Below are positions 1 to 52,652 of a stretch of 52,652 bases of DNA, one piece after another. Location: assembly GCA_021844025.1 (NCBI GenBank), contig JAKBUF010000001.1, forward strand, positions 1-52,652. The letters run 5' to 3'. Numbering within the stretch: position 1 is the first letter of the stretch; every line of letters starts with the position of its first letter. The position numbers were made by a program, and so were the translations under genes. The stretch comes from a bacterium. GTDB taxonomy: Bacteria > Patescibacteriota > Minisyncoccia > UBA6257 > JAGOQP01. The notes below the pieces were generated by a model that made no database searches, had not been told where the DNA came from, and saw only the letters and a program-made list of their open reading frames with translations.

Positions 1-482
1 GAGTTGGTGCCGGATACGTTGCGGTGGGAGCATTTCCAAATCTTTCTTTCACTTGGAAAATCGGGACGGTTCTTTCTTCTAATACACCAGTTGCTCCGGG
101 TACGTATCGCTTGCGCATTATAGACACTATTCGTGGAGCGCAATCGGTTGATCGGGTTAGTGACTCATTTACTATTGCCGCGGCACCTCTTACTATAAAC
201 ACAGTTTTTCCCTCCACGGTTCCCGCGGATGATAACACCAGCGTTGTGTTGTATGGGTCTGGATTTACCCCCGGTACTTCTATATATTTTGATGGACTTA
301 CATATTCAACCGCGCACGTATCTTATGCATCTCCTGATGGGCGCGTGTTGGTGTTTACTGTTCCTTCTTCTATTTCAGTGGGAAGGCATACATTCCAAGC
401 ACAAGCTACTTATACCTCTTCAGCAACCACTACCACCAGCGGAACTGCATTTATGACTATTACTCCCCCAACTAGTAACTAG
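1..482 (+). CDS. 3' fragment of a secreted/surface protein with an IPT/TIG-like Ig-fold segment (5' end outside window)
   Basis: The frame is open from the window edge (codons from nt 3) to a stop at 480-482. The S/T-rich beta-type sequence VVLYGSGFTPGTSIYFDG...VLVFTVP resembles IPT/TIG domains. A hairpin terminator follows. Confidence 0.5.
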   Translation, partial: VGAGYVAVGAFPNLSFTWKIGTVLSSNTPVAPGTYRLRIIDTIRGAQSVDRVSDSFTIAAAPLTINTVFPSTVPADDNTSVVLYGSGFTPGTSIYFDGLTYSTAHVSYASPDGRVLVFTVPSSISVGRHTFQAQATYTSSATTTTSGTAFMTITPPTSN

Positions 483-506
483 CGGTTATATTCATACACA
501 AATCAA

Positions 507-530
507 AATCCCCGCTATAGCGGGGATTTC
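507..530 (+). terminator. Intrinsic terminator hairpin
   Basis: atccccgc-tata-gcggggat stem-loop followed by a T-rich tail, 25 nt after the stop at 482. Confidence 0.55.
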
Positions 531-557
531 TGTATACAATAAAACTCTATTAGTGAT

Positions 558-977
558 TTACAAAAAATATTTTATAAATAAAACCACGTACACCCACGCG
601 GAGAGCATAAATAATATATTCAAACTTTTTTCCCGCACGGTAGTTGCTTCTTGAATTTTAGACAAATACCCACCCGTTTCTAATACAAAAAATAAAAATA
701 TAACTACACTTGCCACGAGTATGGTGGGCTCTATAAAGAACGCAAAAAAACCAAGCATAGCCACTACAATATCGGTCATTTGGTTATAAGTAGTTTCTCC
801 AACCTTGGTTACATACTCAATAAATTCCCACAGAATAAACAGCACTGCCGCGTATAAAGCTCCAGTAACTACCTCAATGTGTAATGCAATAGCCACCGCT
901 GCTAAACTCGCCCCAAAGAGCGCGTGATTTACCGACCACATATCAATATATTCCCGTTCCTTCCAAATACCTTTCAT
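558..977 (-). CDS. Small integral membrane protein (about 4 TM helices), function unknown
   Basis: 139-aa ORF with four long hydrophobic stretches and no competing ORF. Confidence 0.55.
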   Translation of the reverse strand: MKGIWKEREYIDMWSVNHALFGASLAAVAIALHIEVVTGALYAAVLFILWEFIEYVTKVGETTYNQMTDIVVAMLGFFAFFIEPTILVASVVIFLFFVLETGGYLSKIQEATTVREKSLNILFMLSAWVYVVLFIKYFL

Positions 978-1109
978 ATTGCCCTATAGTATAGCACGAT
1001 ATTTGTGACATTTAATAATCCGTTCCGTATATGTTTATAGACATCCGTCATTGGCTCATGGTCGGCCACGTGCGGGTGCATTAGTATTAATTAATAATAT
1101 CAGTTAGAT

Positions 1110-1583
1110 ATGCACTATAAGAAAGTGTTTGGTTTATTGAGTTTGGTCGCGATTGTTCTTTCGTTTGCGGGAGCTCCCGTGTTTGCGCAAACTGCTAGCA
1201 GCACCGGTAGCAGCACACCCGTGACCACGCCCCAAACTACGGTTAAAAAAACTATTGATGGATCTTGCGTAGCAAATGCAATTGGTACTCGTGATACTGC
1301 GATGGAAACGGCTATTGATACATATAATAATTCCATTAAACAAGCTTTGGAAACCCGTAAGGAAGCCCTGCAGTCAGCGTGGGCGCTTACTACCGTAAAA
1401 GAACGCAACACAGCGGTAAAATCAGCGTGGGCTGCGTTTAATACTGCCCGCAAAAATGCCGCAAAAGACCTACATTCTGCAAAACTTTTAACATGGAAAC
1501 AATTTGCAACTGACGCAAAATCATGTGGTCCACGAGCAGGAGCCTTGGAAGAAGGATATCGCTGGTATGATAATTCTCTCTAA
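1110..1583 (+). CDS. Secreted hypothetical protein
   Basis: N-terminal signal peptide (LLSLVAIVLSFAGAPVFAQ) followed by an S/T-rich linker and a helical A/K-rich region. Antisense ORFs look spurious. Confidence 0.55.
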   Translation: MHYKKVFGLLSLVAIVLSFAGAPVFAQTASSTGSSTPVTTPQTTVKKTIDGSCVANAIGTRDTAMETAIDTYNNSIKQALETRKEALQSAWALTTVKERNTAVKSAWAAFNTARKNAAKDLHSAKLLTWKQFATDAKSCGPRAGALEEGYRWYDNSL

Positions 1584-1657
1584 CTACTTCTTCATTACAA
1601 ACTATGCAAAAAATTCTCCTAAAGGAGAATTTTTTGTTTCACATAATTATATAATTT

Positions 1658-2224
1658 TTAGTCCGCATCAACTCCATTACATCGTTCCGCCTCAATCCCA
1701 CTAGCACTAGAGAGAGCAAGGGTTGTTCGTGTTGATAGTTCGTGCATAACCGCGCATGCTTCATTTTCATTTTCGGTTGATTCCGATGTTTCGAGCGCCG
1801 TGCGAATTGAAGCTCGCGCATCGCGCATAAGTTCTTGCGCCCTGTTTTGGTGATCCTGTTCCTGCAATTCAAGTGCTTCTTGCACGCGTCGTTTAGCTAG
1901 TTGTGTATGAACCATTGATTCCCTCGCTCGCGGAGTAAGCGCAACCCGGACTGATTCCTGTGCTCGTTTTAATGGGTATAGCACATGAGCCGGACCAACG
2001 TTTTGCGCATCGGCATATACTGCCCCTCCTCCAGTAAATAATACTAAAATTCCCACGACTCCCAACGCATATCGCGTTTTGTATCCTAACACCCGATGGT
2101 ATCTGGGTACTTGAGAAACAACACGCGCATCAAACCACCGCAAGAAAGCATCTTCTCCCGCGCGTAAGAACTCGGGTCGTGGCGTGTGTAAATTTTTTAG
2201 TTGTTTTTTGAATCGGTAGCTCAT
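1658..2224 (-). CDS. Putative anti-sigma factor-like single-pass membrane protein (DUF5667-like)
   Basis: Overlaps the upstream ECF sigma gene by 4 nt (ATGA coupling). It has a cytoplasmic N-terminus, one TM helix (ALGVVGILVLFTGGGAVYA) and a helical C-terminus. The function is inferred from context. Confidence 0.45.
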   Translation of the reverse strand: MSYRFKKQLKNLHTPRPEFLRAGEDAFLRWFDARVVSQVPRYHRVLGYKTRYALGVVGILVLFTGGGAVYADAQNVGPAHVLYPLKRAQESVRVALTPRARESMVHTQLAKRRVQEALELQEQDHQNRAQELMRDARASIRTALETSESTENENEACAVMHELSTRTTLALSSASGIEAERCNGVDAD

Positions 2225-2778
2225 GCTTCGTGTAATTGTTTTTTTATTTCTTTTTGCATGCGATTTATTTTAAGACGCATGGCTCCTTCGGTTTTACCAG
2301 CAATACGCGCAATATCTTTATAGGGCAATCCCGCAAAAAATCGCAACCGAAACAATTCTTGATCGCGCGGATCGTATCCGGCTAATTGCGCAGATATTTT
2401 CTCGCGTAACAGCGCGTGGTGTACCATCTGTTCGGTGTTGTGTTCGGTTGGTATTTGTAACTCCTCATCTAGCGAAATCACAGAATTTTTTTGGGACCTG
2501 AAAAAATCAATAAGTTTATTACGCGCAATTTGCCAAAACCAAACCGTGAAATCTCCTTTGTTCTCGTTAAATGAATCCAGGGCACGAACTACCATCATAA
2601 ACGTTTCCTGTGTTAAGTCTTCTGCTTGAGACTGCTGCCCTACCCGACTCAAAAAGAACGCGTATGCCTTTTGTGCTAATTCTTGGTATATAACCCGCGC
2701 CGCCTCGCGGTCTCCCCGCTTCATAGCCGCCGCTTGAGCATTCAAATATGATCGTTTCGTTGGTAAAAATCCTTTCAT
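2221..2778 (-). CDS. RNA polymerase sigma-70 family factor, ECF subfamily
   Basis: Region 2 (EDLTQETFMMVVRALDSF...WFWQIARNKLIDFFR) and region 4 HTH (LPYKDIARIAGKTEGAMRLKINR) are recognisable. Confidence 0.8.
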   Translation of the reverse strand: MKGFLPTKRSYLNAQAAAMKRGDREAARVIYQELAQKAYAFFLSRVGQQSQAEDLTQETFMMVVRALDSFNENKGDFTVWFWQIARNKLIDFFRSQKNSVISLDEELQIPTEHNTEQMVHHALLREKISAQLAGYDPRDQELFRLRFFAGLPYKDIARIAGKTEGAMRLKINRMQKEIKKQLHEA

Positions 2779-2870
2779 AGATATACGGTTTTTGTACAGT
2801 ATTTGTTACTGCTTTAACAATAGCCTCAGTAATAGTATTTTAGTCTAATCTGTTTCTTCTTTTTTTTGCA

Positions 2871-2910
2871 ATTACCCAAATTCGTTACGATCGTAACAAA
2901 TTTGGGTAAT
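2871..2910. repeat. 40-bp palindrome with GTTACGATCGTAAC core, copy 1
   Basis: attacccaaattcgttacgatcgtaacaaatttgggtaat is a near-perfect dyad. A second copy lies at 22020-22059. Confidence 0.75.
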
Positions 2911-2950
2911 TAGCATACTATATAATTTATAGTCTATAACCTAAAAATAC

Positions 2951-4672
2951 CTATTCAGATTTTTTGTCCCACACAATCTTTCCGGTTATATCTTCCACTT
3001 CAGAAAAGGTGGTAATACCCGTTATTACTTTTAAGATGCCGTCTTCCTGCATAGACACAAACCCTTTTGTTTTTACCAGAGTATCAATTTCACGTTGTCC
3101 CGCTTCTTTGGTTATTAGTTCCTGCAAGGCGCCATCCACCACCAATAACTCATATACTCCAATACGCCCGCGAAACCCAGTATGGTTGCAATATTCACAT
3201 CCCACTGGTTCATACAGAGAAATGTTTGCGTAGGGTTCTTTATTGACCCGCTCCGGTAAATGTGCCAAAAATGATTTGATTTGTTCTTTTATTTTTTGGT
3301 CGGGGGTTACTTCTTTTTTACATTTTTCACACAAACGCCGCAGCAACCGTTGCGCAATCAACAAATTAAGTGCTGGCGCCAAACTATTTGCTTTTACTCC
3401 CAGATCCAGTAACCGCGGAATAGCTCCGGTTGCTTCGTTCGCGTGCACGGTAGAAAATACCAAGTGCCCCGTGAGTGATGCCTGCACCGCAATTTCTGCG
3501 GTTTCTTTGTCGCGAATTTCTCCAACTAAAATAATGTCAGGGTCCTGACGCATGAGTGACCGCAGACCCGAGGCAAAGGTATATTCTCCTTCATTATCTA
3601 CCTGAGTTTGTTCAATGCCGTCCAGGTGATATTCAATCGGGTCCTCAATGGTAATAATTTTTACTTCTGGGCTGAGTCGGTGTTTCAAAAATGCGTAAAG
3701 CGTAGTGGTTTTTCCTGATCCGGTTGGCCCGGTGTTTAACGCCATACCATTGGGGCGTTTTAGTTGTTCTTGAATAATATCTAAATCATCGGATCGTAAC
3801 CCTAAATCTTTTAGGTCTAGTGAAATTGCCTGAGCATCTAAAATACGCATAACCACCACCTCGCCAAATTCTGAGGGAGCCACTGCCACACGCACCTCAA
3901 TATCAGGCCGTTCGGTCAGATTAATAGTAAAACGTCCATCTTGCGCTTCATCGCGTATGTTTAGTTTTAAATTGGAGAGTAGTTTAATGCGTGAAATGAG
4001 CGCGCGATACGTGTCGTGTGGAATATCATCTATAACATCGTTTAACAATCCATCAACGCGGTATCTTATTTTTGCGGTTTTTTCTTTTGGCTCAAGGTGA
4101 ATGTCGGACGCGCGATTCGCAATTGCCCCCAACAACAAAATATCCATAATGCTGGATGTTTTCCCTTTTCCTAGATGCGCGTTAATGGTTTCTTTTACCT
4201 GTGCAATAGAGTTTAGGTATTTTATTGATACAGTCGTGTCGGTTTTGTCTTCCTCTACATCTACCGATCCAGAAATTGCGGCATGGGTAGCAGAAACAAA
4301 TCGGTACTGATCCAAAATACGCGAGAGAGAAGAAAGCGAAACTATATAAAGCGTAGCGGCATACCCCATTTCTTCGAGGCGCTTGAGCGCTTCTTTGGTT
4401 TTTGAATACTTGGGGTCGTATATTATTACCGCTATTCTTTTTTCTTTTGCGGTAATAATGGCGCAGTGTCCTTCGCGAGCGCTGTGTTCGTCAAGTAAGG
4501 CAAGGGCTTCTAAATTGAGAGAAATACGCTCTGGGGAAAGATATGGGATTCCTTCCTGTTGGGCGCGGCGCTGTGCATCGCGCTCCTCTGCCTCACGCTT
4601 GATTTGATTCAGTTGTAGCTGTAAATCATCGGGCATACCCAGTATATCAACAACGATGTGCGCGAAGCGCAT
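2951..4672 (-). CDS. Type II/IV secretion ATPase, GspE/PilB family (type IV pilus assembly ATPase-like)
   Basis: Walker A GPTGSGKTTT, Asp and His boxes, a tetracysteine motif (CEKCKK...CEYCNHTGFRGR) and an N-terminal GspE_N-like region. Confidence 0.9.
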   Translation of the reverse strand: MRFAHIVVDILGMPDDLQLQLNQIKREAEERDAQRRAQQEGIPYLSPERISLNLEALALLDEHSAREGHCAIITAKEKRIAVIIYDPKYSKTKEALKRLEEMGYAATLYIVSLSSLSRILDQYRFVSATHAAISGSVDVEEDKTDTTVSIKYLNSIAQVKETINAHLGKGKTSSIMDILLLGAIANRASDIHLEPKEKTAKIRYRVDGLLNDVIDDIPHDTYRALISRIKLLSNLKLNIRDEAQDGRFTINLTERPDIEVRVAVAPSEFGEVVVMRILDAQAISLDLKDLGLRSDDLDIIQEQLKRPNGMALNTGPTGSGKTTTLYAFLKHRLSPEVKIITIEDPIEYHLDGIEQTQVDNEGEYTFASGLRSLMRQDPDIILVGEIRDKETAEIAVQASLTGHLVFSTVHANEATGAIPRLLDLGVKANSLAPALNLLIAQRLLRRLCEKCKKEVTPDQKIKEQIKSFLAHLPERVNKEPYANISLYEPVGCEYCNHTGFRGRIGVYELLVVDGALQELITKEAGQREIDTLVKTKGFVSMQEDGILKVITGITTFSEVEDITGKIVWDKKSE

Positions 4673-4790
4673 TCATTGATTGATTATTAAAACTATTCAT
4701 ACGTTTCATAATATATAGACACCCAATACTACATAAACATTATATCTAGATCGTTGTTGTATTACTGGGCATATGAACATAGTATACACT

Positions 4791-4848
4791 ATGTAATTTC
4801 CAATTTACAATTATCAATTTCCAATTAATTTTCAATTTTTTAATGTTC
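4791..4848. repeat. ATTGNAAATT / AATTTNCAAT intergenic array
   Basis: The sequence is taatttccaatttacaattatcaatttccaattaattttcaatt. The same motif family recurs in about 10 intergenic regions. Confidence 0.7.
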
Positions 4849-4891
4849 AAAATCTAGTACTTCACACTTATTATTTACTACCCAACTATAT

Positions 4892-4920
4892 TTGACATTT
4901 ATATATAATAGGAGTATAAT
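4892..4920 (+). promoter_or_regulatory. Consensus sigma70-type promoter (TTGACA-N17-TATAAT)
   Basis: TTGACA at 4892-4897, a 17-nt spacer and TATAAT at 4915-4920. A GGGAGA RBS precedes the ATG at 4959. Confidence 0.6.
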
Positions 4921-4958
4921 ATAGGCAGAAAATTTCAAATCATTTTGGGAGAAATAAA

Positions 4959-5378
4959 ATGAAAAAGAGAGCAATTATATTACTTTTTGCTGTTGCGCTG
5001 TTATTCAGTGGATGCGCTGGATTGTTTGAGGTGAGAACAGAGGGGGGTACCGTTGGGTATTACAATAATTCTGTGACGGTTATCAATTCCGCCACCACCG
5101 ACAATAATGAGTTAAAGGTGTTGGTCAACGGAAGAACGGTTAGGAAAATATATAACGTTTCTGACCCAACCCCAGAAAGACCAGACGCAACAACCGTCGC
5201 GTTGTGGGAAGGAATATCAAATGTTCAAGTTCCGCGATCATTTGATGTCCAGGTGATTGGTAAGAAGAATGGTAGGACGGTTGCGGCCCATCTCCCTTTT
5301 TATGCAACCTCATGGGGAGAAAACCACCAAACATGGATAGTCACTGATCAGATGCTCCAGCCATACTACGGATTTTAA
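4959..5378 (+). CDS. Lipoprotein, function unknown
   Basis: Signal peptide with lipobox LFSGC, plus its own promoter, RBS and terminator. Confidence 0.6.
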   Translation: MKKRAIILLFAVALLFSGCAGLFEVRTEGGTVGYYNNSVTVINSATTDNNELKVLVNGRTVRKIYNVSDPTPERPDATTVALWEGISNVQVPRSFDVQVIGKKNGRTVAAHLPFYATSWGENHQTWIVTDQMLQPYYGF

Positions 5379-5380
5379 TT

Positions 5381-5428
5381 TCTGATTGCCGAAGATCCTA
5401 AAAACTTTTCGGCAATCAGATCTTTTTT
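5381..5428 (+). terminator. Intrinsic terminator
   Basis: 13-bp stem tctgattgccgaa / ttcggcaatcaga followed by tctttttt. Confidence 0.7.
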
Positions 5429-5554
5429 GAGATTACGAATATTTCGCAATTTCAAAATTGGTAGCACATTATAAAATAGATTGATTTGTTCGCTTTGTTT
5501 GCGAAGTTTTTTCGTTGACAGAGTGAACAAATCAATCACAAATTGGAGTAAAAA

Positions 5555-5857
5555 ATGAAAAGTCTTGTTTTCCTAGTAGAAATGGTTTATGGAAGTGTTG
5601 GTTCACACATACACATGGGAATTTTTAAAAGCCTAACCAAACTTGCCTCCGCTATACCCGAAATGGAAAAATTTGTGCTCAAAACCACAGGAAAAGAATA
5701 TAGTCCAAAGATTAAAGTGGTGGCATTCTTTTCAGACGTATTCTCTCAAAAAATAGTATTTCTTGATGAATCAAACCAACAAATGAAAAAAGTCATCGGA
5801 AGACTTCGGAAAATGGGCTTTGAGGTTCTGCCGGGTGAGGTCACCAAAGAATTATAG
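5555..5857 (+). CDS. Hypothetical small protein
   Basis: 100-aa ORF with a GGAG RBS 8 nt upstream and its own terminator. No recognisable domain. Confidence 0.45.
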   Translation: MKSLVFLVEMVYGSVGSHIHMGIFKSLTKLASAIPEMEKFVLKTTGKEYSPKIKVVAFFSDVFSQKIVFLDESNQQMKKVIGRLRKMGFEVLPGEVTKEL

Positions 5858-5863
5858 CTCCGT

Positions 5864-5907
5864 CCAGTCCCGATACATCTTAATTATCGGGACTGGAAAC
5901 TTTTTTT
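5864..5907 (+). terminator. Intrinsic terminator
   Basis: Stem ccagtcccgat / atcgggactgg followed by aaacttttttt. Confidence 0.7.
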
Positions 5908-5989
5908 GAGATCATAAAGTAATTTACGATTTCAAAATTGGTACAATCTTGTATCTATTCCGTACCTTAAAAAACTAAATACTAATAAA

Positions 5990-6475
5990 TTGGGCGCGAT
6001 GCCCGAAGGAGGAGTTGTGAGAACTCAAGATTTATTAAAACTGAATAAGAAAAGGGATATTCAAGCTCTTGATTTAACAGTTTGTGCGTTCATGGTAGCA
6101 TTAAATAATGCCGTTTTAGAAACAACAACCGGTGTTCTGTATAAAACATGGCATGAATTTGATATTTTGAGTAAGGGACTCAATGTTTCTATACAGAAAA
6201 TAGTAACGACCAGTTCCGACAATAAACAGGTATTTAGTGTACATGTAATCATTAGACCTCTGTCGTGGAAGAAGCATGAATATATCAGTATGATCCTTTA
6301 TCCGAGCAATGAAATAGGATGGGGCGTTCTACAATTTTCCATTTTTAATTTGAATATGGAAAATGATCTAAAAAATAGATTCTCTGGATCCAGTTTCAGT
6401 TTCAGGAGAGCGCTACACTTTTACGACGAACAGAATCCTACACAACGTATCATAAAAATAATGAATGAAAACTAA
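5990..6475 (+). CDS. Hypothetical protein
   Basis: 161-aa ORF. The start is uncertain: TTG 5990, ATG 5999, or GTG just after GAAGGAGGAG. It has its own terminator. Confidence 0.45.
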   Translation: MGAMPEGGVVRTQDLLKLNKKRDIQALDLTVCAFMVALNNAVLETTTGVLYKTWHEFDILSKGLNVSIQKIVTTSSDNKQVFSVHVIIRPLSWKKHEYISMILYPSNEIGWGVLQFSIFNLNMENDLKNRFSGSSFSFRRALHFYDEQNPTQRIIKIMNEN

Positions 6476-6484
6476 ATTTTCAGA

Positions 6485-6511
6485 CCCCGTCATAAAGACG
6501 GGGATTTTTTT
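6485..6511 (+). terminator. Intrinsic terminator
   Basis: ccccgtc-ataaa-gacgggg followed by attttttt. Confidence 0.7.
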
Positions 6512-6574
6512 CGAGTAGTAGAAGTTTGCATATTTCATATCAACCGCTTCGCGGTAAGCAAACCTCACTACCCG
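6512..6574. repeat. TIR-hairpin repeat family copy (MITE/REP-like)
   Basis: cgagtagtagaagtttgc...gcaaacctcactacccg. The ends are inverted repeats and are shared with copies at 7004, 7377, 10838, 31604, 42381, 46516 and 47161. Confidence 0.65.
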
Positions 6575-6714
6575 ATTTTTTATACTCAATTCCTTCTGTA
6601 TTTAGAAATTATGATTTAATATTTATTTATAAAATTAAAAATTGATTCGCCAGCTAGCGGATTATAAATTATTCGCAGAATTCGCATAAAATTCGAATTG
6701 TTCGCATCGATACA

Positions 6715-7284
6715 TTAGCGAATGATGATAACCCTTTCGCTCGCTGATGTTCCATGCTCAAACCTCACCCTAATCACATTTTTTAATTTCATTCCATTCA
6801 CGTTCCCTGGCCATTCCATAATCACCACCATATGTGGTTGTTTTTTTATTTCAGTAAACCCAATAAGTTCTAGATCTTTTTTTGATTTTAATCGGTATGC
6901 GTCTATGTGCCAAATATTAGAGACAGTGACTTGTGATTGGTGACTAGTGGTTAGGGAATCTAACTTTTCAGTTTTCAATCTTGAATTATACTTTCCCCTT
7001 TCTCCCCCAGTAGTAGAAATGAGTTTCACTACGGGGCATGCTTTCCCCCTTCTCCTCGTTTCGTATCGCTTCGCGATTACGAACGTTGGACTTGCCGCCG
7101 CTGGTTTAATACCAAAATATTGTAAAAATCCCAAAGTAAAGGTCGTTTTTCCTGCTCCCAAATTTCCCTCAAGCAGCACAAACACCGGACCCTGAGAAAG
7201 ACCACTGTGATTGCTAATCTGACGCGCGATTGCCGCGCCTATTTTTTTAGTAACCGCCGGAGAGAAACTGATTATTTTTATCAT
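6715..7284 (-). CDS. tsaE: tRNA t6A37 biosynthesis ATPase TsaE, carrying an in-frame insertion of about 45 aa
   Basis: GNLGAGKTTF P-loop, SPTF, HIDAYRL and EW motifs. The likely start is ATG 7284, because the 11 codons up to 7317 translate the intergenic ATTGAAAATT array. Confidence 0.75.
   Translation of the reverse strand: MIKIISFSPAVTKKIGAAIARQISNHSGLSQGPVFVLLEGNLGAGKTTFTLGFLQYFGIKPAAASPTFVIAKRYETRRRGKACPVVKLISTTGGERGKYNSRLKTEKLDSLTTSHQSQVTVSNIWHIDAYRLKSKKDLELIGFTEIKKQPHMVVIMEWPGNVNGMKLKNVIRVRFEHGTSASERVIIIR
6916..7062. repeat. Composite intergenic-type repeat inserted in frame within tsaE
   Basis: Contains the TIR hairpin cccccagtagtagaaatgagtttcactacgggg (7004-7036). It also carries an attgaaaactgaaaa-type module and a ctaaccactagtcac-type module that otherwise occur only between genes. 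Confidence 0.55.
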
Positions 7285-7290
7285 AAAGAT

Positions 7291-7376
7291 TTTCAATTTC
7301 CAACGGTCAATGATCAATAAATTTCTAATTAATTAATTTTACAATTGAAAATTCACTGAAAATTGGAAATTGCTGT
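7291..7376. repeat. ATTGNAAATT intergenic array
   Basis: The sequence is tttcaatttccaa...acaattgaaaattcactgaaaattggaaattg. Confidence 0.65.
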
Positions 7377-7407
7377 GCCCCGTAGAGAATTTATTCTTCT
7401 ACTGGGG
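7377..7407. repeat. TIR-hairpin repeat family copy (short form)
   Basis: gccccgtagagaatttattcttctactgggg, very similar to 47161-47193 including the flanking aaattgc(t/c)gt and aattg. Confidence 0.6.
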
Positions 7408-7444
7408 ATAATTGAAAATTATTTACTGGTTTTAGAGTGAAGCG

Positions 7445-8176
7445 CTAAAACCAGTAAGCTAGTGCTCCTATCGCCACACTACATAACGCAAACAGTCCCA
7501 CGTTCTTATACATATATTCTTTCGTAAGGGCGCTGGTGCGTATGTGCTGAACAATGTCGTCCATGATGATAAAAAATACCAAGAAGAGCGCGGCGGTATG
7601 AATTATATACAAAGATAACAGTGAAATACTCCATATATATTCAAGCGCCAACAAAGAAAACAGCATATACCACACGGCCTGTTCTTTGCCCCACTCCTGT
7701 TCTAAGAATCGTACTCGTTCTTTGGTGGTAATATATATCCCTACTGCCACAAACAACGTTTTTAACCAAAACGGATCGGTGAGCGCGTTAGATGCCCACC
7801 ACGCCGCCGCCATTCCCAACATAAGATACTGAGCCATGTACAGTGTGCGTTCGTGTCGAGGAATAACAAATCCAATTGCTCCCAAAAAGAGAAAGGTAAG
7901 AACTACTATATACAGAGCTGTGGCCCATATATATAACGGCTCCGTTACTCCACGTATAACATACAAAGACACCAAAGATAAAAACAAGAAAGAAAACCCC
8001 ATCTTTCCCTTTCCACGTACGCGAGTTACATATATATATACGGCACACAAAAACCACGCTAGGGTCCCCCACACGCTTACGCGAGAAGCCACCGCAAGCA
8101 CCGCAAACACCACACTGTTAAGCAACAGTAATAGTGTGGGAAGTGGAAAAAGAGATTTTAACTTTTTTACGATCAT
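7445..8176 (-). CDS. Polytopic membrane protein, function unknown
   Basis: 243-aa ORF with about 7 hydrophobic helices. The annotated start overlaps the clpB 3' end by 59 nt, and in-frame TTG 8125 or GTG 8113 are alternatives. Confidence 0.55.
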   Translation of the reverse strand: MIVKKLKSLFPLPTLLLLLNSVVFAVLAVASRVSVWGTLAWFLCAVYIYVTRVRGKGKMGFSFLFLSLVSLYVIRGVTEPLYIWATALYIVVLTFLFLGAIGFVIPRHERTLYMAQYLMLGMAAAWWASNALTDPFWLKTLFVAVGIYITTKERVRFLEQEWGKEQAVWYMLFSLLALEYIWSISLLSLYIIHTAALFLVFFIIMDDIVQHIRTSALTKEYMYKNVGLFALCSVAIGALAYWF

Positions 8177-10766
8177 TGATTTCTCGTTTTATAAGCTTAT
8201 CTGCTAGTTTATCAAGAATTTGCTTTTGAATCACGCGTTTAATGGGGCGGGCGCCAAATAATGGGTCGTATCCTTCTTGCGCAATATATTTTTTAACCCC
8301 CGCATCAACCTCCACCCGGAACCCTTTGTCTGCCATTTTTTGTAGGACCATTTGCTCAATTTGAATGTCTACAATGCGCGCAATATCTTTTGGTGAAAGC
8401 GGATTAAATATAATAATTTCATCTAACCGATTCAGAAACTCCGGACGGAATTGATCTTTGAGTGAATCAAGAATTTTTTCTCGAACCGCTTCGGTGTTGT
8501 GTTTCTTTTTTTGTTCTTCGGTTTGACCACTTTCAAAACCCAGTGGAGTTGAGCGATCCATAAAGAATTCGCTTCCGGCGTTTGAGGTAAGAATAATAAT
8601 ACTATTTTTGAAGTTGGTGGTTTTTCCTTTAGCATCGGTTAAGCGACCATTGTCTAACACTTGCAACAGAATATTAAACACCTCAGGGTGCGCTTTTTCT
8701 ATTTCATCAAACAAAATCAAACTGTATGGGCGGTGACGAATGGTTTCAGTTAAGTATCCTCCCTCTTCATAGCCCACGTATCCTGGAGGAGAACCTATAA
8801 GTTTTGATACCGCGTGTTTTTCCATAAACTCAGACATATCTACTCGCACCAACGCTTTTTCGTCGTTAAACATAAACTGCGCCAGCGCGCGCGCCAGCTC
8901 TGTTTTTCCCACTCCGGTGGGCCCCAAGAACATAAATGAACCAAGTGGTTTATTTTCATCAGAAAGTCCGGCACGCGCTCGGCGCAATGCCCGGGCAATT
9001 TCTCCTACTGCTTCATCTTGCCCCACCACTCGTTTTTTAAGAGTCTCTTCAATGTGAATTAACTTTTCAGATTCCGACTCCAACATTTTTGACACCGGCA
9101 CTCCAGTCCACCGAGCAACCACGTGCGCAATATCTTCTTCATCAACCGATTCTTTTATAAATGAGGTTTGTTTGGGTGCTTGTTTCTTTGCTTGTTTGCG
9201 CTCAATGGTGCGTAATTCTTTTTCTTTTGCGGGAATTTCTCCGTACAAAATACGCGCCACTCGTTCAAAATTACCCTCACGTTCCTGTGTTTGTGCTTCT
9301 TGTTTCAGGGCCTCTATGGCACGCTGTAACACACTCACGTTCTCAAATGAGTCTTTTTCTGTTTTCCACGCGGTGTATAACTTGTCGCTTTCCGCTTTTA
9401 ATTTTGCAATTTGTCTTTCAATTTCTTTTACTCGTGTTGTTTGCGCGGTTTTACTTTTTTCTCCCGCAATTGCCGATTTTTCTATTTCTAATCGAGTAAG
9501 TTCTCTACGCATTTTTTCAACCTCCGCGGGAACACTGTCCGATTCCAATTTGCACGCCGCAGCGGCTTCATCAATTAAATCAATAGCTTTATCGGGTAAG
9601 AATCGATCAGTTAAATATCGAGCTGATAATTGTACCGCGGCAACGATCGCACCATCAGCAATACGAATACCATGGTGTAGTTCATATTTTTCTTTCAGTC
9701 CTCGCAGAATAGAAATACTATCTTCGGTGGTTGGTTCATCAACCATAATAGGTTGGAACCGACGCTCCAATGCCGCATCTTTTTCAATGTGTTTCTGATA
9801 TTCCTTTATAGTCGTTGCTCCAATAGCACGCAGTTCTCCCCGGGCCAATGCGGGTTTTAATAAATTAGATGCATCTACTGCTCCTTCGGCCGCACCCGCT
9901 CCCACAATCATATGAATTTCATCAATAAACAAAATTAATTTCCCCGCTGAATTTTGTATTTCTTTCATAAACGCCTTCAAGCGGTCTTCAAAATCTCCGC
10001 GAAACTTTGTTCCCGCAATTAATGATCCCAAATCTAACATAACAATTTCTTTTCCCTTTAAGCTCTCGGGGACCTCATTATGCACAATACGCTGCGCCAA
10101 CCCTTCTACAATTGCCGTTTTTCCTACTCCTGGTTCGCCAATTAATACGGGGTTGTTTTTAGTACGGCGAGAAAGCACCTGAATTAAGCGGCGTAATTCT
10201 TCGTCGCGCCCAATAACGGGGTCTAATTTATTTTCCCGGGCTCGCTGAGTAAGATTAATAGAATATTTTTCAAGTACTTGAAACTTGTTTTCGGGGGTTT
10301 CGTCGGTTACCCGCGAAGACCCGCGAATTTCATCAAATACCCGGTTCGCGGTTTCTTTATCAAATCCCATACGCGCTAATAATTGTGTAGCTGAAGATTG
10401 CGCGTGAGTAATAGCTAACAATAAATGTTCACAGGAAATAAATTCATCCTTTTTGGTAAGTGCAATTTTTGAAGCGCGGTCTAAAATTAAAATGAGTTCC
10501 TGCGATAAATATAATTGCCCCACCGATTGTGTTTGAGAAAACACTTTGGGCTGTTTCTCAAGATCTTGTTCTATTTCTCTTCCTAATAAATCCAAGTCCA
10601 CCCCTGCCTTTATTAACATGGGGTGTACGAGTGATTGTTTATCCATAACTAGCGCTGCAAGTAAGTGAGCAGCACGCAACTCGCCGCTGTTTTTCTCGGC
10701 GGCTATTTCCTGAGCGTTTTGAAGCGCTTCCTGCGCTTTTATAGTAAATCGGTTAAAGTTTGCCAT
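8118..10766 (-). CDS. clpB: ATP-dependent chaperone/disaggregase ClpB
   Basis: 882 aa with a Clp_N domain, two AAA+ modules ([18 protein letters not shown]), a long middle coiled-coil and a ClpB_D2-small C-terminus. Confidence 0.95.
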
Positions 10767-10797
10767 ATCGGTTGTTCAGTTTTACTGCTAATCTAAC

Positions 10798-10814
10798 ACT
10801 CTTAGTATAAGAGT
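10798..10814. promoter_or_regulatory. Perfect 7-3-7 inverted repeat centred on a TATACT -10 upstream of clpB (candidate heat-shock operator)
   Basis: actctta-gta-taagagt. The minus-strand TATACT lies at 10809-10804, 37 nt upstream of the clpB ATG. Confidence 0.35.
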
Positions 10815-10837
10815 TTTTTTATCTTCCGCAATACGTG

Positions 10838-10925
10838 CCCAGTAGTGAAACCCACTTCATTATTTTCACGAAGTGCACCCACTTCGCCATAGCTTCAGCG
10901 AGGCGAGTGGGTTTCTACTACTGGG
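10838..10925. repeat. TIR-hairpin repeat family copy (long form)
   Basis: cccagtagtgaaaccca...tgggtttctactactggg with internal ttcacgaagtgca, which is shared with copy 31604-31668. Confidence 0.65.
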
Positions 10926-10986
10926 TTGACTATCATATTGCATTCACAAGAGATGAATTGAAAAATATGGTGTTTGATATTTAATC

Positions 10987-11018
10987 AAAAGCGACAAATT
11001 GTGTCGCTTTTATTTTTT
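10987..11018. terminator. Bidirectional intrinsic terminator (downstream of htrA-like gene)
   Basis: aaaagcgaca-aattg-tgtcgctttt with an A-run before it and a T-run after it. Confidence 0.6.
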
Positions 11019-11033
11019 AAAATTGCTATACAT

Positions 11034-11066
11034 CTTGATAACCTTAGAACTTTATACTTGATAACT
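11034..11066. repeat. CTTGATAAC...CTTGATAACT element, copy 1
   Basis: cttgataaccttagaactttatacttgataact abuts the htrA stop codon. A second copy at 46674-46707 abuts another stop codon. Confidence 0.6.
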
Positions 11067-11068
11067 AA

Positions 11069-12367
11069 TTATTCTTTTCTTTCTCCTAGTTTCACACTTA
11101 CCTGAACCTGTTTGTCTCCTCGTTGAATATCTAGCTGTACCGTATCTCCGGGATTTTTTTGAGAAATAATATATGCAAGAGAAGTGTTTATATTCAATTT
11201 CTGCCCGTCTATAGCGGTAATAACATCTCCTTCGCGAATGCCTGCTTGCGCGGCAGGAGAGTTTGGTTCTACTGCTAACGAGTCGGTATTTCCTTTAATA
11301 AACGCTCCCTCTGTTACCGACAGACTATATTTTTTAGCCACATCTTCATTTAACATTACGTACCGAACGCCTAGGTATGCAGCGTGAATTTTTCCTCCTT
11401 GTACTACCGTTTCTACCGATCTTTTAATGGCATTTACCGGAATAGCAAACCCAATACTCTGCGCCCCCGAAACCATGGCGGTATTAATACCAATCACATT
11501 TCCGTTAATATCTAAAAGCGGACCCCCGGAATTTCCTGGGTTTATAGCCGCATCAATTTGAATTACGTTATCAATGGTTTCTGAACCCAAACCACTCTCA
11601 TCAGAAGCGGTAACTTGCCTAGCGAGTCCAGACACCACCCCCACTGAAACCGTGTTTCTGAATTCTCCCAATGCGTTACCAATTGCAATAGCGGTTTGCC
11701 CCAACTGTATGCCATCCGAGTTTCCTAGTCGCAAAGTTGGAAAATTTGACCCTTCTATTTTTACAATCGCCACATCTAATGAGGGGTGCCGTGCCACAAC
11801 GGTTGCTTTATATTTTTTTCCATCATTGGTAAGTACGGTATATTCTGCTTTGGTATCACTTACGACATGTTTATTGGTCACAATATATCCATCAGACGAA
11901 ACAATAAAACCAGATCCTCCGCCCACATCTTTTTTCTCCGTTCCTTTTTGGCAAGGTTGAGAAAACTGTTGTCCAAAATCAAAACCAAAAAATTGCTGAA
12001 ATTCGGGTGGTAAATTATCAAACGGACTATTTGACGGACATTGTTCAATAATAGGAACATTCTTTGAGATAGTAATGGCAACCACCGCGGGGTCTGATTT
12101 TTTAACCACACTGGTAATAAGCTGGTCATGTGGGTCCAGTGAAGGTGTTGCATTTTCTGGCGCTGGCATGGTGGTAGAGTTGGAATTTAACCAGTCATTC
12201 TGTGTGTAAAAATTCTGCACCAAGACCTGATGTAATTTACCCACCAACCCCCCCTGCGCAGGAATTTCATATACCGCTAAAAAGCCAATCACCAGAACCA
12301 GCAAGGTGATTTTTATATACCGACGGAGCCGACGATTATGTTCTATAATAAATTCTTTATATTCCAT
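11069..12367 (-). CDS. HtrA/DegP-family serine protease with C-terminal PDZ domain
   Basis: Catalytic triad context (TNKHVV, D, GNSGGPLL), an N-terminal TM anchor and a PDZ-like C-terminus. Confidence 0.9.
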   Translation of the reverse strand: MEYKEFIIEHNRRLRRYIKITLLVLVIGFLAVYEIPAQGGLVGKLHQVLVQNFYTQNDWLNSNSTTMPAPENATPSLDPHDQLITSVVKKSDPAVVAITISKNVPIIEQCPSNSPFDNLPPEFQQFFGFDFGQQFSQPCQKGTEKKDVGGGSGFIVSSDGYIVTNKHVVSDTKAEYTVLTNDGKKYKATVVARHPSLDVAIVKIEGSNFPTLRLGNSDGIQLGQTAIAIGNALGEFRNTVSVGVVSGLARQVTASDESGLGSETIDNVIQIDAAINPGNSGGPLLDINGNVIGINTAMVSGAQSIGFAIPVNAIKRSVETVVQGGKIHAAYLGVRYVMLNEDVAKKYSLSVTEGAFIKGNTDSLAVEPNSPAAQAGIREGDVITAIDGQKLNINTSLAYIISQKNPGDTVQLDIQRGDKQVQVSVKLGERKE

Positions 12368-12528
12368 ATACCCAGTAAAAGTTATAACACACTGATATTA
12401 TAGTATACGGAAAAACAAGATAAAGGTTTCAATTGATCGGTAGTATGGGGTTCGTATTATGTATTATAAACTAGAAATTTTATATTTTAATATTCCAATC
12501 TTCCTTAATACCTAATACGTAATACAAT

Positions 12529-13695
12529 TTATTTCTTCTGACTATTCTCTATAATTAATTTTAGTTTTTCAACTAGCACATCTATTTCTTTTTTGGTGGT
12601 TTGTTTCCCAAAACTAATGCGCAGACTTTCTTGCGCCTGGGTGATAGATGCCCCCAGCGCTTGCAACACACGAGAAGGAGCTACGCTCTGTTGTGAGCAT
12701 GCCGCCCCACTAGAAACCGCAATTCCTTCCAAATCTAACGCAATATCTGGACGCACTACTCCCGGAAGATACAGTGACACCATGTGTGGACTCATATATT
12801 CATCGCTTCCATAAAACTGAATGTGGGGAATGTGTTTTTGTAATTGTTCTTTAATATATGTGTGTAATTGTTTTAGATGTTCCGTTTCCTTGTCTTGGTT
12901 TTTTAAAATTTGTTTTATTGCTTCTGCGCATCCCACGATTCTGTCTGTTGATTCGGTTCCTGACCACCATCCATTCTCTTGCCCCCCTCCTTGTACTAAC
13001 GTGTCTAATAGTGGATTTTGCGGCATAACTAACACCCCCACTCCGGTTGGCCCATATAGTTTATGAGCTGATATTGTTATGAAATCAGATCCTTGTATTT
13101 CTGAAAGTGATACGTGCCCAATTCCCTGCACTGCGTCTGTGTGAAAAAATGGGTATACAGTCTGATGTTTTGCGCGATATTCATGTAATACTTTTATAAT
13201 TTCTTGGGTTGGTTGCATGATTCCGGTTTCGTTATTTACCCATTGTACGGACACCAGCGCGGTACGCGCGGAAATTTGTTCTACAAGCTTACGCGGAGAA
13301 ATTTGTCCATTGGTATCTACGGAAAGAATGGTAAGTATAATTTCTTCATCACGCTCCAGCGCACGGGCAACTTCGTATACCGATGCATGTTCCAAAGGAG
13401 AAATAATAATTTCTGGAGTAATGTTAGGAAATAATTTTTTAAAGCGCTGCACGACTCCCCGTAATACCAAATTATTTGCCGCCGTTGCTGAAGGAGTAAA
13501 AACTATCTGCTCTTGCGCATAACTAAATACTTCTGCAATATCGTTTCGCGCTTGGTCTATAAACCCGCGCATAATTTGCCCCTCTTGGTGGATGCTGTTG
13601 GGGTTACCGGTGTGTTCTTGCACCTCATGCATTGCTTCTGCTACATGCGGATCAAGTGGTGTTGTCGCGGCGTAGTCTAAATAGATTCGAGTCAT
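12529..13695 (-). CDS. Cysteine desulfurase (class V aminotransferase, NifS/IscS-like)
   Basis: PLP-lysine motif SAHKLYGPTGVGVL and active-site loop SSGAACS. Confidence 0.85.
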   Translation of the reverse strand: MTRIYLDYAATTPLDPHVAEAMHEVQEHTGNPNSIHQEGQIMRGFIDQARNDIAEVFSYAQEQIVFTPSATAANNLVLRGVVQRFKKLFPNITPEIIISPLEHASVYEVARALERDEEIILTILSVDTNGQISPRKLVEQISARTALVSVQWVNNETGIMQPTQEIIKVLHEYRAKHQTVYPFFHTDAVQGIGHVSLSEIQGSDFITISAHKLYGPTGVGVLVMPQNPLLDTLVQGGGQENGWWSGTESTDRIVGCAEAIKQILKNQDKETEHLKQLHTYIKEQLQKHIPHIQFYGSDEYMSPHMVSLYLPGVVRPDIALDLEGIAVSSGAACSQQSVAPSRVLQALGASITQAQESLRISFGKQTTKKEIDVLVEKLKLIIENSQKK

Positions 13696-13701
13696 GAAAT
13701 T

Positions 13702-13707
13702 AGTATA
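13702..13707 (-). promoter_or_regulatory. TATACT -10 box 6 nt upstream of the desulfurase ATG (leaderless-type)
   Basis: The minus strand reads ctcTATACTaatttcATG. No SD is possible. Confidence 0.4.
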
Positions 13708-13990
13708 GAGGAGAAAAGAAAAAGTATAAAGCGCGGGTGGTGTGTTTTAAAATTGAACATACCGTGTGTTAATTCTGACTCATAAAAATTCCACAGATTC
13801 AAATGTATGTTCTCTATATATTTCTTATCTGTTTGAGTATGTGGATTATAATTCATATGATAAATAGATCATATTCTATAGACATATTAGGGTTTAAGAG
13901 GTAGCACGGCGAGGATATTTACATATGTATTATGGTGTGATTTAATGATGTCAGCAAACCACCAAAATAACTAAGGTCTAAGAGGCTACA

Positions 13991-14317
13991 ATGATTAGAA
14001 AGGTTAGAAAAATACTAAAGGGTTATCTTGATATACCCGAAAATGTTTTGGAGACTATAATTGATCTTTTTAAAAAGGGAGTGTCCACCAGTGTTGTTAT
14101 TTTTGTAGATGACGGTCTGGAAAAAAATTCCGACGTAAAGACAACGTGCGAATATTTTTCGGGGCTCAAGAGATTAGATTGGTTTAATAAGAAATTAATG
14201 CAGGCAGGAGTTTACAAAAGTGTTGGAGTTCAGACAAAACTAATCAAGATGTACTGGAAACACGTGCTGATACTAAAACCAATTAAAACTAAAACAATTG
14301 TCACCTGGACGCATTAA
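13991..14317 (+). CDS. Hypothetical protein
   Basis: 108-aa ORF with an AGAGG RBS and a strong terminator downstream. Confidence 0.45.
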   Translation: MIRKVRKILKGYLDIPENVLETIIDLFKKGVSTSVVIFVDDGLEKNSDVKTTCEYFSGLKRLDWFNKKLMQAGVYKSVGVQTKLIKMYWKHVLILKPIKTKTIVTWTH

Positions 14318-14358
14318 TCTTGAATGGAAACTTACCCACATGGTTAGGATTAACTGTT

Positions 14359-14387
14359 AAAACCCCCGTTATCGGGGGTTTTGTTTT
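14359..14387 (+). terminator. Intrinsic terminator
   Basis: aacccccg-ttat-cgggggtt followed by ttgtttt. Confidence 0.7.
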
Positions 14388-14430
14388 ATCCGTGCTAATC
14401 CGTGTATAGATCTGTGTTATCCGTGTCTTG

Positions 14431-14997
14431 TTAGAACAAGCGCTGATATAACAATCGTTCTTTCCAATCAAATGTTGCTTTTTCTGGTTCGGGGCCATTA
14501 CGAGTGGGCACTAATAGAAAACCTTGTTTCTTGCCCATATCATATAATTCTTTAGTCACTTTCACGTCGTTCAAACAATATTTTTTTAATTCTTCCATTT
14601 TCCCCTCCCCGTATAAAATTGGCGCGTCCATGCCGTGCCCTGTTTTTCCGTATCCTAAGTTCTGCTTTGCGAGTAAATCTAAACTAATGCGTTTACCAAT
14701 TTGTAATTCAATTTCATCTAAAATATCAGTGCGCGGAATTGCAAACAAATCAAAGTCGTAGTGCTTTGCCATAACCGGCAAGTCAAACCGCGTAATTGAA
14801 AATCCAATAAGCAGTCCAGTATTTTTCATTAATTCTCCTAATTTATCTAGCTCATGTTCATCAAACGCAATATATTTGTCTTGATTATATGAGTATGCGC
14901 CCACCACTGAAATATTTAGGCCAGTAAAATTGTCTCGTCCCACATCCGCAAATGTGTTCTTGGTTTCAATATCTATGACTACGGTATCTTTGTTCAT
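14431..14997 (-). CDS. DEDD-type 3'-5' exonuclease (RNase H-like fold, PolB-exo-like), directly downstream of the DGR RT
   Basis: ExoI VIDIETKN, ExoII GFSITRFDLPVM and ExoIII YCLNDVKVTKELY. It lies 26 nt after the RT stop on the same strand. Confidence 0.7.
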   Translation of the reverse strand: MNKDTVVIDIETKNTFADVGRDNFTGLNISVVGAYSYNQDKYIAFDEHELDKLGELMKNTGLLIGFSITRFDLPVMAKHYDFDLFAIPRTDILDEIELQIGKRISLDLLAKQNLGYGKTGHGMDAPILYGEGKMEELKKYCLNDVKVTKELYDMGKKQGFLLVPTRNGPEPEKATFDWKERLLYQRLF

Positions 14998-15023
14998 GCC
15001 GACACTGTAACGCAGAAAAATTT

Positions 15024-16064
15024 TTATGTCAAAAATCTTCTTACTCGCACCTCTGTCTTTCTATTTCTGCAGTGCGAAAGCACACCAAGATAAGAATCCA
15101 CTGTTCCATAATATGTTGTCTCTGTGATTTCTCCCTGTTTAAATTTTTTACGTGCCAATGCAAGTTTCCGAAGCATTCTCTTTTTTGTTTTGGTGCGTAG
15201 AATGACAGTGCGTGGTAGTATAACATATCCCAAAAAATCAACTCCTTGTGTGAGTTTTCTGATTTCCACCTTTGTTGGATGCAACCCAAGTAATAATTTC
15301 TCTTTCAAAAATGCCCTTATTTTCTCTTTCATTTCTTCCAAGAGTTCTCTGTTGGTGTGTACAATGACAAAATCATCACAATACCGAAAATAATGTTTCG
15401 CTTTTAATGTGTGTTTTGCGAATTGATCTAACTCATTCAAGTATATATTCGCAAATAATTGACTCGTGACATTTCCCAATGGTAGGCCTTTATCCTTTTG
15501 TTTTTCAAAACTATTAAGAATGACATCTATTAGCCACAATGTATCCGTATCACAAATTCTTTGTGTAATAAGATTTCGTAAGAGAGTATGATCTATCGTA
15601 TCAAAAAATTTTCGTATATCACATTTCAAGATATATGTGGTTTGTTTCCAGTTTTTACTCACTTTACGACACGCATTGTACAAACGTCTTACTCCTTTGT
15701 GTGTTCCTTTTTCAAGACGAGAAGAATATGAATCATAAATAAAATGTGTGTCAAAAATTTTATATAGTACACGGAAGAGCGCCTGATGCACAACCCTGTC
15801 TTTTACGTTCGCTTTATGAATGTGCCGCCGTTTAGGATCGCACACATAAAAACTTTTATACGGATCGTGGGTATATGTTTTGGTACTAAGTTGTTTGTGC
15901 AATGCAAACAAATAATCTTCGCTTCGTAACGAAAATAACGCAACGTCTTTTCGTTTTATTTTTCCGCGTTTAAATTCATTCCACGCACGCAATAAATTTG
16001 ATATACTTGCAATATGAAAAAACAAACTTGGAACGCCCCCCCCCCACGGAACCAATGACCCCAT
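15024..16064 (-). CDS. DGR reverse transcriptase
   Basis: RT motifs include LPLGNVTSQ (the [I/L]GxxxSQ signature of DGR RTs) and YCDDFVIV. The protein is short (346 aa) with no maturase or endonuclease domain. TR lies 389 nt upstream. Confidence 0.9.
   Translation of the reverse strand: MGSLVPWGGGVPSLFFHIASISNLLRAWNEFKRGKIKRKDVALFSLRSEDYLFALHKQLSTKTYTHDPYKSFYVCDPKRRHIHKANVKDRVVHQALFRVLYKIFDTHFIYDSYSSRLEKGTHKGVRRLYNACRKVSKNWKQTTYILKCDIRKFFDTIDHTLLRNLITQRICDTDTLWLIDVILNSFEKQKDKGLPLGNVTSQLFANIYLNELDQFAKHTLKAKHYFRYCDDFVIVHTNRELLEEMKEKIRAFLKEKLLLGLHPTKVEIRKLTQGVDFLGYVILPRTVILRTKTKKRMLRKLALARKKFKQGEITETTYYGTVDSYLGVLSHCRNRKTEVRVRRFLT
16036..16045. repeat. C10/G10 homopolymer in the RT/avd head-to-head overlap
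   Basis: Ten consecutive C on the plus strand. It encodes WGGG of the RT N-terminus and PPP of the avd-frame extension. Confidence 0.95.
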
Positions 16065-16140
16065 TTCGCTTATCCATACGGTAAAAAAGTTATACGCGAC
16101 AGCATATCAGATTGGCACCACTCTTTCCAAACGTGACAAA

Positions 16141-16428
16141 TTGGGTATTCATAGTGAAATTGAGAAAATTATTCTTGCGATATTACAGCTCACCACGCGA
16201 GCCTGTTTCTGCGCAAAAATACAGAAAGAACAGAAAATAAATTATCTCAAAGAAATTCGTATTTCTCTTGAGGTTTTAAAACAATTCGTACGCACGGAAT
16301 ATGAATTGCATATTATTACAGAAAAAACATATCTTATGTTTGTAGCTGTCATTATTACTTCATCTAAAGAAACAAATAATTGGCTTGCGTCACTTATAAA
16401 ACCGAGGACACAAAACCCCACTTTGTAG
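16141..16428 (+). CDS. Avd-like four-helix-bundle protein (23S rRNA IVS protein family), opposite strand to RT/TR; start unresolved
   Basis: LSKRDKLGIHSEIEKIILAIL... matches the FPKxEKFGL-xxQxxRAAxSI pattern. Similarity extends upstream to about 16066 with no in-frame ATG/GTG/TTG. ATG 16014 comes into frame if the C-run is 9. Confidence 0.7.
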   Translation: MGIHSEIEKIILAILQLTTRACFCAKIQKEQKINYLKEIRISLEVLKQFVRTEYELHIITEKTYLMFVAVIITSSKETNNWLASLIKPRTQNPTL

Positions 16429-16452
16429 TGGGGTTTATCGTGTTGAAACTTC

Positions 16453-16564
16453 TGACGGACGCCACCGCTGGAATTGTAGTTATTTACACCGTTGTAGTTC
16501 ACGTCCACCGTGTCATTGTTCGGATTCCAGTTCATGTTCGGCACGCCGCCATCAACCGTACGGG
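16453..16564 (-). repeat. DGR template repeat (TR)
   Basis: 112 nt, 98/112 identical to VR, and A-rich on the minus strand with about 10 AAY codons (NMNWNPNNDTVDVNYNGVNNYNSS). Confidence 0.9.
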
Positions 16565-16859
16565 GCATCTTTCTGTATACATTCATCTCTTACACCGACT
16601 CTCCTGTTGCCAAGATCTCTGTGTTATTCTCGTAGTTATGAGCACTGTGTTGCATCATTATGTATATGAAGTATCTATGCAAAAATATATACAGGCAGTT
16701 TCAGTATGTGGTAAATCACCATACACATTTTTTTGTGCACTGACTTTGCAACCATGTGTATAATAAAAAAGTGCTACAACTTTTGCAAGCCATAGCACAA
16801 TTTATTTTTTCTCTTTTTGTGTAAAAAGGGAAAAAAGATAAAAAGAGAAAAAAGAGAAA

Positions 16860-17669
16860 TCAAACTGAAACCACTTGACGGACGCCACCGCCGGAAATGT
16901 AGTAATCTACACCGCTGTAGTGCACGCCCACCGCGTCAATGATCGGAAACCAGTTCATGCTCGGCACGCCGCCATCAACCGCACGGGAGCCACTGCAAAG
17001 TGTGAAACCCTTCTCATCGAGATGTTTTTTGGTCTCAATGAAATGGATGATTCCATGAACCATTCTCTCAAGCAGAGTTTCACCGACTGTTTTGTTGGGA
17101 TCGACCTGCTTAGTGGATTGATTTCGAAACTTAATATCGCTTTCTTGATCGTCACGAACCCAAATGGCATACGAGCCATTTTTAGAATCACGGATATTGT
17201 CAGTCACTTTAACGTCAATGCTCGTGCCATAGTAGCTGTCTTTCCACATTTTGGCATTATATCCAGAAACAACTTTCCCGTATATGCTGTATGTGAAATC
17301 CATAGTGAGCCCTTTAGCAACAAACAACAATCGCCATTTGCCCTCGGCTGGTTTTTGGGGAACGATAATATCGGTAAAATCAACATCCACGTCAAAATAT
17401 TTTTTATAGATGGTTTGCCAGTATGTTCTCACTTCAGCAAATTCATCCACGGTAACCGCAAATATCGGAGCAAGTGCGATACGGATTTTTTCGGCAAGGG
17501 AGGTTTTATTTTGTAATAATACTTTTTTCTCATCATCCGATAATGAGAAAAAATAAAATGAAATCATTTCAGTAATAACCGAAACGATAAAACCGATCAA
17601 AATCCCCAGTTGTTTAATGTTTGATGCCGCCACGTTTGTGGCTATGAAGTTAGTTCCATGCTTTTTCAT
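16860..17669 (-). CDS. DGR target (variable) protein, membrane-anchored, C-terminal CLec-like variable region
   Basis: 269 aa with an N-terminal TM helix (LGILIGFIVSVITEMISFYFF). VR forms the last ~37 codons (AVDGGVPSMNWFPIIDAVGVHYSGVDYYISGGGVRQ). An AAGGAGAAAAG RBS is present. Confidence 0.85.
   Translation of the reverse strand: MKKHGTNFIATNVAASNIKQLGILIGFIVSVITEMISFYFFSLSDDEKKVLLQNKTSLAEKIRIALAPIFAVTVDEFAEVRTYWQTIYKKYFDVDVDFTDIIVPQKPAEGKWRLLFVAKGLTMDFTYSIYGKVVSGYNAKMWKDSYYGTSIDVKVTDNIRDSKNGSYAIWVRDDQESDIKFRNQSTKQVDPNKTVGETLLERMVHGIIHFIETKKHLDEKGFTLCSGSRAVDGGVPSMNWFPIIDAVGVHYSGVDYYISGGGVRQVVSV
16876..16987 (-). repeat. DGR variable repeat (VR)
   Basis: Offset of 423 nt from TR. There are 14 mismatches, all where TR has A on the minus strand. 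The shared GC-rich 3' end GCGGTGGCGTCCGTCA is IMH-like. Confidence 0.9.
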
Positions 17670-17732
17670 GGTCTTTTCTCCTTTTTTGTTTATGTAATGT
17701 ACAAAACATAATCACCTTGACTATGTGTGCAT

Positions 17733-17761
17733 ATTATACCATGGTATAATATAAAAATCAA
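17733..17761 (-). promoter_or_regulatory. Promoter of the DGR target gene (TTGATT-N17-TGgTATAAT)
   Basis: On the minus strand the -35 TTGATT is at 17761-17756 and the extended -10 tggtataat at 17741-17733. The -10 lies inside a 22-bp perfect palindrome (17731-17752). Confidence 0.5.
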
Positions 17762-17791
17762 GGGGTAGAAAGTGGCTTATTTACTTATTCT

Positions 17792-17820
17792 TTGAATTTG
17801 ACGTGTTTGTGAGGTACAAT
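17792..17820 (+). promoter_or_regulatory. ftsK promoter TTGAAT-N17-TACAAT, 7 nt before the ATG (leaderless-type)
   Basis: TTGAAT at 17792-17797, TACAAT at 17815-17820 and ATG at 17828. Confidence 0.45.
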
Positions 17821-17827
17821 ATCGTAT

Positions 17828-19999
17828 ATGTCCAAAAGAAATAAAGGACGCGCTGAAAAAGAATCCCGCGCATCAAAAAAAGAAAATTCTTCCGTTGAAA
17901 AACCAAGAAATCTTGCCGATGAAACCATACACACGATTTGGGCGCTTGTGGCAATCGCAATTGGTATTTTTTTGATTCTTGCGGGGTTTGGGCAAGCGGG
18001 TGTTGCGGGAGATTCTATTTTCTCATTCTTAGACACTCTTTTTGGGTGGGGATATATTTTGTTACCGGTCACTTTTATAGGAATCGCAATCAATTTACTT
18101 ATTCATAAAGCAAACCGGCTAATTTATGCGCCCACATTATGGGGTGCACTATTATTCTTTTTATCTGGACTAGGATTTATTGATGTTATATCAAACGGAT
18201 CCGGAGGATTTTTTGGTACTCTGGTGGGTTATCTAAAACATTGGGTGGGAGATTTAGCCGCGGGAGTGCTTTTATTTATTGCCGCGGTTATTGGAATTAT
18301 TATTATATTTGATCATCCCATTACTCTAAAATTTAGTAGAAAAGAAAAAGTAGTTGATGAGAAAACTCCAGAACCTATTATTACTGGGGAGCAAGAAATC
18401 TCTGACCCGAAAAAGAAAAAAGAAGAAAACCTAGAAGAAGAGACCGAAGAAGAAAAACCTTCACTAAAAGAGGCGGTTACCGCGGTCATTCAACCCAAAA
18501 AAGCACGGGGAGCGGTTAGTAAATTTGCTGACTATAAAGCTCCTCCCTTGGAATTACTACGATCTGCCGTAGAAAAACCAAACGCCGGAGATCTGCACGC
18601 AAACTCAAACATTATCAAACGTACGTTGGAAAGTTTTGGTATTGCGGTTGATATGGGAGAAATAAATATTGGACCCAAAGTCACTCGTTTTACCCTACGC
18701 CCCGCCGAGGGAGTAAAACTTTCCCGTATTACTGCGCTCAACCAAGACTTAGCGCTTGCGCTTTCCGCACACCCGATTCGTATTGAGGCCCCGATTCCGG
18801 GAAAACCCTACGTGGGAATTGAGGTGCCAAACAAAACTGCTGCAGTGGTACGACTGGGGAATTTAATTTCGTATCCTGATTTTGCGCAATCGGGAGCGCT
18901 TGGTTTTTGTATAGGGCGCGATGTACAAGGAGATCCTATTTTTGCCAATATAGAAAAAATGCCTCATTTGCTCATTGCGGGAGCAACGGGTTCAGGAAAA
19001 TCAATTTCTTTGCACTCAGTACTAATTTCCTTGTTGTATAAAAATTCACCACAAATGCTTAAGTTAATTCTTATTGACCCCAAACGAGTAGAATTAACCG
19101 CGTACAACGGACTTCCTCACTTGATTGCGCCCGTAGTCACTCAGGGTAAAAAAGCGCTAGGCGTATTCCGGTGGGCAATTAATGAAATGGATCACCGGTA
19201 CGAAACGCTTATGAAAGCCGGCGCGCGCGATATTCAAAGTTATAATAAAAAGAATCCCGAAGAACCCCTTCCCTTTATTGTGATTGTAGTAGATGAAATG
19301 GCTGACCTCATGGCGGCATACGGACGCGATGTAGAAAATGCCATTGTACGTTTGGCACAGATGGCACGTGCCACGGGTATTCACTTAATTCTTTCCACGC
19401 AACGTCCGTCGGTGGAGGTTATCACGGGACTTATTAAGGCAAACATTACTTCGCGTATTGCACTGCAGGTAGCAAGCCAAATTGATTCGCGCACTATTTT
19501 AGATACCGCGGGAGCAGAAAAATTATTAGGTGGAGGAGATTTACTCTATGTGTCGGCACAACTTTCAAAACCCAAGCGTATTCAAGGAGCATTTATTAGC
19601 GAAGAAGAAATAAAAGATGTAACCGACTACATAAAGAAAAATAATGAGGATTTAATTATTGACGAAGAAACGGGGCTTTCATTTGAGAATGGTGAGGGTG
19701 GGGTGAGCGCGCCGGAATCTTCTATCCCCACTGAGGTGGATGAGAACCGTATGTTTGAACGAGGAAAAGATCCCTTTGATTCATTTGAAGATACTGAAGA
19801 TGAAGACGATATGTTAGACGAAGCTATACAGGTAGTAAAAGAAGCACAGAAAGCATCGGCATCACTTTTACAGCGTCGCTTAAAAGTAGGGTACGCGCGG
19901 GCCGCACGACTTCTGGATATTATGGAGGACAAAGGACTTATTGGTCCTGGAGACGGTGCAAAACCGAGGGAAGTATACATCAGTAAAGACACGGAGTGA
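17828..19999 (+). CDS. ftsK: DNA translocase FtsK/SpoIIIE
   Basis: N-terminal TM helices, an acidic/K-rich linker, a motor domain with AGATGSGKS, and a C-terminal gamma winged helix (LLQRRLKVGYARAARLLDIMEDKGLIG). Confidence 0.92.
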   Translation: MSKRNKGRAEKESRASKKENSSVEKPRNLADETIHTIWALVAIAIGIFLILAGFGQAGVAGDSIFSFLDTLFGWGYILLPVTFIGIAINLLIHKANRLIYAPTLWGALLFFLSGLGFIDVISNGSGGFFGTLVGYLKHWVGDLAAGVLLFIAAVIGIIIIFDHPITLKFSRKEKVVDEKTPEPIITGEQEISDPKKKKEENLEEETEEEKPSLKEAVTAVIQPKKARGAVSKFADYKAPPLELLRSAVEKPNAGDLHANSNIIKRTLESFGIAVDMGEINIGPKVTRFTLRPAEGVKLSRITALNQDLALALSAHPIRIEAPIPGKPYVGIEVPNKTAAVVRLGNLISYPDFAQSGALGFCIGRDVQGDPIFANIEKMPHLLIAGATGSGKSISLHSVLISLLYKNSPQMLKLILIDPKRVELTAYNGLPHLIAPVVTQGKKALGVFRWAINEMDHRYETLMKAGARDIQSYNKKNPEEPLPFIVIVVDEMADLMAAYGRDVENAIVRLAQMARATGIHLILSTQRPSVEVITGLIKANITSRIALQVASQIDSRTILDTAGAEKLLGGGDLLYVSAQLSKPKRIQGAFISEEEIKDVTDYIKKNNEDLIIDEETGLSFENGEGGVSAPESSIPTEVDENRMFERGKDPFDSFEDTEDEDDMLDEAIQVVKEAQKASASLLQRRLKVGYARAARLLDIMEDKGLIGPGDGAKPREVYISKDTE

Positions 20000-20010
20000 T
20001 CTTTACTGAT

Positions 20011-20085
20011 AATTTTCAATTCACAATTTTACAATTTTCACTAGAAATTAATTGGAAATTGGTCATTGAAAATTGATCATTGAAC
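20011..20085. repeat. ATTGNAAATT intergenic array (dyad-organised)
   Basis: The sequence is aattttcaattcacaattttacaattttcac / aattggaaattggtcattgaaaattgatcattgaa. Confidence 0.7.
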
Positions 20086-20094
20086 AGCTATACT
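20066..20094 (+). promoter_or_regulatory. TTGAAA-N17-TATACT promoter, 6 nt before ATG 20101 (leaderless-type)
   Basis: The -35 hexamer is supplied by an ATTGAAAATT repeat unit. TATACT lies at 20089-20094. Confidence 0.45.
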
Positions 20095-20100
20095 GTTCCC

Positions 20101-20832
20101 ATGCCTCTATCCGAGATAAAGACTCTTAAAGACACCCTCAAAGACGAGATGCGTGCAAAAAGCATTACCGCAAGCAAGCTTTCTGAGCTTACCGGTATTG
20201 CTACACACCATATTACCGCGTTAATTGAGAGTGATTTTGCGCACTTACCCGCTGCTCCGTATGTGCGTGGATATTTGCAAAAAATAGCTGAGATTTTAGA
20301 TATAGATTTTGATATGTTGTGGCGGCGCTATGAACGCGAGAGCGCAATTAAGCGTTCGGGAGAAAAAGACACTCTGCCACAAAATCGTTTTGCGTTGCGT
20401 TCCATAAAAAAGAGTTCCTTAATTATTGCCGCCGTTATTATTGTGGTTTTAGTTATTGGACTACCAACGCTTGCAAACTTCTTTGGAAAACCCTCTCTTG
20501 AAATTATTTCTCCGGCTGGCGACACCGAAATCGTTTCTGAGCGCTCATACCACGTAACCGGAAAGGTTCAAAACCCCAAGGACCGCGTGTTTGTAAATGG
20601 CACTGAAATCCAAGTACAGTCCGATGGTTCTTTTGATGTTCCTAAAGAGCTTGATCCTGATGCAAACACATTTGTAGTAAGCGCAAAACGATTTTTAGGA
20701 CGCGAAACAACCATTACCCGCAACGTATTTTATAAACCCACCGGGATGCAACTGCCTGAATCGGCCACTTCTTCAGCATCATCCACCCAGGAAAAATCAT
20801 CAACAACAACTGGGTCTACTACAAAACGATAG
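20101..20832 (+). CDS. RodZ-like HTH/transmembrane protein
   Basis: N-terminal HTH (LSELTGIATHHITALIESDF...APYVRGYLQKIAEIL), one TM helix, an extracytoplasmic beta-rich domain and an S/T tail. ATG 20101 is preferred over TTG 20080. Confidence 0.55.
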   Translation: MPLSEIKTLKDTLKDEMRAKSITASKLSELTGIATHHITALIESDFAHLPAAPYVRGYLQKIAEILDIDFDMLWRRYERESAIKRSGEKDTLPQNRFALRSIKKSSLIIAAVIIVVLVIGLPTLANFFGKPSLEIISPAGDTEIVSERSYHVTGKVQNPKDRVFVNGTEIQVQSDGSFDVPKELDPDANTFVVSAKRFLGRETTITRNVFYKPTGMQLPESATSSASSTQEKSSTTTGSTTKR

Positions 20833-20897
20833 TCGCTTCCCAAAATAGGTTCGCTGCGGTATACTATGGGCAACTTTATTAGTTATCCTTTTATGTT

Positions 20898-21944
20898 ATG
20901 ACCAAAAAAGACGTCAAAAAAACAGAAGAAACACGCGTATCGGAAAAAAATCATGATCTAGAAAATCTGATTGAAAGTTTACAAAGTAAATTTGGTGAGG
21001 GAGCTATCATGAAGCTGGGTGAGCAAACCGCTATGCAGGTGGAAACTATTCCTACTGGCTCTTTTTCTTTGGATGTAGCATTGGGGGTCGGTGGACTTCC
21101 CAAGGGACGTATTATAGAAATATTTGGCCCTGAGTCATCGGGAAAAACAACCCTGGCACTTTCGGTTATTGCGCAGGCACAAAAGTTGGGCGGGCGGTGC
21201 GCGTTTATTGATGCCGAACATGCGCTTGACCCTGAATATGCAAAACACATTGGGGTAAAAATAAATGAATTATTGATTTCACAACCAAACAGTGGAGAAG
21301 AAGCGTTACAGATTCTAGAAAATCTTGTGCGCTCAGAATTAATTGCTATGGTAGTAGTTGACTCGGTAGCCGCGCTTACTCCGCGCGCAGAGATTGAGGG
21401 GGAAATCGGTGACCAGCAAATTGGATTGCAAGCACGACTCATGTCTCAAGCACTACGCAAACTTACTTCGGTTGCATCAAAATCAAATACAATTATCGTA
21501 TTTATCAATCAAATTCGTTCGCAGATTGGCGGGATGACCTGGGGCAATCCAGAAACCACTCCGGGGGGGCGGGCGCTTAAATTCTACGCTTCCGTTCGTA
21601 TTGATATTCGTCGTATTGCGCAAATTAAAAAAGGAGAGGAAGTGATTGGTAATCGTACAAAAATAAAAATAGTTAAAAACAAAGTGGCCGCGCCATTCCG
21701 GGGAACTGAGTTTGATATTCTGTATGGAAAAGGTATTTCATATGAAAACGATATTATTAATACCGCGCTTCGATTTGGAGTTATTAAAAAAACTGGAAAC
21801 ACATTCTCATTTAATACAGAAAAGTTGGGGGTTGGTATGGACGCCGCGCGGCAAAAATTAGAAGGTGACCAAAAACTATTAAAAGAAATAGAAAAAGAAG
21901 TCCGTAAAGCAGTAAAACAAGCTCCTGCCACCGTTGAAGAATAA
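20898..21944 (+). CDS. recA: Recombinase RecA
   Basis: [12 protein letters not shown] Walker A and full-length conservation with RecA. Confidence 0.97.
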
Positions 21945-21988
21945 GTAAGACAACTCTTATAATTCTGCGGGGATTTAGAATCACCCCA

Positions 21989-22020
21989 TAACACACCCCA
22001 CGAGTAAGTGGGGTGTGTTA
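21989..22020 (+). terminator. recA terminator hairpin
   Basis: taacacacccca-cgagtaa-gtggggtgtgtta, a 12-bp stem. Confidence 0.6.
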
Positions 22021-22059
22021 TTGCCCAAATTTGTTACGATCGTAAAAAATTTGGGCAAT
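22020..22059. repeat. 40-bp palindrome with GTTACGATCGTAA core, copy 2
   Basis: attgcccaaatttgttacgatcgtaaaaaatttgggcaat. Arm changes relative to copy 1 are compensatory. Confidence 0.75.
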
Positions 22060-22171
22060 TAATAAACAAACATAATTTGTAATTTATAAGATCTTGCTTT
22101 TTGTAATAAATTGGGTTATGGTTTGGGTAGTAACTAATATCAAACCACATTTAGAATAGTTTGGAGGTTGT

Positions 22172-22393
22172 ATGGGTCAAAACACAAACACCAACGACAA
22201 GCAATTGGGTTTAGATTTTTATCCGACTGAGTCTCCGCTTGTTAAAGCAGTATTTTCCGAACTTGGGGGCGAGGAGAAAATCCCCATGAGCACCAAGGTT
22301 AAACAACAGCTCGAACAAGCAGAAAAAAATCATGCGGTGATTCGTGCCGCTAAAAACTTTTATTCAAACTATGGCGAAAACACGGGGACATAG
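22172..22393 (+). CDS. Hypothetical small protein
   Basis: 73-aa ORF with a GGAGG RBS 5 nt upstream. Confidence 0.5.
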   Translation: MGQNTNTNDKQLGLDFYPTESPLVKAVFSELGGEEKIPMSTKVKQQLEQAEKNHAVIRAAKNFYSNYGENTGT

Positions 22394-22474
22394 TTCCCCT
22401 TTTTCTTTTTTCTATTTTAGTCCACAGCTCCCAACCCCCAATTTCTCACTCCACAATACTATATACTTATTCTC

Positions 22475-22957
22475 ATGCTTGCTATTCTTCACAATATCCG
22501 TAGCTCACATAATGTAGGATCTATATTCCGTACCGCGGACGCTATTGGAGTTGAAAAATTATATCTCTGTGGTATCACACCCGATCCGGTGGACCGGTTT
22601 GGTACATTACGCACCGATATTACCAAAGCATCGCTGGGGGCTGAAAAAACAATTCATTGGGAACATATCGGAAAAGGAATATCTCCACTCGCAACTATTG
22701 CGCTTATTAAGAAACTTAAAAAGAATGGGTTTATTATTGCTGCTCTTGAGCAGAATAAAGGATCAAAGAATTTATTTGACCATAATCTCCCCAAAAAGAA
22801 GGGGGTGGTTTTAATAGTTGGGAACGAGGTAAACGGCATTCCTCTTTCTATTTTAAAACATTGCGACGTAATACTGGAAATTCCTATGTCTGGAAAAAAA
22901 GAATCACTAAACGTATCGGTGGCGTTTGGAATAGCGGGATACCACTTGCGACAATAG
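22475..22957 (+). CDS. SpoU/TrmH-family RNA 2'-O-methyltransferase
   Basis: Motifs HNVGSIFRTADA, LIVGNEVNGIP and IPMSGKKESLNVSVAFGIAGY. TATACT at 22462-22467 lies 7 nt before the ATG. Confidence 0.8.
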   Translation: MLAILHNIRSSHNVGSIFRTADAIGVEKLYLCGITPDPVDRFGTLRTDITKASLGAEKTIHWEHIGKGISPLATIALIKKLKKNGFIIAALEQNKGSKNLFDHNLPKKKGVVLIVGNEVNGIPLSILKHCDVILEIPMSGKKESLNVSVAFGIAGYHLRQ

Positions 22958-23040
22958 TAATTTTCAAGTATCAATTTCCAATTTACAATCAATACTACAA
23001 TGAATCAATCTGAAAATTAAGAAATTGAAAATTGAAAATT
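22958..23040. repeat. ATTGNAAATT intergenic array
   Basis: The sequence is taattttcaagtatcaatttccaatttacaatc...gaaattgaaaattgaaaatt. Confidence 0.7.
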
Positions 23041-24019
23041 AATTCGCGCTGTTTATTTTTTCATTAATGTATGCGCGGATTTGATCATACTTTTCAAATC
23101 CTTCTGCTGGCAATAGCACCGATGAGTACAGGGTTGAGGTGGGACCTTGCACGGGCACAAAAGAGGATGTAAATAACTTCGTGGTAAAATCAAGCACAAT
23201 GTTTTTAGTTCGTACACCCGATAACTTTGCGGGGTCTAATATATAGGGAGTTACTCGCGATATACCCACATTCACATGTTCTAATAACTTTTTATTGATT
23301 ATAAATGTTTTAATGAATGATAGTTTCTGTTCAGTATTCATGATTTTTACCTTCGTTAAAATACTGTCTAAAATCTGCTGCTGATTTCCTTCTCTAAAAA
23401 AATCACCCTCTGGATTATACCGGTTGCGCATAAGCCATACCGCATCATCTCCGTTTAAATGATGGGCTCCCGCCTCCATAACATATCCACTTACCCAATC
23501 AGTTGCTGGCTGAGTAAGCACCACATCGACTCCCCCAACCCCATCTACCATATCTTTTGCAAGAGCCAAATCAATTACTACATACCCATCTAAATCAAAC
23601 CCGGTTATAGCACGCGCTTTCTCTAACGCAACCGAAACTTGGTTCCGATGATACGCTTCATTTAATTTATACTGCTCGTCTTGTTCACCGGTTACCCATA
23701 GATCACGAGGAATAGAAATAAAAAATACTGTCTTTTTATCTGGGTCAAAACGCACCACTAATAATGAGTCAGTGAGACTTCCTCCGTTGTATGTATCTCC
23801 TGCTCTCCCGAGAACTAATACGGTAATGGGCTGAGGAGCAAATATATTACTGAAAAAATTTCCTATTTTCGTAAGCCCACTCTCATCATTCCATGAGGCG
23901 TGACGCGGGGGAACCGCTACCAATCCCACCACAATAGCGCAGGAAATTATAATAATTGCAAACCACACCAAATGGCGCTTCGTTATATAATGAAAAAAAT
24001 TTCGATTATTACTTGGCAT
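23039..24019 (-). CDS. LytR-CpsA-Psr (LCP) family protein
   Basis: An N-terminal TM anchor followed by TDSLLVVRFDPDKKTVFFISIPRDLWV, typical of LCP domains. Confidence 0.8.
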   Translation of the reverse strand: MPSNNRNFFHYITKRHLVWFAIIIISCAIVVGLVAVPPRHASWNDESGLTKIGNFFSNIFAPQPITVLVLGRAGDTYNGGSLTDSLLVVRFDPDKKTVFFISIPRDLWVTGEQDEQYKLNEAYHRNQVSVALEKARAITGFDLDGYVVIDLALAKDMVDGVGGVDVVLTQPATDWVSGYVMEAGAHHLNGDDAVWLMRNRYNPEGDFFREGNQQQILDSILTKVKIMNTEQKLSFIKTFIINKKLLEHVNVGISRVTPYILDPAKLSGVRTKNIVLDFTTKLFTSSFVPVQGPTSTLYSSVLLPAEGFEKYDQIRAYINEKINSAN

Positions 24020-24025
24020 AAGAAA

Positions 24026-24847
24026 TTATTCACACGTAGTAGAAAATAGGTTTTCAAATAAACTGGCAACTAATATGGGACCGGTTCCTCCGGGGGTAGG
24101 AGTATATAACCCAACATGATCAACTGACTCACAAATACTATCAAAATCGCCCATTAATTTTTCGTCTTGTCTACTATATCCAAAATCAATCACCCATGCA
24201 TCTGCCGACACATCACCCCCGTTTATAATTCCAGCGGAACCAGCTCCTAAAATAATTAGATCGCTCTTTTTTAGATCGTCTTTGGAAAAACCCTTGTCAA
24301 AAATATGAATATTCGGGTGATTCCCCAACAGCCACACAGCGATGGGTTTACCCACAAGAGTGCCCTGCCCCACTATAGCAATTGAATTAAAATCTTGCAC
24401 GGTTTTGTTTTGCGATTTTAGTATATGACGCAACGCGCGTACTGCCGGAGGTAGTATGTTCCCCCCACTCTGTAAAAGCGATCCTACATTACGAGCGCTT
24501 AAACAATCTATATCTTTATGTGGTGGAATGGTATTTGCTATATACGAAATATTACACGCACGGGGGAGCGGGAGCTGTAGAATTACTCCTATACATTTTT
24601 TTGACTGGGAAATTCTCCTTACTCGTTTACGAAGTGAGTCGTTAGAATCGGTTTCTGATACCCCATATTGACGTAGTTCTATGCCTAATTCTCGCGCTAC
24701 ATGTTCTTTTTGTTTTACAAACGACTCAGAAGCACTGTCATGGGTATTAAGAAACACCCCAACAAAACCCCTTGGTTTAGGGGTATTTTTTAAAACATTA
24801 ATTATTTCTGCTGCTATTTTCTTGCCATCTATGACTATGGGTCGCAT
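24026..24847 (-). CDS. folD: Bifunctional methylenetetrahydrofolate dehydrogenase/cyclohydrolase FolD
   Basis: Starts MRPIVIDGKKIAAEI and carries TPTPGGTGPILVASLFENL. ATG 24847 is preferred, since the track ORF extends to 24892 and overlaps tatD. Confidence 0.85.
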   Translation of the reverse strand: MRPIVIDGKKIAAEIINVLKNTPKPRGFVGVFLNTHDSASESFVKQKEHVARELGIELRQYGVSETDSNDSLRKRVRRISQSKKCIGVILQLPLPRACNISYIANTIPPHKDIDCLSARNVGSLLQSGGNILPPAVRALRHILKSQNKTVQDFNSIAIVGQGTLVGKPIAVWLLGNHPNIHIFDKGFSKDDLKKSDLIILGAGSAGIINGGDVSADAWVIDFGYSRQDEKLMGDFDSICESVDHVGLYTPTPGGTGPILVASLFENLFSTTCE

Positions 24848-24878
24848 GCATACACTATAACTAAATACGCATCTAAAC

Positions 24879-25694
24879 TCAAAAAGAATCAAGTCTAAAC
24901 ATTCGCTTGGTATTTTCTAATAATATCTTTTCCATTTCCGATTGTTTTATCTCTTTTATTTTTGCCAGCCATTCTACTACCTCAGTAACATATACGGGTT
25001 CGTTAATAGCGGCTCCATGTTCATTTTTTAAAAAGGCGTTCTTTTTATAAGAAAGCGGGGTAACCCAGGGAGCGTCTGTTTCTGCCAATATTTTGTCTGT
25101 GGGTATATATTTTATAATTTCATCAAATGACCGATTAAAAGTAATAAGCCCACCAAAAGTAAACGAGAAACCCAAATCCAATAATTGCTTGGCATCATTA
25201 AGAGTACCGGTAAAAAAATGGAGAATCCCCGCTTCAGGTAACAACTCGTTTTTATGCGACTGTAATATTTCTATTGTTTCGGTAAAGGCATCCCGACAAT
25301 GAATAACGAGTGGCTTTTGCGCCTCACGCGCAAGTTGAATATGAAATGCAAACAGTTTCTTCTGTTCCTGTTTTATGTGTTCTTCTTGTTGTGAGTCCAG
25401 TTTAAAATAATCAAGCCCACATTCTCCTACTCCAACCACTTTTTCGTCTTTTGCTAACTCTTTTATTATTTCAAGGTTTGGGCTTTTAAGCGCTTCGTGG
25501 GGGTGATACCCTACCGTTGCCCATGTGGCTTTGTGTGTGTGGGTAAGTGTTACCGCGTCCTTGCTTGACTGCTCATCGGCTCCTGAATTTATTATTCCTA
25601 TACCGGCGTCCTGTGCGCGTTTAATAACCGCGTCTTGGTACGCGGGTAAAATCATTTGTACATGCGTGTGAGCGTCAATAACTTTTATATTCAT
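24879..25694 (-). CDS. tatD: TatD-family metal-dependent hydrolase/DNase
   Basis: IDAHTHV at the N-terminus, plus the HCRDA and ETDAPW motifs. Confidence 0.85.
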   Translation of the reverse strand: MNIKVIDAHTHVQMILPAYQDAVIKRAQDAGIGIINSGADEQSSKDAVTLTHTHKATWATVGYHPHEALKSPNLEIIKELAKDEKVVGVGECGLDYFKLDSQQEEHIKQEQKKLFAFHIQLAREAQKPLVIHCRDAFTETIEILQSHKNELLPEAGILHFFTGTLNDAKQLLDLGFSFTFGGLITFNRSFDEIIKYIPTDKILAETDAPWVTPLSYKKNAFLKNEHGAAINEPVYVTEVVEWLAKIKEIKQSEMEKILLENTKRMFRLDSF

Positions 25695-25700
25695 AAAAGT

Positions 25701-25800
25701 TAATTTTCAATGATCAATTTCCAACTTTTATTCAATGACCCAATTTAGAAAATTAATTTATTGAAAATTTATTGTAAATTGTAAAATTGGAAATCGAAAA
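25701..25800. repeat. ATTGNAAATT intergenic array
   Basis: The sequence is taattttcaatgatcaatttccaa...attgaaaatttattgtaaattgtaaaattggaaatcgaaaatt. Confidence 0.7.
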
Positions 25801-27309
25801 TTAAATAATTACCTCTATTCTCGGGAACAACTTTATGTTTTCTTTAATTTTTATCTCTTTTCCTTTTAGGTCTAGATTCTTAACTATCTTTTTTGAGGTC
25901 TCGGGCATGAATGGTTCTAATAATACCCCCACACTATTTACTAAAACCAATAAATTAAATAATACTTTTTCATTTTCTATTGCTGGATTTTCTGTTGACC
26001 AAGGTTTTTTATCATTAATATAAGAATCGGCAAACGCAATAAGCGACCACAACTCTGCGAGTGCGTCGTTAAACCGAAACGCCTGCATAGCTTCATCTAT
26101 TGATTTCTGGATGGTCTTTATTTTTTGTTCTACTCCCAAATCCATCATTTTGAAATCGCTCGCGATTGGTTTGTGAAATTTTAGTGCAACGCCAGTTACT
26201 CGAGCAACTAAGTTTCCTAGTCCATTCGCAAGATCAGCATTATAACGTTCAACAAATCGTTGACGTGAATAATCGCCATCTTGCGTGGGAGAAATTTCGC
26301 GCAGGAAATAATACCGGACTGAATCGGTACCAAATTCTTGTACTACATCTTGGGGGTATACCACATTCCCCAGTGATTTTGACATTTTTTGACCCTCGCT
26401 ATTAATAAATCCGTGCACAAATAACTTCTTAGGAAGTGGCAGTTGGGCGCTCAAAAGCATAGCGGGCCAAATAGCAGCATGGAATCGTAGAATGTCTTTC
26501 CCAATGACCTGTACATCGGCCGGCCACCATTTCTTAAAAGTTTCTGTATCGCGTCCGTACCCGATACCTGACAAATAGTTGGTGAGCGCATCTGCCCATA
26601 CATACATTGTTTGCCCACTATCTCCCGGGACGGGTATGCCCCACGGCAATTTATCTGATGCGCGTGAGAAACTCACATCATCAAGTCCCTGATCAATGAG
26701 TGCCAGAATTTCATTTGCCCGGGTTTCGGGAATAATTTCAAATTCTTTTGATTTTATTTTTTGCCTGAGTGTTTTAGTATATGCCGATAGTCTAAAAAAA
26801 TAATTTTCTTCCTCTATGAGTTCTGGCTCTCGTAGGTGAATGGGGCATTTCCCTTCCACTAAATCCTTTTCTGTTAAAAATGTTTCACAACCCGTGCAAT
26901 ATAACCCTCGATATGTACGCTTATACAGATCGCCCGCCTGTTCCAATGCCTTCCACATTTTTATAACTCCTGGCCAATGTTTTTTTTGATCAGTGGTACG
27001 AATGAATTCATTCCACGAAAGATTAAGGAGTTTTTTTAATTCTTTAAATGCCTTACTGTTGGCGTCTGCAAATTTTTTTACCAAAATTCCCTGTTGTTGC
27101 GCGGTCTTATATACCTTGGTGCCGTGCTCATCGGTTCCGGTAAGAAAAAAAACGCTCTTTCCTTGGAGGTGCGCGTACCGAGCAATCACATCTGCTTGAA
27201 TTTTTTCCAACATATGCCCAATGTGTGGCACGCTGTTGGTATAATCAATAGCAGTGGTTACGTAAAATTTTTCTTTTGGTTGTTTCCCCATCGGTATATT
27301 ATGCTTCAC
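25801..27309 (-). CDS. metG: Methionine--tRNA ligase
   Basis: HIGH-type motif (PHIGHML), KMSKS, and Zn knuckle cysteines (CTGCETF...CPIH). Confidence 0.95.
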   Translation of the reverse strand: MKHNIPMGKQPKEKFYVTTAIDYTNSVPHIGHMLEKIQADVIARYAHLQGKSVFFLTGTDEHGTKVYKTAQQQGILVKKFADANSKAFKELKKLLNLSWNEFIRTTDQKKHWPGVIKMWKALEQAGDLYKRTYRGLYCTGCETFLTEKDLVEGKCPIHLREPELIEEENYFFRLSAYTKTLRQKIKSKEFEIIPETRANEILALIDQGLDDVSFSRASDKLPWGIPVPGDSGQTMYVWADALTNYLSGIGYGRDTETFKKWWPADVQVIGKDILRFHAAIWPAMLLSAQLPLPKKLFVHGFINSEGQKMSKSLGNVVYPQDVVQEFGTDSVRYYFLREISPTQDGDYSRQRFVERYNADLANGLGNLVARVTGVALKFHKPIASDFKMMDLGVEQKIKTIQKSIDEAMQAFRFNDALAELWSLIAFADSYINDKKPWSTENPAIENEKVLFNLLVLVNSVGVLLEPFMPETSKKIVKNLDLKGKEIKIKENIKLFPRIEVII

Positions 27310-28318
27310 TATTTGTTATTCCTCTCTTCTTTACTGACCAATCATCCATAACTTCCTGAATAATAATTGCCACCGGAATCGCTAAAATAGCACCAATTAA
27401 GCCATCAATTTGTGACCCAGCTAGAATAGCTAATACCACCACCACCGGATCAATGCCCACCACTCTTCCCACAATGAGTGGAACTAGTACATGATTTTCA
27501 ATCTGATGAATTACAATGAACAAAATTATTGCGGCAATAGCTAGCGACGCTGATTGTGGTGCAATCATAATAAATGCCACGATACCGGTTGCGATTGGAC
27601 CTGCATAAGGCACAATTTCCAAAAGTGCCGCTAGAATTCCTATAATAAGCGCATAATCTGTTCCCAAGAGTAATAACCCCGCAAACGTCATAGCGCCAAT
27701 AATAACACTCAAGATTACTTGGCTGGTGAACCATCGCCCAAGTTTGTGTTGCGTGCGCCGATACAAACCAATCACATATGATTCCCTATCGATCGGCACC
27801 ATGTCGCGGATAAATCGTTCAATAGAACCTTTACTAATAGATAGATACAGTGACAACACAATCACCACAAACACAAGCACGGTATTCCCCACTACCGACC
27901 CTAACACATTTAGAATATTTGAACCTCCGTAAAAGAAGCTTCCTATCCAGTCGCTAATTGCCTGATCGAGGTTGGTAAGCACCTGAGAACCACCCATATT
28001 TTCTAGAAACGGAATATGTATACTTGAAATACTGCTCATTACATGCTTCATTTGAATAAGTATGATCGGAACAATAGCATATAGAATTAGTCCAATAATC
28101 GCGACGGCAATCAGTAAAATCATTAACACACTCAAAATACGCGGAATGTGTTTTGATTCCAAATAGTCAACGGGGCGACGTAGAGCTGATGAAATAATAA
28201 GCGCAATAAATGCAACTACAAATACATCGCGTGCGTAGTATGCCGCAATCAACAAAACACCCGCAATAACCACGCGCCACAATGAAACCCACGATATATC
28301 AAAACGTTTAACCTCCAT
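27299..28318 (-). CDS. AI-2E family transporter (PerM/UPF0118)
   Basis: 339 aa with about 8 TM helices and the C-terminal motif IPYAGP...ENHVLVP typical of the family. Confidence 0.75.
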   Translation of the reverse strand: MEVKRFDISWVSLWRVVIAGVLLIAAYYARDVFVVAFIALIISSALRRPVDYLESKHIPRILSVLMILLIAVAIIGLILYAIVPIILIQMKHVMSSISSIHIPFLENMGGSQVLTNLDQAISDWIGSFFYGGSNILNVLGSVVGNTVLVFVVIVLSLYLSISKGSIERFIRDMVPIDRESYVIGLYRRTQHKLGRWFTSQVILSVIIGAMTFAGLLLLGTDYALIIGILAALLEIVPYAGPIATGIVAFIMIAPQSASLAIAAIILFIVIHQIENHVLVPLIVGRVVGIDPVVVVLAILAGSQIDGLIGAILAIPVAIIIQEVMDDWSVKKRGITNSEA

Positions 28319-28394
28319 AATTACCTACATCATACTACAAAAATACCCAAGTGCAAAATATCAAAGAGGATACCCTGGTGTAGCAAAAAGATGT

Positions 28395-29711
28395 TTATAT
28401 ACCCAGAAGTTTCTTGAACTTTTTTTCTTCGTTTTTCTTATATGGTCCAATAATCGAAAATCGCATAGTTTTGGGGTTTAAAAAGTCCCTTGCTGCCTTT
28501 TGCACGTCGTGCGGAGTAACTTCTTTTATTTTTTTAATCATCTGTTGGGGTGTTTCCGTGGTCCCTAAAACTGTTTCTTGCTGTCCGTAATAGAATCCTA
28601 AATCACTTGAGGACTCCAATGATAACTGAAAGGTACCAATCGCATAATCCTGGGCCCGTTTTAATTCTTTTGAAGATACCCCTTGTGTAATAATCTTTTG
28701 TATTTCTTCTTTAATTCCCCGCAACGCTTTCTCTAGTTTTGTGTGAGCCACTCCCGCGGATATATCCAAATATCCGTGGGTTGCGTGCATAGTATTTCCT
28801 GCTCCCACGTAGTATGCAGCCCCCAACTCTTCACGAACCCGTTGAAATAGGCGGGAACTCATACCTCCTCCCAATACCCTTGCAAGCATGGAAAGGTGTG
28901 CTTTTCGTTTATGGAAAATGGGTAACCCATAAAATCCAAGGGCTAAATGAGTTTGATCTAGTTCACGTTCAATAATTGAGATTTGTTCTCCTTGTTTACC
29001 TTTAATAAGTGCCGATGCCCGAGGCGATGATTTTCCAAGTCCCATTTTATTAAATGAACGCTGTATTAACTGATATGCTTTTTGCATATCATATGCCCCC
29101 GCAACAACTACAACGGTATTATGTGGAGTATAATGCTTTGTACGATACTGTATAAATGTATCCCGGTTCATGCGCATAACACGCTCTGGTGTTCCTGCAA
29201 TATTCCAGCCAGCTGGTTGATCTCCATATAATGCTTTTTCAAGTTCTTCTCCCACCTTAGACTGGGGGTCATCATCATACATATGTATTTCTTCAATAAT
29301 AACCCCCTTCTCTTTCTCCATTTCTTCTTTACTAATCTGAGGGGTTAAATATAAATCAAAAATCACTTCGGCAGCTCGTTTAAAATGTCGCGGAGATACT
29401 TTTGCATAGTACCCCGTGAGATCGCGGGCAGTGAATGCATTGTACAATGCACCCATTTGCTCCAATTCGGTTGCAATGTCCATTGGTCGAGGGAATTTTT
29501 GAGTTCCCTTAAAACACATGTGCTCCAAAAAATGTGAGATACCATTATTGTGTTTGTCTTCGTACGACGACCCAGCTCTTACAAAAACCGCAACCGTTAC
29601 CGATGCGCTTTGTGGCATGGGAAGTAATAGTACCCGGAGTCCATTTTTAAGTTTTTTAACAATTGGTTTTTGAACAATCATGTGTGTTATATGCGGACTA
29701 TTATTGCACAC
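28395..29711 (-). CDS. M16-family (pitrilysin/insulinase-like) zinc peptidase
   Basis: Inverted zinc motif HFLEHMCFKGT. The probable start is ATG 29681 (MIVQKP...). Confidence 0.85.
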   Translation of the reverse strand: MCNNSPHITHMIVQKPIVKKLKNGLRVLLLPMPQSASVTVAVFVRAGSSYEDKHNNGISHFLEHMCFKGTQKFPRPMDIATELEQMGALYNAFTARDLTGYYAKVSPRHFKRAAEVIFDLYLTPQISKEEMEKEKGVIIEEIHMYDDDPQSKVGEELEKALYGDQPAGWNIAGTPERVMRMNRDTFIQYRTKHYTPHNTVVVVAGAYDMQKAYQLIQRSFNKMGLGKSSPRASALIKGKQGEQISIIERELDQTHLALGFYGLPIFHKRKAHLSMLARVLGGGMSSRLFQRVREELGAAYYVGAGNTMHATHGYLDISAGVAHTKLEKALRGIKEEIQKIITQGVSSKELKRAQDYAIGTFQLSLESSSDLGFYYGQQETVLGTTETPQQMIKKIKEVTPHDVQKAARDFLNPKTMRFSIIGPYKKNEEKKFKKLLGI

Positions 29712-29757
29712 TTTTCTTTGGAAATAAAAGTTGGGTTTAGTGGGTTATTTTGTTATG

Positions 29758-29789
29758 CATCACAATCGCCGCCATGGCGGCGATTGTGA
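29758..29789. terminator. 32-nt perfect palindromic hairpin
   Basis: atcacaatcgccgccatggcggcgattgtgat, followed on the plus strand by acatttgtttttt. It lies downstream of the 29837-30115 ORF. Confidence 0.45.
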
Positions 29790-29836
29790 TACATTTGTTT
29801 TTTAATAAAACAATAATAAAAATACGTCCCGTTTTT

Positions 29837-30115
29837 TCAAACTGGGACGCGAATAATTGGACCACCAGTCCGTCTATAAAGAGTGATAAACCTCAAACCC
29901 CCTTTCTTTATTACCACTCCGGCTGCATGGGTCTGTAAACTTCTACTAAAGTTTAGATTACTATCGGAAGCTAACGGCAGAATATTTTTTACTAAAAACT
30001 TATCCACAATCAGCTCCATTTTACTTCCACTACTAATTCTAGAAGGATCTATGGTGGGAAGATTATTATTCACACCATCTGTTATTACAATAACACGATC
30101 ATTAATGCTCAACAT
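29837..30115 (-). CDS. Hypothetical small protein (92 aa)
   Basis: ATG 30115 is preceded by GGAGGA 4 nt upstream. The longer TTG 30238 start would abut the glyQS stop. Confidence 0.4.
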   Translation of the reverse strand: MLSINDRVIVITDGVNNNLPTIDPSRISSGSKMELIVDKFLVKNILPLASDSNLNFSRSLQTHAAGVVIKKGGLRFITLYRRTGGPIIRVPV

Positions 30116-30248
30116 ACATCCTCCATTAATTATTGGGTTGCTTCTGTTTATATAGCACATATAAAAACAAAAAAGCAAGCACTGTTTCGCTCGCTTTTTT
30201 ACTTGTTTATTCAGATATCGTATGCCACACTTTCTCAAATTGCCAACT

Positions 30249-31556
30249 TTATTCTCTTAATTTTTCTTCTAAAAACTTTCGCGCTTCTGCAATGACAATA
30301 CGTTCTTGTTTCATAGTGTTGCGATCACGTACGGTAATGGTGTTATCTTGCAGCGTTTGAAAATCAACCGTAAAACAATACGGGGTACCGATTTCATCTT
30401 GTCGACGATACCTCTTACCAATGTTTCCACTTTTATCAAATGCGATCGGGAAAAATCCGGGCCACGCACCCTGTAATTCCTTTCGTACTTCCTGCGCTTT
30501 TTCTATTAATTCCGGTTTATTGGAAAGTAACGGAAATACCGCGGCGCGATACGGAGCTATGCGCATGGGCAAATTGAGCCACGTTCGTTTTTCTCCTTCA
30601 ATTTCATCTTCCTGATATGCGCTTGCTAGTACCGCAAGCACGCTCCGTTCAACTCCAAAACTTGGTTCAATAACATGAGGCACTACGCGTTCTTTTGTTT
30701 CTTCATTAAAATATTCTTGTTTATGATTCGTGAGATCAAAATCTCCTCGGTATGCCAGTCCATATAATTCTTTGCGGCCAAATGGAAAATCAAACTCAAT
30801 ATCTATTGTGCGTTTTGAGTAATGAGCAAGTTCTTCTTTAGGAACTTCTAAGTCGTGGGTTTTGTTTTGATCAATACCAATTTTTTTCATCCATGCTTTC
30901 ATAGCAGCAAGCCACTGTTCAAAATATACGTTCCAATCATCTCCCGGTTTAATAAAATACTCTATTTCCATTTGCTCAAATTCCCGAGTACGAAAAATGA
31001 AATTTCCGGGCGTGATTTCGTTGCGAAATGCTTTTCCAATTTGCGCAATACCAAATGGCAGCTTTGGTGAATAGGTATCTACGATCTGTTTAAAATCCAC
31101 AAACATGGCCTGTGCAGTTTCGGGGCGAAAATACACAATATTCGCGTCTTCCTCAGCAGGACCCAAGAAGGTTTTAAGCATTAGATTGAACTGTTGTGGT
31201 TGAGTAAATTCTTGTTTACCACATGAGGGACACTTTTTTTCCGGGGGTAGTTGGTCTTCGCGAAATCGTTCGTGGCAATTTTTACACTCAATTAATGGGT
31301 CAGAAAAAGTGCTTTCGTGTCCACTTGCTTGCCACACCTTACGATTCATAAGAAGCGCCGCATCTAAGCCATACATATCATCTCGCTCTTCCACAAATGT
31401 CTGCCACCACGAACGCTTAATATTATTTTTAAGAGCAACCCCCAAAGGCCCAAAATCCCACGCATTTGCGAGTCCTCCGTATATTTCGGAACCTGGAAAA
31501 ATAAAACCTCTTCGTTTACAAAGAGAAATAAGCTGATCCATTGAGACGTTGTTCAT
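30249..31556 (-). CDS. glyQS: Glycine--tRNA ligase (homodimeric class II type)
   Basis: Full-length similarity to GlyQS: class II motifs, FRNEITPGNFIFRTREFEQMEIE, and an anticodon-binding C-terminus. Confidence 0.93.
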   Translation of the reverse strand: MNNVSMDQLISLCKRRGFIFPGSEIYGGLANAWDFGPLGVALKNNIKRSWWQTFVEERDDMYGLDAALLMNRKVWQASGHESTFSDPLIECKNCHERFREDQLPPEKKCPSCGKQEFTQPQQFNLMLKTFLGPAEEDANIVYFRPETAQAMFVDFKQIVDTYSPKLPFGIAQIGKAFRNEITPGNFIFRTREFEQMEIEYFIKPGDDWNVYFEQWLAAMKAWMKKIGIDQNKTHDLEVPKEELAHYSKRTIDIEFDFPFGRKELYGLAYRGDFDLTNHKQEYFNEETKERVVPHVIEPSFGVERSVLAVLASAYQEDEIEGEKRTWLNLPMRIAPYRAAVFPLLSNKPELIEKAQEVRKELQGAWPGFFPIAFDKSGNIGKRYRRQDEIGTPYCFTVDFQTLQDNTITVRDRNTMKQERIVIAEARKFLEEKLRE

Positions 31557-31603
31557 AGAAATAATATGTTGAATTGTAGCGCAAACAGCATAAAAAATAA
31601 AAT

Positions 31604-31668
31604 CGGGTAGCGAAGTTTATTTGCCGCTTGAGCGGCTATTCACGAAGTGCATAAACTTCTGCTACTCG
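31604..31668. repeat. TIR-hairpin repeat family copy
   Basis: cgggtagcgaagtttat...cacgaagtgcataaacttctgctactcg. Confidence 0.6.
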
Positions 31669-31714
31669 ATAAAAAAAGTCCCGGGGAGAAACCTTTTTTA
31701 TTTATTATATACTG

Positions 31715-33628
31715 TTACTGAGTGGGTAGAACTCGGTAATACCCTTCGGGCAATCCTGTTCCGGTGATTTGGCGAGAAATAATTGCAGGAGCAGTTACCG
31801 AAGTTTGTTTTTGAGATAATGTTTCGGTTGTGTTTAGTTGTGCCTGAGAAATAAGGTCAAAGGTATTTTGCGCATATTGAGCCGACGGAGTAAATGCTAT
31901 TTGAAACACGAGTTGGGGGAGTTGCTGCGCCATAGCCGCGGTAGATAGCGCTGGAATTTTCCATGTAATTTGCTGCGTGCGATCATTATATGAAGGAGTT
32001 GCGTCGGTCCCCAGTACTTTTATTTTACCCGTCCAAGATACACCGGGCGCCAAGGTAGCAGTTACCACAGTATTTGAAAAATCACCCAACCCTGAAAGGT
32101 TCCAGTGTACCGTAAACTGAGTTTCTTTCCCCACCTGCGCAGGAAATGGTCCGTTGTTTTTTATATCGGTTGATGGCTCATTATAATAGACACTTTGCGC
32201 AAAACCGAGCACTCCCCCAATACGAGACTCTACCTGCCCAATGCCAATGGTTTCTTTTGCGGTCACATTTGGCGCGACCGTAGGAGATGTTGCTTGTGCT
32301 CGAATTTTTACCGAACCATTTTGAATCATTGCGGTGGTTGGGTTGGTTTTTAACATAATAGTAAAAGAAATATCAGTTGTGGCATGGGGGGCAAGTTCTT
32401 GTAGATCTTTTATCTGCGCTGCGGTCCATGTATATGAATGTGTTGCGTCGTTTAAGAATCCCGCTCCCTGAATGGAGGTGGTATCAAACAAATCACCATC
32501 AAATATTACTTTTGCGATTACACCTTGTAGAGGGGTGTCTCCGGTATTTTGTACATGAACCGTATAAGTAAGCTTACTTCCCGCGTACACCACATCGGGG
32601 TTTCCTTGCGCGTTATTACGCGTAATACTAACCGCGAGTGGAGAGGGTAAAATAGAAATAGAAACTGTTTTTTGCGCAAGCGTTATTGGAGTTTGCCCGA
32701 CCAGGGTGCGCGCCTCCACACCAGTCGTAAAATATGAATATTCTTTTCCAACCATATACCCCGATACAATGGCCTCTCCCGTTCCGTGCGCGGGAATAGT
32801 GGGTATAGCCATTTCTGTGTTTGAGTTGAGGGGTGTATCGCTACCGGTTACTTGAAACCCTTGCGGGAATGAGAACGCAAGTGTGGTGCTCGCAAGCACA
32901 TGATCGCTATTGTTTTGGTATCGTACATCTACATTAAACTCTTCACCATTAAGCGTTTTTTCGGGGGCAGATACATCTAATCCCAATACTGAGTCCTGCG
33001 CCACCACCGTAACCGTGGTGTCTTTTTCAAACCTATTTGAGAAAGAAGATGATTCATATCCGTATGAAACACCTGCTTGTAATGCGTACGATTGTTGCGC
33101 CTTACCCGTAACGAGTAATTGATATTCTAGCTGCACTGTTTCCTGGGGGCTCAGGTCGTGTATAGTTGATTGCGCGGTTCGTTTAGCGGTATCGTCAGAA
33201 AACGCTACCCCATCGGGAAGAGCTAGGGACACAACGGGAGCTACTAATTTTTTATTTGAAATATTTTCAAAAGAGACTCGTGCCGTAAATACTTCTCCCA
33301 CTAACACATGGTCAGGAACAGTAAGGGTAATAGAAACATCTTTTGTGGTGAAATATTGGTATAGATAATACGTTGCAATCGCGGCTAGTACAACTAACAA
33401 AACCGCTCCCAACCAAATAAGAATTTTGCCCACCTTACCTCCGGTCGCCGCGACCTGAGACACTTCTTCAAATGATTGGTGTGTTGGTTTTTTATTTTGT
33501 TCGGTCCCCCAGGGATCAAGCGCTGGCCGGGGAGCCGAAGATGTTTGTGGAGACGCTTCGGTCTGGCGTTGACGCGATTTAGCGGTACGTTGACCGTATA
33601 ATTCTTTTTCGAGATCTTCTAGAGACAT
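31715..33628 (-). CDS. Large membrane-anchored extracytoplasmic protein with repeated beta-sandwich (DUF11/CARDB-like) segments
   Basis: Probable start ATG 33628 (MSLEDLEKELY), because upstream codons translate repeat DNA. It has one TM helix (ILIWLGAVLLVVLAAIATYYLY) followed by T/V/S-rich repeated segments. Confidence 0.5.
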   Translation of the reverse strand: MSLEDLEKELYGQRTAKSRQRQTEASPQTSSAPRPALDPWGTEQNKKPTHQSFEEVSQVAATGGKVGKILIWLGAVLLVVLAAIATYYLYQYFTTKDVSITLTVPDHVLVGEVFTARVSFENISNKKLVAPVVSLALPDGVAFSDDTAKRTAQSTIHDLSPQETVQLEYQLLVTGKAQQSYALQAGVSYGYESSSFSNRFEKDTTVTVVAQDSVLGLDVSAPEKTLNGEEFNVDVRYQNNSDHVLASTTLAFSFPQGFQVTGSDTPLNSNTEMAIPTIPAHGTGEAIVSGYMVGKEYSYFTTGVEARTLVGQTPITLAQKTVSISILPSPLAVSITRNNAQGNPDVVYAGSKLTYTVHVQNTGDTPLQGVIAKVIFDGDLFDTTSIQGAGFLNDATHSYTWTAAQIKDLQELAPHATTDISFTIMLKTNPTTAMIQNGSVKIRAQATSPTVAPNVTAKETIGIGQVESRIGGVLGFAQSVYYNEPSTDIKNNGPFPAQVGKETQFTVHWNLSGLGDFSNTVVTATLAPGVSWTGKIKVLGTDATPSYNDRTQQITWKIPALSTAAMAQQLPQLVFQIAFTPSAQYAQNTFDLISQAQLNTTETLSQKQTSVTAPAIISRQITGTGLPEGYYRVLPTQ

Positions 33629-33637
33629 AGGTATTAG

Positions 33638-33775
33638 AAAATTTACAATTATCAATTTCCAATTTCCCCCGCCTACGGGCAGACAGGATTCGATATTCAA
33701 TGAATCAATTTGAATATTATATAACTGAAAATTTATTGTAAATTAATAATTGTAAATTGAAAATTATTAAGTGTA
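33638..33775. repeat. ATTGNAAATT intergenic array with embedded GC hairpin fragment
   Basis: The sequence is aaatttacaattatcaatttccaatttcccccgcctacggg...ctgaaaatttattgtaaattaataattgtaaattgaaaatt. Confidence 0.65.
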
Positions 33776-33776
33776 C

Positions 33777-34331
33777 TTATACATGTAATAGTATCTCATC
33801 TTGGGGTAATTGAGAAGCGCACGAGTCACATACAAATAGTTCCTTACGAATTACAAACCGTTTGGGAGTATTTTTTTTACACACACCACAAGTTACCTGG
33901 TCAGTATAATATCCCAACAGTTGTAATAATACATGTGCCGCGCTGGGTATGTGTTGGGGTTGTTGTAGGATTGTTTCCCATAACGACCACACACGTTTGT
34001 CTGGTTGGTTTTCTGGGGCTAGTTCCCGCACGGTGTGTACGAGTGATAAGAGGGTTGCTTTTACTTCGGTGGGAATTTGTGGCACCACTGTGTCCCATAA
34101 CGCATCCATGAGAATGTATCCGGTGGCTGTGTTCTTTTTGGGAGTTACAAAACGCACCTGAATAAACCGAAGGGGTTGAAGATATGATGCAGATTTTGAA
34201 GTTATCTTACGGGAGCTCTTTGCTCGGACTAGTATTTTTCCGTGTGTTTCAGTAAACAGATGGGCAATCACATCAGTTTCTCCCACGTCTTCTCTATCTA
34301 ATACCAGCGCTCGGGTATAAAATTCAGTCAT
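33777..34331 (-). CDS. recO: DNA repair protein RecO
   Basis: OB-fold N-terminus (YTRALVLDREDVGETDVIAHLFTETHGKILVRAKSSRK) and a C-terminal Zn motif (CGVC...CDSC). TATACT lies 7 nt before ATG 34331. Confidence 0.8.
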   Translation of the reverse strand: MTEFYTRALVLDREDVGETDVIAHLFTETHGKILVRAKSSRKITSKSASYLQPLRFIQVRFVTPKKNTATGYILMDALWDTVVPQIPTEVKATLLSLVHTVRELAPENQPDKRVWSLWETILQQPQHIPSAAHVLLQLLGYYTDQVTCGVCKKNTPKRFVIRKELFVCDSCASQLPQDEILLHV

Positions 34332-34454
34332 ACTGCCTAGTATATAGGAGTTTTGCCCCAGAAAACAGGTGGTTGGTGCTAGAACTATCAAAGCCACCGC
34401 AGCATACTCTATATAACCCAATCACCCACACCATCATAAAATCTTTTTAGTTTA

Positions 34455-34575
34455 AAACCAACTTTCGGAGCTATCTATTGCTTGGTTCTGATTTTAATCA
34501 GAAATAGATAGCGAGAACGTAGGAAGCTGGTCGCCGCTGGAGCGACCAGACTTCCGGTGGTTAGAAACCACAAAG
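34455..34575. other. Highly structured intergenic segment (three consecutive hairpins), candidate ncRNA or repeat
   Basis: The hairpins are gctatctatt...aatagatagc, ggaagctggtcgc...gcgaccagacttcc and gtggtt-agaa-aaccac. The strand is unknown. Confidence 0.25.
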
Positions 34576-34606
34576 ATTTTCCTTCAAAAACTTATCCACA
34601 CCCCAT

Positions 34607-34634
34607 TTGACTTCCCCCCTTGGGCGTGTATAAT
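34607..34634 (+). promoter_or_regulatory. Near-consensus promoter TTGACT-N16-TATAAT with a ~190-nt leader
   Basis: TTGACT at 34607-34612 and TATAAT at 34629-34634. A GAAA-tetraloop hairpin begins within a few nt of the predicted start (34644-34659). Confidence 0.5.
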
Positions 34635-34832
34635 AGGGTAAAGTCCCGCGAAAGCGGGATTTTGCGTTGTTTGTGCCTATTTTATTGGCATAAATAACGT
34701 GTTTTGGGCAGCTAAATACAAAAAAACGGCTTAAATACTATATATTTCATCTAATCCTCCTCTAAGACAGGATTAGCCAAAAAAGCCATTATTTAGCCCC
34801 GTCTATCTAAAAATACTACTAAATTCACATTT

Positions 34833-35369
34833 ATGGGTAAACGATTGGCCCTTCTAATAGCGATTATTGCCTCGGCTGTATCTTCTTTTGGAGGATTAAT
34901 CCCTCATAGCGGGCCCGAAACAAGCGCTTTTGATAGTTTTTATGCGCTTCATACACAAGCACAAGGTCTCTCTGCTACTGTTGCCGCTCATCAGAACGCC
35001 CTGGTAAACGATGACTCGGTTACCGAGGTTCCTTCTGTTGCTCCAACAGAAACAGCGGCTCAAATACAAGTTAAACCCCAACCATTAGATGTATGGGTCA
35101 CCGCATACACCAGCAGCCCCGATGAAACCGACGATACTCCTTTTATTACGGCATCTGGGAGCTTGGTACATGATGGTGTTGCGGCCACAAATTTCCTTCC
35201 CATGGGAACCCAGTTCCGTATTCCGAAGGTGTTCGGAGACAAGGTTTTTACCGTTGAAGATCGTATGAATGCTCGATATGATGGCGTTAAAATCGTTGAC
35301 GTATGGATGGGAAGTAAACAACAAGCAATTGATTTTGGAAAAGTTTCTTTAAAGATTGAATTGTTATAG
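34833..35369 (+). CDS. 3D-domain (Asp-Asp-Asp) cell-wall-active protein
   Basis: Signal/TM N-terminus followed by YTSSPDETDDTPFITASG...ATNFLPMGTQFRIP...VEDRMNARYDG..VDVWM, typical of 3D/MltA-like domains. Confidence 0.7.
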   Translation: MGKRLALLIAIIASAVSSFGGLIPHSGPETSAFDSFYALHTQAQGLSATVAAHQNALVNDDSVTEVPSVAPTETAAQIQVKPQPLDVWVTAYTSSPDETDDTPFITASGSLVHDGVAATNFLPMGTQFRIPKVFGDKVFTVEDRMNARYDGVKIVDVWMGSKQQAIDFGKVSLKIELL

Positions 35370-35412
35370 ACAGTGGCGAGTGGTTAGCATCTAGCGGTTA
35401 GTGACTGTATAT

Positions 35413-35438
35413 AAAACCCCGAAATTTTCGGGGTTTTA
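35413..35438. terminator. Bidirectional terminator between convergent genes
   Basis: aaaaccccgaaa-tt-tttcggggtttt. Confidence 0.7.
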
Positions 35439-35486
35439 TATTTATAAGCTATCCGTAACTAGCCACTAATCACCGGTCGCTAGTCA

Positions 35487-37616
35487 CTAATTATTATTCA
35501 TTGCCTTAATTGAGAGGCCAATTTTCCCTTCTTCAACTTTAATGACTTTTGCGGTTACTTGTTGATGTAATTTCAAGACATCGGTAATTTTTTCTACATA
35601 TCCATTTTTTACCTCAGAAATATGAACCATTCCATCTTTTCCTCCTCCTAAATCAACAATAGCCCCAAAATCTAATAATCGCACCACTTCTCCAGTTACT
35701 ACTTCACCTATTACAAACTCTTTTGTGAGCCCTTTCACATATTCAACGGCCGCATCAACCTTTGTGCGATCCGATCCTGCCACAAACACGCTTCCATCGT
35801 CATCTATATCAATAGTCTCTAAACCATACTCTTCAATAATACCATTGATGGTTTTTCCACCTGCGCCAATAACTAACCCGATCTGTTCTGGTTTAATTTT
35901 AATAATAGTAATCACCGGGGCAAACGGAGACAATTGTGTGCGTGGTGCGGGAATGGTACCCTGAATCACGTTTAACAAAGTTGTGCGCGCACCTTTTGCT
36001 TGTCGTACTCCTTCGGCAAATATTTCATCGGTAATTCCATCTATTTTAAGGTCCATTTGAATAGCAGTAACACCATCGGCAGTACCAGCAATTTTAAGAT
36101 CCATATCTCCATAGTGATCTTCAAATCCCTGTAGGTCAGTAAATACCTTAAACGCGCGGTCTTTGCTTTCGGTGTTGTATCCTTGGTGTGTGGCAAGTCC
36201 GAGCGCAATTCCTGCTACTGGTTTTTCAATGGGAACTCCCGCATCCATTAATGAAAGGGTTCCTGCACAGACCGATGCCATAGACGATGACCCATTTGAA
36301 GACACAATTTCTGAAACAACTCGAATAGTATAGGGAAATTCATCTTTTGCGGGAATCACTCCACGCAATGCTTTTTCTGCCAACGCACCGTGTCCAATTT
36401 CGCGCCGTCCCGGCGCTCCCACGCGTCCCACTTCTCCGGTTGAGTATGGTGGAAAATTATAGTGCACCATAAACCGACGTTTACCAGTCGTTTCCATGGT
36501 TTCTACTAATTGCTCAGACCCGGGGGCTGCGAGTGTGGTAACCGCAAGAGATTGGGTTTCACCCCGAAAGAACACCGCGGAACCATGCAATCGTTTTAGC
36601 AAACCAACCTCCGCAAACAATGGTCTAATTTCATCAACTTTTCTCCCATCGGGTCTGCGTTCCTTTTCAATAATATTTATGTGTACCACTTCATTGATAA
36701 TCTGTTCGAGAGCACGATCAATAGCGGCAGTATCTTCCACACCCAAACTGGTACCCTGTTCGTATAATTTTGTTTTTAGTTCTTGTAAATCAACATCTCG
36801 CTTATGACGATCAGTAGTATATAGTATATTTTGCAATGTATCGTATGCGAACGAACGAACCATGCTCACTATTTTAGGATCATCTTGCGTGAGTGCTACC
36901 TGAGTTTTTTCTTTACCAATCTCTTTTCTAATTGTTTCTTGAAACGCGACTAATTGGGCTATGTGTTTTTGCGCTTCGGCAAATAAAAGTTTTACTTGTT
37001 CATCGCTTACTTCGCGACCCTCTAACTCAATCATATTAATACTACCCCCCTTACCCGCAAAAAACGAATCACAGGTTCCTTTTTGTGCTAATAATTCTTG
37101 TGTTTGCGCAATGGTTGGGTTGGTGATTGTTTCGGTTTTATTATAACCAAGCCGTACTCCCGCAACTGGTCCTGCCCACGGAATATCTGATATAGAGAGC
37201 GCGAGCGAAGTGGTTAATAAAGCAATGAAATCTGGGTCATTTTGTTCATCATATGAAAGCACCGTCACCACCACCTGCACATCACGACGCAAGCGTTCAT
37301 TAAATAACGGACGGATGGTACGATCAATTAAACGCCCCGAGAGTATTCCTTCGGTAGAAGGACGCCCCTCACGACGCACAAATCGACTTCCAATAATTTT
37401 TCCTGCCGCATAAAATCGCTCTTCGTAATCCACGGTAAGCGGAAAAAAATCGATTGCTCGATCTTCTTTTCCCATTACCGTGGTAACTAATACCGTGGTA
37501 TCTCCATATTGACCCATAACTGCGGCATTTGCTTGTTGGGCTAGATCCGAAACCGTCATGGTTATGGTACGACCCGCGAATGGTAAACTAAATTCTTTTT
37601 TATTTTTTAGGTTCAT
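35487..37616 (-). CDS. pnp: Polyribonucleotide nucleotidyltransferase (PNPase)
   Basis: 709 aa with two RNase PH domains plus KH (GLVIGAGGKTI) and S1 (GEVVTGEVVRLLDFGAIVDL) domains. Confidence 0.95.
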   Translation of the reverse strand: MNLKNKKEFSLPFAGRTITMTVSDLAQQANAAVMGQYGDTTVLVTTVMGKEDRAIDFFPLTVDYEERFYAAGKIIGSRFVRREGRPSTEGILSGRLIDRTIRPLFNERLRRDVQVVVTVLSYDEQNDPDFIALLTTSLALSISDIPWAGPVAGVRLGYNKTETITNPTIAQTQELLAQKGTCDSFFAGKGGSINMIELEGREVSDEQVKLLFAEAQKHIAQLVAFQETIRKEIGKEKTQVALTQDDPKIVSMVRSFAYDTLQNILYTTDRHKRDVDLQELKTKLYEQGTSLGVEDTAAIDRALEQIINEVVHINIIEKERRPDGRKVDEIRPLFAEVGLLKRLHGSAVFFRGETQSLAVTTLAAPGSEQLVETMETTGKRRFMVHYNFPPYSTGEVGRVGAPGRREIGHGALAEKALRGVIPAKDEFPYTIRVVSEIVSSNGSSSMASVCAGTLSLMDAGVPIEKPVAGIALGLATHQGYNTESKDRAFKVFTDLQGFEDHYGDMDLKIAGTADGVTAIQMDLKIDGITDEIFAEGVRQAKGARTTLLNVIQGTIPAPRTQLSPFAPVITIIKIKPEQIGLVIGAGGKTINGIIEEYGLETIDIDDDGSVFVAGSDRTKVDAAVEYVKGLTKEFVIGEVVTGEVVRLLDFGAIVDLGGGKDGMVHISEVKNGYVEKITDVLKLHQQVTAKVIKVEEGKIGLSIKAMNNN

Positions 37617-38142
37617 ATCTTTTTCTAATATTACGATTATTACGAAGCAACATAGCGCGTTCGTTTTCTTCCAGATTAATATATAAATCTGCCACCTCTT
37701 TTAATTTTGCTGAGGTGCTTCTTCCAAATGACGCAACCTCCACATGACATCCGTTGCCCCATTTTAAATATTCAACAAGCGGCACAAAATCTCCATCACC
37801 CGTTACTAATATTACTACATCAAGCGCCTGAGACATGCGGATTGCATCAACTGCCAAACCCACATCCCAATCTGCTTTTTTACTTCCATCCACAAATATT
37901 TGTAAATCTTTTACCCGCAACTCTATTCCTGCTTTTCCTAATGCATCAAAAAACGACTGCTCACCCAGTGAAGAGTCGCTTTTTACCACGTATCCAATCG
38001 CTCGTATCAATTGTCTGCCGCCCAGCACCTGCTTTACCAGTTGCGCAAAATTTACTCGCGCTTTGTACAAATTCTTTGCGGAGTGGTATAGGTTTTGAAT
38101 ATCAATAAAAATACCAACGCGTTGGTCGCGATTATAGAGCAT
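37600..38142 (-). CDS. NYN-domain (LabA/DUF88-like) putative RNase
   Basis: VGIFIDIQNLYHSAK...VILVTGDGDFVPLVEYLK. It lies between rpsO and pnp and overlaps pnp by 17 nt. Confidence 0.7.
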   Translation of the reverse strand: MLYNRDQRVGIFIDIQNLYHSAKNLYKARVNFAQLVKQVLGGRQLIRAIGYVVKSDSSLGEQSFFDALGKAGIELRVKDLQIFVDGSKKADWDVGLAVDAIRMSQALDVVILVTGDGDFVPLVEYLKWGNGCHVEVASFGRSTSAKLKEVADLYINLEENERAMLLRNNRNIRKRYEPKK

Positions 38143-38144
38143 GA

Positions 38145-38411
38145 CTATTTTTTAAGGCCTAGTTTCTTAACGAGCTTTGCATACCCTTTTTCATTGGTAC
38201 GAGCCAAGAAATCAAGTAGTTTGCGACGTTTAGAAACCATTTTCAAAAGACCTCGGCGAGAACTGTTGTCTTTGGGATTTTTTTTCAAATGAGAGGTTAA
38301 TTCCTCAATCTCACGGGACAAAAGCCCAACCTGAACTTCCGCAGAACCGGTGTCGGTATCATGCTTTTGGGTATCTTTGATAACGTTTTGCTTTTTTCGA
38401 GTGGTTAACAT
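38145..38411 (-). CDS. rpsO: 30S ribosomal protein S15
   Basis: TGSAEVQVGLLSREIEELTSHLKKNPKDNSSRRGLLKMVSKRRKLLDFL. ATG 38411 gives 88 aa, and the longer track start overlaps the predicted -35. Confidence 0.9.
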   Translation of the reverse strand: MLTTRKKQNVIKDTQKHDTDTGSAEVQVGLLSREIEELTSHLKKNPKDNSSRRGLLKMVSKRRKLLDFLARTNEKGYAKLVKKLGLKK

Positions 38412-38419
38412 ATGGGACA

Positions 38420-38447
38420 AGTATACATTAAAAAGGCCAAAAGTCAA
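38420..38447 (-). promoter_or_regulatory. rpsO promoter TTGACT-N16-TATACT, 8 nt before the ATG
   Basis: On the minus strand TTGACT is at 38447-38442 and TATACT at 38425-38420. Confidence 0.5.
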
Positions 38448-38592
38448 AAGTTGCAGATATGCCCTGCTATATTCTATAGAGATTTAGTTTTATGTCGAGA
38501 TACTAAGGCTAACCCCCATCACCGAAGTTAAAAACTATTTAAAAATATGGACATAAACCCTTTCTGTCGCACAATAATTGTGATATGCTGTT

Positions 38593-38655
38593 TGTAAATT
38601 GTAAATTAACGCATTGAAAATTTAATGAAATTTGGTAATTGGTAATTGAAAATTA
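38593..38655. repeat. ATTGNAAATT intergenic array
   Basis: The sequence is tgtaaattgtaaattaacgcattgaaaatttaatgaaatttggtaattggtaattgaaaatt. Confidence 0.7.
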
Positions 38656-38661
38656 TTTTTT

Positions 38662-39576
38662 ATGGACATAAAAAAACTCATTCAGGACTATATTGACTAT
38701 CTAGAAGTGGAAAAAAATCGCTCCCCTAAAACCGTGGCAAATTATCGGCGGTATTTGGAAACATTTATAAAAGACCAGAGTATAAAAGACTTAAAAGACG
38801 TTACGCAACATTCAGTAAAACAATTCAGACTTTCTTTGGCGCGAAAAAAATTTGAAGGCGACAAATACCTTAAACGTAACACACAAGCATACTACAGTAT
38901 CGCGGTACGCAATTTTCTTAAATATCTCATTAAGCAAAACGTTTCAGTACACGTACTTCCCGAACAAATAGAGCTTCCCAAAATTCCTCATCGGCAAATT
39001 GAAATTATGGAATACGGCGACTTGGAGCGTTTTTTACAGGGGCCACAAGGAGATTCTCTTCGCGCATTACGTGACCGAGCAATTTTGGAGATGCTTTTTT
39101 CTACCGGGCTTCGTGTTTCAGAATTATGTTCTCTTTCTCGCTATATGGATTTTTCTCGAGGAGAACTTACCGTGCGCGGGAAGGGCTCAAAACTACGTGT
39201 GGTATTTCTATCCACCCGAGCACAAAAAGCCATACAAGCATATTTAGATAAACGCGGAGATGCCGATGAAGCATTGTTTGTGAGCCTGAGCAAAGCAAAC
39301 AATCCAAAAGTACTAGGGAGAATTATTCCCCGTGCTGTACAACGCATGGTGCAATTATATGCTCGTAAAGCGGGTATTTTAGGAAAAGTAACTCCCCACC
39401 AACTGCGTCACCAATTTGCAACAGACCTTCTTTCGAACGGGGCAGATCTTCGTTCGGTGCAAGAACTTTTGGGGCACGCAAATATTGCCACTACTCAGGT
39501 GTATACACATCTTACTAATAAACAATTGCGTGATGTACATCAAGCATTTCATGGAAAACGCCGGGCTCCAAAATAA
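38662..39576 (+). CDS. Tyrosine recombinase, XerC/XerD type
   Basis: SAM-like N-domain and catalytic residues in context (GLRVSEL, HQLRHQFATDLL, LLGHANIATTQVYTH). Confidence 0.88.
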   Translation: MDIKKLIQDYIDYLEVEKNRSPKTVANYRRYLETFIKDQSIKDLKDVTQHSVKQFRLSLARKKFEGDKYLKRNTQAYYSIAVRNFLKYLIKQNVSVHVLPEQIELPKIPHRQIEIMEYGDLERFLQGPQGDSLRALRDRAILEMLFSTGLRVSELCSLSRYMDFSRGELTVRGKGSKLRVVFLSTRAQKAIQAYLDKRGDADEALFVSLSKANNPKVLGRIIPRAVQRMVQLYARKAGILGKVTPHQLRHQFATDLLSNGADLRSVQELLGHANIATTQVYTHLTNKQLRDVHQAFHGKRRAPK

Positions 39577-39633
39577 AATTGACTTTGGAATATATACGCA
39601 TTACTCTGAATATAGAAATCTTTGGAGGTGGAT

Positions 39634-39783
39634 ATGCATAATAGCGACATAAGACTTTGTTTTACCCTACTATTGGTGGGAGTGCCCTCAACAATATTTT
39701 TTGGGATTTGTGCTATTGGAGCGTTCCTCGTAATCAGGGTTATTAATTTTTTCAGATTCATGAAGAGGCTAGTTGATCCCTAG
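39634..39783 (+). CDS. Candidate 49-aa single-TM micro-protein (below the ORF-track cutoff)
   Basis: A GGAGG lies 5 nt upstream of the ATG. The hydrophobic core is LLLVGVPSTIFFGICAIGAFLVIRVI with a basic tail, and a terminator follows at 39826. Confidence 0.4.
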   Translation: MHNSDIRLCFTLLLVGVPSTIFFGICAIGAFLVIRVINFFRFMKRLVDP

Positions 39784-39825
39784 TCTCTTTTTTTAGTCAC
39801 CGAAACCCACATATTCGCCACTAAC

Positions 39826-39855
39826 CAAAAACCACCCGATTGTAGGTGGTTTTTT
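39826..39855. terminator. Bidirectional terminator
   Basis: aaaaaccacc-cgattgta-ggtggttttt. Confidence 0.65.
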
Positions 39856-39899
39856 ATAGTAAGACTTTGTTTTTATAGCATCACACAAAAGTAATTACG

Positions 39900-41954
39900 T
39901 TACAGTAATGCCACAATTAATAGTGCCACAATCATTACTACTTTAATAAGCGGATTAATTGCCGGGCCCGCGGTATCTTTATATGGGTCTCCTACGGTAT
40001 CTCCGGTTACTGCTGCTTTATGAGCGTCTGATCCTTTCCCTCCGTGGTGCCCATCTTCAATATGTTTCTTAGCATTATCCCATGCGGCTCCACCAGAAGT
40101 CATAGAAATTGCCACAAACAATCCCGATACAATAACTCCAATTAATAACCCCCCTAATGTTTGCACTCCGATTACCGTTCCGATTTGTGGACCGGCTTCG
40201 CTAAACAACCACTGTGCCAAATATTTAAATCCAAAACCAACCACCAACACCGACACCACCGGCAACAATGCCGGCACCACCATTTCTTTTAATGCGGCTT
40301 TGGTTACAATATCAACCGCTTTGTCATATTCAGGCTGCGCGGTTCCATTCATAATTCCAGGAATTTCTTTAAACTGGCGGCGGATTTCGTGTACCAATGC
40401 TCCCGCTGCTTTTCCAACCGATTTTAATGCAATAGAACTAAATAGAAACGGCAACGATGCGCCAATCAATAACCCAACTAACACAAACGGGTTGGTAATA
40501 TCAAACAAACCCGTAAGCGCTTCAGGGTTTGGAGCTCCAAATAATTTTGCAACTTCTCCGGTGTATCCGGCAAACAGCGCTAATGCCGCTAGCCCCGCTG
40601 ATGCAATTGCGTATCCTTTCGTGACCGCCTTGGTGGTGTTTCCTACCGCATCAAGCGCGTCGGTAATTTTTCTTACTTCCTCGGGCGCTTTGGTCATTTC
40701 TGCAATTCCTCCCGCGTTATCAGTTACCGGACCAAATGAATCAATCGCCACAATAATACCTGCTACCGAAAGCATCGCGGTTGCGGCCAGCGCCACTCCA
40801 TATACTCCAAAACTCAAATATGAAACTAAAATTCCTGCCGCAATAATCAATGCGGGCAAAAAAGTTGCTTTCATTCCAACTGAAAGTCCCATAATGACGT
40901 TGGTGCCGTGCCCTGATTCTGATGATTCTGCAATGCCGCGCACTGGTTTATATTTTTTTGCGGTGTAGTAATCCGTTACAATCACCATAAGCGCGGTTAC
41001 CACTAGTCCAACTAACGTGGGCACAAACACACGCCATACCTGATCGGGGAAAAACATATCCGCCGCTACATAAAACAATGCCGCAGATACAATTAAAGCC
41101 ACCCCTAATCCTTTATATAATGCTTTCATAATTGCTTCGTGCCGATCGGTACGCACAAAAAATGTACCAATAACCGAGGCAAGTATTGCAATACCCCCTA
41201 ATACAAACGGGAATAATACTTGGTCTCCCACAATATATGAAAAGGTAGATCCCAACAAGACTGCCGCGGTTAGGGTAACTGCGTATGTTTCAAACAAGTC
41301 TGCTGCCATACCCGCGCAATCTCCTACGTTATCTCCCACGTTGTCTGCAATTACTCCGGGGTTACGCGGATCATCTTCTGGAATTCCCGCTTCAACTTTT
41401 CCAACTAAATCTGTTCCCACATCTGCTGCTTTGGTAAATATTCCTCCTCCTAAACGCGCAAAAATAGAAATTAAACTTGCGCCAAATCCAAGTCCAATCA
41501 GAGCAGTTGCATCGTGTCCACTTAATATATAAAAACCAGCTACTGCCAAAAGGCCCAACGCAACCACCAACAGTCCGGTCACCGATCCCGCTTTAAACGC
41601 AAGTGAAAGCGCGCGAAACAATCCTCTGTGCGCCGCTTGAGTAGTTTTTGAGTTTGCACGTACCGATACGTTCATACCAATATATCCCGCAAGCGCAGAA
41701 AATACCGCTCCTACTAAAAATCCAAGCGCCATTACCCACCCCAACGCCAACGCAATTATTAAAAACAGCACAAGCGCCACCACCGCGACCGTACGGTACT
41801 GACGATTCAAGTACGCCTTGGATCCTATTTGGATCGCTCTTGAAATTTTTTGCATCTCCTCATTCCCAGAAGACTGCTTGCCCAACCATCCCATCAAAAA
41901 CGCGGTGTATAAAACCGCAATTCCGATCGGGATAAAAATAATGTAATACAACAT
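39900..41954 (-). CDS. hppA: Membrane-bound proton/sodium-translocating pyrophosphatase
   Basis: 684 aa with about 16 TM helices and the signature motifs [21 protein letters not shown] and [22 protein letters not shown]. Confidence 0.95.
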
Positions 41955-42084
41955 GATAGAAACTTAATTATAAACTAATTAATAATATCCAATAGTATAT
42001 CTACCAAAAGAGCGCTTGGCAAGAATCCTCGCACTAAATCCTTAGTGATGTGAATGGTGGTGGGTTACAAAAAAAATATAAAAT

Positions 42085-42140
42085 GGTTTGTATTTTTATA
42101 ATACCCCCAAGTCCTATTGTGTGTGGGCGAGGTGGGACTT
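42085..42140 (-). pseudogene. Duplicated tRNA-Leu 3' end (17 nt) plus its downstream terminator region
   Basis: ggtttgtatttttataatacccccaagtcctattgtgtgtgggcgaggtgggactt matches 42224-42279 with a few mismatches. Homology stops inside the T-arm. Confidence 0.6.
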
Positions 42141-42262
42141 CTTTTCCCCCAAATTATTTCAACGCTCACTTCGTAAGCAGGAAATAATTTTCCTCCAAAG
42201 CCTGGGTTTATAAAAACGCAAAGCAGTTTGCGTTTTTATAATACCCTTCAAGTCCCAATTTG

Positions 42263-42344
42263 TGGGCGAGGTGGGACTTGAACCCACACCCCTTGCGGAA
42301 CAGCGCCCTAAACGCTGCGTGTCTGCCAATTTCACCACTCGCCC
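42263..42344 (-). tRNA. tRNA-Leu (anticodon UAG)
   Basis: Hand-folded cloverleaf: acceptor GGGCGAG/CTCGCCC, anticodon arm CAGCG-TTTAGGG-CGCTG, long variable arm, T-arm GTGGG-TTCAAGT-CCCAC, discriminator A. No CCA is encoded. Confidence 0.9.
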
Positions 42345-42380
42345 AATAATATAATGAATATCTATTTTTCTGATTTAAGT

Positions 42381-42442
42381 CCAGTAGTGAACTTTTGATA
42401 CGAAGTTCTATTGCGAAGCAAACAAAAGTTCTACTATCTGGG
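42381..42442. repeat. TIR-hairpin repeat family copy; near-identical direct repeat of 46516-46612
   Basis: ccagtagtgaacttttgatacgaagttctattgcgaagcaaacaaaagttctactatctggg. Confidence 0.75.
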
Positions 42443-42492
42443 CTCGCCCAAAACTGAGTAAAATATATCATTTTTAGCCGTTTTTGCAACTA

Positions 42493-42522
42493 TTGACTAT
42501 AATGCACTAAGTATGCTATAAT
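42493..42522 (+). promoter_or_regulatory. Promoter TTGACT-N18-TATAAT
   Basis: TTGACT at 42493-42498 and TATAAT at 42517-42522, upstream of the 42632 operon. Confidence 0.45.
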
Positions 42523-42545
42523 ATAGACGGGTACCTTAACAATCC

Positions 42546-42601
42546 TTATTTGATTATTCTCCCGTGGCGTAGCCCTATTCCCCGAGAGAATAATCAAATA
42601 A
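42546..42601 (+). promoter_or_regulatory. Leader hairpin with 16-bp perfect stem
   Basis: ttatttgattattctc (42546-42561) pairs with gagaataatcaaataa (42586-42601). It ends 20 nt before the AGGAGG RBS. Confidence 0.55.
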
Positions 42602-42631
42602 TAATATAAAAAAATCAATTAGGAGGTTAAA

Positions 42632-44092
42632 ATGAGGTTAATTAGTGATCTTATTGAAAGATTCTTTGACTACCGTCTCAGGGTCAAACAAATGAAGGAG
42701 ACGAGAATAAAAGAGCTTGGTCTCAAGAAACTTGAGTCACAAGACTTAAGACGGAAGAGAAAATACACAGAAAAAATTCTGAGTAGACAAAAAAAAGAGT
42801 TTAAAGAACAAGCTAGAAAGAATTATTGGAAATCCTGGAGACGAAGATATCTCTGGGATCCAATGGCTCAATGTAGGGATTTTGTTCTAAGAAAGAACTA
42901 TAAGAAAGTAAAAAAACACAATCAGAGAAAAAACTTTTCTCCCCCGATTACTGTTCCTATATTGTTCTGTGTCCTTGCTACATTCCTGTTTTTTGGATAT
43001 GTGGATTTGAGTTTTATTAATATCAGCATATTCTCTATTGTGTCAGTTATTATTGCCCTTATTATATTTGTATTCTTTACATTTGAGGTAGAAATAAATC
43101 ACATAGCTCACCGAAAATGGTTTGGGGGGTTTGTGGGGAAACAGGTTGGACCTGGATTACACACGAAGCTTCCCCTTCAAGAAATCCAAGACATGGATTC
43201 TTCAATAAGTGACGAGCAACCCCTAGATCTCGGAGACTTTGTAACCCCAACTCCAGAGAACGCTACTTTCCGATATGAAAAACCAACTTTCAAATATCAA
43301 ATTTTTGATGTTAAGGAACATATGCCGAACATCAAATCGTTTCGAGATACTTTCAAAAAGATGGTAGCAGAGGCAATCCAAGGTTTTATTAACGATCCCA
43401 AGAACCCACCAAACAATTATGATGAGTTTCTGACGATCTCAAATAAGAAATTGGTAGCTAGAATTATCGCAAAATCGGAGGGAAGGGATTGGCCCAGGTA
43501 TGAGAGCGGGGAAAATAAAGGAAAATTTCTTTCCGAAGACGACATGAGAATGTTATCTAGTGGCGAATCTCTTATTACTCAAAAAGAGCAGGATCTCGCC
43601 AATGCAGACCACCTTATAAACGGAGACGGAAAGTTCTTTATTTCGGTTGGTGGTGTACATATTGTACAACTCAGCTTACTTAAACCAGTTCCGACAGGAG
43701 ACTTTAAAAAGAAGTTTGATGAGCGCATGGAACAGGAGCAGGAGAAGAAAATACAGGAAAAAGAAGCGGAGGTAGAAATTAAGAGGCGAGACAAAGAATT
43801 TGAAGAGTACAAATCTTTTCTTATGAGATACATTCCGTTGGCTCAAAAGATGGGCTGGACCGAGGCCTTTAGAGCGGTCTGTATCCTAGATCAAGAGCTC
43901 ACTAAAAGACTAGAAAGGGTTACCAAAGAATATGTGGTTAGACTAGAGGGATCTTCGGAGAAATTTATAGAAAAACTTGTTGAAAAATCTGGAGACATAT
44001 TAGATCCGAATCTAACCAAAGAAGGACTTTTAAAAATGGTTAATAACTTTCTAAATACCCCTGGGGGCGAGAGTAAGGAGGTAACGCAATGA
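42632..44092 (+). CDS. SPFH/band-7-like membrane protein with K/R-rich N-terminus and coiled-coil C-terminus
   Basis: Two TM helices followed by HRKWFGGFVGKQVGPGLHTKLPLQEIQDMD..., which resembles the start of the SPFH domain. It also has an E/K-rich coiled coil and a strong RBS. Confidence 0.5.
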   Translation: MRLISDLIERFFDYRLRVKQMKETRIKELGLKKLESQDLRRKRKYTEKILSRQKKEFKEQARKNYWKSWRRRYLWDPMAQCRDFVLRKNYKKVKKHNQRKNFSPPITVPILFCVLATFLFFGYVDLSFINISIFSIVSVIIALIIFVFFTFEVEINHIAHRKWFGGFVGKQVGPGLHTKLPLQEIQDMDSSISDEQPLDLGDFVTPTPENATFRYEKPTFKYQIFDVKEHMPNIKSFRDTFKKMVAEAIQGFINDPKNPPNNYDEFLTISNKKLVARIIAKSEGRDWPRYESGENKGKFLSEDDMRMLSSGESLITQKEQDLANADHLINGDGKFFISVGGVHIVQLSLLKPVPTGDFKKKFDERMEQEQEKKIQEKEAEVEIKRRDKEFEEYKSFLMRYIPLAQKMGWTEAFRAVCILDQELTKRLERVTKEYVVRLEGSSEKFIEKLVEKSGDILDPNLTKEGLLKMVNNFLNTPGGESKEVTQ

Positions 44093-44679
44093 AAATTCAA
44101 AAAGTTAAGAAGGGCGCAACAATCGCGTTAATACCCCTCGGAATAATTCTTGTTGTACTGATTCTGGCCGCCTTTGGGGTCTTTAAATCTAACGGGGCTA
44201 AGCATCAAGATGATTTGGGCGAACACGATCAACGTATTCAAAACCAACCCCAAACCACAAATTACTCATTGGGTGTTGGATTGTCATTCGGTGTCACTAG
44301 AAATAGTCAGTCCCCGTCTCCCCAACAATATCCTTTGGGAAGCAGAGAAAATCCGATCCACATAGAGCGAGTTGTTATCGACTATGGCGGACTGGTTTCG
44401 TTGCAGCCCTCTGATTCGGTTTGGTTTTCTATTGACCAACAACACATTGGCCAATATGGATTCCAGACTAAGTTTTCTTCTTTAGAAGGAAGGTTTGATC
44501 TTTGGAGAATTGGTGATAAGAAATATCTCACCGAAACCCCAAACAAACGAATTCCTGACAGAGAAGTCGCCGGTGTGACAAGATTTTGTCTGCACAACAC
44601 CGGATCCGGTACGGTGTTATTGTATGCTTGGTACGGACGAAAGTCCGCCCAAGACATACAGGCACTTGCCGGTATATAG
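44089..44679 (+). CDS. Single-pass membrane protein, translationally coupled to the SPFH-like gene
   Basis: ATGA overlap with the upstream gene and an N-terminal TM helix (IALIPLGIILVVLILAAFGVF). The C-terminal domain is unknown. Confidence 0.5.
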   Translation: MKIQKVKKGATIALIPLGIILVVLILAAFGVFKSNGAKHQDDLGEHDQRIQNQPQTTNYSLGVGLSFGVTRNSQSPSPQQYPLGSRENPIHIERVVIDYGGLVSLQPSDSVWFSIDQQHIGQYGFQTKFSSLEGRFDLWRIGDKKYLTETPNKRIPDREVAGVTRFCLHNTGSGTVLLYAWYGRKSAQDIQALAGI

Positions 44680-44688
44680 CACATTTTA

Positions 44689-44722
44689 AAACCCCCTCAA
44701 TACGAGGGGGTCTTTTATTTTT
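44689..44722. terminator. Bidirectional terminator
   Basis: accccctc-aatac-gagggggt followed by cttttattttt. Confidence 0.7.
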
Positions 44723-44743
44723 ATAAACTTTGAAACCCGCAAA

Positions 44744-45136
44744 TTAATAGGTTAGGTTGCTCTGCACCGTACTTTGCACAAACGCCACAATTCCGTATGA
44801 GACCAACGCAACCGCAATACCAATAATTGCATACTGCAATTCACTCTTTGCGGTTTTGGTTTTGGTGGGATCCCCTTTACTGGTAACAAAATGAAATGCC
44901 GCCAACAAAATCATAGCAACGGCCACAATAAATATAATAGTATAGAACCAGCGAATTACCGTGAGTACAATACCCAGTACTCCTCCAATTGAAGATGGAA
45001 CATTAGTTTGACCTAAATTCCCCCCAAACGTTCCTCCTTGTGGAATGGTTCCCGGGGTAACTTGTGCAAATACCGCAGGAGCAATCATGACTCCCAACGC
45101 AAGCACCATTGCAATTGATAAAAATGTTTTTTTCAT
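44744..45136 (-). CDS. T4SS pilin-like (TrbC/VirB2-like) small membrane protein, paralog 1
   Basis: Signal peptide (AVFAQ) and two TM helices flanking a short K-rich loop (WFYTIIFIVAVAMILLAAFHF..KTAKSELQYAIIGIAVALV). Confidence 0.65.
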   Translation of the reverse strand: MKKTFLSIAMVLALGVMIAPAVFAQVTPGTIPQGGTFGGNLGQTNVPSSIGGVLGIVLTVIRWFYTIIFIVAVAMILLAAFHFVTSKGDPTKTKTAKSELQYAIIGIAVALVSYGIVAFVQSTVQSNLTY

Positions 45137-45214
45137 AATTAATATTAATTTATTTATTTGTTTTAGTATATCACGCCTTATTTATAATTCAAGAATACCT
45201 GTGAATATAAGCGG

Positions 45215-45718
45215 TTACGGGATAAGGGGAGGTTTTTGTGTGGTACTTGGAACTGGTTGTAACGGGGTAGTGGTAGTTGGTAGTGGATAATTTAAAGTAG
45301 GAATATTTCCATTGGGTGGGAGGTTATTTACGTCTCCCACAAGAGCCCCCTCCACTAACCATGTGATACCGCTTGCGGACAATGCAACCACAATCCCAAC
45401 TACTGCCCACTTAAGTTGTTTCTTTGCGGTTTCCACAAGTTTTTCGTTCGCTCCCCCGCGTACAAAATTATACGCGGCAAGTAAAATCATGGCGACCGCA
45501 AATATAAAGAACGCGGTGTATAACCATTTCACTGCCGTTATCAACAACATAGTTAAACTATCGTGGGTATTTGCAACCGAAGTTATAGGAGACTCCATTT
45601 TGGTCCCTCCAAATGGATTTATGTTCATGTCTGAGGGGCTGGCAAACACCCGCGGAACGCCGTATAAAATTCCCACACTAACAGTTAGAAAAAATAAAAT
45701 AAATAAGAATTTTTTCAT
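45215..45718 (-). CDS. T4SS pilin-like small membrane protein, paralog 2 (P/T-rich C-terminal tail)
   Basis: Same architecture (WLYTAFFIFAVAMILLAAYNF..ETAKKQLKWAVVGIVVAL) plus the tail PLPTTTTPLQPVPSTTQKPP. Confidence 0.65.
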   Translation of the reverse strand: MKKFLFILFFLTVSVGILYGVPRVFASPSDMNINPFGGTKMESPITSVANTHDSLTMLLITAVKWLYTAFFIFAVAMILLAAYNFVRGGANEKLVETAKKQLKWAVVGIVVALSASGITWLVEGALVGDVNNLPPNGNIPTLNYPLPTTTTPLQPVPSTTQKPPLIP

Positions 45719-45724
45719 ACTACT

Positions 45725-46078
45725 TTATTTTATACTAAGGGCCGAACTTACAATTGAAGAAACTCCGGCAGAAACTAAAGCAATCGCAATCGCAATTACC
45801 GCATTTTTTAGCGCCGCGGTTGCTTTTTTCACTTCCGCCTCATTATCTTTTGCCATCAAGTATCGATACGCGGCAAGTAGAATAAATGCCACTGCCAGCA
45901 CGAAGAAAATAGTGTATGCCCATTTAGTCACCGCTACAATCCAATCATACACATCAGTAACGCTGTTGATCGGAGATGTTGGGGGGTTGGTCCCCACGGC
46001 AAAAGCTTGGGCACTTATAACAAACAATCCTATAGATACTACGACTTCTTTAATTTTTGTTATGATGTTTTTGTTCAT
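45725..46078 (-). CDS. T4SS pilin-like small membrane protein, paralog 3
   Basis: WAYTIFFVLAVAFILLAAYRY..KKATAALKNAVIAIAIALV. Confidence 0.65.
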   Translation of the reverse strand: MNKNIITKIKEVVVSIGLFVISAQAFAVGTNPPTSPINSVTDVYDWIVAVTKWAYTIFFVLAVAFILLAAYRYLMAKDNEAEVKKATAALKNAVIAIAIALVSAGVSSIVSSALSIK

Positions 46079-46084
46079 ATATAT

Positions 46085-46468
46085 TTATTTTAAACCAATT
46101 ACATCTTTTACCACCAATAGCACTCCGCTAGAAAAAATGACCACCACCGCCCCATAGACTGCGTGCTTGAGTGTAGAAATACCTTTTTTAAATTTTGTTT
46201 CATTGTCCTGTGCAATAAGCATTTGTATTCCGCCCCACAACACCATGGCGGTTATGACTGGGGTGGCAATCATAACCATATAGTTAATAATTCTCTGTAA
46301 TAAATCGGTAAGCGGGGTGTCTCCACTTGAATTTAATGGATCATACAGTTGTTGGGTTCCGTTTGAAACCGGACCATCTGCACGCGCCACAACTCCTCCG
46401 GCAAAAAATGCCACCAGAGCAATACACATAATGATACCCATATAAACACCTAATGATTTTTGCTTCAT
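46085..46468 (-). CDS. T4SS pilin-like small membrane protein, paralog 4
   Basis: Same two-TM hairpin architecture (MVMIATPVITAMVLWGGIQML..KKGISTLKHAVYGAVVVIF). Confidence 0.6.
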   Translation of the reverse strand: MKQKSLGVYMGIIMCIALVAFFAGGVVARADGPVSNGTQQLYDPLNSSGDTPLTDLLQRIINYMVMIATPVITAMVLWGGIQMLIAQDNETKFKKGISTLKHAVYGAVVVIFSSGVLLVVKDVIGLK

Positions 46469-46515
46469 ATTATTGTAAGTATACCCACTTAATCTCAGAT
46501 TTACAATTTTTAAAT

Positions 46516-46612
46516 CCAGTAGTGAACCCCGTTACTCAAACTAGTTGAGTAACGGGGTGAACTTTTGATACGAAGTTGTATTGCGAAGCAAACAAAAGTT
46601 CTACTATCTGGG
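46516..46612. repeat. TIR-hairpin repeat copy carrying a nested 35-nt insertion
   Basis: Identical to 42381-42442 except for one mismatch and an inserted perfect 14-bp-stem hairpin (46526-46558) flanked by duplicated gtga. Confidence 0.75.
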
Positions 46613-46673
46613 CAATTTCCAATCAAGGGAATATGTTTTTAAAATTAAGTATTAAAGAATTAAATAAAAACTA

Positions 46674-46707
46674 CTTGATAACTTTAAAACTTTATCACTT
46701 GATAACT
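46674..46707. repeat. CTTGATAAC...CTTGATAACT element, copy 2
   Basis: cttgataactttaaaactttatcacttgataact, 6 nt from the stop of the 46714 gene. Confidence 0.6.
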
Positions 46708-46713
46708 CATCTA

Positions 46714-47109
46714 CTACACTCCCAAGAAGTACAGTACGGTTTTTACAACTGCCCACGCGAGAAACGCAAACGCAAACCCCCACACCACACCCTTAATCAT
46801 ATCTTGTCCTTTTTTAAACTGCGTTTCGTTGCCCGCTGCGGTCATCATACGAAATCCCCCCACAATAATCAAAATAACCAGAATAGGAATTACAATATAT
46901 GTGATTCCAAAGTTGAGTACATTATTTAATAGCGTCCAAAAATCATTATAATTACACGGCTCTTGTCCGGTTCCCCCGCAGGGCACCAGCCCAGTTGAAG
47001 TTGCCTGCGCAAAGACCAGTGGCGCAATCATCCATAAACCCGCGGTAATTCCATATATAATTTTTTTCATACTTTTATATAGTATAGTCTCTGACAAATT
47101 ATTTGACAA
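46714..47109 (-). CDS. T4SS pilin-like small membrane protein, paralog 5 (Cys-pair form)
   Basis: LVPCGGTGQEPCNYNDFWTLLNNVLNF followed by a two-TM hairpin with ..GNETQFKKGQDMIKG.. between the helices. The probable start is ATG 47070 (MKKIIYG). Confidence 0.65.
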   Translation of the reverse strand: MSNNLSETILYKSMKKIIYGITAGLWMIAPLVFAQATSTGLVPCGGTGQEPCNYNDFWTLLNNVLNFGITYIVIPILVILIIVGGFRMMTAAGNETQFKKGQDMIKGVVWGFAFAFLAWAVVKTVLYFLGV

Positions 47110-47160
47110 TTTATATCTAATTGAAAATTAATTCATTAAAAATTAAATGTAAATTGCCGT

Positions 47161-47193
47161 GCCCCGTAGTGAGCTTTGCTCTACTACTAGGGG
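47161..47193. repeat. TIR-hairpin repeat family copy (short form), flanked by ATTGNAAATT units
   Basis: gccccgtagtgagctttgctctactactagggg. The flanks are ttgaaaattaattc...gtaaattgc and gaaattggtaactgaaaatt. Confidence 0.6.
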
Positions 47194-47237
47194 AAATTGG
47201 TAACTGAAAATTATTTGCAATAAAACCAAGTGAGATT

Positions 47238-48590
47238 TTAGTGTGAATTTATTTCATCTTGCGCAATACGCGCTCCTTGTCCTAGGTCTGTTTTTCCTAA
47301 CGCAATGTTATCAAGCATTTGCGCCCACACACTTTTGATCATTTCATCATCTTTGCGCGCCCACGTTCTTGCTACCAAAAAACTCTTGAGAAACGCGCTG
47401 TTTACTCCTTCCTTGTCTTGATTTATTAATGAAAGAAGCGCGGGTAATTTTCCGGTTGCTTGTATATATGCCGCGCTTACCTCGGGGGTCATGGTTGCAA
47501 ACCGCACAAAATGCCACGCCACGTATGGTTGCTTTGATTGTCGAGAAACCGCAAGGTTCCAGTACGACGCCAACGTCTGAGCATTTTGGGTCGCGGTAGT
47601 TAGTTGAGGAACTGGCGCGGTACCAATGTTCATGAAATTATTTTTCTTCAAAATTTCGGCAATGGCACTGTGGGTATCAATAATCATAGCGGCCTTTCCT
47701 GCCGCAAACGCGTCGCGCGCGTTTCCTAATGAATCGTTCCACGCATAGTTTACGTTTGTTGGATTAGCAAATTGCAAATAAAACGCAATTGCTTGTTGTG
47801 CGGGGCCATCAAGCATCATACCGTTTTGGGTAATAATTGGAGCACCTGACTGCAACATAAGTAATGAAAGAATATCATCAAAATTCTGTACGGTGTGAGC
47901 ACCTCCTAATGCGATTGGAGAAACGGTTATGTTCTTTTGAGCATCAACCTCGCGTAAGGTGGGCAGTAACTGAACCACCGCATCCCACGTTGTGGGAGGA
48001 TACACCACCGCGTGTGCGTTGAATAGATCTTTATTATATAAAAGGGCTAGCGCGTCAAATTCTAGTGGTAGCGCATATACATATTGATTGTTGTCGGTTG
48101 CAGTAAGAACCACATCCTTTGCAACCGCTTGCGGAAACGCCTGTTGCACCATAAAAGGGGTCACCAAAGTAAGCGGAGCGGGTACTGTTTTTGCAACATC
48201 TTTTGGCACCCAATCATTTTTTATCATAAACACGTCAGGGCCCCTTCCCTCTGCCAACGCTTGGGTAAGCGCGGTCTCGTAAGCATCCACCGAATCAAAT
48301 TTGGTATATTGAATACTCACATCTTTTGAAACGGGCTGTGCTTGATATGCGCCCTGTATAGCGGCAAATGCACTTGTTTCATCACCAATACCCCATACTT
48401 GCAACGTTACTTTCCCGGTCGGAAAATTCGGGTCTAGACTGGCGCTTGATTTGAATATAGGAATAATTCCCAATATTCCTAATACTATAAACAATACAAT
48501 CGCCCCCCCAACACCCAACACGATCATTTGTTGTTTTGAAAGCCCACTAAAAAAATCTGTGTTCATACACAATATTATACACATTTTCAT
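47238..48590 (-). CDS. ABC-transporter extracellular solute-binding protein (family 1-like), membrane-anchored
   Basis: N-terminal TM anchor followed by a periplasmic-binding-protein-like sequence of about 400 aa (LQVWGIGDE..., AAGKAAMIIDTHSAI). No permease or ATPase is adjacent. The probable start is ATG 48566. Confidence 0.6.
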   Translation of the reverse strand: MKMCIILCMNTDFFSGLSKQQMIVLGVGGAIVLFIVLGILGIIPIFKSSASLDPNFPTGKVTLQVWGIGDETSAFAAIQGAYQAQPVSKDVSIQYTKFDSVDAYETALTQALAEGRGPDVFMIKNDWVPKDVAKTVPAPLTLVTPFMVQQAFPQAVAKDVVLTATDNNQYVYALPLEFDALALLYNKDLFNAHAVVYPPTTWDAVVQLLPTLREVDAQKNITVSPIALGGAHTVQNFDDILSLLMLQSGAPIITQNGMMLDGPAQQAIAFYLQFANPTNVNYAWNDSLGNARDAFAAGKAAMIIDTHSAIAEILKKNNFMNIGTAPVPQLTTATQNAQTLASYWNLAVSRQSKQPYVAWHFVRFATMTPEVSAAYIQATGKLPALLSLINQDKEGVNSAFLKSFLVARTWARKDDEMIKSVWAQMLDNIALGKTDLGQGARIAQDEINSH

Positions 48591-48827
48591 CTTCCATTTC
48601 TACAATAAGCGCGGCTTTTTGGTGGTCTTGGTGGTGTTCTAAAATTTCCAATTTTTATAATCCTTAATTTTATAAATAATGTACCAAATTTAAATTTTCA
48701 AACATGAGAATGTATTCAAAAATCCAAAAATTATAAAATTATAAAATGTATTATTTCCCAAAAAGAAAAATTATAAAACATCTCAAAATACATTGCGTAG
48801 CACAGAATACGTACGTAATGAGATAAA

Positions 48828-48856
48828 TTGAAAATTGATACGTAACCCGCTATACT
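48828..48856 (+). promoter_or_regulatory. ftsH promoter TTGAAA-N17-TATACT
   Basis: TTGAAA at 48828-48833 comes from an ATTGAAAATT unit. TATACT at 48851-48856 lies 9 nt before ATG 48866. Confidence 0.45.
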
Positions 48857-50716
48857 GTGTGTACTATGCTTAAACTTTTTAAACCGTTACTTAAAAATAT
48901 CGTTATTGTGGTGATTGCATTTGCGGGAATTGCTATTGTGTTTGCGTCGCTATTTTCCTCACCCGCTCAAACCAAAGATATTACTCTTACCGAACTTGCC
49001 AACAAAATAAACGCGCAAGAAGTTACCCATATTACCGTTGAAGAAAACACGGTCACCGCCACTTTCAAAGATAATTCCCAAGGGGTCACTAAAAAAGAAA
49101 CTGAGTCTGGGCTTTCTGAAACTCTTAAAAATTATGGTGTTGATCCAAAAACATTACAACAAATTCCGCTTGAGGTGAAAGATCCTTCGGGGTTTTCATA
49201 TTGGCTAGGAGTTTTGCTTCCCACATTACTACCAGTTATTTTGATCGGACTTTTCTTTTGGTTCACGTTTCGCCAAGCGCGCGCGGGAGCTTCACAAGCT
49301 ATGAGTTTTGGAAAATCAAATTTAAAATTATTCTCTCCCTTTAAAGATAGGGTTACGTTTGCCGACGTCGCGGGATCCAATGAAGCAAAACAAGAGTTGG
49401 TTGAGGTAGTAGATTTTTTGAAAAATCCAAAAAAATATATAGACATTGGAGCAAAAATTCCTCGGGGCGTTTTACTTATGGGTGTTCCGGGTACCGGAAA
49501 AACTTTACTAGCGCGCGCAGTTGCGGGTGAAGCTGGTGTACCCTTTTTCCATATCTCTGCGTCTGAGTTTGTTGAAATGTTTGTGGGGGTGGGCGCAAGT
49601 CGTACCCGTGATGCGTTTTTAACCGCTAAAAAAGCGGCTCCTTCTATTTTATTTATAGACGAAATAGATGCGATTGGGCGCGAGCGTGGCGCGGGACTGG
49701 GGGGTGGACATGATGAACGCGAACAGACCCTAAACCAAATTTTGGTTGAAATGGACGGATTTGAAAAAGAGGCGCAGGTAATTGTGCTTGCGGCGACCAA
49801 CCGTCCTGATATTTTAGACCCTGCGCTACTACGCCCCGGACGATTTGACCGCCGCGTGACCCTCGATCTTCCCGACATTAACGACCGTGAGGCAATCTTA
49901 CACATTCATGGAAAAAACAAGCCACTTGCTAAAGATGTTGATTATAGAAAAATTGCCGTTCGTACTCCGGGATTTTCTGGGGCTGATCTGGCAAATCTTA
50001 TGAATGAGGGGGCGATTCTTGCCGCGCGAGAAAATAAAACAATTATAGAACAGATTCATTTATATGAAGCAATTGAAAAAGTGCTTTTGGGTCCCGAACG
50101 AAAATCGCGCACACTCTCCGAACAAGAGAAAAAAATTACCGCGTATCATGAGGCGGGGCACGCGCTTGTTGCTGCTTCATTAAAAGATGCTGACCCGGTA
50201 CATAAAATTTCAATTATTTCTCGAGGGCAAGCAGGTGGATATACTCTCAAGCTTCCTACCGAAGATCGGTACTTGCGCACTCGTAAACAATTCCTTGCTG
50301 ATCTTGCTATGACACTAGGTGGCTATAGCGCAGAAGAAACTATTTTCAAAGACATTAGTACCGGCGCATCAAATGATTTAGCGGTTGCGTCAGAAATTGC
50401 GCGTCGCATGGTTACTCGATACGGTATGGGAAAATTTGGTCCCATTACCTTTGGTAAAACACAGGAACTTATTTTCTTAGGAAAAGAAATTTCAACGGAA
50501 CGAAATTATTCAGACAAAATCGCTTCTGAAATTGATGGTGAGGTGGAGCATATTCTTTCATCTGCCCACAAAACCGCACGGGAAATGTTGCGCAAGTATA
50601 AGGACGCGCTAGATGCTCTTGCTCAAAAACTTATAGAAAAAGAAACGATTGAGAAAGATGAGTTTGAACAGTTGGTAGAACAATTCTCCATTAAACCCGC
50701 GGTGTTTTCGATTTAA
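48857..50716 (+). CDS. ftsH: ATP-dependent zinc metalloprotease FtsH
   Basis: Two TM helices, an AAA module ([14 protein letters not shown]) and the HEAGH zinc site. ATG 48866 is more likely than GTG 48857, which abuts the -10 box. Confidence 0.95.
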
Positions 50717-50820
50717 GATATTCTTATAGTATTAATAATAAAACACCAAATGGTGTTTTATTTTTGTACGCCCACCTCGTTATACTTGAAAATAAACGGG
50801 GTAAACCTGAACTCTTTGTG

Positions 50821-50892
50821 TCGGCTCGGTAGGATTCGAACCTACAACCAATCGTGTATAAGACGAACGCTCTACCATTGAGCTACGAGCCG
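50821..50892 (-). tRNA. tRNA with anticodon UAU (Ile, AUA-reading)
   Basis: Hand-folded cloverleaf: acceptor CGGCTCG/CGAGCCG, D-arm GCTC-AATGGTA-GAGC, anticodon arm TTCGT-CTTATAC-ACGAT (one T-T at the stem top), T-arm GTAGG-TTCGAAT-CCTAC, discriminator A. Confidence 0.75.
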
Positions 50893-50896
50893 ATGA

Positions 50897-50945
50897 TAAC
50901 CAGCTGCCCGCCCCGTCATATACGTAGTATATTATCGGGGAGCTA
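50897..50945. repeat. 49-nt tRNA-upstream element, copy A (inverted relative to 51744-51792)
   Basis: The reverse complement tagctccccgataatatactacgtatatgacggggcgggcagctggtta matches copy B at 41/49 positions. Confidence 0.65.
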
Positions 50946-50999
50946 CAAACGTGCACGTTATTAACACTACCCTATTCATAAAAATTTTCAACCCAGTAG

Positions 51000-51060
51000 T
51001 TTTTAAAATTGTAAAATTAGAAATTGGTTGGAAATTGTAAATTGATAATTGAATATTATT
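51000..51060. repeat. ATTGNAAATT intergenic array
   Basis: The sequence is ttttaaaattgtaaaattagaaattggttggaaattgtaaattgataattgaatatt. Confidence 0.7.
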
Positions 51061-51070
51061 CAGCTATGCT
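51042..51070 (+). promoter_or_regulatory. dedA promoter TTGATA-N17-TATGCT, 6 nt before the ATG (leaderless-type)
   Basis: TTGATA at 51042-51047, TATGCT at 51065-51070 and ATG at 51077. Confidence 0.4.
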
Positions 51071-51076
51071 GAATGC

Positions 51077-51676
51077 ATGCATTTTCTGATCTTATTCAGC
51101 CAAGCGCATCCCCTGCTTATTTATGGCGCTGCATTCCTGATGATGTTTATTGAGGGAGATATTTCCCTTTTGGTGTTTGGGGCACTTGCGCGCGGGCATT
51201 TAATTGGTTTTTCACAAGCGTTCTTAGTTGCGTTTGTAGCCACCCTGATTCACGATGCCCTCTTTTGGCGGTTAGGAGAATGGCTGGGACGCAGACAAAA
51301 GAAAAAATATCTCTACTTCAATCTTGATACGTTTGTAGGGTTCATGGAGCGCTATCGATCGTTTGTAGGAATCTTTATTGTTCTTTCAAAATTTGCGTGG
51401 AATTTTAATCGTATTGTACTGGTATCGGTTGGTTATATTAAAATTCCCCTCAAGCGGGTTATGAAATATTCCTTTATTACCGCGCTTTTGTGGCCATCAT
51501 TATATATGACCATTGGATATATTTTTGCAGATCAATTAGACATCTTCCGCCAGCGAATTGAAATTGTTGCATTAGCAGTGGTTGGTATTATTGTTCTTCT
51601 TATGTTATTTGAGCGCTTTATACGTAAGATAGTAGATAAAGCTTTCACTAATGGAGATGAATCGCAGACCAACTAA
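51077..51676 (+). CDS. DedA-family (SNARE-associated) membrane protein
   Basis: LIYGAAFLMMFIEGDISLLVFGALA and four to five TM helices, typical of DedA. Confidence 0.7.
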   Translation: MHFLILFSQAHPLLIYGAAFLMMFIEGDISLLVFGALARGHLIGFSQAFLVAFVATLIHDALFWRLGEWLGRRQKKKYLYFNLDTFVGFMERYRSFVGIFIVLSKFAWNFNRIVLVSVGYIKIPLKRVMKYSFITALLWPSLYMTIGYIFADQLDIFRQRIEIVALAVVGIIVLLMLFERFIRKIVDKAFTNGDESQTN

Positions 51677-51743
51677 AACTCTTGTGTTTGTGTATTTTTT
51701 CTGATATATCTACCCTATCGCCCCGTTAGATTTTATGGACGAT

Positions 51744-51792
51744 TAGCTTCCCGATGACATACTACGTATATAACGGGACAAGCAGTTGGTTA
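51744..51792. repeat. 49-nt tRNA-upstream element, copy B
   Basis: tagcttcccgatgacatactacgtatataacgggacaagcagttggtta. Confidence 0.65.
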
Positions 51793-51808
51793 GAGCGTCT
51801 CGTTTACA
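51783..51808 (+). pseudogene. tRNA-Val 5'-half fragment (D-loop to anticodon), 60 nt upstream of the intact gene
   Basis: The 26 nt cagttggttagagcgtctcgtttaca are identical to 51843-51868. There is no acceptor or T-arm. Confidence 0.7.
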
Positions 51809-51830
51809 TCCTGTTTAAAATTTAAAATAC

Positions 51831-51904
51831 GCGCGCTTAGCTCAGTTGGTTAGAGCGTCTCGTTTACACCGAGAAGGTCGAGGGTTCGAATCCTTCAGCG
51901 CGCA
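51831..51904 (+). tRNA. tRNA-Val (anticodon UAC)
   Basis: Hand-folded cloverleaf: acceptor GCGCGCT/AGCGCGC, D-arm GCTC-AGTTGGTTA-GAGC, anticodon arm TCTCG-TTTACAC-CGAGA, T-arm GAGGG-TTCGAAT-CCTTC, discriminator A. Confidence 0.9.
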
Positions 51905-51914
51905 CAGAATATAT

Positions 51915-51944
51915 AAAAATAGACACCATCCGGTGTCTATTTTT
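51915..51944. terminator. Bidirectional terminator
   Basis: atagacacc-atcc-ggtgtctat flanked by an A-run and a T-run. Confidence 0.7.
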
Positions 51945-51947
51945 ATA

Positions 51948-52463
51948 TTATGCTGCCTTTCTTTTTTCAGTTGGTTCTTTGTGTATGTACAGATTATCTA
52001 TTTCTTCCTGCTTCTTTTTATTGCGTTTTATTTGCTCCTCTCTTGAGAGCTTTCGCCATTCCACACCCGGTAAAGAATACTTGCGTTTTATTCTCCAAAT
52101 TTCATAAGGAAGAAAATTTTTATTTTTTGAAATAAATTCTCCTGTCTCCTCAAGTTCTTCTGTTGAGGGATCATTCTCTAGACCAAACCCCTCTGCGACT
52201 GGACGGTTCGCATCAATATCTTCAATAATAAGATCTTCAAAATTTTCCGTTTCGGGATCAATCACCTCTCCTACAGGAACGAACGCATCCCCACTCTTTT
52301 CTTTGTGTTTTTGTTCACTTGCAAGGCGATTTAATTCATCATCTTTTATCTCTTTTTCGGGAATCTCGGGGCTTTGATCTATCGCTTCGTTTTCTCTGTC
52401 TCCCATCTCATTTATTTTTGGCTTTGAGGATTTTTCCTCTTCCCAATTAATGAATTCTTTCAT
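51948..52463 (-). CDS. Acidic hypothetical protein
   Basis: 171-aa ORF, E/D/K-rich, with no TM helix and no recognisable domain. Confidence 0.45.
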   Translation of the reverse strand: MKEFINWEEEKSSKPKINEMGDRENEAIDQSPEIPEKEIKDDELNRLASEQKHKEKSGDAFVPVGEVIDPETENFEDLIIEDIDANRPVAEGFGLENDPSTEELEETGEFISKNKNFLPYEIWRIKRKYSLPGVEWRKLSREEQIKRNKKKQEEIDNLYIHKEPTEKRKAA

Positions 52464-52570
52464 GATATATGAATATTACTTATTTTTCATTGTATCATAT
52501 ATTCAAATATATGTCAATCTTATCCGGTAATGTGCAAGGACATATGGCGGTTTTCTCCTAGAATGGAGAA

Positions 52571-52652
52571 ATGGCTATAGCTATGGCACAAACAATACAA
52601 GAAGAACGACTTAGATGGGTACTCCCCATCATCAATAAAGAGCTTCGATTGG
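52571..52652 (+). CDS. 5' fragment of an ORF running off the window (possibly an HTH/transposase-like N-terminus)
   Basis: GGAGA RBS followed by MAIAMAQTIQEERLRWVLPIINKELRL. The ERLRW..PI pattern is reminiscent of N-termini of some IS-family transposases, which is only a weak impression. Confidence 0.3.
   Translation, partial: MAIAMAQTIQEERLRWVLPIINKELRL

Follow-up and report, generated by a model that had tools for sequence, protein, structure and literature searches.

Elhai et al. reportedly described, in 2008, cyanobacterial heptanucleotide arrays (STRR) with nested hairpins of 20-40 nt (SDR) that occur also inside genes. To our knowledge, no transposase is known for these STRR/SDR repeats. 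Rickettsia palindromic elements (RPEs; Ogata et al. 2000) are dispersed palindromes of ~100-150 bp with a conserved peptide that lie in spacers and in frame (PMC10969869). REP and REPIN sequences are imperfect palindromes of ~35 nt with a GTAG motif; they are mostly extragenic, fold as single strands and have RAYT transposases (PMC3116915). Marine Beggiatoaceae carry abundant intergenic direct repeats of the heptamer TAACTGA (PMC4679880).

The window analyzed here is a 52,652-nt stretch (contig JAKBUF010000001.1 of assembly GCA_021844025.1) from a Patescibacteriota genome that comprises 25 contigs totalling 528 kb, has a G+C content of 40% and is ~90% complete. Within this window, the tsaE gene was confirmed to carry intergenic-type repeat DNA in frame, which would be translated. 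As with RPEs, the hairpin found in this gene is a dispersed palindromic repeat that lies in spacers and, in frame, in unrelated housekeeping genes of a reduced genome, where the frame is kept and the insertions are compatible with the fold of the host protein. A likeness to the RPEs in this in-frame habit had been drawn in the first-pass annotation and is borne out by the presence of an intergenic-type repeat in the open tsaE frame. Unlike RPEs, the hairpin unit is 36 nt long, is found in varied frames and orientations, is embedded in 7-base arrays and belongs to another phylum, with no sequence relation seen. In architecture only, the tsaE and tsaD hairpins resemble the cyanobacterial STRR/SDR repeats, being nested in 7-base arrays; they differ from these in repeat sequence and in phylum, and the hairpins described here have conserved bulges, an order-wide span and a low copy number. 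Like REP/REPIN sequences, they are GTAG palindromes of ~35 nt in a genome with a Y1 (HUH) transposase gene, but the Y1 protein is not a RAYT, its gene is not flanked by the hairpin family, the hairpins are mostly singlets instead of doublets, and the GTAG lies inside the stem. As in the Beggiatoaceae, 7-base direct repeats occupy the spacers of certain lineages; the units differ, and the arrays here also lie in coding frames within genes, whereas those of the Beggiatoaceae are described as intergenic. In comparison with a MITE, the hairpin arms act as inverted repeats; the direct repeat at tsaE is present in a congeneric genome without the element and the tsaD target is itself a repeat. The hairpin extends in-frame palindromic repeats to a further phylum, as a small variant of defined structure.

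Our literature search found no description of in-frame hairpin or 7-base repeats in Patescibacteria. New here are a covariance model with an order-wide distribution, paired tsaD and tsaE copies with empty sites, and an allele dimorphism within a species. The case is unusually clean, as it combines a structural model, two independent 36-nt insertions in two subunits of one complex, empty sites, and both alleles in one species. It indicates that ultra-small CPR genomes, usually deemed streamlined, let tiny repeats colonize the loops of core genes, and much of the length variation among CPR proteins may stem from translated spacer-type DNA. For annotation and structure prediction, such loops would best be treated as repeat DNA and not as lineage-specific domains.

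The tsaE gene and the layout of its loop

The gene was assigned on the basis of Pfam and TIGR00150 profile matches, an AlphaFold2 (AF2) model, a Foldseek search and an identical coding sequence in other assemblies. Its features are as follows.

6715-7284, minus strand: tsaE coding sequence, 189 aa, ATG at 7284, stop at 6715-6717
6919-7062, minus strand: loop of 48 residues, ETRRRGK...VTVSN, that connects the SPTF strand to the HxDAYRL strand and is encoded entirely by repeat DNA
7041-7055, minus strand: purine-rich 7-base units GGAGAAG GGGGAAA G, 5' of the hairpin, encoding RRRGK; comparable with the G001 site
7005-7040, minus strand, sense in the tsaE mRNA: 36-nt allele-specific insertion CATGCCCCGTAGTGAAACTCATTTCTACTACTGGGG (CATGCC...CTGGGG), a bulged hairpin, encoding ACPVVKLISTTG
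6990-7004, minus strand: units GGAGAAA GGGGAAA G, likewise purine-rich and on the 3' side of the hairpin, encoding GERGK; 14 of 15 positions identical to 7041-7055
6962-6989, minus strand: TATAAT TCAAGA TTGAAAAC TGAAAAG, spacer-type GAAAAC/GAAAATT 7-base units by word enrichment, with a homologous stretch in allele B
6927-6954, minus strand: CTAACCA CTAGTCA CCAATCA CAAGTCA, a CTARYCA 7-base array, encoding LTTSHQSQV

In profile searches, the product matched PF02367 at 2.5e-25 and TIGR00150 at 73.5 bits (cut-off 60.1), and both models aligned to it as two pieces with the middle omitted. All four motifs of the family (the P-loop GxxGxGKT, SPT(F/Y), HxDxYR and EWP) are intact, the third reading HIDAYRL, and the product is predicted to have the TsaE fold. 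The AF2 model, built with 63 sequences, had a pLDDT of 84.5, with values above 90 at 135 residues, and Foldseek returned a probability of 1.00 for 5np9, 1htw and 6n9a_E, with matches to YdiB, YjeE and T. maritima TsaE. Residues 76-122 had a pLDDT of ~50 and were without secondary structure. An AlphaFold prediction, which the first-pass annotation had proposed for locating the insert, thus returned a confident TsaE fold with the insert as a disordered loop. That annotation was also right that a 48-aa peptide, encoded at 6919-7062, intervenes between SPTF and HxDxYRL in a TsaE protein as recognized by PF02367 and TIGR00150.

The insert occupies the far tip of the beta-hairpin that links SPTF to HxDxYR. 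In the TmTsaBDE complex, TsaE contacts TsaB and TsaD via the SPT(F/Y)T peptide, Tyr82, helix alpha3 and the beta5-beta6 link, and the turn joining the SPTF and HxDxYR strands is not among the contacts listed (PMC6009658). On the structural model, the insert would be expected to point away from the TsaB/TsaD interface. As to the other components of the pathway, TsaC/Sua5 (PF01300) was not found in four of four genomes of the genus and was present in 10 of 17 other relatives. A search for TsaB (TIGR03725) gave no match above the cut-off in 21 genomes, the matches obtained falling on TsaD itself. Because these MAGs are 85-100% complete, TsaC and TsaB are best described as not found rather than absent; TsaD and TsaE are conserved despite this. 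The first-pass annotation's description of tsaE as essential is an assumption, although both tsaE and tsaD evolve clearly under purifying selection.

Misassembly was excluded on the basis of independent assemblies. The 570-nt coding sequence recurs without any difference in another MAG, GCA_023474645.1, and in three assemblies from ENA (ERZ27236928, ERZ27237541 and ERZ27237587), making five assemblies in all from different samples, and the occurrence of the same insert allele in each indicates that it is not an assembly error.

The loop is a patchwork in which (GGNGAAA)x2 units flank the hairpin on both sides and are followed by (TGAAAAN)x2 and then by (CACNANT)x4. The sequence ATTGAAAACTGAAAAGTT at 6962-6979 belongs to the GAAAATT/GAAAACT word class, which is strongly enriched in spacers. 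For the word AATTTTCAGT, 21 occurrences were counted in spacers and one in coding sequence, and an exact 15-mer copy from the 6962-6989 units lies at C4:4469. The sequence CTAACCACTAGTCACCAATCAC at 6933-6954 is part of the CTARYCA array. Strict two-unit matches to CTARYCA number 17 genome-wide, against ~0.8 in shuffled sequence, and 15 of these 17 are intergenic. One lies at 35459-35486, in agreement with the resemblance first noted between this module and the spacer repeat at 35446-35486. A looser CTARYCA regular expression did no better than shuffles (70 hits versus 55).

Empty sites and two tsaE alleles

The first-pass annotation had assumed that TsaE orthologues have only a handful of residues at this site. 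This does not hold among relatives, in which the loop measures ~8-30 aa from the KxY end of the SPTF strand to HxDAYR and is variable and K/R-rich. In 38 of 38 relatives with a match, TsaE aligned as two blocks with the insert skipped. In G001, a member of the same genus, the same site contains purine-rich GGGGAAA-type units (GGGGAAGGGGGAAAGGGGAAAGGGGAGAG / AAGGGGAAGGGGGAAAGGGGAAAGGGGAGAG) and no hairpin. The 15-nt direct repeat that surrounds the tsaE hairpin is therefore also present in a genome without the element, and need not be a target-site duplication. The closest TsaE protein, P0002, has EKLNSLITNHKSQATISD in common with the product of the window; its DNA shares the GAAAAG and CTAATCA-type arrays and has neither the hairpin nor the purine units.

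P0002 and near-identical variants represent a second allele (allele B), obtained from three MAGs (GCA_027423055.1, GCA_027422975.1 and GCA_027447085.1). The allele-B contigs are ~99% identical to the window genome over clpB, a 243-aa gene and the spacer, and are identical again just downstream of tsaE. Between these flanks lies a divergent segment.

6905-7236, minus strand: tract of ~30% difference between tsaE alleles A and B, with flanks ~99% identical (contigs L021, L038 and L039)

This tract of ~330 nt covers the 5' two-thirds of tsaE, and the remainder of the gene is ~90% identical. Within the P-loop block the alleles are 72% identical, a value as low as that between species of the genus, and most of the differences in this block are synonymous. 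Such divergence within nearly identical flanks indicates that the species holds two deeply diverged tsaE alleles, one of which carries the hairpin. The simplest reading is that recombination with an unsampled relative would have produced this dimorphism. Because allele B is not isogenic with the window allele, differing by ~30% over 330 nt, the hairpin may have come with an imported allele. Comparison of alleles A and B gave an omega of 0.13 across 141 core codons and of 0.84 across the 27 loop codons common to both. These values point to purifying selection on the TsaE core and to near-neutral evolution of the loop. The three allele-B contigs all end shortly after tsaE.

Alignment, which had been put forward as a way to find empty-site alleles, did find them: the 36-nt hairpin is missing at the tsaE site in the congeneric species G001, G002 and G003 and in allele B. 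As the hairpin has no counterpart in any of these, the allele-specific piece amounts to the 36 nt at 7005-7040. The allele-B array CTAATCA CTAACCA CAAATCA CAAGCCA is homologous to the CTARYCA array of the window gene, and the GAAAAC and CTARYCA arrays, being common to allele B, are older than the hairpin. The original description of the segment as a composite of three repeat modules therefore stands as regards its nature as repeat DNA, but not as regards a single 147-nt insertion, because the arrays are shared with allele B or G001 and only 36 nt are specific. The hairpin landed within an existing 7-base array and not in a tight turn, at a site where relatives already have a hypervariable loop made of repeats, and judging from these alignments it appears to be the only recent part of the loop. 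With a unit of 36 nt, its insertion could not shift the frame. By inspection, four of the six reading frames of the unit are without a stop, with TAG in one frame per orientation.

The hairpin family and its other hosts

A covariance model, R1, was built from 14 short copies of the hairpin (alignment A2). The stem has the form CC-N-GTAG-x-GAA / TTC-T-x'-CTAC-T-GGG, with two conserved one-base bulges, both on the 3' arm. In the alignment, 97% of cells are paired, compared with 51-60% for a shifted partner column, and five stem pairs show double changes, including x:x' as T:A, A:T or C:G. R1 finds 23 copies in the 528-kb genome. The copy in tsaE is matched at 7004-7037 on the minus strand with 48.4 bits (E 1e-8) and has a predicted folding energy of -15 kcal/mol, in accord with the hairpin module initially placed at 7036-7004 on that strand. 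Exact-pattern copies in the window number three, with none expected by chance. Two copies flank tsaE.

7377-7408, plus strand: intergenic hairpin copy with a GAAAATTGGAAATTGCTGT leader, upstream of tsaE, R1 score 49.4 bits
6512-6574, minus strand: long-form hairpin copy downstream of tsaE, in which the stem is extended and a CGCGAAGCG mini-hairpin is present, found by regular expression and with a compensatory stem GGTTTGC/GCAAAC

The upstream copy has an identical counterpart at the same place in allele-B contig L021, and contigs L021 and L039 lose similarity at the downstream long-form copy. Long forms measure 55-90 nt, with ends as in the short forms and inner stems with compensatory changes. 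Their interiors recurrently contain GCGAAGC-type mini-hairpins, examples of this type being ACCGCGAAGCGGT at 6540-6556, in the long-form repeat, and ATCGCGAAGCGAT at 7066-7080, within tsaE just upstream of the insert.

The AAAGCAT leader of the tsaE hairpin is common to copies at C4:8880, C18:2183 and C4:5439, and GAAAATTGGAAATTGCTG, the left flank of the tsaD copy described below, is a leader common to five intergenic copies. These common leaders fit a process in which leader and hairpin may be copied together between arrays. Eight of 17 short copies adjoin GRAAATT-type units, for which the background is 0.1 units per 80 nt. Copies are mostly singlets, with one inverted pair (C21:5983-6049 and 6085-6144), and lie sense or antisense to transcription in roughly equal numbers, with no orientation bias. 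The encoded peptides vary with frame and orientation (ACPVVKLISTTG, PSSRTKFTTGG and KSRSERSSTTG). Searches against Rfam 15 found only tRNAs in the window and nothing relevant at E<=1 around tsaE. The idea that the hairpin mimics an anticodon loop was dropped, as the hairpin loops are not conserved.

A second in-frame copy was found in tsaD.

C2:16291-17505 (L027:1501-2715), minus strand: tsaD, with an antisense hairpin at C2:17013-17045 between HLEGHL and LIVSGGHT

This hairpin is surrounded by an (AATTTCC)n array; it is in frame, and its translation reads PSSRTKFTTGG. Comparison with P0126 and P0127 revealed a clean 36-nt difference within the array, and G001, G002 and G003 have short loops at the insert site. 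Each of the species' seven strain variants carries the hairpin, and two of them have seven extra residues, NHLPLTA, beside it, equivalent to 21 nt or three 7-base units. The gene is under purifying selection (omega 0.10), and its insert is predicted by AF2 to be disordered, with residues 152-184 at a pLDDT below 50 against 86.6 overall. Since the copy is fixed in these variants and absent from the sister species, an insertion within this lineage is documented.

Among close relatives, the R1 hairpin was detected in 13 of 40, including G005 with 13 copies. Across the order, it was found in 28 of 151 sampled genomes, spanning 19 families and mostly at 1-3 copies per genome. Four of 21 copies fetched from relatives are in frame, in TrmD (G005 and G012), the C-terminal domain of GyrA (G040) and GrpE (G012). 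The TrmD copies, at L052 (G012:C1:130450-130482) and L055 (G005:C15:2614-2646), occupy the same loop in two other genera. There the gene is 70.7% identical between G005 and G012, and the hairpin, at 28 of 30 positions, is its best conserved 30-nt window. A TrmD-like ORF in the genome of the window (C13:3290-3964) has a 7-base array in apparently the same loop. At ten loci, from genomes with one or few copies, neighbors read by eye included no obvious common gene that might encode a mobilizing enzyme.

In at least nine further large ORFs of the window genome, arrays of 7-base units occur in frame without a hairpin. Named from motifs only, array-bearing ORFs apparently include IleRS, ValRS, LeuRS, KsgA, MnmA and TrmD among others. 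Large housekeeping ORFs with such arrays lie at the following coordinates.

C2:35802-39407: array-bearing ORF
C19:882-3176: array-bearing ORF
C21:14208-16742: array-bearing ORF
C11:2779-5271: array-bearing ORF
C14:5193-5984: array-bearing ORF
C2:17696-20581: array-bearing ORF
C18:11170-13536: array-bearing ORF

The in-frame arrays, (GGAAATT)n, (GAAAATT)n and (AAGTTAT)n, would yield peptides that resemble NFQFPISNFQ or KVIKLKV. The initial claim that the modules of the tsaE loop otherwise occur only between genes is thus correct as to enrichment in spacers, but no restriction of this kind exists genome-wide, given these ORFs and the tsaD hairpin. The MnmA-like ORF also holds a different small hairpin, CCTCTCTGTGGGAGG.

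Origin of the loop and competing explanations

We favor the interpretation that the tsaE loop is translated repeat DNA accumulated in layers, to which we assign a probability of about 75%. The turn between SPTF and HxDAYRL would be a permissive surface loop that, in this CPR family, is built of tandem 7-base repeats. These arrays would grow and shrink by slippage, and selection would keep changes to multiples of 3 nt, typically 21 nt. A small dispersed hairpin, consisting of a 5' leader followed by a bulged stem, would later have entered one array, leaving 12 added residues in a disordered loop well away, along the beta-hairpin, from both the ATP site and the contact with TsaD, where they would be tolerated and not required. 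Our best guess is that the hairpin moves by recombination or template switching between 7-base arrays, or by means of an enzyme that recognizes a folded single strand. The data show that the loop consists of repeats, that empty sites exist, that the hairpin is allele-specific, that the gene is intact and constrained, and that the loop is predicted to be disordered. Slippage, selective neutrality and hairpin movement are the processes that we infer, and in our reading the harmlessness of the copies in permissive loops accounts for their persistence. No target duplication could be called at tsaE or tsaD, because the targets are themselves repeats.

Two alternatives concern the history of the tsaE segment itself. 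It is possible, and we hold this tentatively, that homologous recombination brought in the whole central part of tsaE, together with the hairpin, from an unsampled relative in which the insertion had occurred. The ~30% difference between the alleles over 7236-6905, within flanks that are 99% identical, would be expected from such an exchange, as would synonymous sites near saturation (pS 0.52). Either allele could be the import, however, and an import would relocate the insertion event while leaving the nature of the insert unchanged; the tsaD copy, moreover, is present in all seven strain variants and absent from the sister species. It is highly improbable that the segment is an assembly artefact or that tsaE is a decaying pseudogene still open by chance. 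Repeats are prone to misassembly, the allele-B MAG contigs break just downstream of tsaE, and TsaC and TsaB were not detected, but the 570-nt coding sequence is the same in five assemblies from different samples, the TsaE motifs are intact, omega is 0.13 and the core fold is confidently predicted.

A different alternative concerns what maintains the hairpin. It could be a selected cis-element, a site at which a protein or nuclease binds folded RNA or single-stranded DNA, with a regulatory role, for example in joint control of the enzymes of tRNA position 37, with its coding capacity a by-product. Conservation of the stem, its bulges and the sequence extends over 19 families at 1-3 copies, compensatory changes maintain pairing, the copy upstream of tsaE does not differ between the two allele backgrounds, and the TrmD hairpin is conserved beyond the surrounding coding DNA (28/30 versus 70.7%). 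Order-wide conservation at low copy (28/151) fits such an element at least as well as it fits junk, and of six hosts seen with an in-frame copy, three are enzymes for tRNA position 37. We nevertheless regard this explanation as unlikely: the orientation is mixed (sense in tsaE, antisense in tsaD), the in-frame hosts include GyrA and GrpE, the ten loci have no common neighbor gene, there is no Rfam match, and the position-37 pattern was spotted post hoc. Judging from the sequences, tsaE also appears to work without the hairpin, both in allele B and in every other species. The fuller proposal, that the GTAG hairpin is a conserved cis-element for a trans-acting factor across the order, that selection has preserved its nucleotides even within coding loops, and that the tsaD, tsaE and trmD copies join position-37 enzymes in one post-transcriptional or DNA-level circuit, is more doubtful still. 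Should the hairpin prove functional, it would count as a new cis-element conserved within an uncultivated phylum.

A REP/RAYT system was also considered and is unsupported, because the only candidate is a Y1 protein of IS200 type with unrelated end hairpins and no co-occurrence with the GTAG hairpin. This sole Y1 transposase (C7:16892-17251; L026:1462-1908) is a 148-aa IS200/IS605-type protein that matches NF033573 at 148.5 bits and the RAYT model at 36.7 bits, where the cut-off is 80. The hairpins that flank its own gene are unrelated to the GTAG family, and across relatives the hairpin and the Y1 gene do not co-occur; G005, with 13 hairpins, lacks a Y1 gene. Neither a RAYT nor any other cognate transposase could be linked with the hairpin. 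At G000:C19:15144-15434, in a separate observation, a hairpin copy lies between the two units of a ~126-nt tandem duplication, both of which contain CCACAAGGGGAAAGTAGGG.

Follow-up and report, generated by a model that had tools for sequence, protein, structure and literature searches.

The question raised by this locus is whether the reverse transcriptase, the accessory gene and the pair of repeats at 15024-17669 make up a diversity-generating retroelement (DGR), and how such a mutator would be held in check. The window, that is the whole stretch of 52,652 nucleotides, was analysed. The region is very probably a chromosomal DGR of the kind known from Patescibacteria (CPR), arranged as target(VR) - TR - inverted avd - RT. 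Its main parts are as follows.

15024..16064, minus strand: reverse transcriptase (RT), probably of DGR type, 346 aa as drawn (RVT_1, E 1.2e-24)
16046..16428, plus strand: Avd-like accessory gene (four-helix-bundle family), its frame open back through the C tract
16453..16564, minus strand: template repeat (TR), intergenic, with 31 adenines and, in the VR frame, 10 AAY codons
16876..16987, minus strand: variable repeat (VR), target residues ~229-265, ending 5 codons before the stop
16860..17669, minus strand: target (variable protein) gene, an ORF of 269 aa with a helical N-terminal part followed by a C-terminal alpha/beta domain that holds the VR

The two repeats were compared base by base. 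The repeat finder returned one 112-nt direct repeat, with copies at 16453-16564 and 16876-16987, a spacing of 423 nt and 88% identity. On the minus strand 98 of 112 positions were identical on recomputation, all 14 mismatches fell on adenines of the TR (31 A in 112 nt), and identity was lost abruptly at both flanks, exactly as the preliminary description had claimed. The substitutions from TR to VR comprised seven A>G, six A>T and one A>C. The chance of all 14 mismatches falling on A is p 1.1e-9 (hypergeometric), and because of this restriction to adenine the pair is not an ordinary duplication; chance as its source was excluded likewise (p ~1e-9). Read in the frame of CDS 16860-17669, the TR translates as RTVDGGVPNMNWNPNNDTVDVNYNGVNNYNSSGGVR and the VR as RAVDGGVPSMNWFPIIDAVGVHYSGVDYYISGGGVR, which confirms the 13 amino-acid changes described earlier, and the VR codes for about 37 C-terminal residues of that protein (~229-265 of 269). 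The TR adenines lie at codon positions 1-2 in 30 of 31 cases. The search for further VRs matching this TR, which had been advised, was run within the window using the TR pattern with A replaced by N, and it revealed no third copy beyond TR and VR (shuffles give 0). An ORF at 16242-16586 covering the TR is a mechanical one without a family.

The reverse transcriptase was compared with solved structures and family models. The best solved relative was 8ub7, a 328-aa reverse transcriptase which we take to be the Bordetella phage bRT (E 7e-41, 143.7 bits, residues 14-304), with IGSLTSQLFANVY aligned to LGNVTSQLFANIY. The motifs LGNVTSQ and YCDD were present in the RT as claimed, both aligned with 8ub7. 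Group II intron and retron RTs have the RVT_1 fold and motifs 1-7 in common with it, whereas motif 4 of those enzymes is QGxxxSP and that of the window RT is LGxxxSQ. Their PDB scores were much weaker (at most 72-74 bits for group II intron and retron-type RTs; E 1e-19 for group II intron RTs), so that the concern that the RT might group with them was answered in favour of the bRT structure by a margin of about 70 bits over any of them. More than 7000 homologs of the RT were found; the best of these were from Patescibacteria, and the best 120 Patescibacteria homologs were 56-75% identical to it. By scores and motifs the RT is judged to be of DGR type. That the repeat pair is an ordinary duplication beside an unrelated group II intron, retron or defence RT is so improbable as to be negligible, since the one point in its favour, a group II intron RT/maturase as best NCBIfam model (162 bits), falls far under the 300-bit cut-off, and against it stand the lead of 8ub7, the lack of any maturase or endonuclease domain in the RT, the 14 of 14 mismatches at A, and the absence from the region of any Rfam RNA family, including intron and retron (msr/msd) RNAs. 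A 3'-5' exonuclease gene at 14431-14997 adjoining the RT was considered as a DGR accessory and rejected, as it stands beside the RT in no related locus.

The accessory gene had been assigned to the Avd family and placed between TR and RT. The position was confirmed, with two corrections: the gene is encoded on the plus strand, whereas RT, TR and VR are on the minus strand, and its family matches do not reach the curated thresholds (Pfam bAvd, 27.1 bits against 40, E 6e-6; NCBIfam DivGenRetAVD, 28.4 bits against 80, E 1.5e-6). Homologs of avd were found at the equivalent inverted position in 8 loci by one tblastn search and in more by a later one, and those in the equivalent position carry PF22296. 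Taken together, the DGR-type RT, the TR/VR mismatches confined to A, a VR placed 3'-terminally in an ORF and the adenines in codon positions 1-2 support the DGR reading of the preliminary description.

The equivalent cassette was recovered from more than 20 related Patescibacteria loci, in the same order and each with its own A-only TR/VR pair. This recurrence is read directly from sequence, as are the A-only divergence, the adenine placement and the families of RT and Avd. In a sister lineage (L046/L047, 87% nucleotide identity) the TR is identical to the window TR at 103 of 112 positions, and the VR is substituted differently. The neighbouring genes are housekeeping ones, encoding ClpB, HtrA, cysteine desulfurase, FtsK, RecA and MetRS, and an RT scan of a viral contig collection gave no related RT; a phage origin was rejected on these two grounds. 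The order TR-(avd)-RT is the B3 architecture, which makes up 90% of a CPR DGR set (Wu et al. 2018, PMC5758913), and CPR DGRs form a cellular clade (DGR clade 2) whose targets have no recognisable domains (Roux et al. 2021, PMC8144416). The window element has the identical architecture, with the same gene order, avd on the reverse strand, a single upstream target and a chromosomal location, and its target is likewise without a recognisable domain. It is a further example of an already described kind of DGR, the commonest CPR cassette.

The TR/VR differences fit mutagenic retrohoming by a DGR, and the element may be active at present. The mechanism is modelled on Bordetella phage BPP-1; the Bordetella element has been reconstituted (PMC12875486). 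An RNA containing the TR would be copied into cDNA by the RT together with Avd, with misincorporation by the RT opposite template adenines, and this cDNA would take the place of the VR in the 3' end of the target gene; RNA species, priming and homing follow that paradigm by analogy. Such a replacement would recode up to about 20 codons in the C-terminal domain of the 269-aa protein. The BPP-1 DGR (mtd-avd-TR-brt) is phage-borne and the window element is cellular, with avd inverted and lying between TR and RT. In BPP-1 the spacer RNA primes cDNA synthesis, whereas here, because avd is inverted and lies in that interval, there is no obvious counterpart of that spacer, and a terminator-like hairpin follows the TR. 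The sequence elements that flank TR and VR are listed below.

16876..16891, minus strand: GC-rich 3' end common to VR and TR (GCGGTGGCGTCCGTCA), IMH-like by position only, TR/VR identity stopping right after it
16805..16859, minus strand: pyrimidine-rich tract (90% pyrimidine) 3' of the target stop
16771-16798 (element 16760..16798), minus strand: terminator-like hairpin 3' of the target gene, by consensus scan only
16760-16788, minus strand: promoter-like site TTGCAA-17-TATTAT overlapping that hairpin, by consensus scan only
16408..16452, minus strand: TR-proximal element, conserved GAAGTTTCAAC, then a hairpin (core 16414-16435), then a U tract

The shared GC-rich 16-mer described earlier is real, and its IMH label is a matter of resemblance. 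In the relatives TR/VR homology stops a few bases past a conserved ...GGTGTCCGnnGAG, followed by AAGT in the TR and CAGT or CTGT in the VR. The pyrimidine-rich tract holds a perfect 14-nt inverted repeat (arms 16805-16818 and 16840-16853) 23 nt downstream of the VR, and among the relatives CT content averages 0.66 3' of the VR versus 0.54 3' of the TR (Wilcoxon p 0.008). The promoter-like site could drive the TR RNA. The avd 3' end, on the opposite strand, overlaps the TR-proximal element; a hairpin lies 15-45 nt past the TR end in 21 of 21 related loci folded, as judged by single-sequence folds in which loop lengths vary between loci, with differing stem sequences and a U tract after most.

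The nature of the varied protein was examined by profile and structure searches. No Pfam or NCBIfam family matched the target. Its 21 close homologs were all from Patescibacteria, with hypervariable C-terminal ~37 residues, and a profile search revealed a large family without an annotated domain (1857 clusters at 50% identity). AF2 models of the full-length protein and of the domain only gave pLDDT values of 88 and 91.8 and a pTM of 0.89. Foldseek searches with either model against PDB and BFVD returned no match at E<0.001, and the profile gave nothing significant against PDB sequences. The weak Foldseek matches included the lectin domains of human DCIR and CD23 (E 1-3, TM 0.2-0.4), and no DGR variable protein stood among the top matches listed. 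The variable proteins Mtd, TvpA, AvpA and TaqVP have a C-type lectin fold. The window target, unlike that of BPP-1, is not recognisably of this fold in its modelled VR-bearing domain, although a distant variant is possible given the limited sensitivity of Foldseek, and an Ig fold was likewise not recognised there by the structure searches.

The features of the junction where avd and RT meet head to head are the following.

16036..16045, both strands: homopolymer, C10 on the plus strand and G10 on the RT strand, where the 5' ends of avd and RT overlap head to head
15999-16000 (TG) and 16002-16007 (TATACT), plus strand: avd-side extended -10-like box upstream of ATG 16014-16016
16014-16016, plus strand: avd-side ATG, antisense to RT codon His17, 22 nt before the C tract, +1 out of the avd frame
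16094-16089, minus strand: RT-side -10-like box TATAAC, the RT-side element spanning 16062..16094
16077-16075, minus strand: RT-side first ATG, antisense of an Avd His codon, out of the RT frame, 32 nt before the tract
16064-16062, minus strand: RT-side second ATG, in the RT frame, 19 nt before the tract

The C10:G10 tract is the sole G/C run of 8 or more in the 52.6-kb window, in which 0.011 runs of 10 or more are expected. In the relatives (332 kb) all G/C runs of 8 or more but one were at the avd/RT junction, and most of these junctions carry such a tract or another simple repeat: G6-11, (ACGGG)n, (GGACC)n or (GA)n. On both the avd side and the RT side a start codon precedes the repeat and the main part of the ORF follows it. 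From the tract to its stop the avd frame is uninterrupted and conserved, and no canonical in-frame start (ATG, GTG or TTG) occurs before TTG 16141, at about residue 26 of the homologous region. The same holds for 13 of 13 loci, where avd has no canonical start between the tract and the conserved N-terminal motif and the frame is open from the tract. UGA recoding, by which avd might be lengthened upstream through an in-frame TGA at 16015, was unsupported and would supply no start anyway; TGA closes 5 of 27 long ORFs, the target among them, and table 11 leaves ORFs unbroken.

With each promoter-proximal ATG antisense to a conserved His codon of the other gene, a single repeat length would set avd and RT in frame together, and either of the two other lengths would set both out. 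The avd gene is in frame with its promoter-proximal ATG in 2 of 17 repeat-bearing loci and out of frame in the other 15, and constitutive read-through from the ATGs on either side of the tract was rejected on that ground. The -10-like boxes lie at a fixed distance in 13/16 and 16/16 loci against a background of 5.7%, a contrast confounded with conserved residues on the other strand. Synonymous codons are also constrained at the junction (RT Ser AGT in 15/16 versus 15% usage; His CAT in 16/16 versus 47%). These observations suggest, with medium confidence, that avd and RT are divergently transcribed from -10-like boxes within each other's 5' coding sequence, with predicted transcription starts near 16014 (plus strand) and 16081 (minus strand), that their first codons overlap on opposite strands across C10:G10, and that expression of Avd, and partly of RT, would be set by slippage at the tract (DNA, RNA or ribosomal).

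Simple sequence repeat (SSR) contingency loci offer the nearest comparison, such as Neisseria opa with (CTCTT)n, the poly-G genes of Campylobacter, and Haemophilus hifA/hifB with (TA)n between divergent promoters. The window junction resembles them in its order of ATG, repeat and ORF with frames that vary among relatives, in the varied motifs at one homologous position, none of which holds a stop in any frame, and in a copy-number difference between samples in the pentanucleotide version (11 units in L044 versus 12 or more units and an unresolved gap in L042/43/45, the right flank being identical over 2984 nt). It differs in that one repeat is common to two divergent overlapping genes and the product is a targeted mutator. 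It differs also in that no length polymorphism was seen for the homopolymer version, its length being constant within 5 sets of near-identical independent assemblies; C10 versus C9 in the sister lineage reflects a point substitution and not an indel, and such lengths, taken from short-read assemblies, may carry an off-by-one error. In the CPR DGR papers that were searched, neither the junction repeat nor the head-to-head overlap is mentioned, nor the lack of an avd start.

An inherited DGR, now silent or in decay in this genome, with Avd untranslatable as assembled and the TR/VR differences recording past activity only, would also account for the missing avd start and the upstream ATG lying +1 out of frame. 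Some relatives are degenerate (the first 134 residues of the RT are missing in L006; the RT frames of L007 and L018 are broken), and for several target homologs no RT lies within 6 kb. This explanation is nonetheless improbable, as the RT ORF is unbroken from end to end and the Avd frame is open and conserved. No TR/VR mismatch lies outside A while the sister TR differs at 9 of 112 positions, which indicates a rewriting of the VR that is recent on the scale of point mutation. The out-of-frame avd ATG is moreover the rule in the relatives, and its occurrence in 15 of 17 loci argues for a regulated state rather than decay.

A second alternative, also rather unlikely, is that the G/C tract and its equivalents act as a purine-rich ribosome-binding site or 5'-UTR element for RT, with no switch, so that RT starts downstream at TTG, CTG or ATT and Avd at the conserved Ile of D-I. 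About 12 of 21 loci have a canonical start 7-13 nt past the G tract, and the window RT has an alternative in-frame TTG (16025-16023) 10 nt past it; L031 has a stop after the tract and an ATG 12 nt later, and one database RT starts at ATT, 12 nt past G11. The frames relative to the flanking ATGs are near random, and tract length is stable across near-identical assemblies. Against this, SD motifs are rare in the organism (4 of 27 ORFs), (GGACC)n is not purine-rich, and avd lacks a canonical start past the tract in all 13 loci, yet its frame is open from there. The constrained synonymous codons preserve the opposite-strand ATG and -10 box, and two SSR-less relatives start both avd and RT in frame at overlapping ATGs.

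The slippage switch on the mutator stands as plausible but unproven. In its general form it is put forward tentatively, as a possible arrangement of most Patescibacteria DGRs including this one: avd and RT would be divergent and largely leaderless, their first 10-20 codons would overlap, and the shared repeat (G/C of 6-11 or more, (ACGGG)n, (GGACC)n or (GA)n) would act as a stochastic on/off switch or a slippage-dependent throttle on hypermutation. C10 in the window would then correspond to an Avd-off state, with RT rescued by its second ATG.

The large target family, with a confident predicted fold that is unmatched among solved structures, bears on whether a C-type lectin scaffold always carries massive DGR variation. 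The control of DGR activity is poorly understood. If the slippage switch is true, it would explain why avd genes in these elements are often without a callable start, and hypermutation could be kept off in most cells and on in a few. The junction would then be a contingency locus governing a targeted hypermutation machine.

A single long direct repeat was returned by the repeat finder in the region of the diversity-generating retroelement (DGR), formed by 16453-16564 and 16876-16987 at a spacing of 423 nt. The base-by-base comparison of the former (template repeat, TR) with the latter (variable repeat, VR) on the minus strand gave 98/112 identity ending sharply at both flanks, and all 14 mismatches fell on TR adenines (7 to G, 6 to T and 1 to C). 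Adenine occupies 31 of the 112 TR bases, and the probability of all 14 mismatches falling on it by chance is p = 1.1e-9. The 3' end of the target ORF (16860-17669, 269 codons) contains the VR in frame, ending five codons ahead of the stop. In this frame 30 of the 31 TR adenines are at codon positions 1 or 2, AAY accounts for 10 of 36 codons and the two translations differ at 13 residues. A pattern search of the 52.6 kb, in which each TR adenine was replaced by N, matched the TR and the VR only. These repeat, mismatch, frame and copy-search results indicate that the preliminary description was exact: its coordinates, 423-nt offset, 98/112 identity and 14 mismatches at 31 adenines were recovered on recomputation, the VR at the 3' end of the CDS with 13 amino-acid changes was reproduced in the frame comparison, and the search for additional VRs that it suggested, run within the window, gave none beyond the known VR.

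The ORF at 15024-16064 on the minus strand was identified as a reverse transcriptase, RT (RVT_1, E 1.2e-24). Its top solved-structure match was 8ub7, a 328-aa reverse transcriptase (E 7e-41, RT residues 14-304), which we take to be the Bordetella phage DGR enzyme bRT; IGSLTSQLFANVY of the RT aligns with LGNVTSQLFANIY of 8ub7. Among all solved structures the group II intron and retron-type enzymes scored about 70 bits below this match, and the NCBIfam group II model gave 162 bits against a cut-off of 300 bits. More than 7000 RT homologs were found, the best 120 having 56-75% identity, and the source-named entries among these 120 are all Patescibacteria MAG proteins. An Avd-family gene had also been placed between the TR and the RT. 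The position and the Avd-like profile matches (bAvd E 6e-6, DivGenRetAVD E 1.5e-6) of the protein at ~16046-16428 agree with this, at scores under both curated cut-offs, and the gene (avd) is on the plus strand, which the description did not note. The DGR is surrounded by genes for ClpB, an HtrA-like protease, a class-V aminotransferase, FtsK, RecA and MetRS, and a scan of the viral contig collection with the RT gave no related enzyme. On these grounds the element is chromosomal. A 188-aa 3'-5' exonuclease/RNase H-like protein is encoded at 14431-14997 (minus strand), 27 nt downstream of the RT; it is probably a mere neighbour because such a gene is beside the RT in none of the related loci. 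No Rfam family was matched in the DGR region, the only Rfam matches of the window being three tRNA genes (42263-42344, 50821-50892 and 51831-51904).

For comparison, 50 related loci were fetched. Scanning them with mismatches permitted only at the adenines of one copy yielded TR/VR pairs in over 20 loci, the cassette order always being VR, TR, avd (reverse strand) and RT, and target homologs were present upstream of many related cassettes. The TR of a sister lineage (L046-L048, 87% nucleotide identity) is identical to the window TR at 103/112 positions and its VR carries another set of adenine substitutions, as independent diversification would predict. Wu et al. described the TR-(avd)-RT order as architecture B3, comprising 90% of CPR DGRs (PMC5758913), and Roux et al. 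reported a CPR-restricted cellular DGR clade having targets without recognisable domains (PMC8144416). The inverted avd is a known rule of the B3 class and is likewise seen in the window, the element of which is a typical member of this class and a genuine DGR, as had been interpreted. Some related loci depart from the complete cassette. In L006 (7230-8198) the avd, TR and VR are intact, the TR/VR pair showing 12 mismatches, all at A, but residues 1-134 of the RT are missing, and the element is apparently truncated and presumably dead. Target homologs of 43-59% identity occur amid housekeeping genes at L001/L002 (6001-6819) and L005 (6001-6789), where no RT, avd or TR lies within 6 kb, and could be remote targets or orphans. 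The C-terminus of P0015, a target homolog on a 994-nt contig, runs on into sequence resembling the TR downstream flank (…GLRQKFQRDYP…), making it either a VR-TR assembly chimera or a VR/TR recombinant.

The flanks of the two repeats carry the following features:
16408-16443, minus strand: hairpin and U tract downstream of the TR (single-locus fold)
16408-16452, minus strand: TR-proximal motif and hairpin region, overlapping the 3' end of avd on the opposite strand
16805-16859, minus strand: pyrimidine-rich tract (90% C+T) and inverted repeat, after the VR and the target stop

In 21 related loci a hairpin of locus-dependent stem sequence was found 15-45 nt after every TR, followed in most by a U tract and preceded in the closer relatives by a conserved GAAGTTTCA motif. 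This hairpin could act as a bidirectional terminator, belong to the template RNA, or do both. The region after the VR contains a 14-nt perfect inverted repeat, and the mean C+T content downstream of the VRs of relatives is 0.66 against 0.54 after the TRs (p 0.008); CYTTGG-like motifs recur in this region in the more distant relatives. The pyrimidine-rich tract may serve as a target-site recognition element.

The target protein matched no Pfam or NCBIfam family. The word-indexed search gave 21 homologs sharing a conserved scaffold (C-SGSR..DG.VP.V.W.P....V.V.W.........GGVR.AV) with hypervariable intervening positions, and the full profile search extended the family to 1857 clusters at 50% identity; the 10 distant members examined lack Pfam domains. 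The AlphaFold models are confident, the pLDDT being 88 for the full-length protein and 91.8 (pTM 0.89) for residues 95-269. Foldseek comparison of the models with PDB and BFVD gave no match at E<0.001; the best resemblances, all weak (E 1-3, TM 0.2-0.4), were to C-type lectin domains of human proteins, and no DGR variable protein was among the top matches listed. Roux et al. suppose that CPR DGR targets are very divergent CLec variants (PMC8144416). On the predicted models, the fold could be such a variant or a different scaffold.

The avd and RT genes meet head to head at a tract of C10 (plus strand)/G10 (minus strand) at 16036-16045. No other G/C run in the window reaches a length of 8, and the expected number of runs of at least 10 is 0.011. 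In the fetched loci, 332 kb in total, G/C runs of at least 8 are confined to the avd/RT junction except for one, in L018, a more distant CPR DGR without a junction tract; this G10 (2589-2598) is inside the RT ORF just before GLPIGN, exactly where the RT frame breaks. At the RT 5' end of L007-L050 the repeat is in most relatives a homopolymer of G6 to G11, in L009 it is (GGACC)9 and in L042-L045 it is (ACGGG)n of at least 11 units, with a gap within the repeat in three of four scaffolds. Of 120 RT homologs, 72 read through GG/GGG+ at the junction and others through GDGTGR-type (pentanucleotide) repeats or ERERE, from which (GA)n was inferred in four. No mention of this repeat, or of a switch at it, was found in the DGR papers searched.

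Each side of the repeat carries an ATG that is antisense to a conserved His codon of the other gene, with a -10-like box at a fixed distance before it:
16014-16016, plus strand: avd-side ATG, antisense of the RT His codon
15999-16016, plus strand: avd-side -10-like box and ATG region, embedded in the RT 5' coding sequence
16077-16075, minus strand: RT-side ATG, antisense of the Avd His codon
16075-16094, minus strand: RT-side -10-like box and ATG region, embedded in the avd 5' coding sequence

The avd-side box (TGnTAyACT) ends 6 or 9 nt upstream of the ATG in 16/16 loci. On the RT side, TATAAT, TATACT or TACAAT ends 11 nt upstream of the ATG in 12/16 loci and, in a further locus, 8 nt upstream (13/16), the window having TATAAC; the background is 5.7% of all ATGs. 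The choice of synonymous codons that creates these signals is fixed across loci: in the RT, the Ser codon is AGT in 15/16 loci, compared with a usage of 15%, and the His codon is CAT in 16/16, compared with 47%. Among the 27 long ORFs of the window, an SD-like motif precedes only 4 and a TATAAT-like box is located 6-13 nt ahead of the ATG in many, which suggests that leaderless expression is usual in this organism. The frame state was taken as the RT phase minus the antisense Avd phase (mod 3), both ATGs being in frame only at 0:
State 0: both repeat-less relatives and 2/17 unique repeat-bearing loci
State 1: 10/17 unique repeat-bearing loci, including the window
State 2: 5/17 unique repeat-bearing loci

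In the window a second ATG (16064) keeps the RT in frame and avd is +1 out of frame. The avd frame has no ATG, GTG or TTG from the upstream TGA (16015) to TTG 16141, yet the relatives conserve the 25 residues encoded ahead of this TTG.

If the repeat acts as a slippage switch or throttle at the DNA, RNA or ribosomal level, this would account for its various types, for the frame states and for the constraint on the opposite-strand signals; we put this reading forward tentatively, at clearly under an even chance. Only the pentanucleotide locus gives direct evidence that the length changes, 11 and at least 12 units standing beside 2984 nt of identical flank; the homopolymer length is unchanged within five sets of near-identical assemblies, and the C10 of the window and the C9 of the sister lineage differ by a substitution rather than an indel. 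It is also possible that the tract is a purine-rich ribosome-binding element, because canonical starts lie 7-13 nt past it in about 12/21 loci, but this fits poorly with the organism's rare use of SD motifs, with the (GGACC)n form of the repeat and with avd having no canonical start past the tract. Constitutive read-through of the tract is excluded, as avd is in frame with the upstream ATG in just 2/17 repeat-bearing loci. The existence of the element is of secondary interest; the main interest lies in the target fold without a match and in the conserved junction repeat, both common to the relatives, and this repeat may gate the expression of the mutator.

Follow-up and report, generated by a model that had tools for sequence, protein, structure and literature searches.

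A variable non-triplet repeat in the antisense overlap of avd and reverse transcriptase genes as a putative contingency switch of Patescibacteria DGRs

We propose that a run of ten cytosines (C10) at the head-to-head junction of the avd and reverse transcriptase (RT) genes of a Patescibacteria DGR is a simple-sequence-repeat (SSR) contingency locus that would gate Avd, and usually RT too, and that the DNA analysed here carries it in an Avd-OFF state. On the strength of sequence comparisons, we put the probability of this reading at about 0.6. For the window (the whole stretch of 52,652 nucleotides that was analysed), switching is suggested by its relatives: since a frame-shifting repeat of varying length occupies the same spot there, the tract is most likely a heritable on/off switch. 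For the clade as a whole, the odds lean slightly in favour of a wider proposal, namely that a non-triplet repeat, be it Gn, (GGGAC)n or (GA)n, in the avd/RT antisense overlap of Patescibacteria DGRs heritably and reversibly toggles the entire hypermutation machinery.

Results

Tract length sets the reading frames of avd and RT in the window

The features on which the argument turns are the following.

15024-16035, minus strand: body of the DGR reverse transcriptase, from the tract to the stop codon (RVT_1 match, 1.2e-24)
16014-16035, plus strand: Avd leader, ATG 16014 and 7 codons up to the tract (from codon reading)
16036-16045, no strand assigned: homopolymer, C10 on the plus strand and G10 on the minus strand; frame-setting simple sequence repeat
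16046-16428, plus strand: Avd body, four-helix-bundle accessory protein (frame of 16048, stop codon 16426-16428)
16046-16077, minus strand: family-consensus RT leader with ATG 16077-16075 (MDKRNGVIGS...), out of the RT-body frame at C10 and in frame at C9
16062-16064, minus strand: second, lineage-specific RT start codon, in the RT frame at C10 (MGSLVPWGGG...) and missing in the sister lineage
16453-16564, minus strand (RT strand): template repeat (TR), with avd lying antisense between TR and RT
16876-16987, minus strand: variable repeat (VR), closing the target gene (16860-17669, minus strand) at its 3′ end

The junction, as read from the window, is GGAACG-C10-ACGG. The first-pass annotation had picked out this run as the longest of its kind, and a run scan agrees: it is the sole C or G run longer than 7 within the 52,652 bases (40.6% GC), where independent, identically distributed bases would be expected to give about 0.009 (C) and 0.003 (G) runs of at least 10. 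In the Avd leader the tract codes for Pro-Pro(-Pro) and in the RT leader for Gly-Gly-Gly.

At C10, the frame opened by ATG 16014 ends at TGA 16056-16058 after 14 codons, and the Avd frame, open from 16018, contains no ATG, GTG or TTG before TTG 16141. On the minus strand, an RT ORF runs from ATG 16064 to 15024 with the N-terminus MGSLVPWGGGVPSLFFH, and it is on this ORF that the RVT_1 match falls. At C9, ATG 16014 reads MKKQTWNAPPHGTNDPISLIHTV..., that is, the leader is joined to Avd (MKKQTWNAPPHGTNDPISLIH...), and ATG 16077 on the other strand reads MDKRNGVIGSVGGGVPSLFFH... into RT. A change in repeat number thus switches the frame of functional ORFs: Avd is connected with ATG 16014, and RT with ATG 16077, at C9 and not at C10. 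In the C9 state both ORFs overlap by exactly 21 codons in antisense register (16014 to 16077), ATG 16014 lying exactly antisense to the His17 codon of RT (CAT 16016-16014) and ATG 16077-16075 the antisense of a conserved Avd His codon (CAT 16075-16077).

Apart from the 21-codon register and the His codons, these readings of the two tract lengths are those that the first-pass annotation had worked out. Its further claim, that a slip would switch Avd and leave RT translatable, holds for the window, where ATG 16064 serves RT at C10, and does not carry over to the family, in which the tract usually toggles both genes; even here, the family-consensus RT start, ATG 16077 (MDKRN...), loses its frame at C10. 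Five other species likewise have an additional RT ATG in another frame, comparable to ATG 16064. Downstream of the tract, TTG 16025 (LFFH) is the only RT start candidate conserved in both the window lineage and the sister lineage described below.

Two ways of rescuing Avd at C10 were considered and rejected. ATG 16055, which overlaps the leader stop TGA 16056 and might have acted by coupling, is in the wrong frame and opens a 9-codon ORF; a -1 frameshift on the A-run that follows ATG 16014 would also enter the wrong frame.

The tract sits within a complete DGR

RT, Avd, TR, VR and a target gene are all found around the tract. The RT carries the YCDDF catalytic motif (FRYCDDFV) and has 6815 homologs, mostly in Patescibacteria. 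The window Avd matches the Pfam family PF22296 (bAvd) at 7.5e-6 with 26.8 bits, which is under the 40-bit cut-off; among its orthologs, that of locus L014 exceeds the cut-off with 42.7 bits, and those of L010 and L011 reach 36-37 bits over the full profile. The bAvd match begins at nucleotide 16081, corresponding to profile position 7, so the domain starts at about 16063 and a start at TTG 16141 would remove helix 1, as the first-pass annotation had argued. All 14 mismatches between TR and VR are at TR adenines (RT strand). The VR terminates a 269-aa target ORF (16860-17669), for whose protein a look-up found no record, and it is identical in the window and in the ENA and NCBI contigs introduced below, all three being consensus assemblies. 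The avd gene is inverted between TR and RT and meets RT head to head.

At the junction, Rfam gave no match, the RNA fold was not significant (z = -1.0) and a scan for sigma-70-like promoters found none, its only match being upstream of TR on the minus strand. An exonuclease gene adjoining RT (14431-14997) was considered as a DGR accessory and set aside because it is not conserved in related loci.

C10 recurs in other assemblies and its frame relation in a sister lineage

Two further assemblies of the window's lineage carry C10. The MEGAHIT contig k141_592390 (ENA ERZ27237050) differs from the window by only 2 SNPs, both in ftsK, and the NCBI assembly GCA_027327665.1 is identical to the window. 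A sister lineage with about 87% nucleotide identity (about 13% divergence) is represented by three assemblies from three samples (L005-L007). Its tract is C9 followed by G, with no indel, and stands in the same out-of-frame relation as that of the window. Positions 15945-16044 are nearly invariant between the two lineages, with no change in ATG 16014 and the Avd leader, and positions 16045-16064 are heavily diverged.

The Avd body is open over 126 and 133 codons in the window and sister lineages and differs by 13 synonymous and 4 non-synonymous changes (dN/dS 0.078), helix 1 upstream of TTG 16141 included. Such strong purifying selection implies that Avd must be expressed at times and, because it extends over helix 1, that translation must start upstream of 16141. 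The first-pass annotation had suggested phase-variable control of mutagenic homing by this tract, a suggestion that gains from the relatives described in the next sections and not from the window's own lineage, in which no tract-length polymorphism was seen (C10 in three assemblies; C9 plus G in the three sister assemblies). An exact-pattern scan of JGI metagenome contigs with the window leader followed by at least 6 C gave no match. A homolog search with the C9 reading of Avd returned the sister lineage only; the other Avd comparisons reported here are translations of loci fetched via RT.

A non-triplet repeat occupies the same junction in related loci

RT homologs from Patescibacteria (57-75% identical) very often show GGG shortly before the motif (L/I/V)FH..S..NL..AW.EFK.GK. 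Upstream of this motif the RT N-terminus is otherwise unconserved, and homologs begin M[NDE][NDK]R[ND]I...GGG. To look at the DNA behind these glycines, we fetched 80 related Patescibacteria DGR loci from species-representative genomes. The comparison with orthologous DGRs that the first-pass annotation had called for bears out the tract as a family feature: a run of G7-G12 lies at the same site in 51 of the 80 loci, 15-60 nt upstream of the RT motif and with modes at 9 and 10, and other non-triplet repeats are found elsewhere. It is in every case the RT strand that carries the G-rich side of the run. G/C runs of at least 7 number 51 in 11.9 kb of junction sequence versus 5 in 414 kb of flanks from the same loci.

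Where the homopolymer is replaced, another repeat may take its place. In L088-L091 it is (GGGAC)x11, with scaffold gaps abutting the repeat in 3 of the 4 contigs, and RT N-termini of the type RDGTGRDGTG are the translation of (GGGAC)n. L075, L079 and the P0023/P0142 cluster have (GA)n instead, and one RT cluster shows RERERE N-termini. L013 and L018 carry decayed runs (e.g. GGA GGT GGC) that leave both ORFs in frame, the run of L087 contains Ns, and loci without any repeat have a simple divergent, non-overlapping avd/RT pair. L067 and L068 have an intragenic G-run, a candidate for a second switch of convergent origin.

All frame states occur across species

On the avd strand, the C-run is preceded in almost every locus by an ATG, at a distance of 3-25 nt (or 43 nt). 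Of the 50 scorable species representatives, 23 have Avd in frame with this ATG and 27 have it out of frame. The RT ATG of 12 loci is downstream of the run, which then sits in the 5′ UTR about 20 nt upstream, so that only avd is affected. Loci that have no RT ATG after the run fall into several states: both genes are in frame in 15 and both out of frame in 15, five are like the window in having a second RT ATG in another frame, and three represent the reverse case. In seven out-of-frame loci, the conserved motif is not preceded by any start codon in the RT frame.

In-frame Avd leaders, as found among others in L009, L010, L011 and L014, resemble the C9 reading of the window: L009 begins MKTPPHDSDDITIIH, L011 begins MNEQTNKTPPD..., and MKTPPH... 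and MQKQSQKVAPPP... are likewise among the leaders of in-frame orthologs, with the bAvd domain starting at about residue 16. The mutual antisense arrangement of start and His codons is also shared. Of 52 loci, 50 have the avd ATG antisense to a His codon read in the RT frame (register enrichment p = 1.6e-16), and 40 have the RT ATG antisense to a His codon read in the Avd frame (p = 6.6e-8). In the 40 loci with both mirrors, the overlap span modulo 3 is 0, 1 and 2 in 16, 15 and 9 loci, respectively; instead of the single conserved frame relation expected of a programmed recoding site, all three relations occur.

A caution on this arrangement is that conservation of the His residues might in itself account for some of the His-to-ATG mirror.

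Assembled tract lengths vary among contigs that are otherwise the same

Within RT clusters defined at 90% identity, identical RT bodies are preceded by all three upstream frames (e.g. MNNRNVKNCVGGGG, MSKIASGGG and MRRGGG). Length differences on identical flanks were also observed at the DNA level, where the length counts within lineages are biased by which RT N-terminus was queried. In one lineage, the run is G11 in nine assemblies (L093, L095-L102), G12 in L094 and L103 and G13 in L092, G13 being the one length at which both genes are in frame; over the 1.5 kb upstream, TR and VR included, those contigs that are long enough (L092, L095, L103) are identical. A gapped-pattern scan of JGI metagenome contigs for this lineage returned one contig, with G12. 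A second lineage has G9 in L012 (out of frame) versus G10 in L104 and L105 (in frame). In a third, six contigs have G11 in their DNA, and G9, G10 and G12 are implied by protein N-termini.

Two cautions attach to these variants: rare length variants (G9-G13 in otherwise identical contigs) may be homopolymer miscalls, and the +1 variant in two lineages comes from one JGI metagenome.

Discussion

How would such a repeat act? In the ON state (C9 or C12), ribosomes starting at ATG 16014 would read the tract as Pro-Pro and go on into the Avd four-helix bundle, and those starting at ATG 16077 on the opposite strand would read it as Gly-Gly-Gly and go on into RT. At C10, the Avd leader would stop at TGA 16056, leaving the Avd domain without a start codon, and RT would be made only from the lineage-specific ATG 16064 or from TTG 16025. 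Slipped-strand mispairing at replication may add or remove one C, which would reversibly toggle Avd and, in most relatives, RT also. In Bordetella phage BPP-1, to our knowledge the only DGR that has been characterised biochemically, cDNA synthesis by the RT depends on Avd, and for this reason the OFF state should freeze the variable repeat and a return to ON should let adenine mutagenesis resume. The anatomy, a non-triplet repeat kept at this site across the clade, the mixture of frames and the length differences within related lineages are observations; we infer both that the length changes are replicative, reversible and frequent and that the OFF state abolishes retrohoming. Taken together, the conserved non-triplet repeat, the mixed frames, the length differences, the locked variants and the purifying selection agree with the signature of a contingency locus. 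Besides the points already raised on the window's own lineage, the rare length variants and the His-to-ATG mirror, two findings speak against a switch: the window and its sister share their out-of-frame offset despite about 13% divergence, which fits a fixed recoding site better than fast switching, and the OFF state predominates even in lineages with diversified VRs.

Could the frames be joined at the RNA or ribosome level instead? This is the main rival of a DNA switch, although we consider it unlikely. The DNA length would be essentially fixed and in-frame Avd (and RT) would arise either by slippage of RNA polymerase on the G/C run or by a +1 frameshift at CCC-C during a Pro-Pro-Pro stall, giving low constitutive expression and not a heritable ON/OFF state. 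Long homopolymers do promote transcriptional slippage, and CCC-C combined with poly-Pro stalling promotes +1 frameshifting. The proposal is attractive for the window lineage because the diverged sister has the same offset, one that would be corrected by a +1 shift on CCC-C, and both need exactly this shift; it would also account for an Avd that is under strong purifying selection while its consensus is out of frame, and for the dominance of OFF-consensus lengths in several lineages. However, programmed sites keep one frame relation, whereas all three are found here and about 40% of the loci need no shift at all. The dominant OFF states require both offsets, -1 for G11 in one lineage and +1 for G9 and G11 in two others, the (GGGAC)n and (GA)n replacements are neither classical slippage nor +1 sites, and differences in length are seen in the assembled DNA.

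The remaining rivals are weak. A homopolymer length error, the alternative that the first-pass annotation had itself raised, would mean that the true tract is C9, that avd has an ordinary ATG and that C10 is an artefact. It draws some appeal from the fact that C9 puts both family-consensus ORFs in frame, and from the error-prone nature of long G/C runs, here illustrated by a Logan contig that ends 14 nt before the tract and by the Ns at the run of L087. Nevertheless, C10 in the window and in the NCBI and the ENA MEGAHIT assemblies, together with the frame and total length kept by three sister assemblies from three samples, makes such an error improbable, the more so as 27 of 50 representatives are out of frame and an out-of-frame G11 is reproduced in nine assemblies. 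About as improbable as an error, or a shade more so, is a nucleic-acid element acting independently of frame, such as a G-quadruplex or polypurine stretch in the TR-to-RT transcript, a Shine-Dalgarno-like G-run for TTG 16025 or a Gly3/Pro3 relic. The constant G-rich orientation on the RT strand, the canonical G-quadruplex motif formed by (GGGAC)n, the 12 loci with the run in the 5′ UTR of RT and the Gly-Gly-Gly that L018 retains with mixed codons would all suit it. Against it, (GA)n lineages are unable to form quadruplexes, a run of G8-G10 does not suffice for an intramolecular three-tetrad G4, the fold score and the Rfam search at the junction gave no support, and the distance to TTG 16025 or to downstream ATGs is unfit for a Shine-Dalgarno sequence; moreover, the encoded peptide is wholly changed by repeat type (RDGTG, RERE), and most loci would be left with an Avd that has no start codon. 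The least probable of all is that avd is a frameshifted pseudogene of a dying DGR. The missing usable start of Avd in the window and sister lineages is what one would expect of decay, but the Avd body is open and under purifying selection in both, TR and VR differ strictly at adenines and RT is intact.

SSR contingency loci are well known from Campylobacter, Neisseria, Haemophilus and Bordetella, where surface and restriction-modification genes carry poly-G/C tracts of 8-13 nt in the 5′ part of their coding sequence, and tetra- and pentanucleotide repeats play the same part in mod and lic genes. The junction repeat resembles them in several ways: it is a non-triplet repeat in a 5′ coding region, its G/C homopolymers are of 8-13 nt and strongly over-represented relative to background, the repeat number appears to vary between close relatives with both frame states common, and some strains have interrupted, locked-ON tracts. 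It differs in what would be gated, a hypermutation machine (the DGR Avd and RT) and not a surface or methylation gene; in that one repeat, placed in the codon-aligned antisense overlap of divergent genes, usually shifts both; and in its hosts, uncultivated Patescibacteria.

The element itself shares with the BPP-1 DGR (avd-TR-brt on one strand, target mtd) a DGR-clade RT, an Avd four-helix bundle, TR/VR differences confined to TR adenines and a VR at the 3′ end of the target gene. In contrast to BPP-1, avd is here inverted between TR and RT with the 5′ ends overlapping head to head, and a frame-setting repeat lies within that overlap; we know of no such repeat control in BPP-1-type DGRs. Programmed slippage and frameshifting at homopolymers are exemplified by dnaX A9, the A-runs of IS elements, Shigella mxiE T9 and +1 shifting at CCC-C. 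As in those systems, a homopolymer here parts a start codon from an ORF in another frame, and the window would need a +1 shift on a poly-Pro C-run; unlike in them, the frame relation is not conserved and both the repeat type and the DNA length vary.

Full-text searching, whose scope did not take in Paul et al. (2017) on CPR DGRs, turned up no paper that ties DGRs or Patescibacteria to phase variation by homopolymers or SSRs, and terms for homopolymer, phase variation and SSR are absent from a 2024 DGR survey. The accessible part of a bioRxiv preprint on phage T2/T4 contingency loci (PMC12633550) proposes hypermutable repeats as bet-hedging switches; judging from that part, those loci are alike in placing a hypermutable-repeat switch outside the classical bacterial pathogens and differ in their genes and hosts, the present switch being chromosomal and on a retroelement. 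SSR phase variation and DGRs are each well known; what appears to be new is that a single repeat in the codon-aligned overlap of antisense genes brings the two together.

If the wider proposal for the clade is true, this would be a mutational switch controlling a mutator, the first DGR regulator of this kind and the first contingency locus to be described in the Candidate Phyla Radiation. Unrestrained mutagenesis of the target should be costly. A repeat switch on Avd and RT would let most cells keep a frozen, working variant while a minority diversifies. Existing metagenomes offer a test of the hypothesis, in that the fraction of each tract length can be compared with VR heterogeneity sample by sample. 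Apart from regulation, start codons that are mutually antisense to His codons make an unusual and compact design of overlapping genes. There is also a practical consequence for annotation. In out-of-frame genomes, gene calling either overlooks avd or shortens both avd and RT, and surveys in which an intact Avd or RT is a requirement will accordingly under-count or misclassify DGRs of this type; in the annotation of the window's lineage, avd is not called at all.

Variable repeats and assembly breaks at the junction repeat

In the lineage in which the G-run at the avd/RT junction measures 11, 12 or 13 nt, and in which only the 13-nt form places both avd and RT in frame, the variable repeats (VRs) are identical between contigs from different samples. 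Both the template repeat (TR) and the VR match among eight G11 contigs (L095-L102), and the whole 1.5 kb upstream is identical in the compared G11 (L095), G12 (L103) and G13 (L092) contigs. The identity of the VRs across samples points to a quiescent diversity-generating retroelement (DGR) in a population with an out-of-frame consensus tract.

The repeat tends to be a point at which assemblies break. Logan contig L002, which corresponds to 13561-16022 of the window, ends 14 nt short of the C10 tract, and in one related genome (L087) Ns adjoin the G-run. Where the repeat is the pentanucleotide (GGGAC)n, gaps adjoin it in three of four scaffolds (L088, L090 and L091). Such breaks fit either length heterogeneity of the repeat or poor read quality there.

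Predicted transcript organization and conservation of avd

Three further features lie within or next to the DGR in the window:

16760-16798, minus strand: terminator-like hairpin, positioned after the target gene
Overlapping the 3′ half of that hairpin and extending downstream, minus strand (the RT strand): sigma-70-like promoter, TTGCAA-17-TATTAT, just upstream of the TR
14431-14997, minus strand: gene for a 188-aa 3′-5′ exonuclease (DNA_pol_A_exo1 / RNase H-like), immediately downstream of RT

This arrangement suggests a transcript that covers the TR, the antisense of avd and RT. The exonuclease gene was not found adjoining RT in any of the 80 related DGR loci, and therefore it is probably not a component of the DGR.

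When the window is compared with its sister lineage, avd DNA is far better conserved at silent sites than the RT body, with a synonymous divergence of 0.18 for avd (16066-16425) versus 1.23 for the RT body (15024-16016). The antisense of avd is located between the TR and RT, on the RT strand. The low silent divergence of avd could reflect either a second role of this region as a spacer of the DGR RNA or a recent recombination event.

Public gene calls for the window's lineage lack avd (16018-16428, plus strand) altogether. They contain instead a 127-aa ORF (16380-16763, plus strand) that spans the TR antisense to it and is almost certainly a spurious call. Calls of avd and RT in relatives are often truncated or begin at alternative-frame starts, giving N-termini such as WTIEIS or MIVIS.

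A G-run within the RT ORF of two relatives

Two species represented by loci L067 and L068 are devoid of the junction repeat and carry a G-run within the RT ORF, on the plus strand in both: G10 at 3048-3057 in L067 and G9 at 1560-1568 in L068. Both runs occupy one common site, an insert separating the ..NSF motif from the GLPIGN motif, and this insert reads SWGGGL and SSGGGD, respectively. This intragenic run may represent a second, convergent frame switch acting on RT. The L067 RT also contains a lone in-frame TGA about 60 nt upstream of the run, in place of a Trp (LWL) that is conserved in relatives; this TGA could stem from a nonsense mutation or a sequencing error, or the codon could be reassigned.
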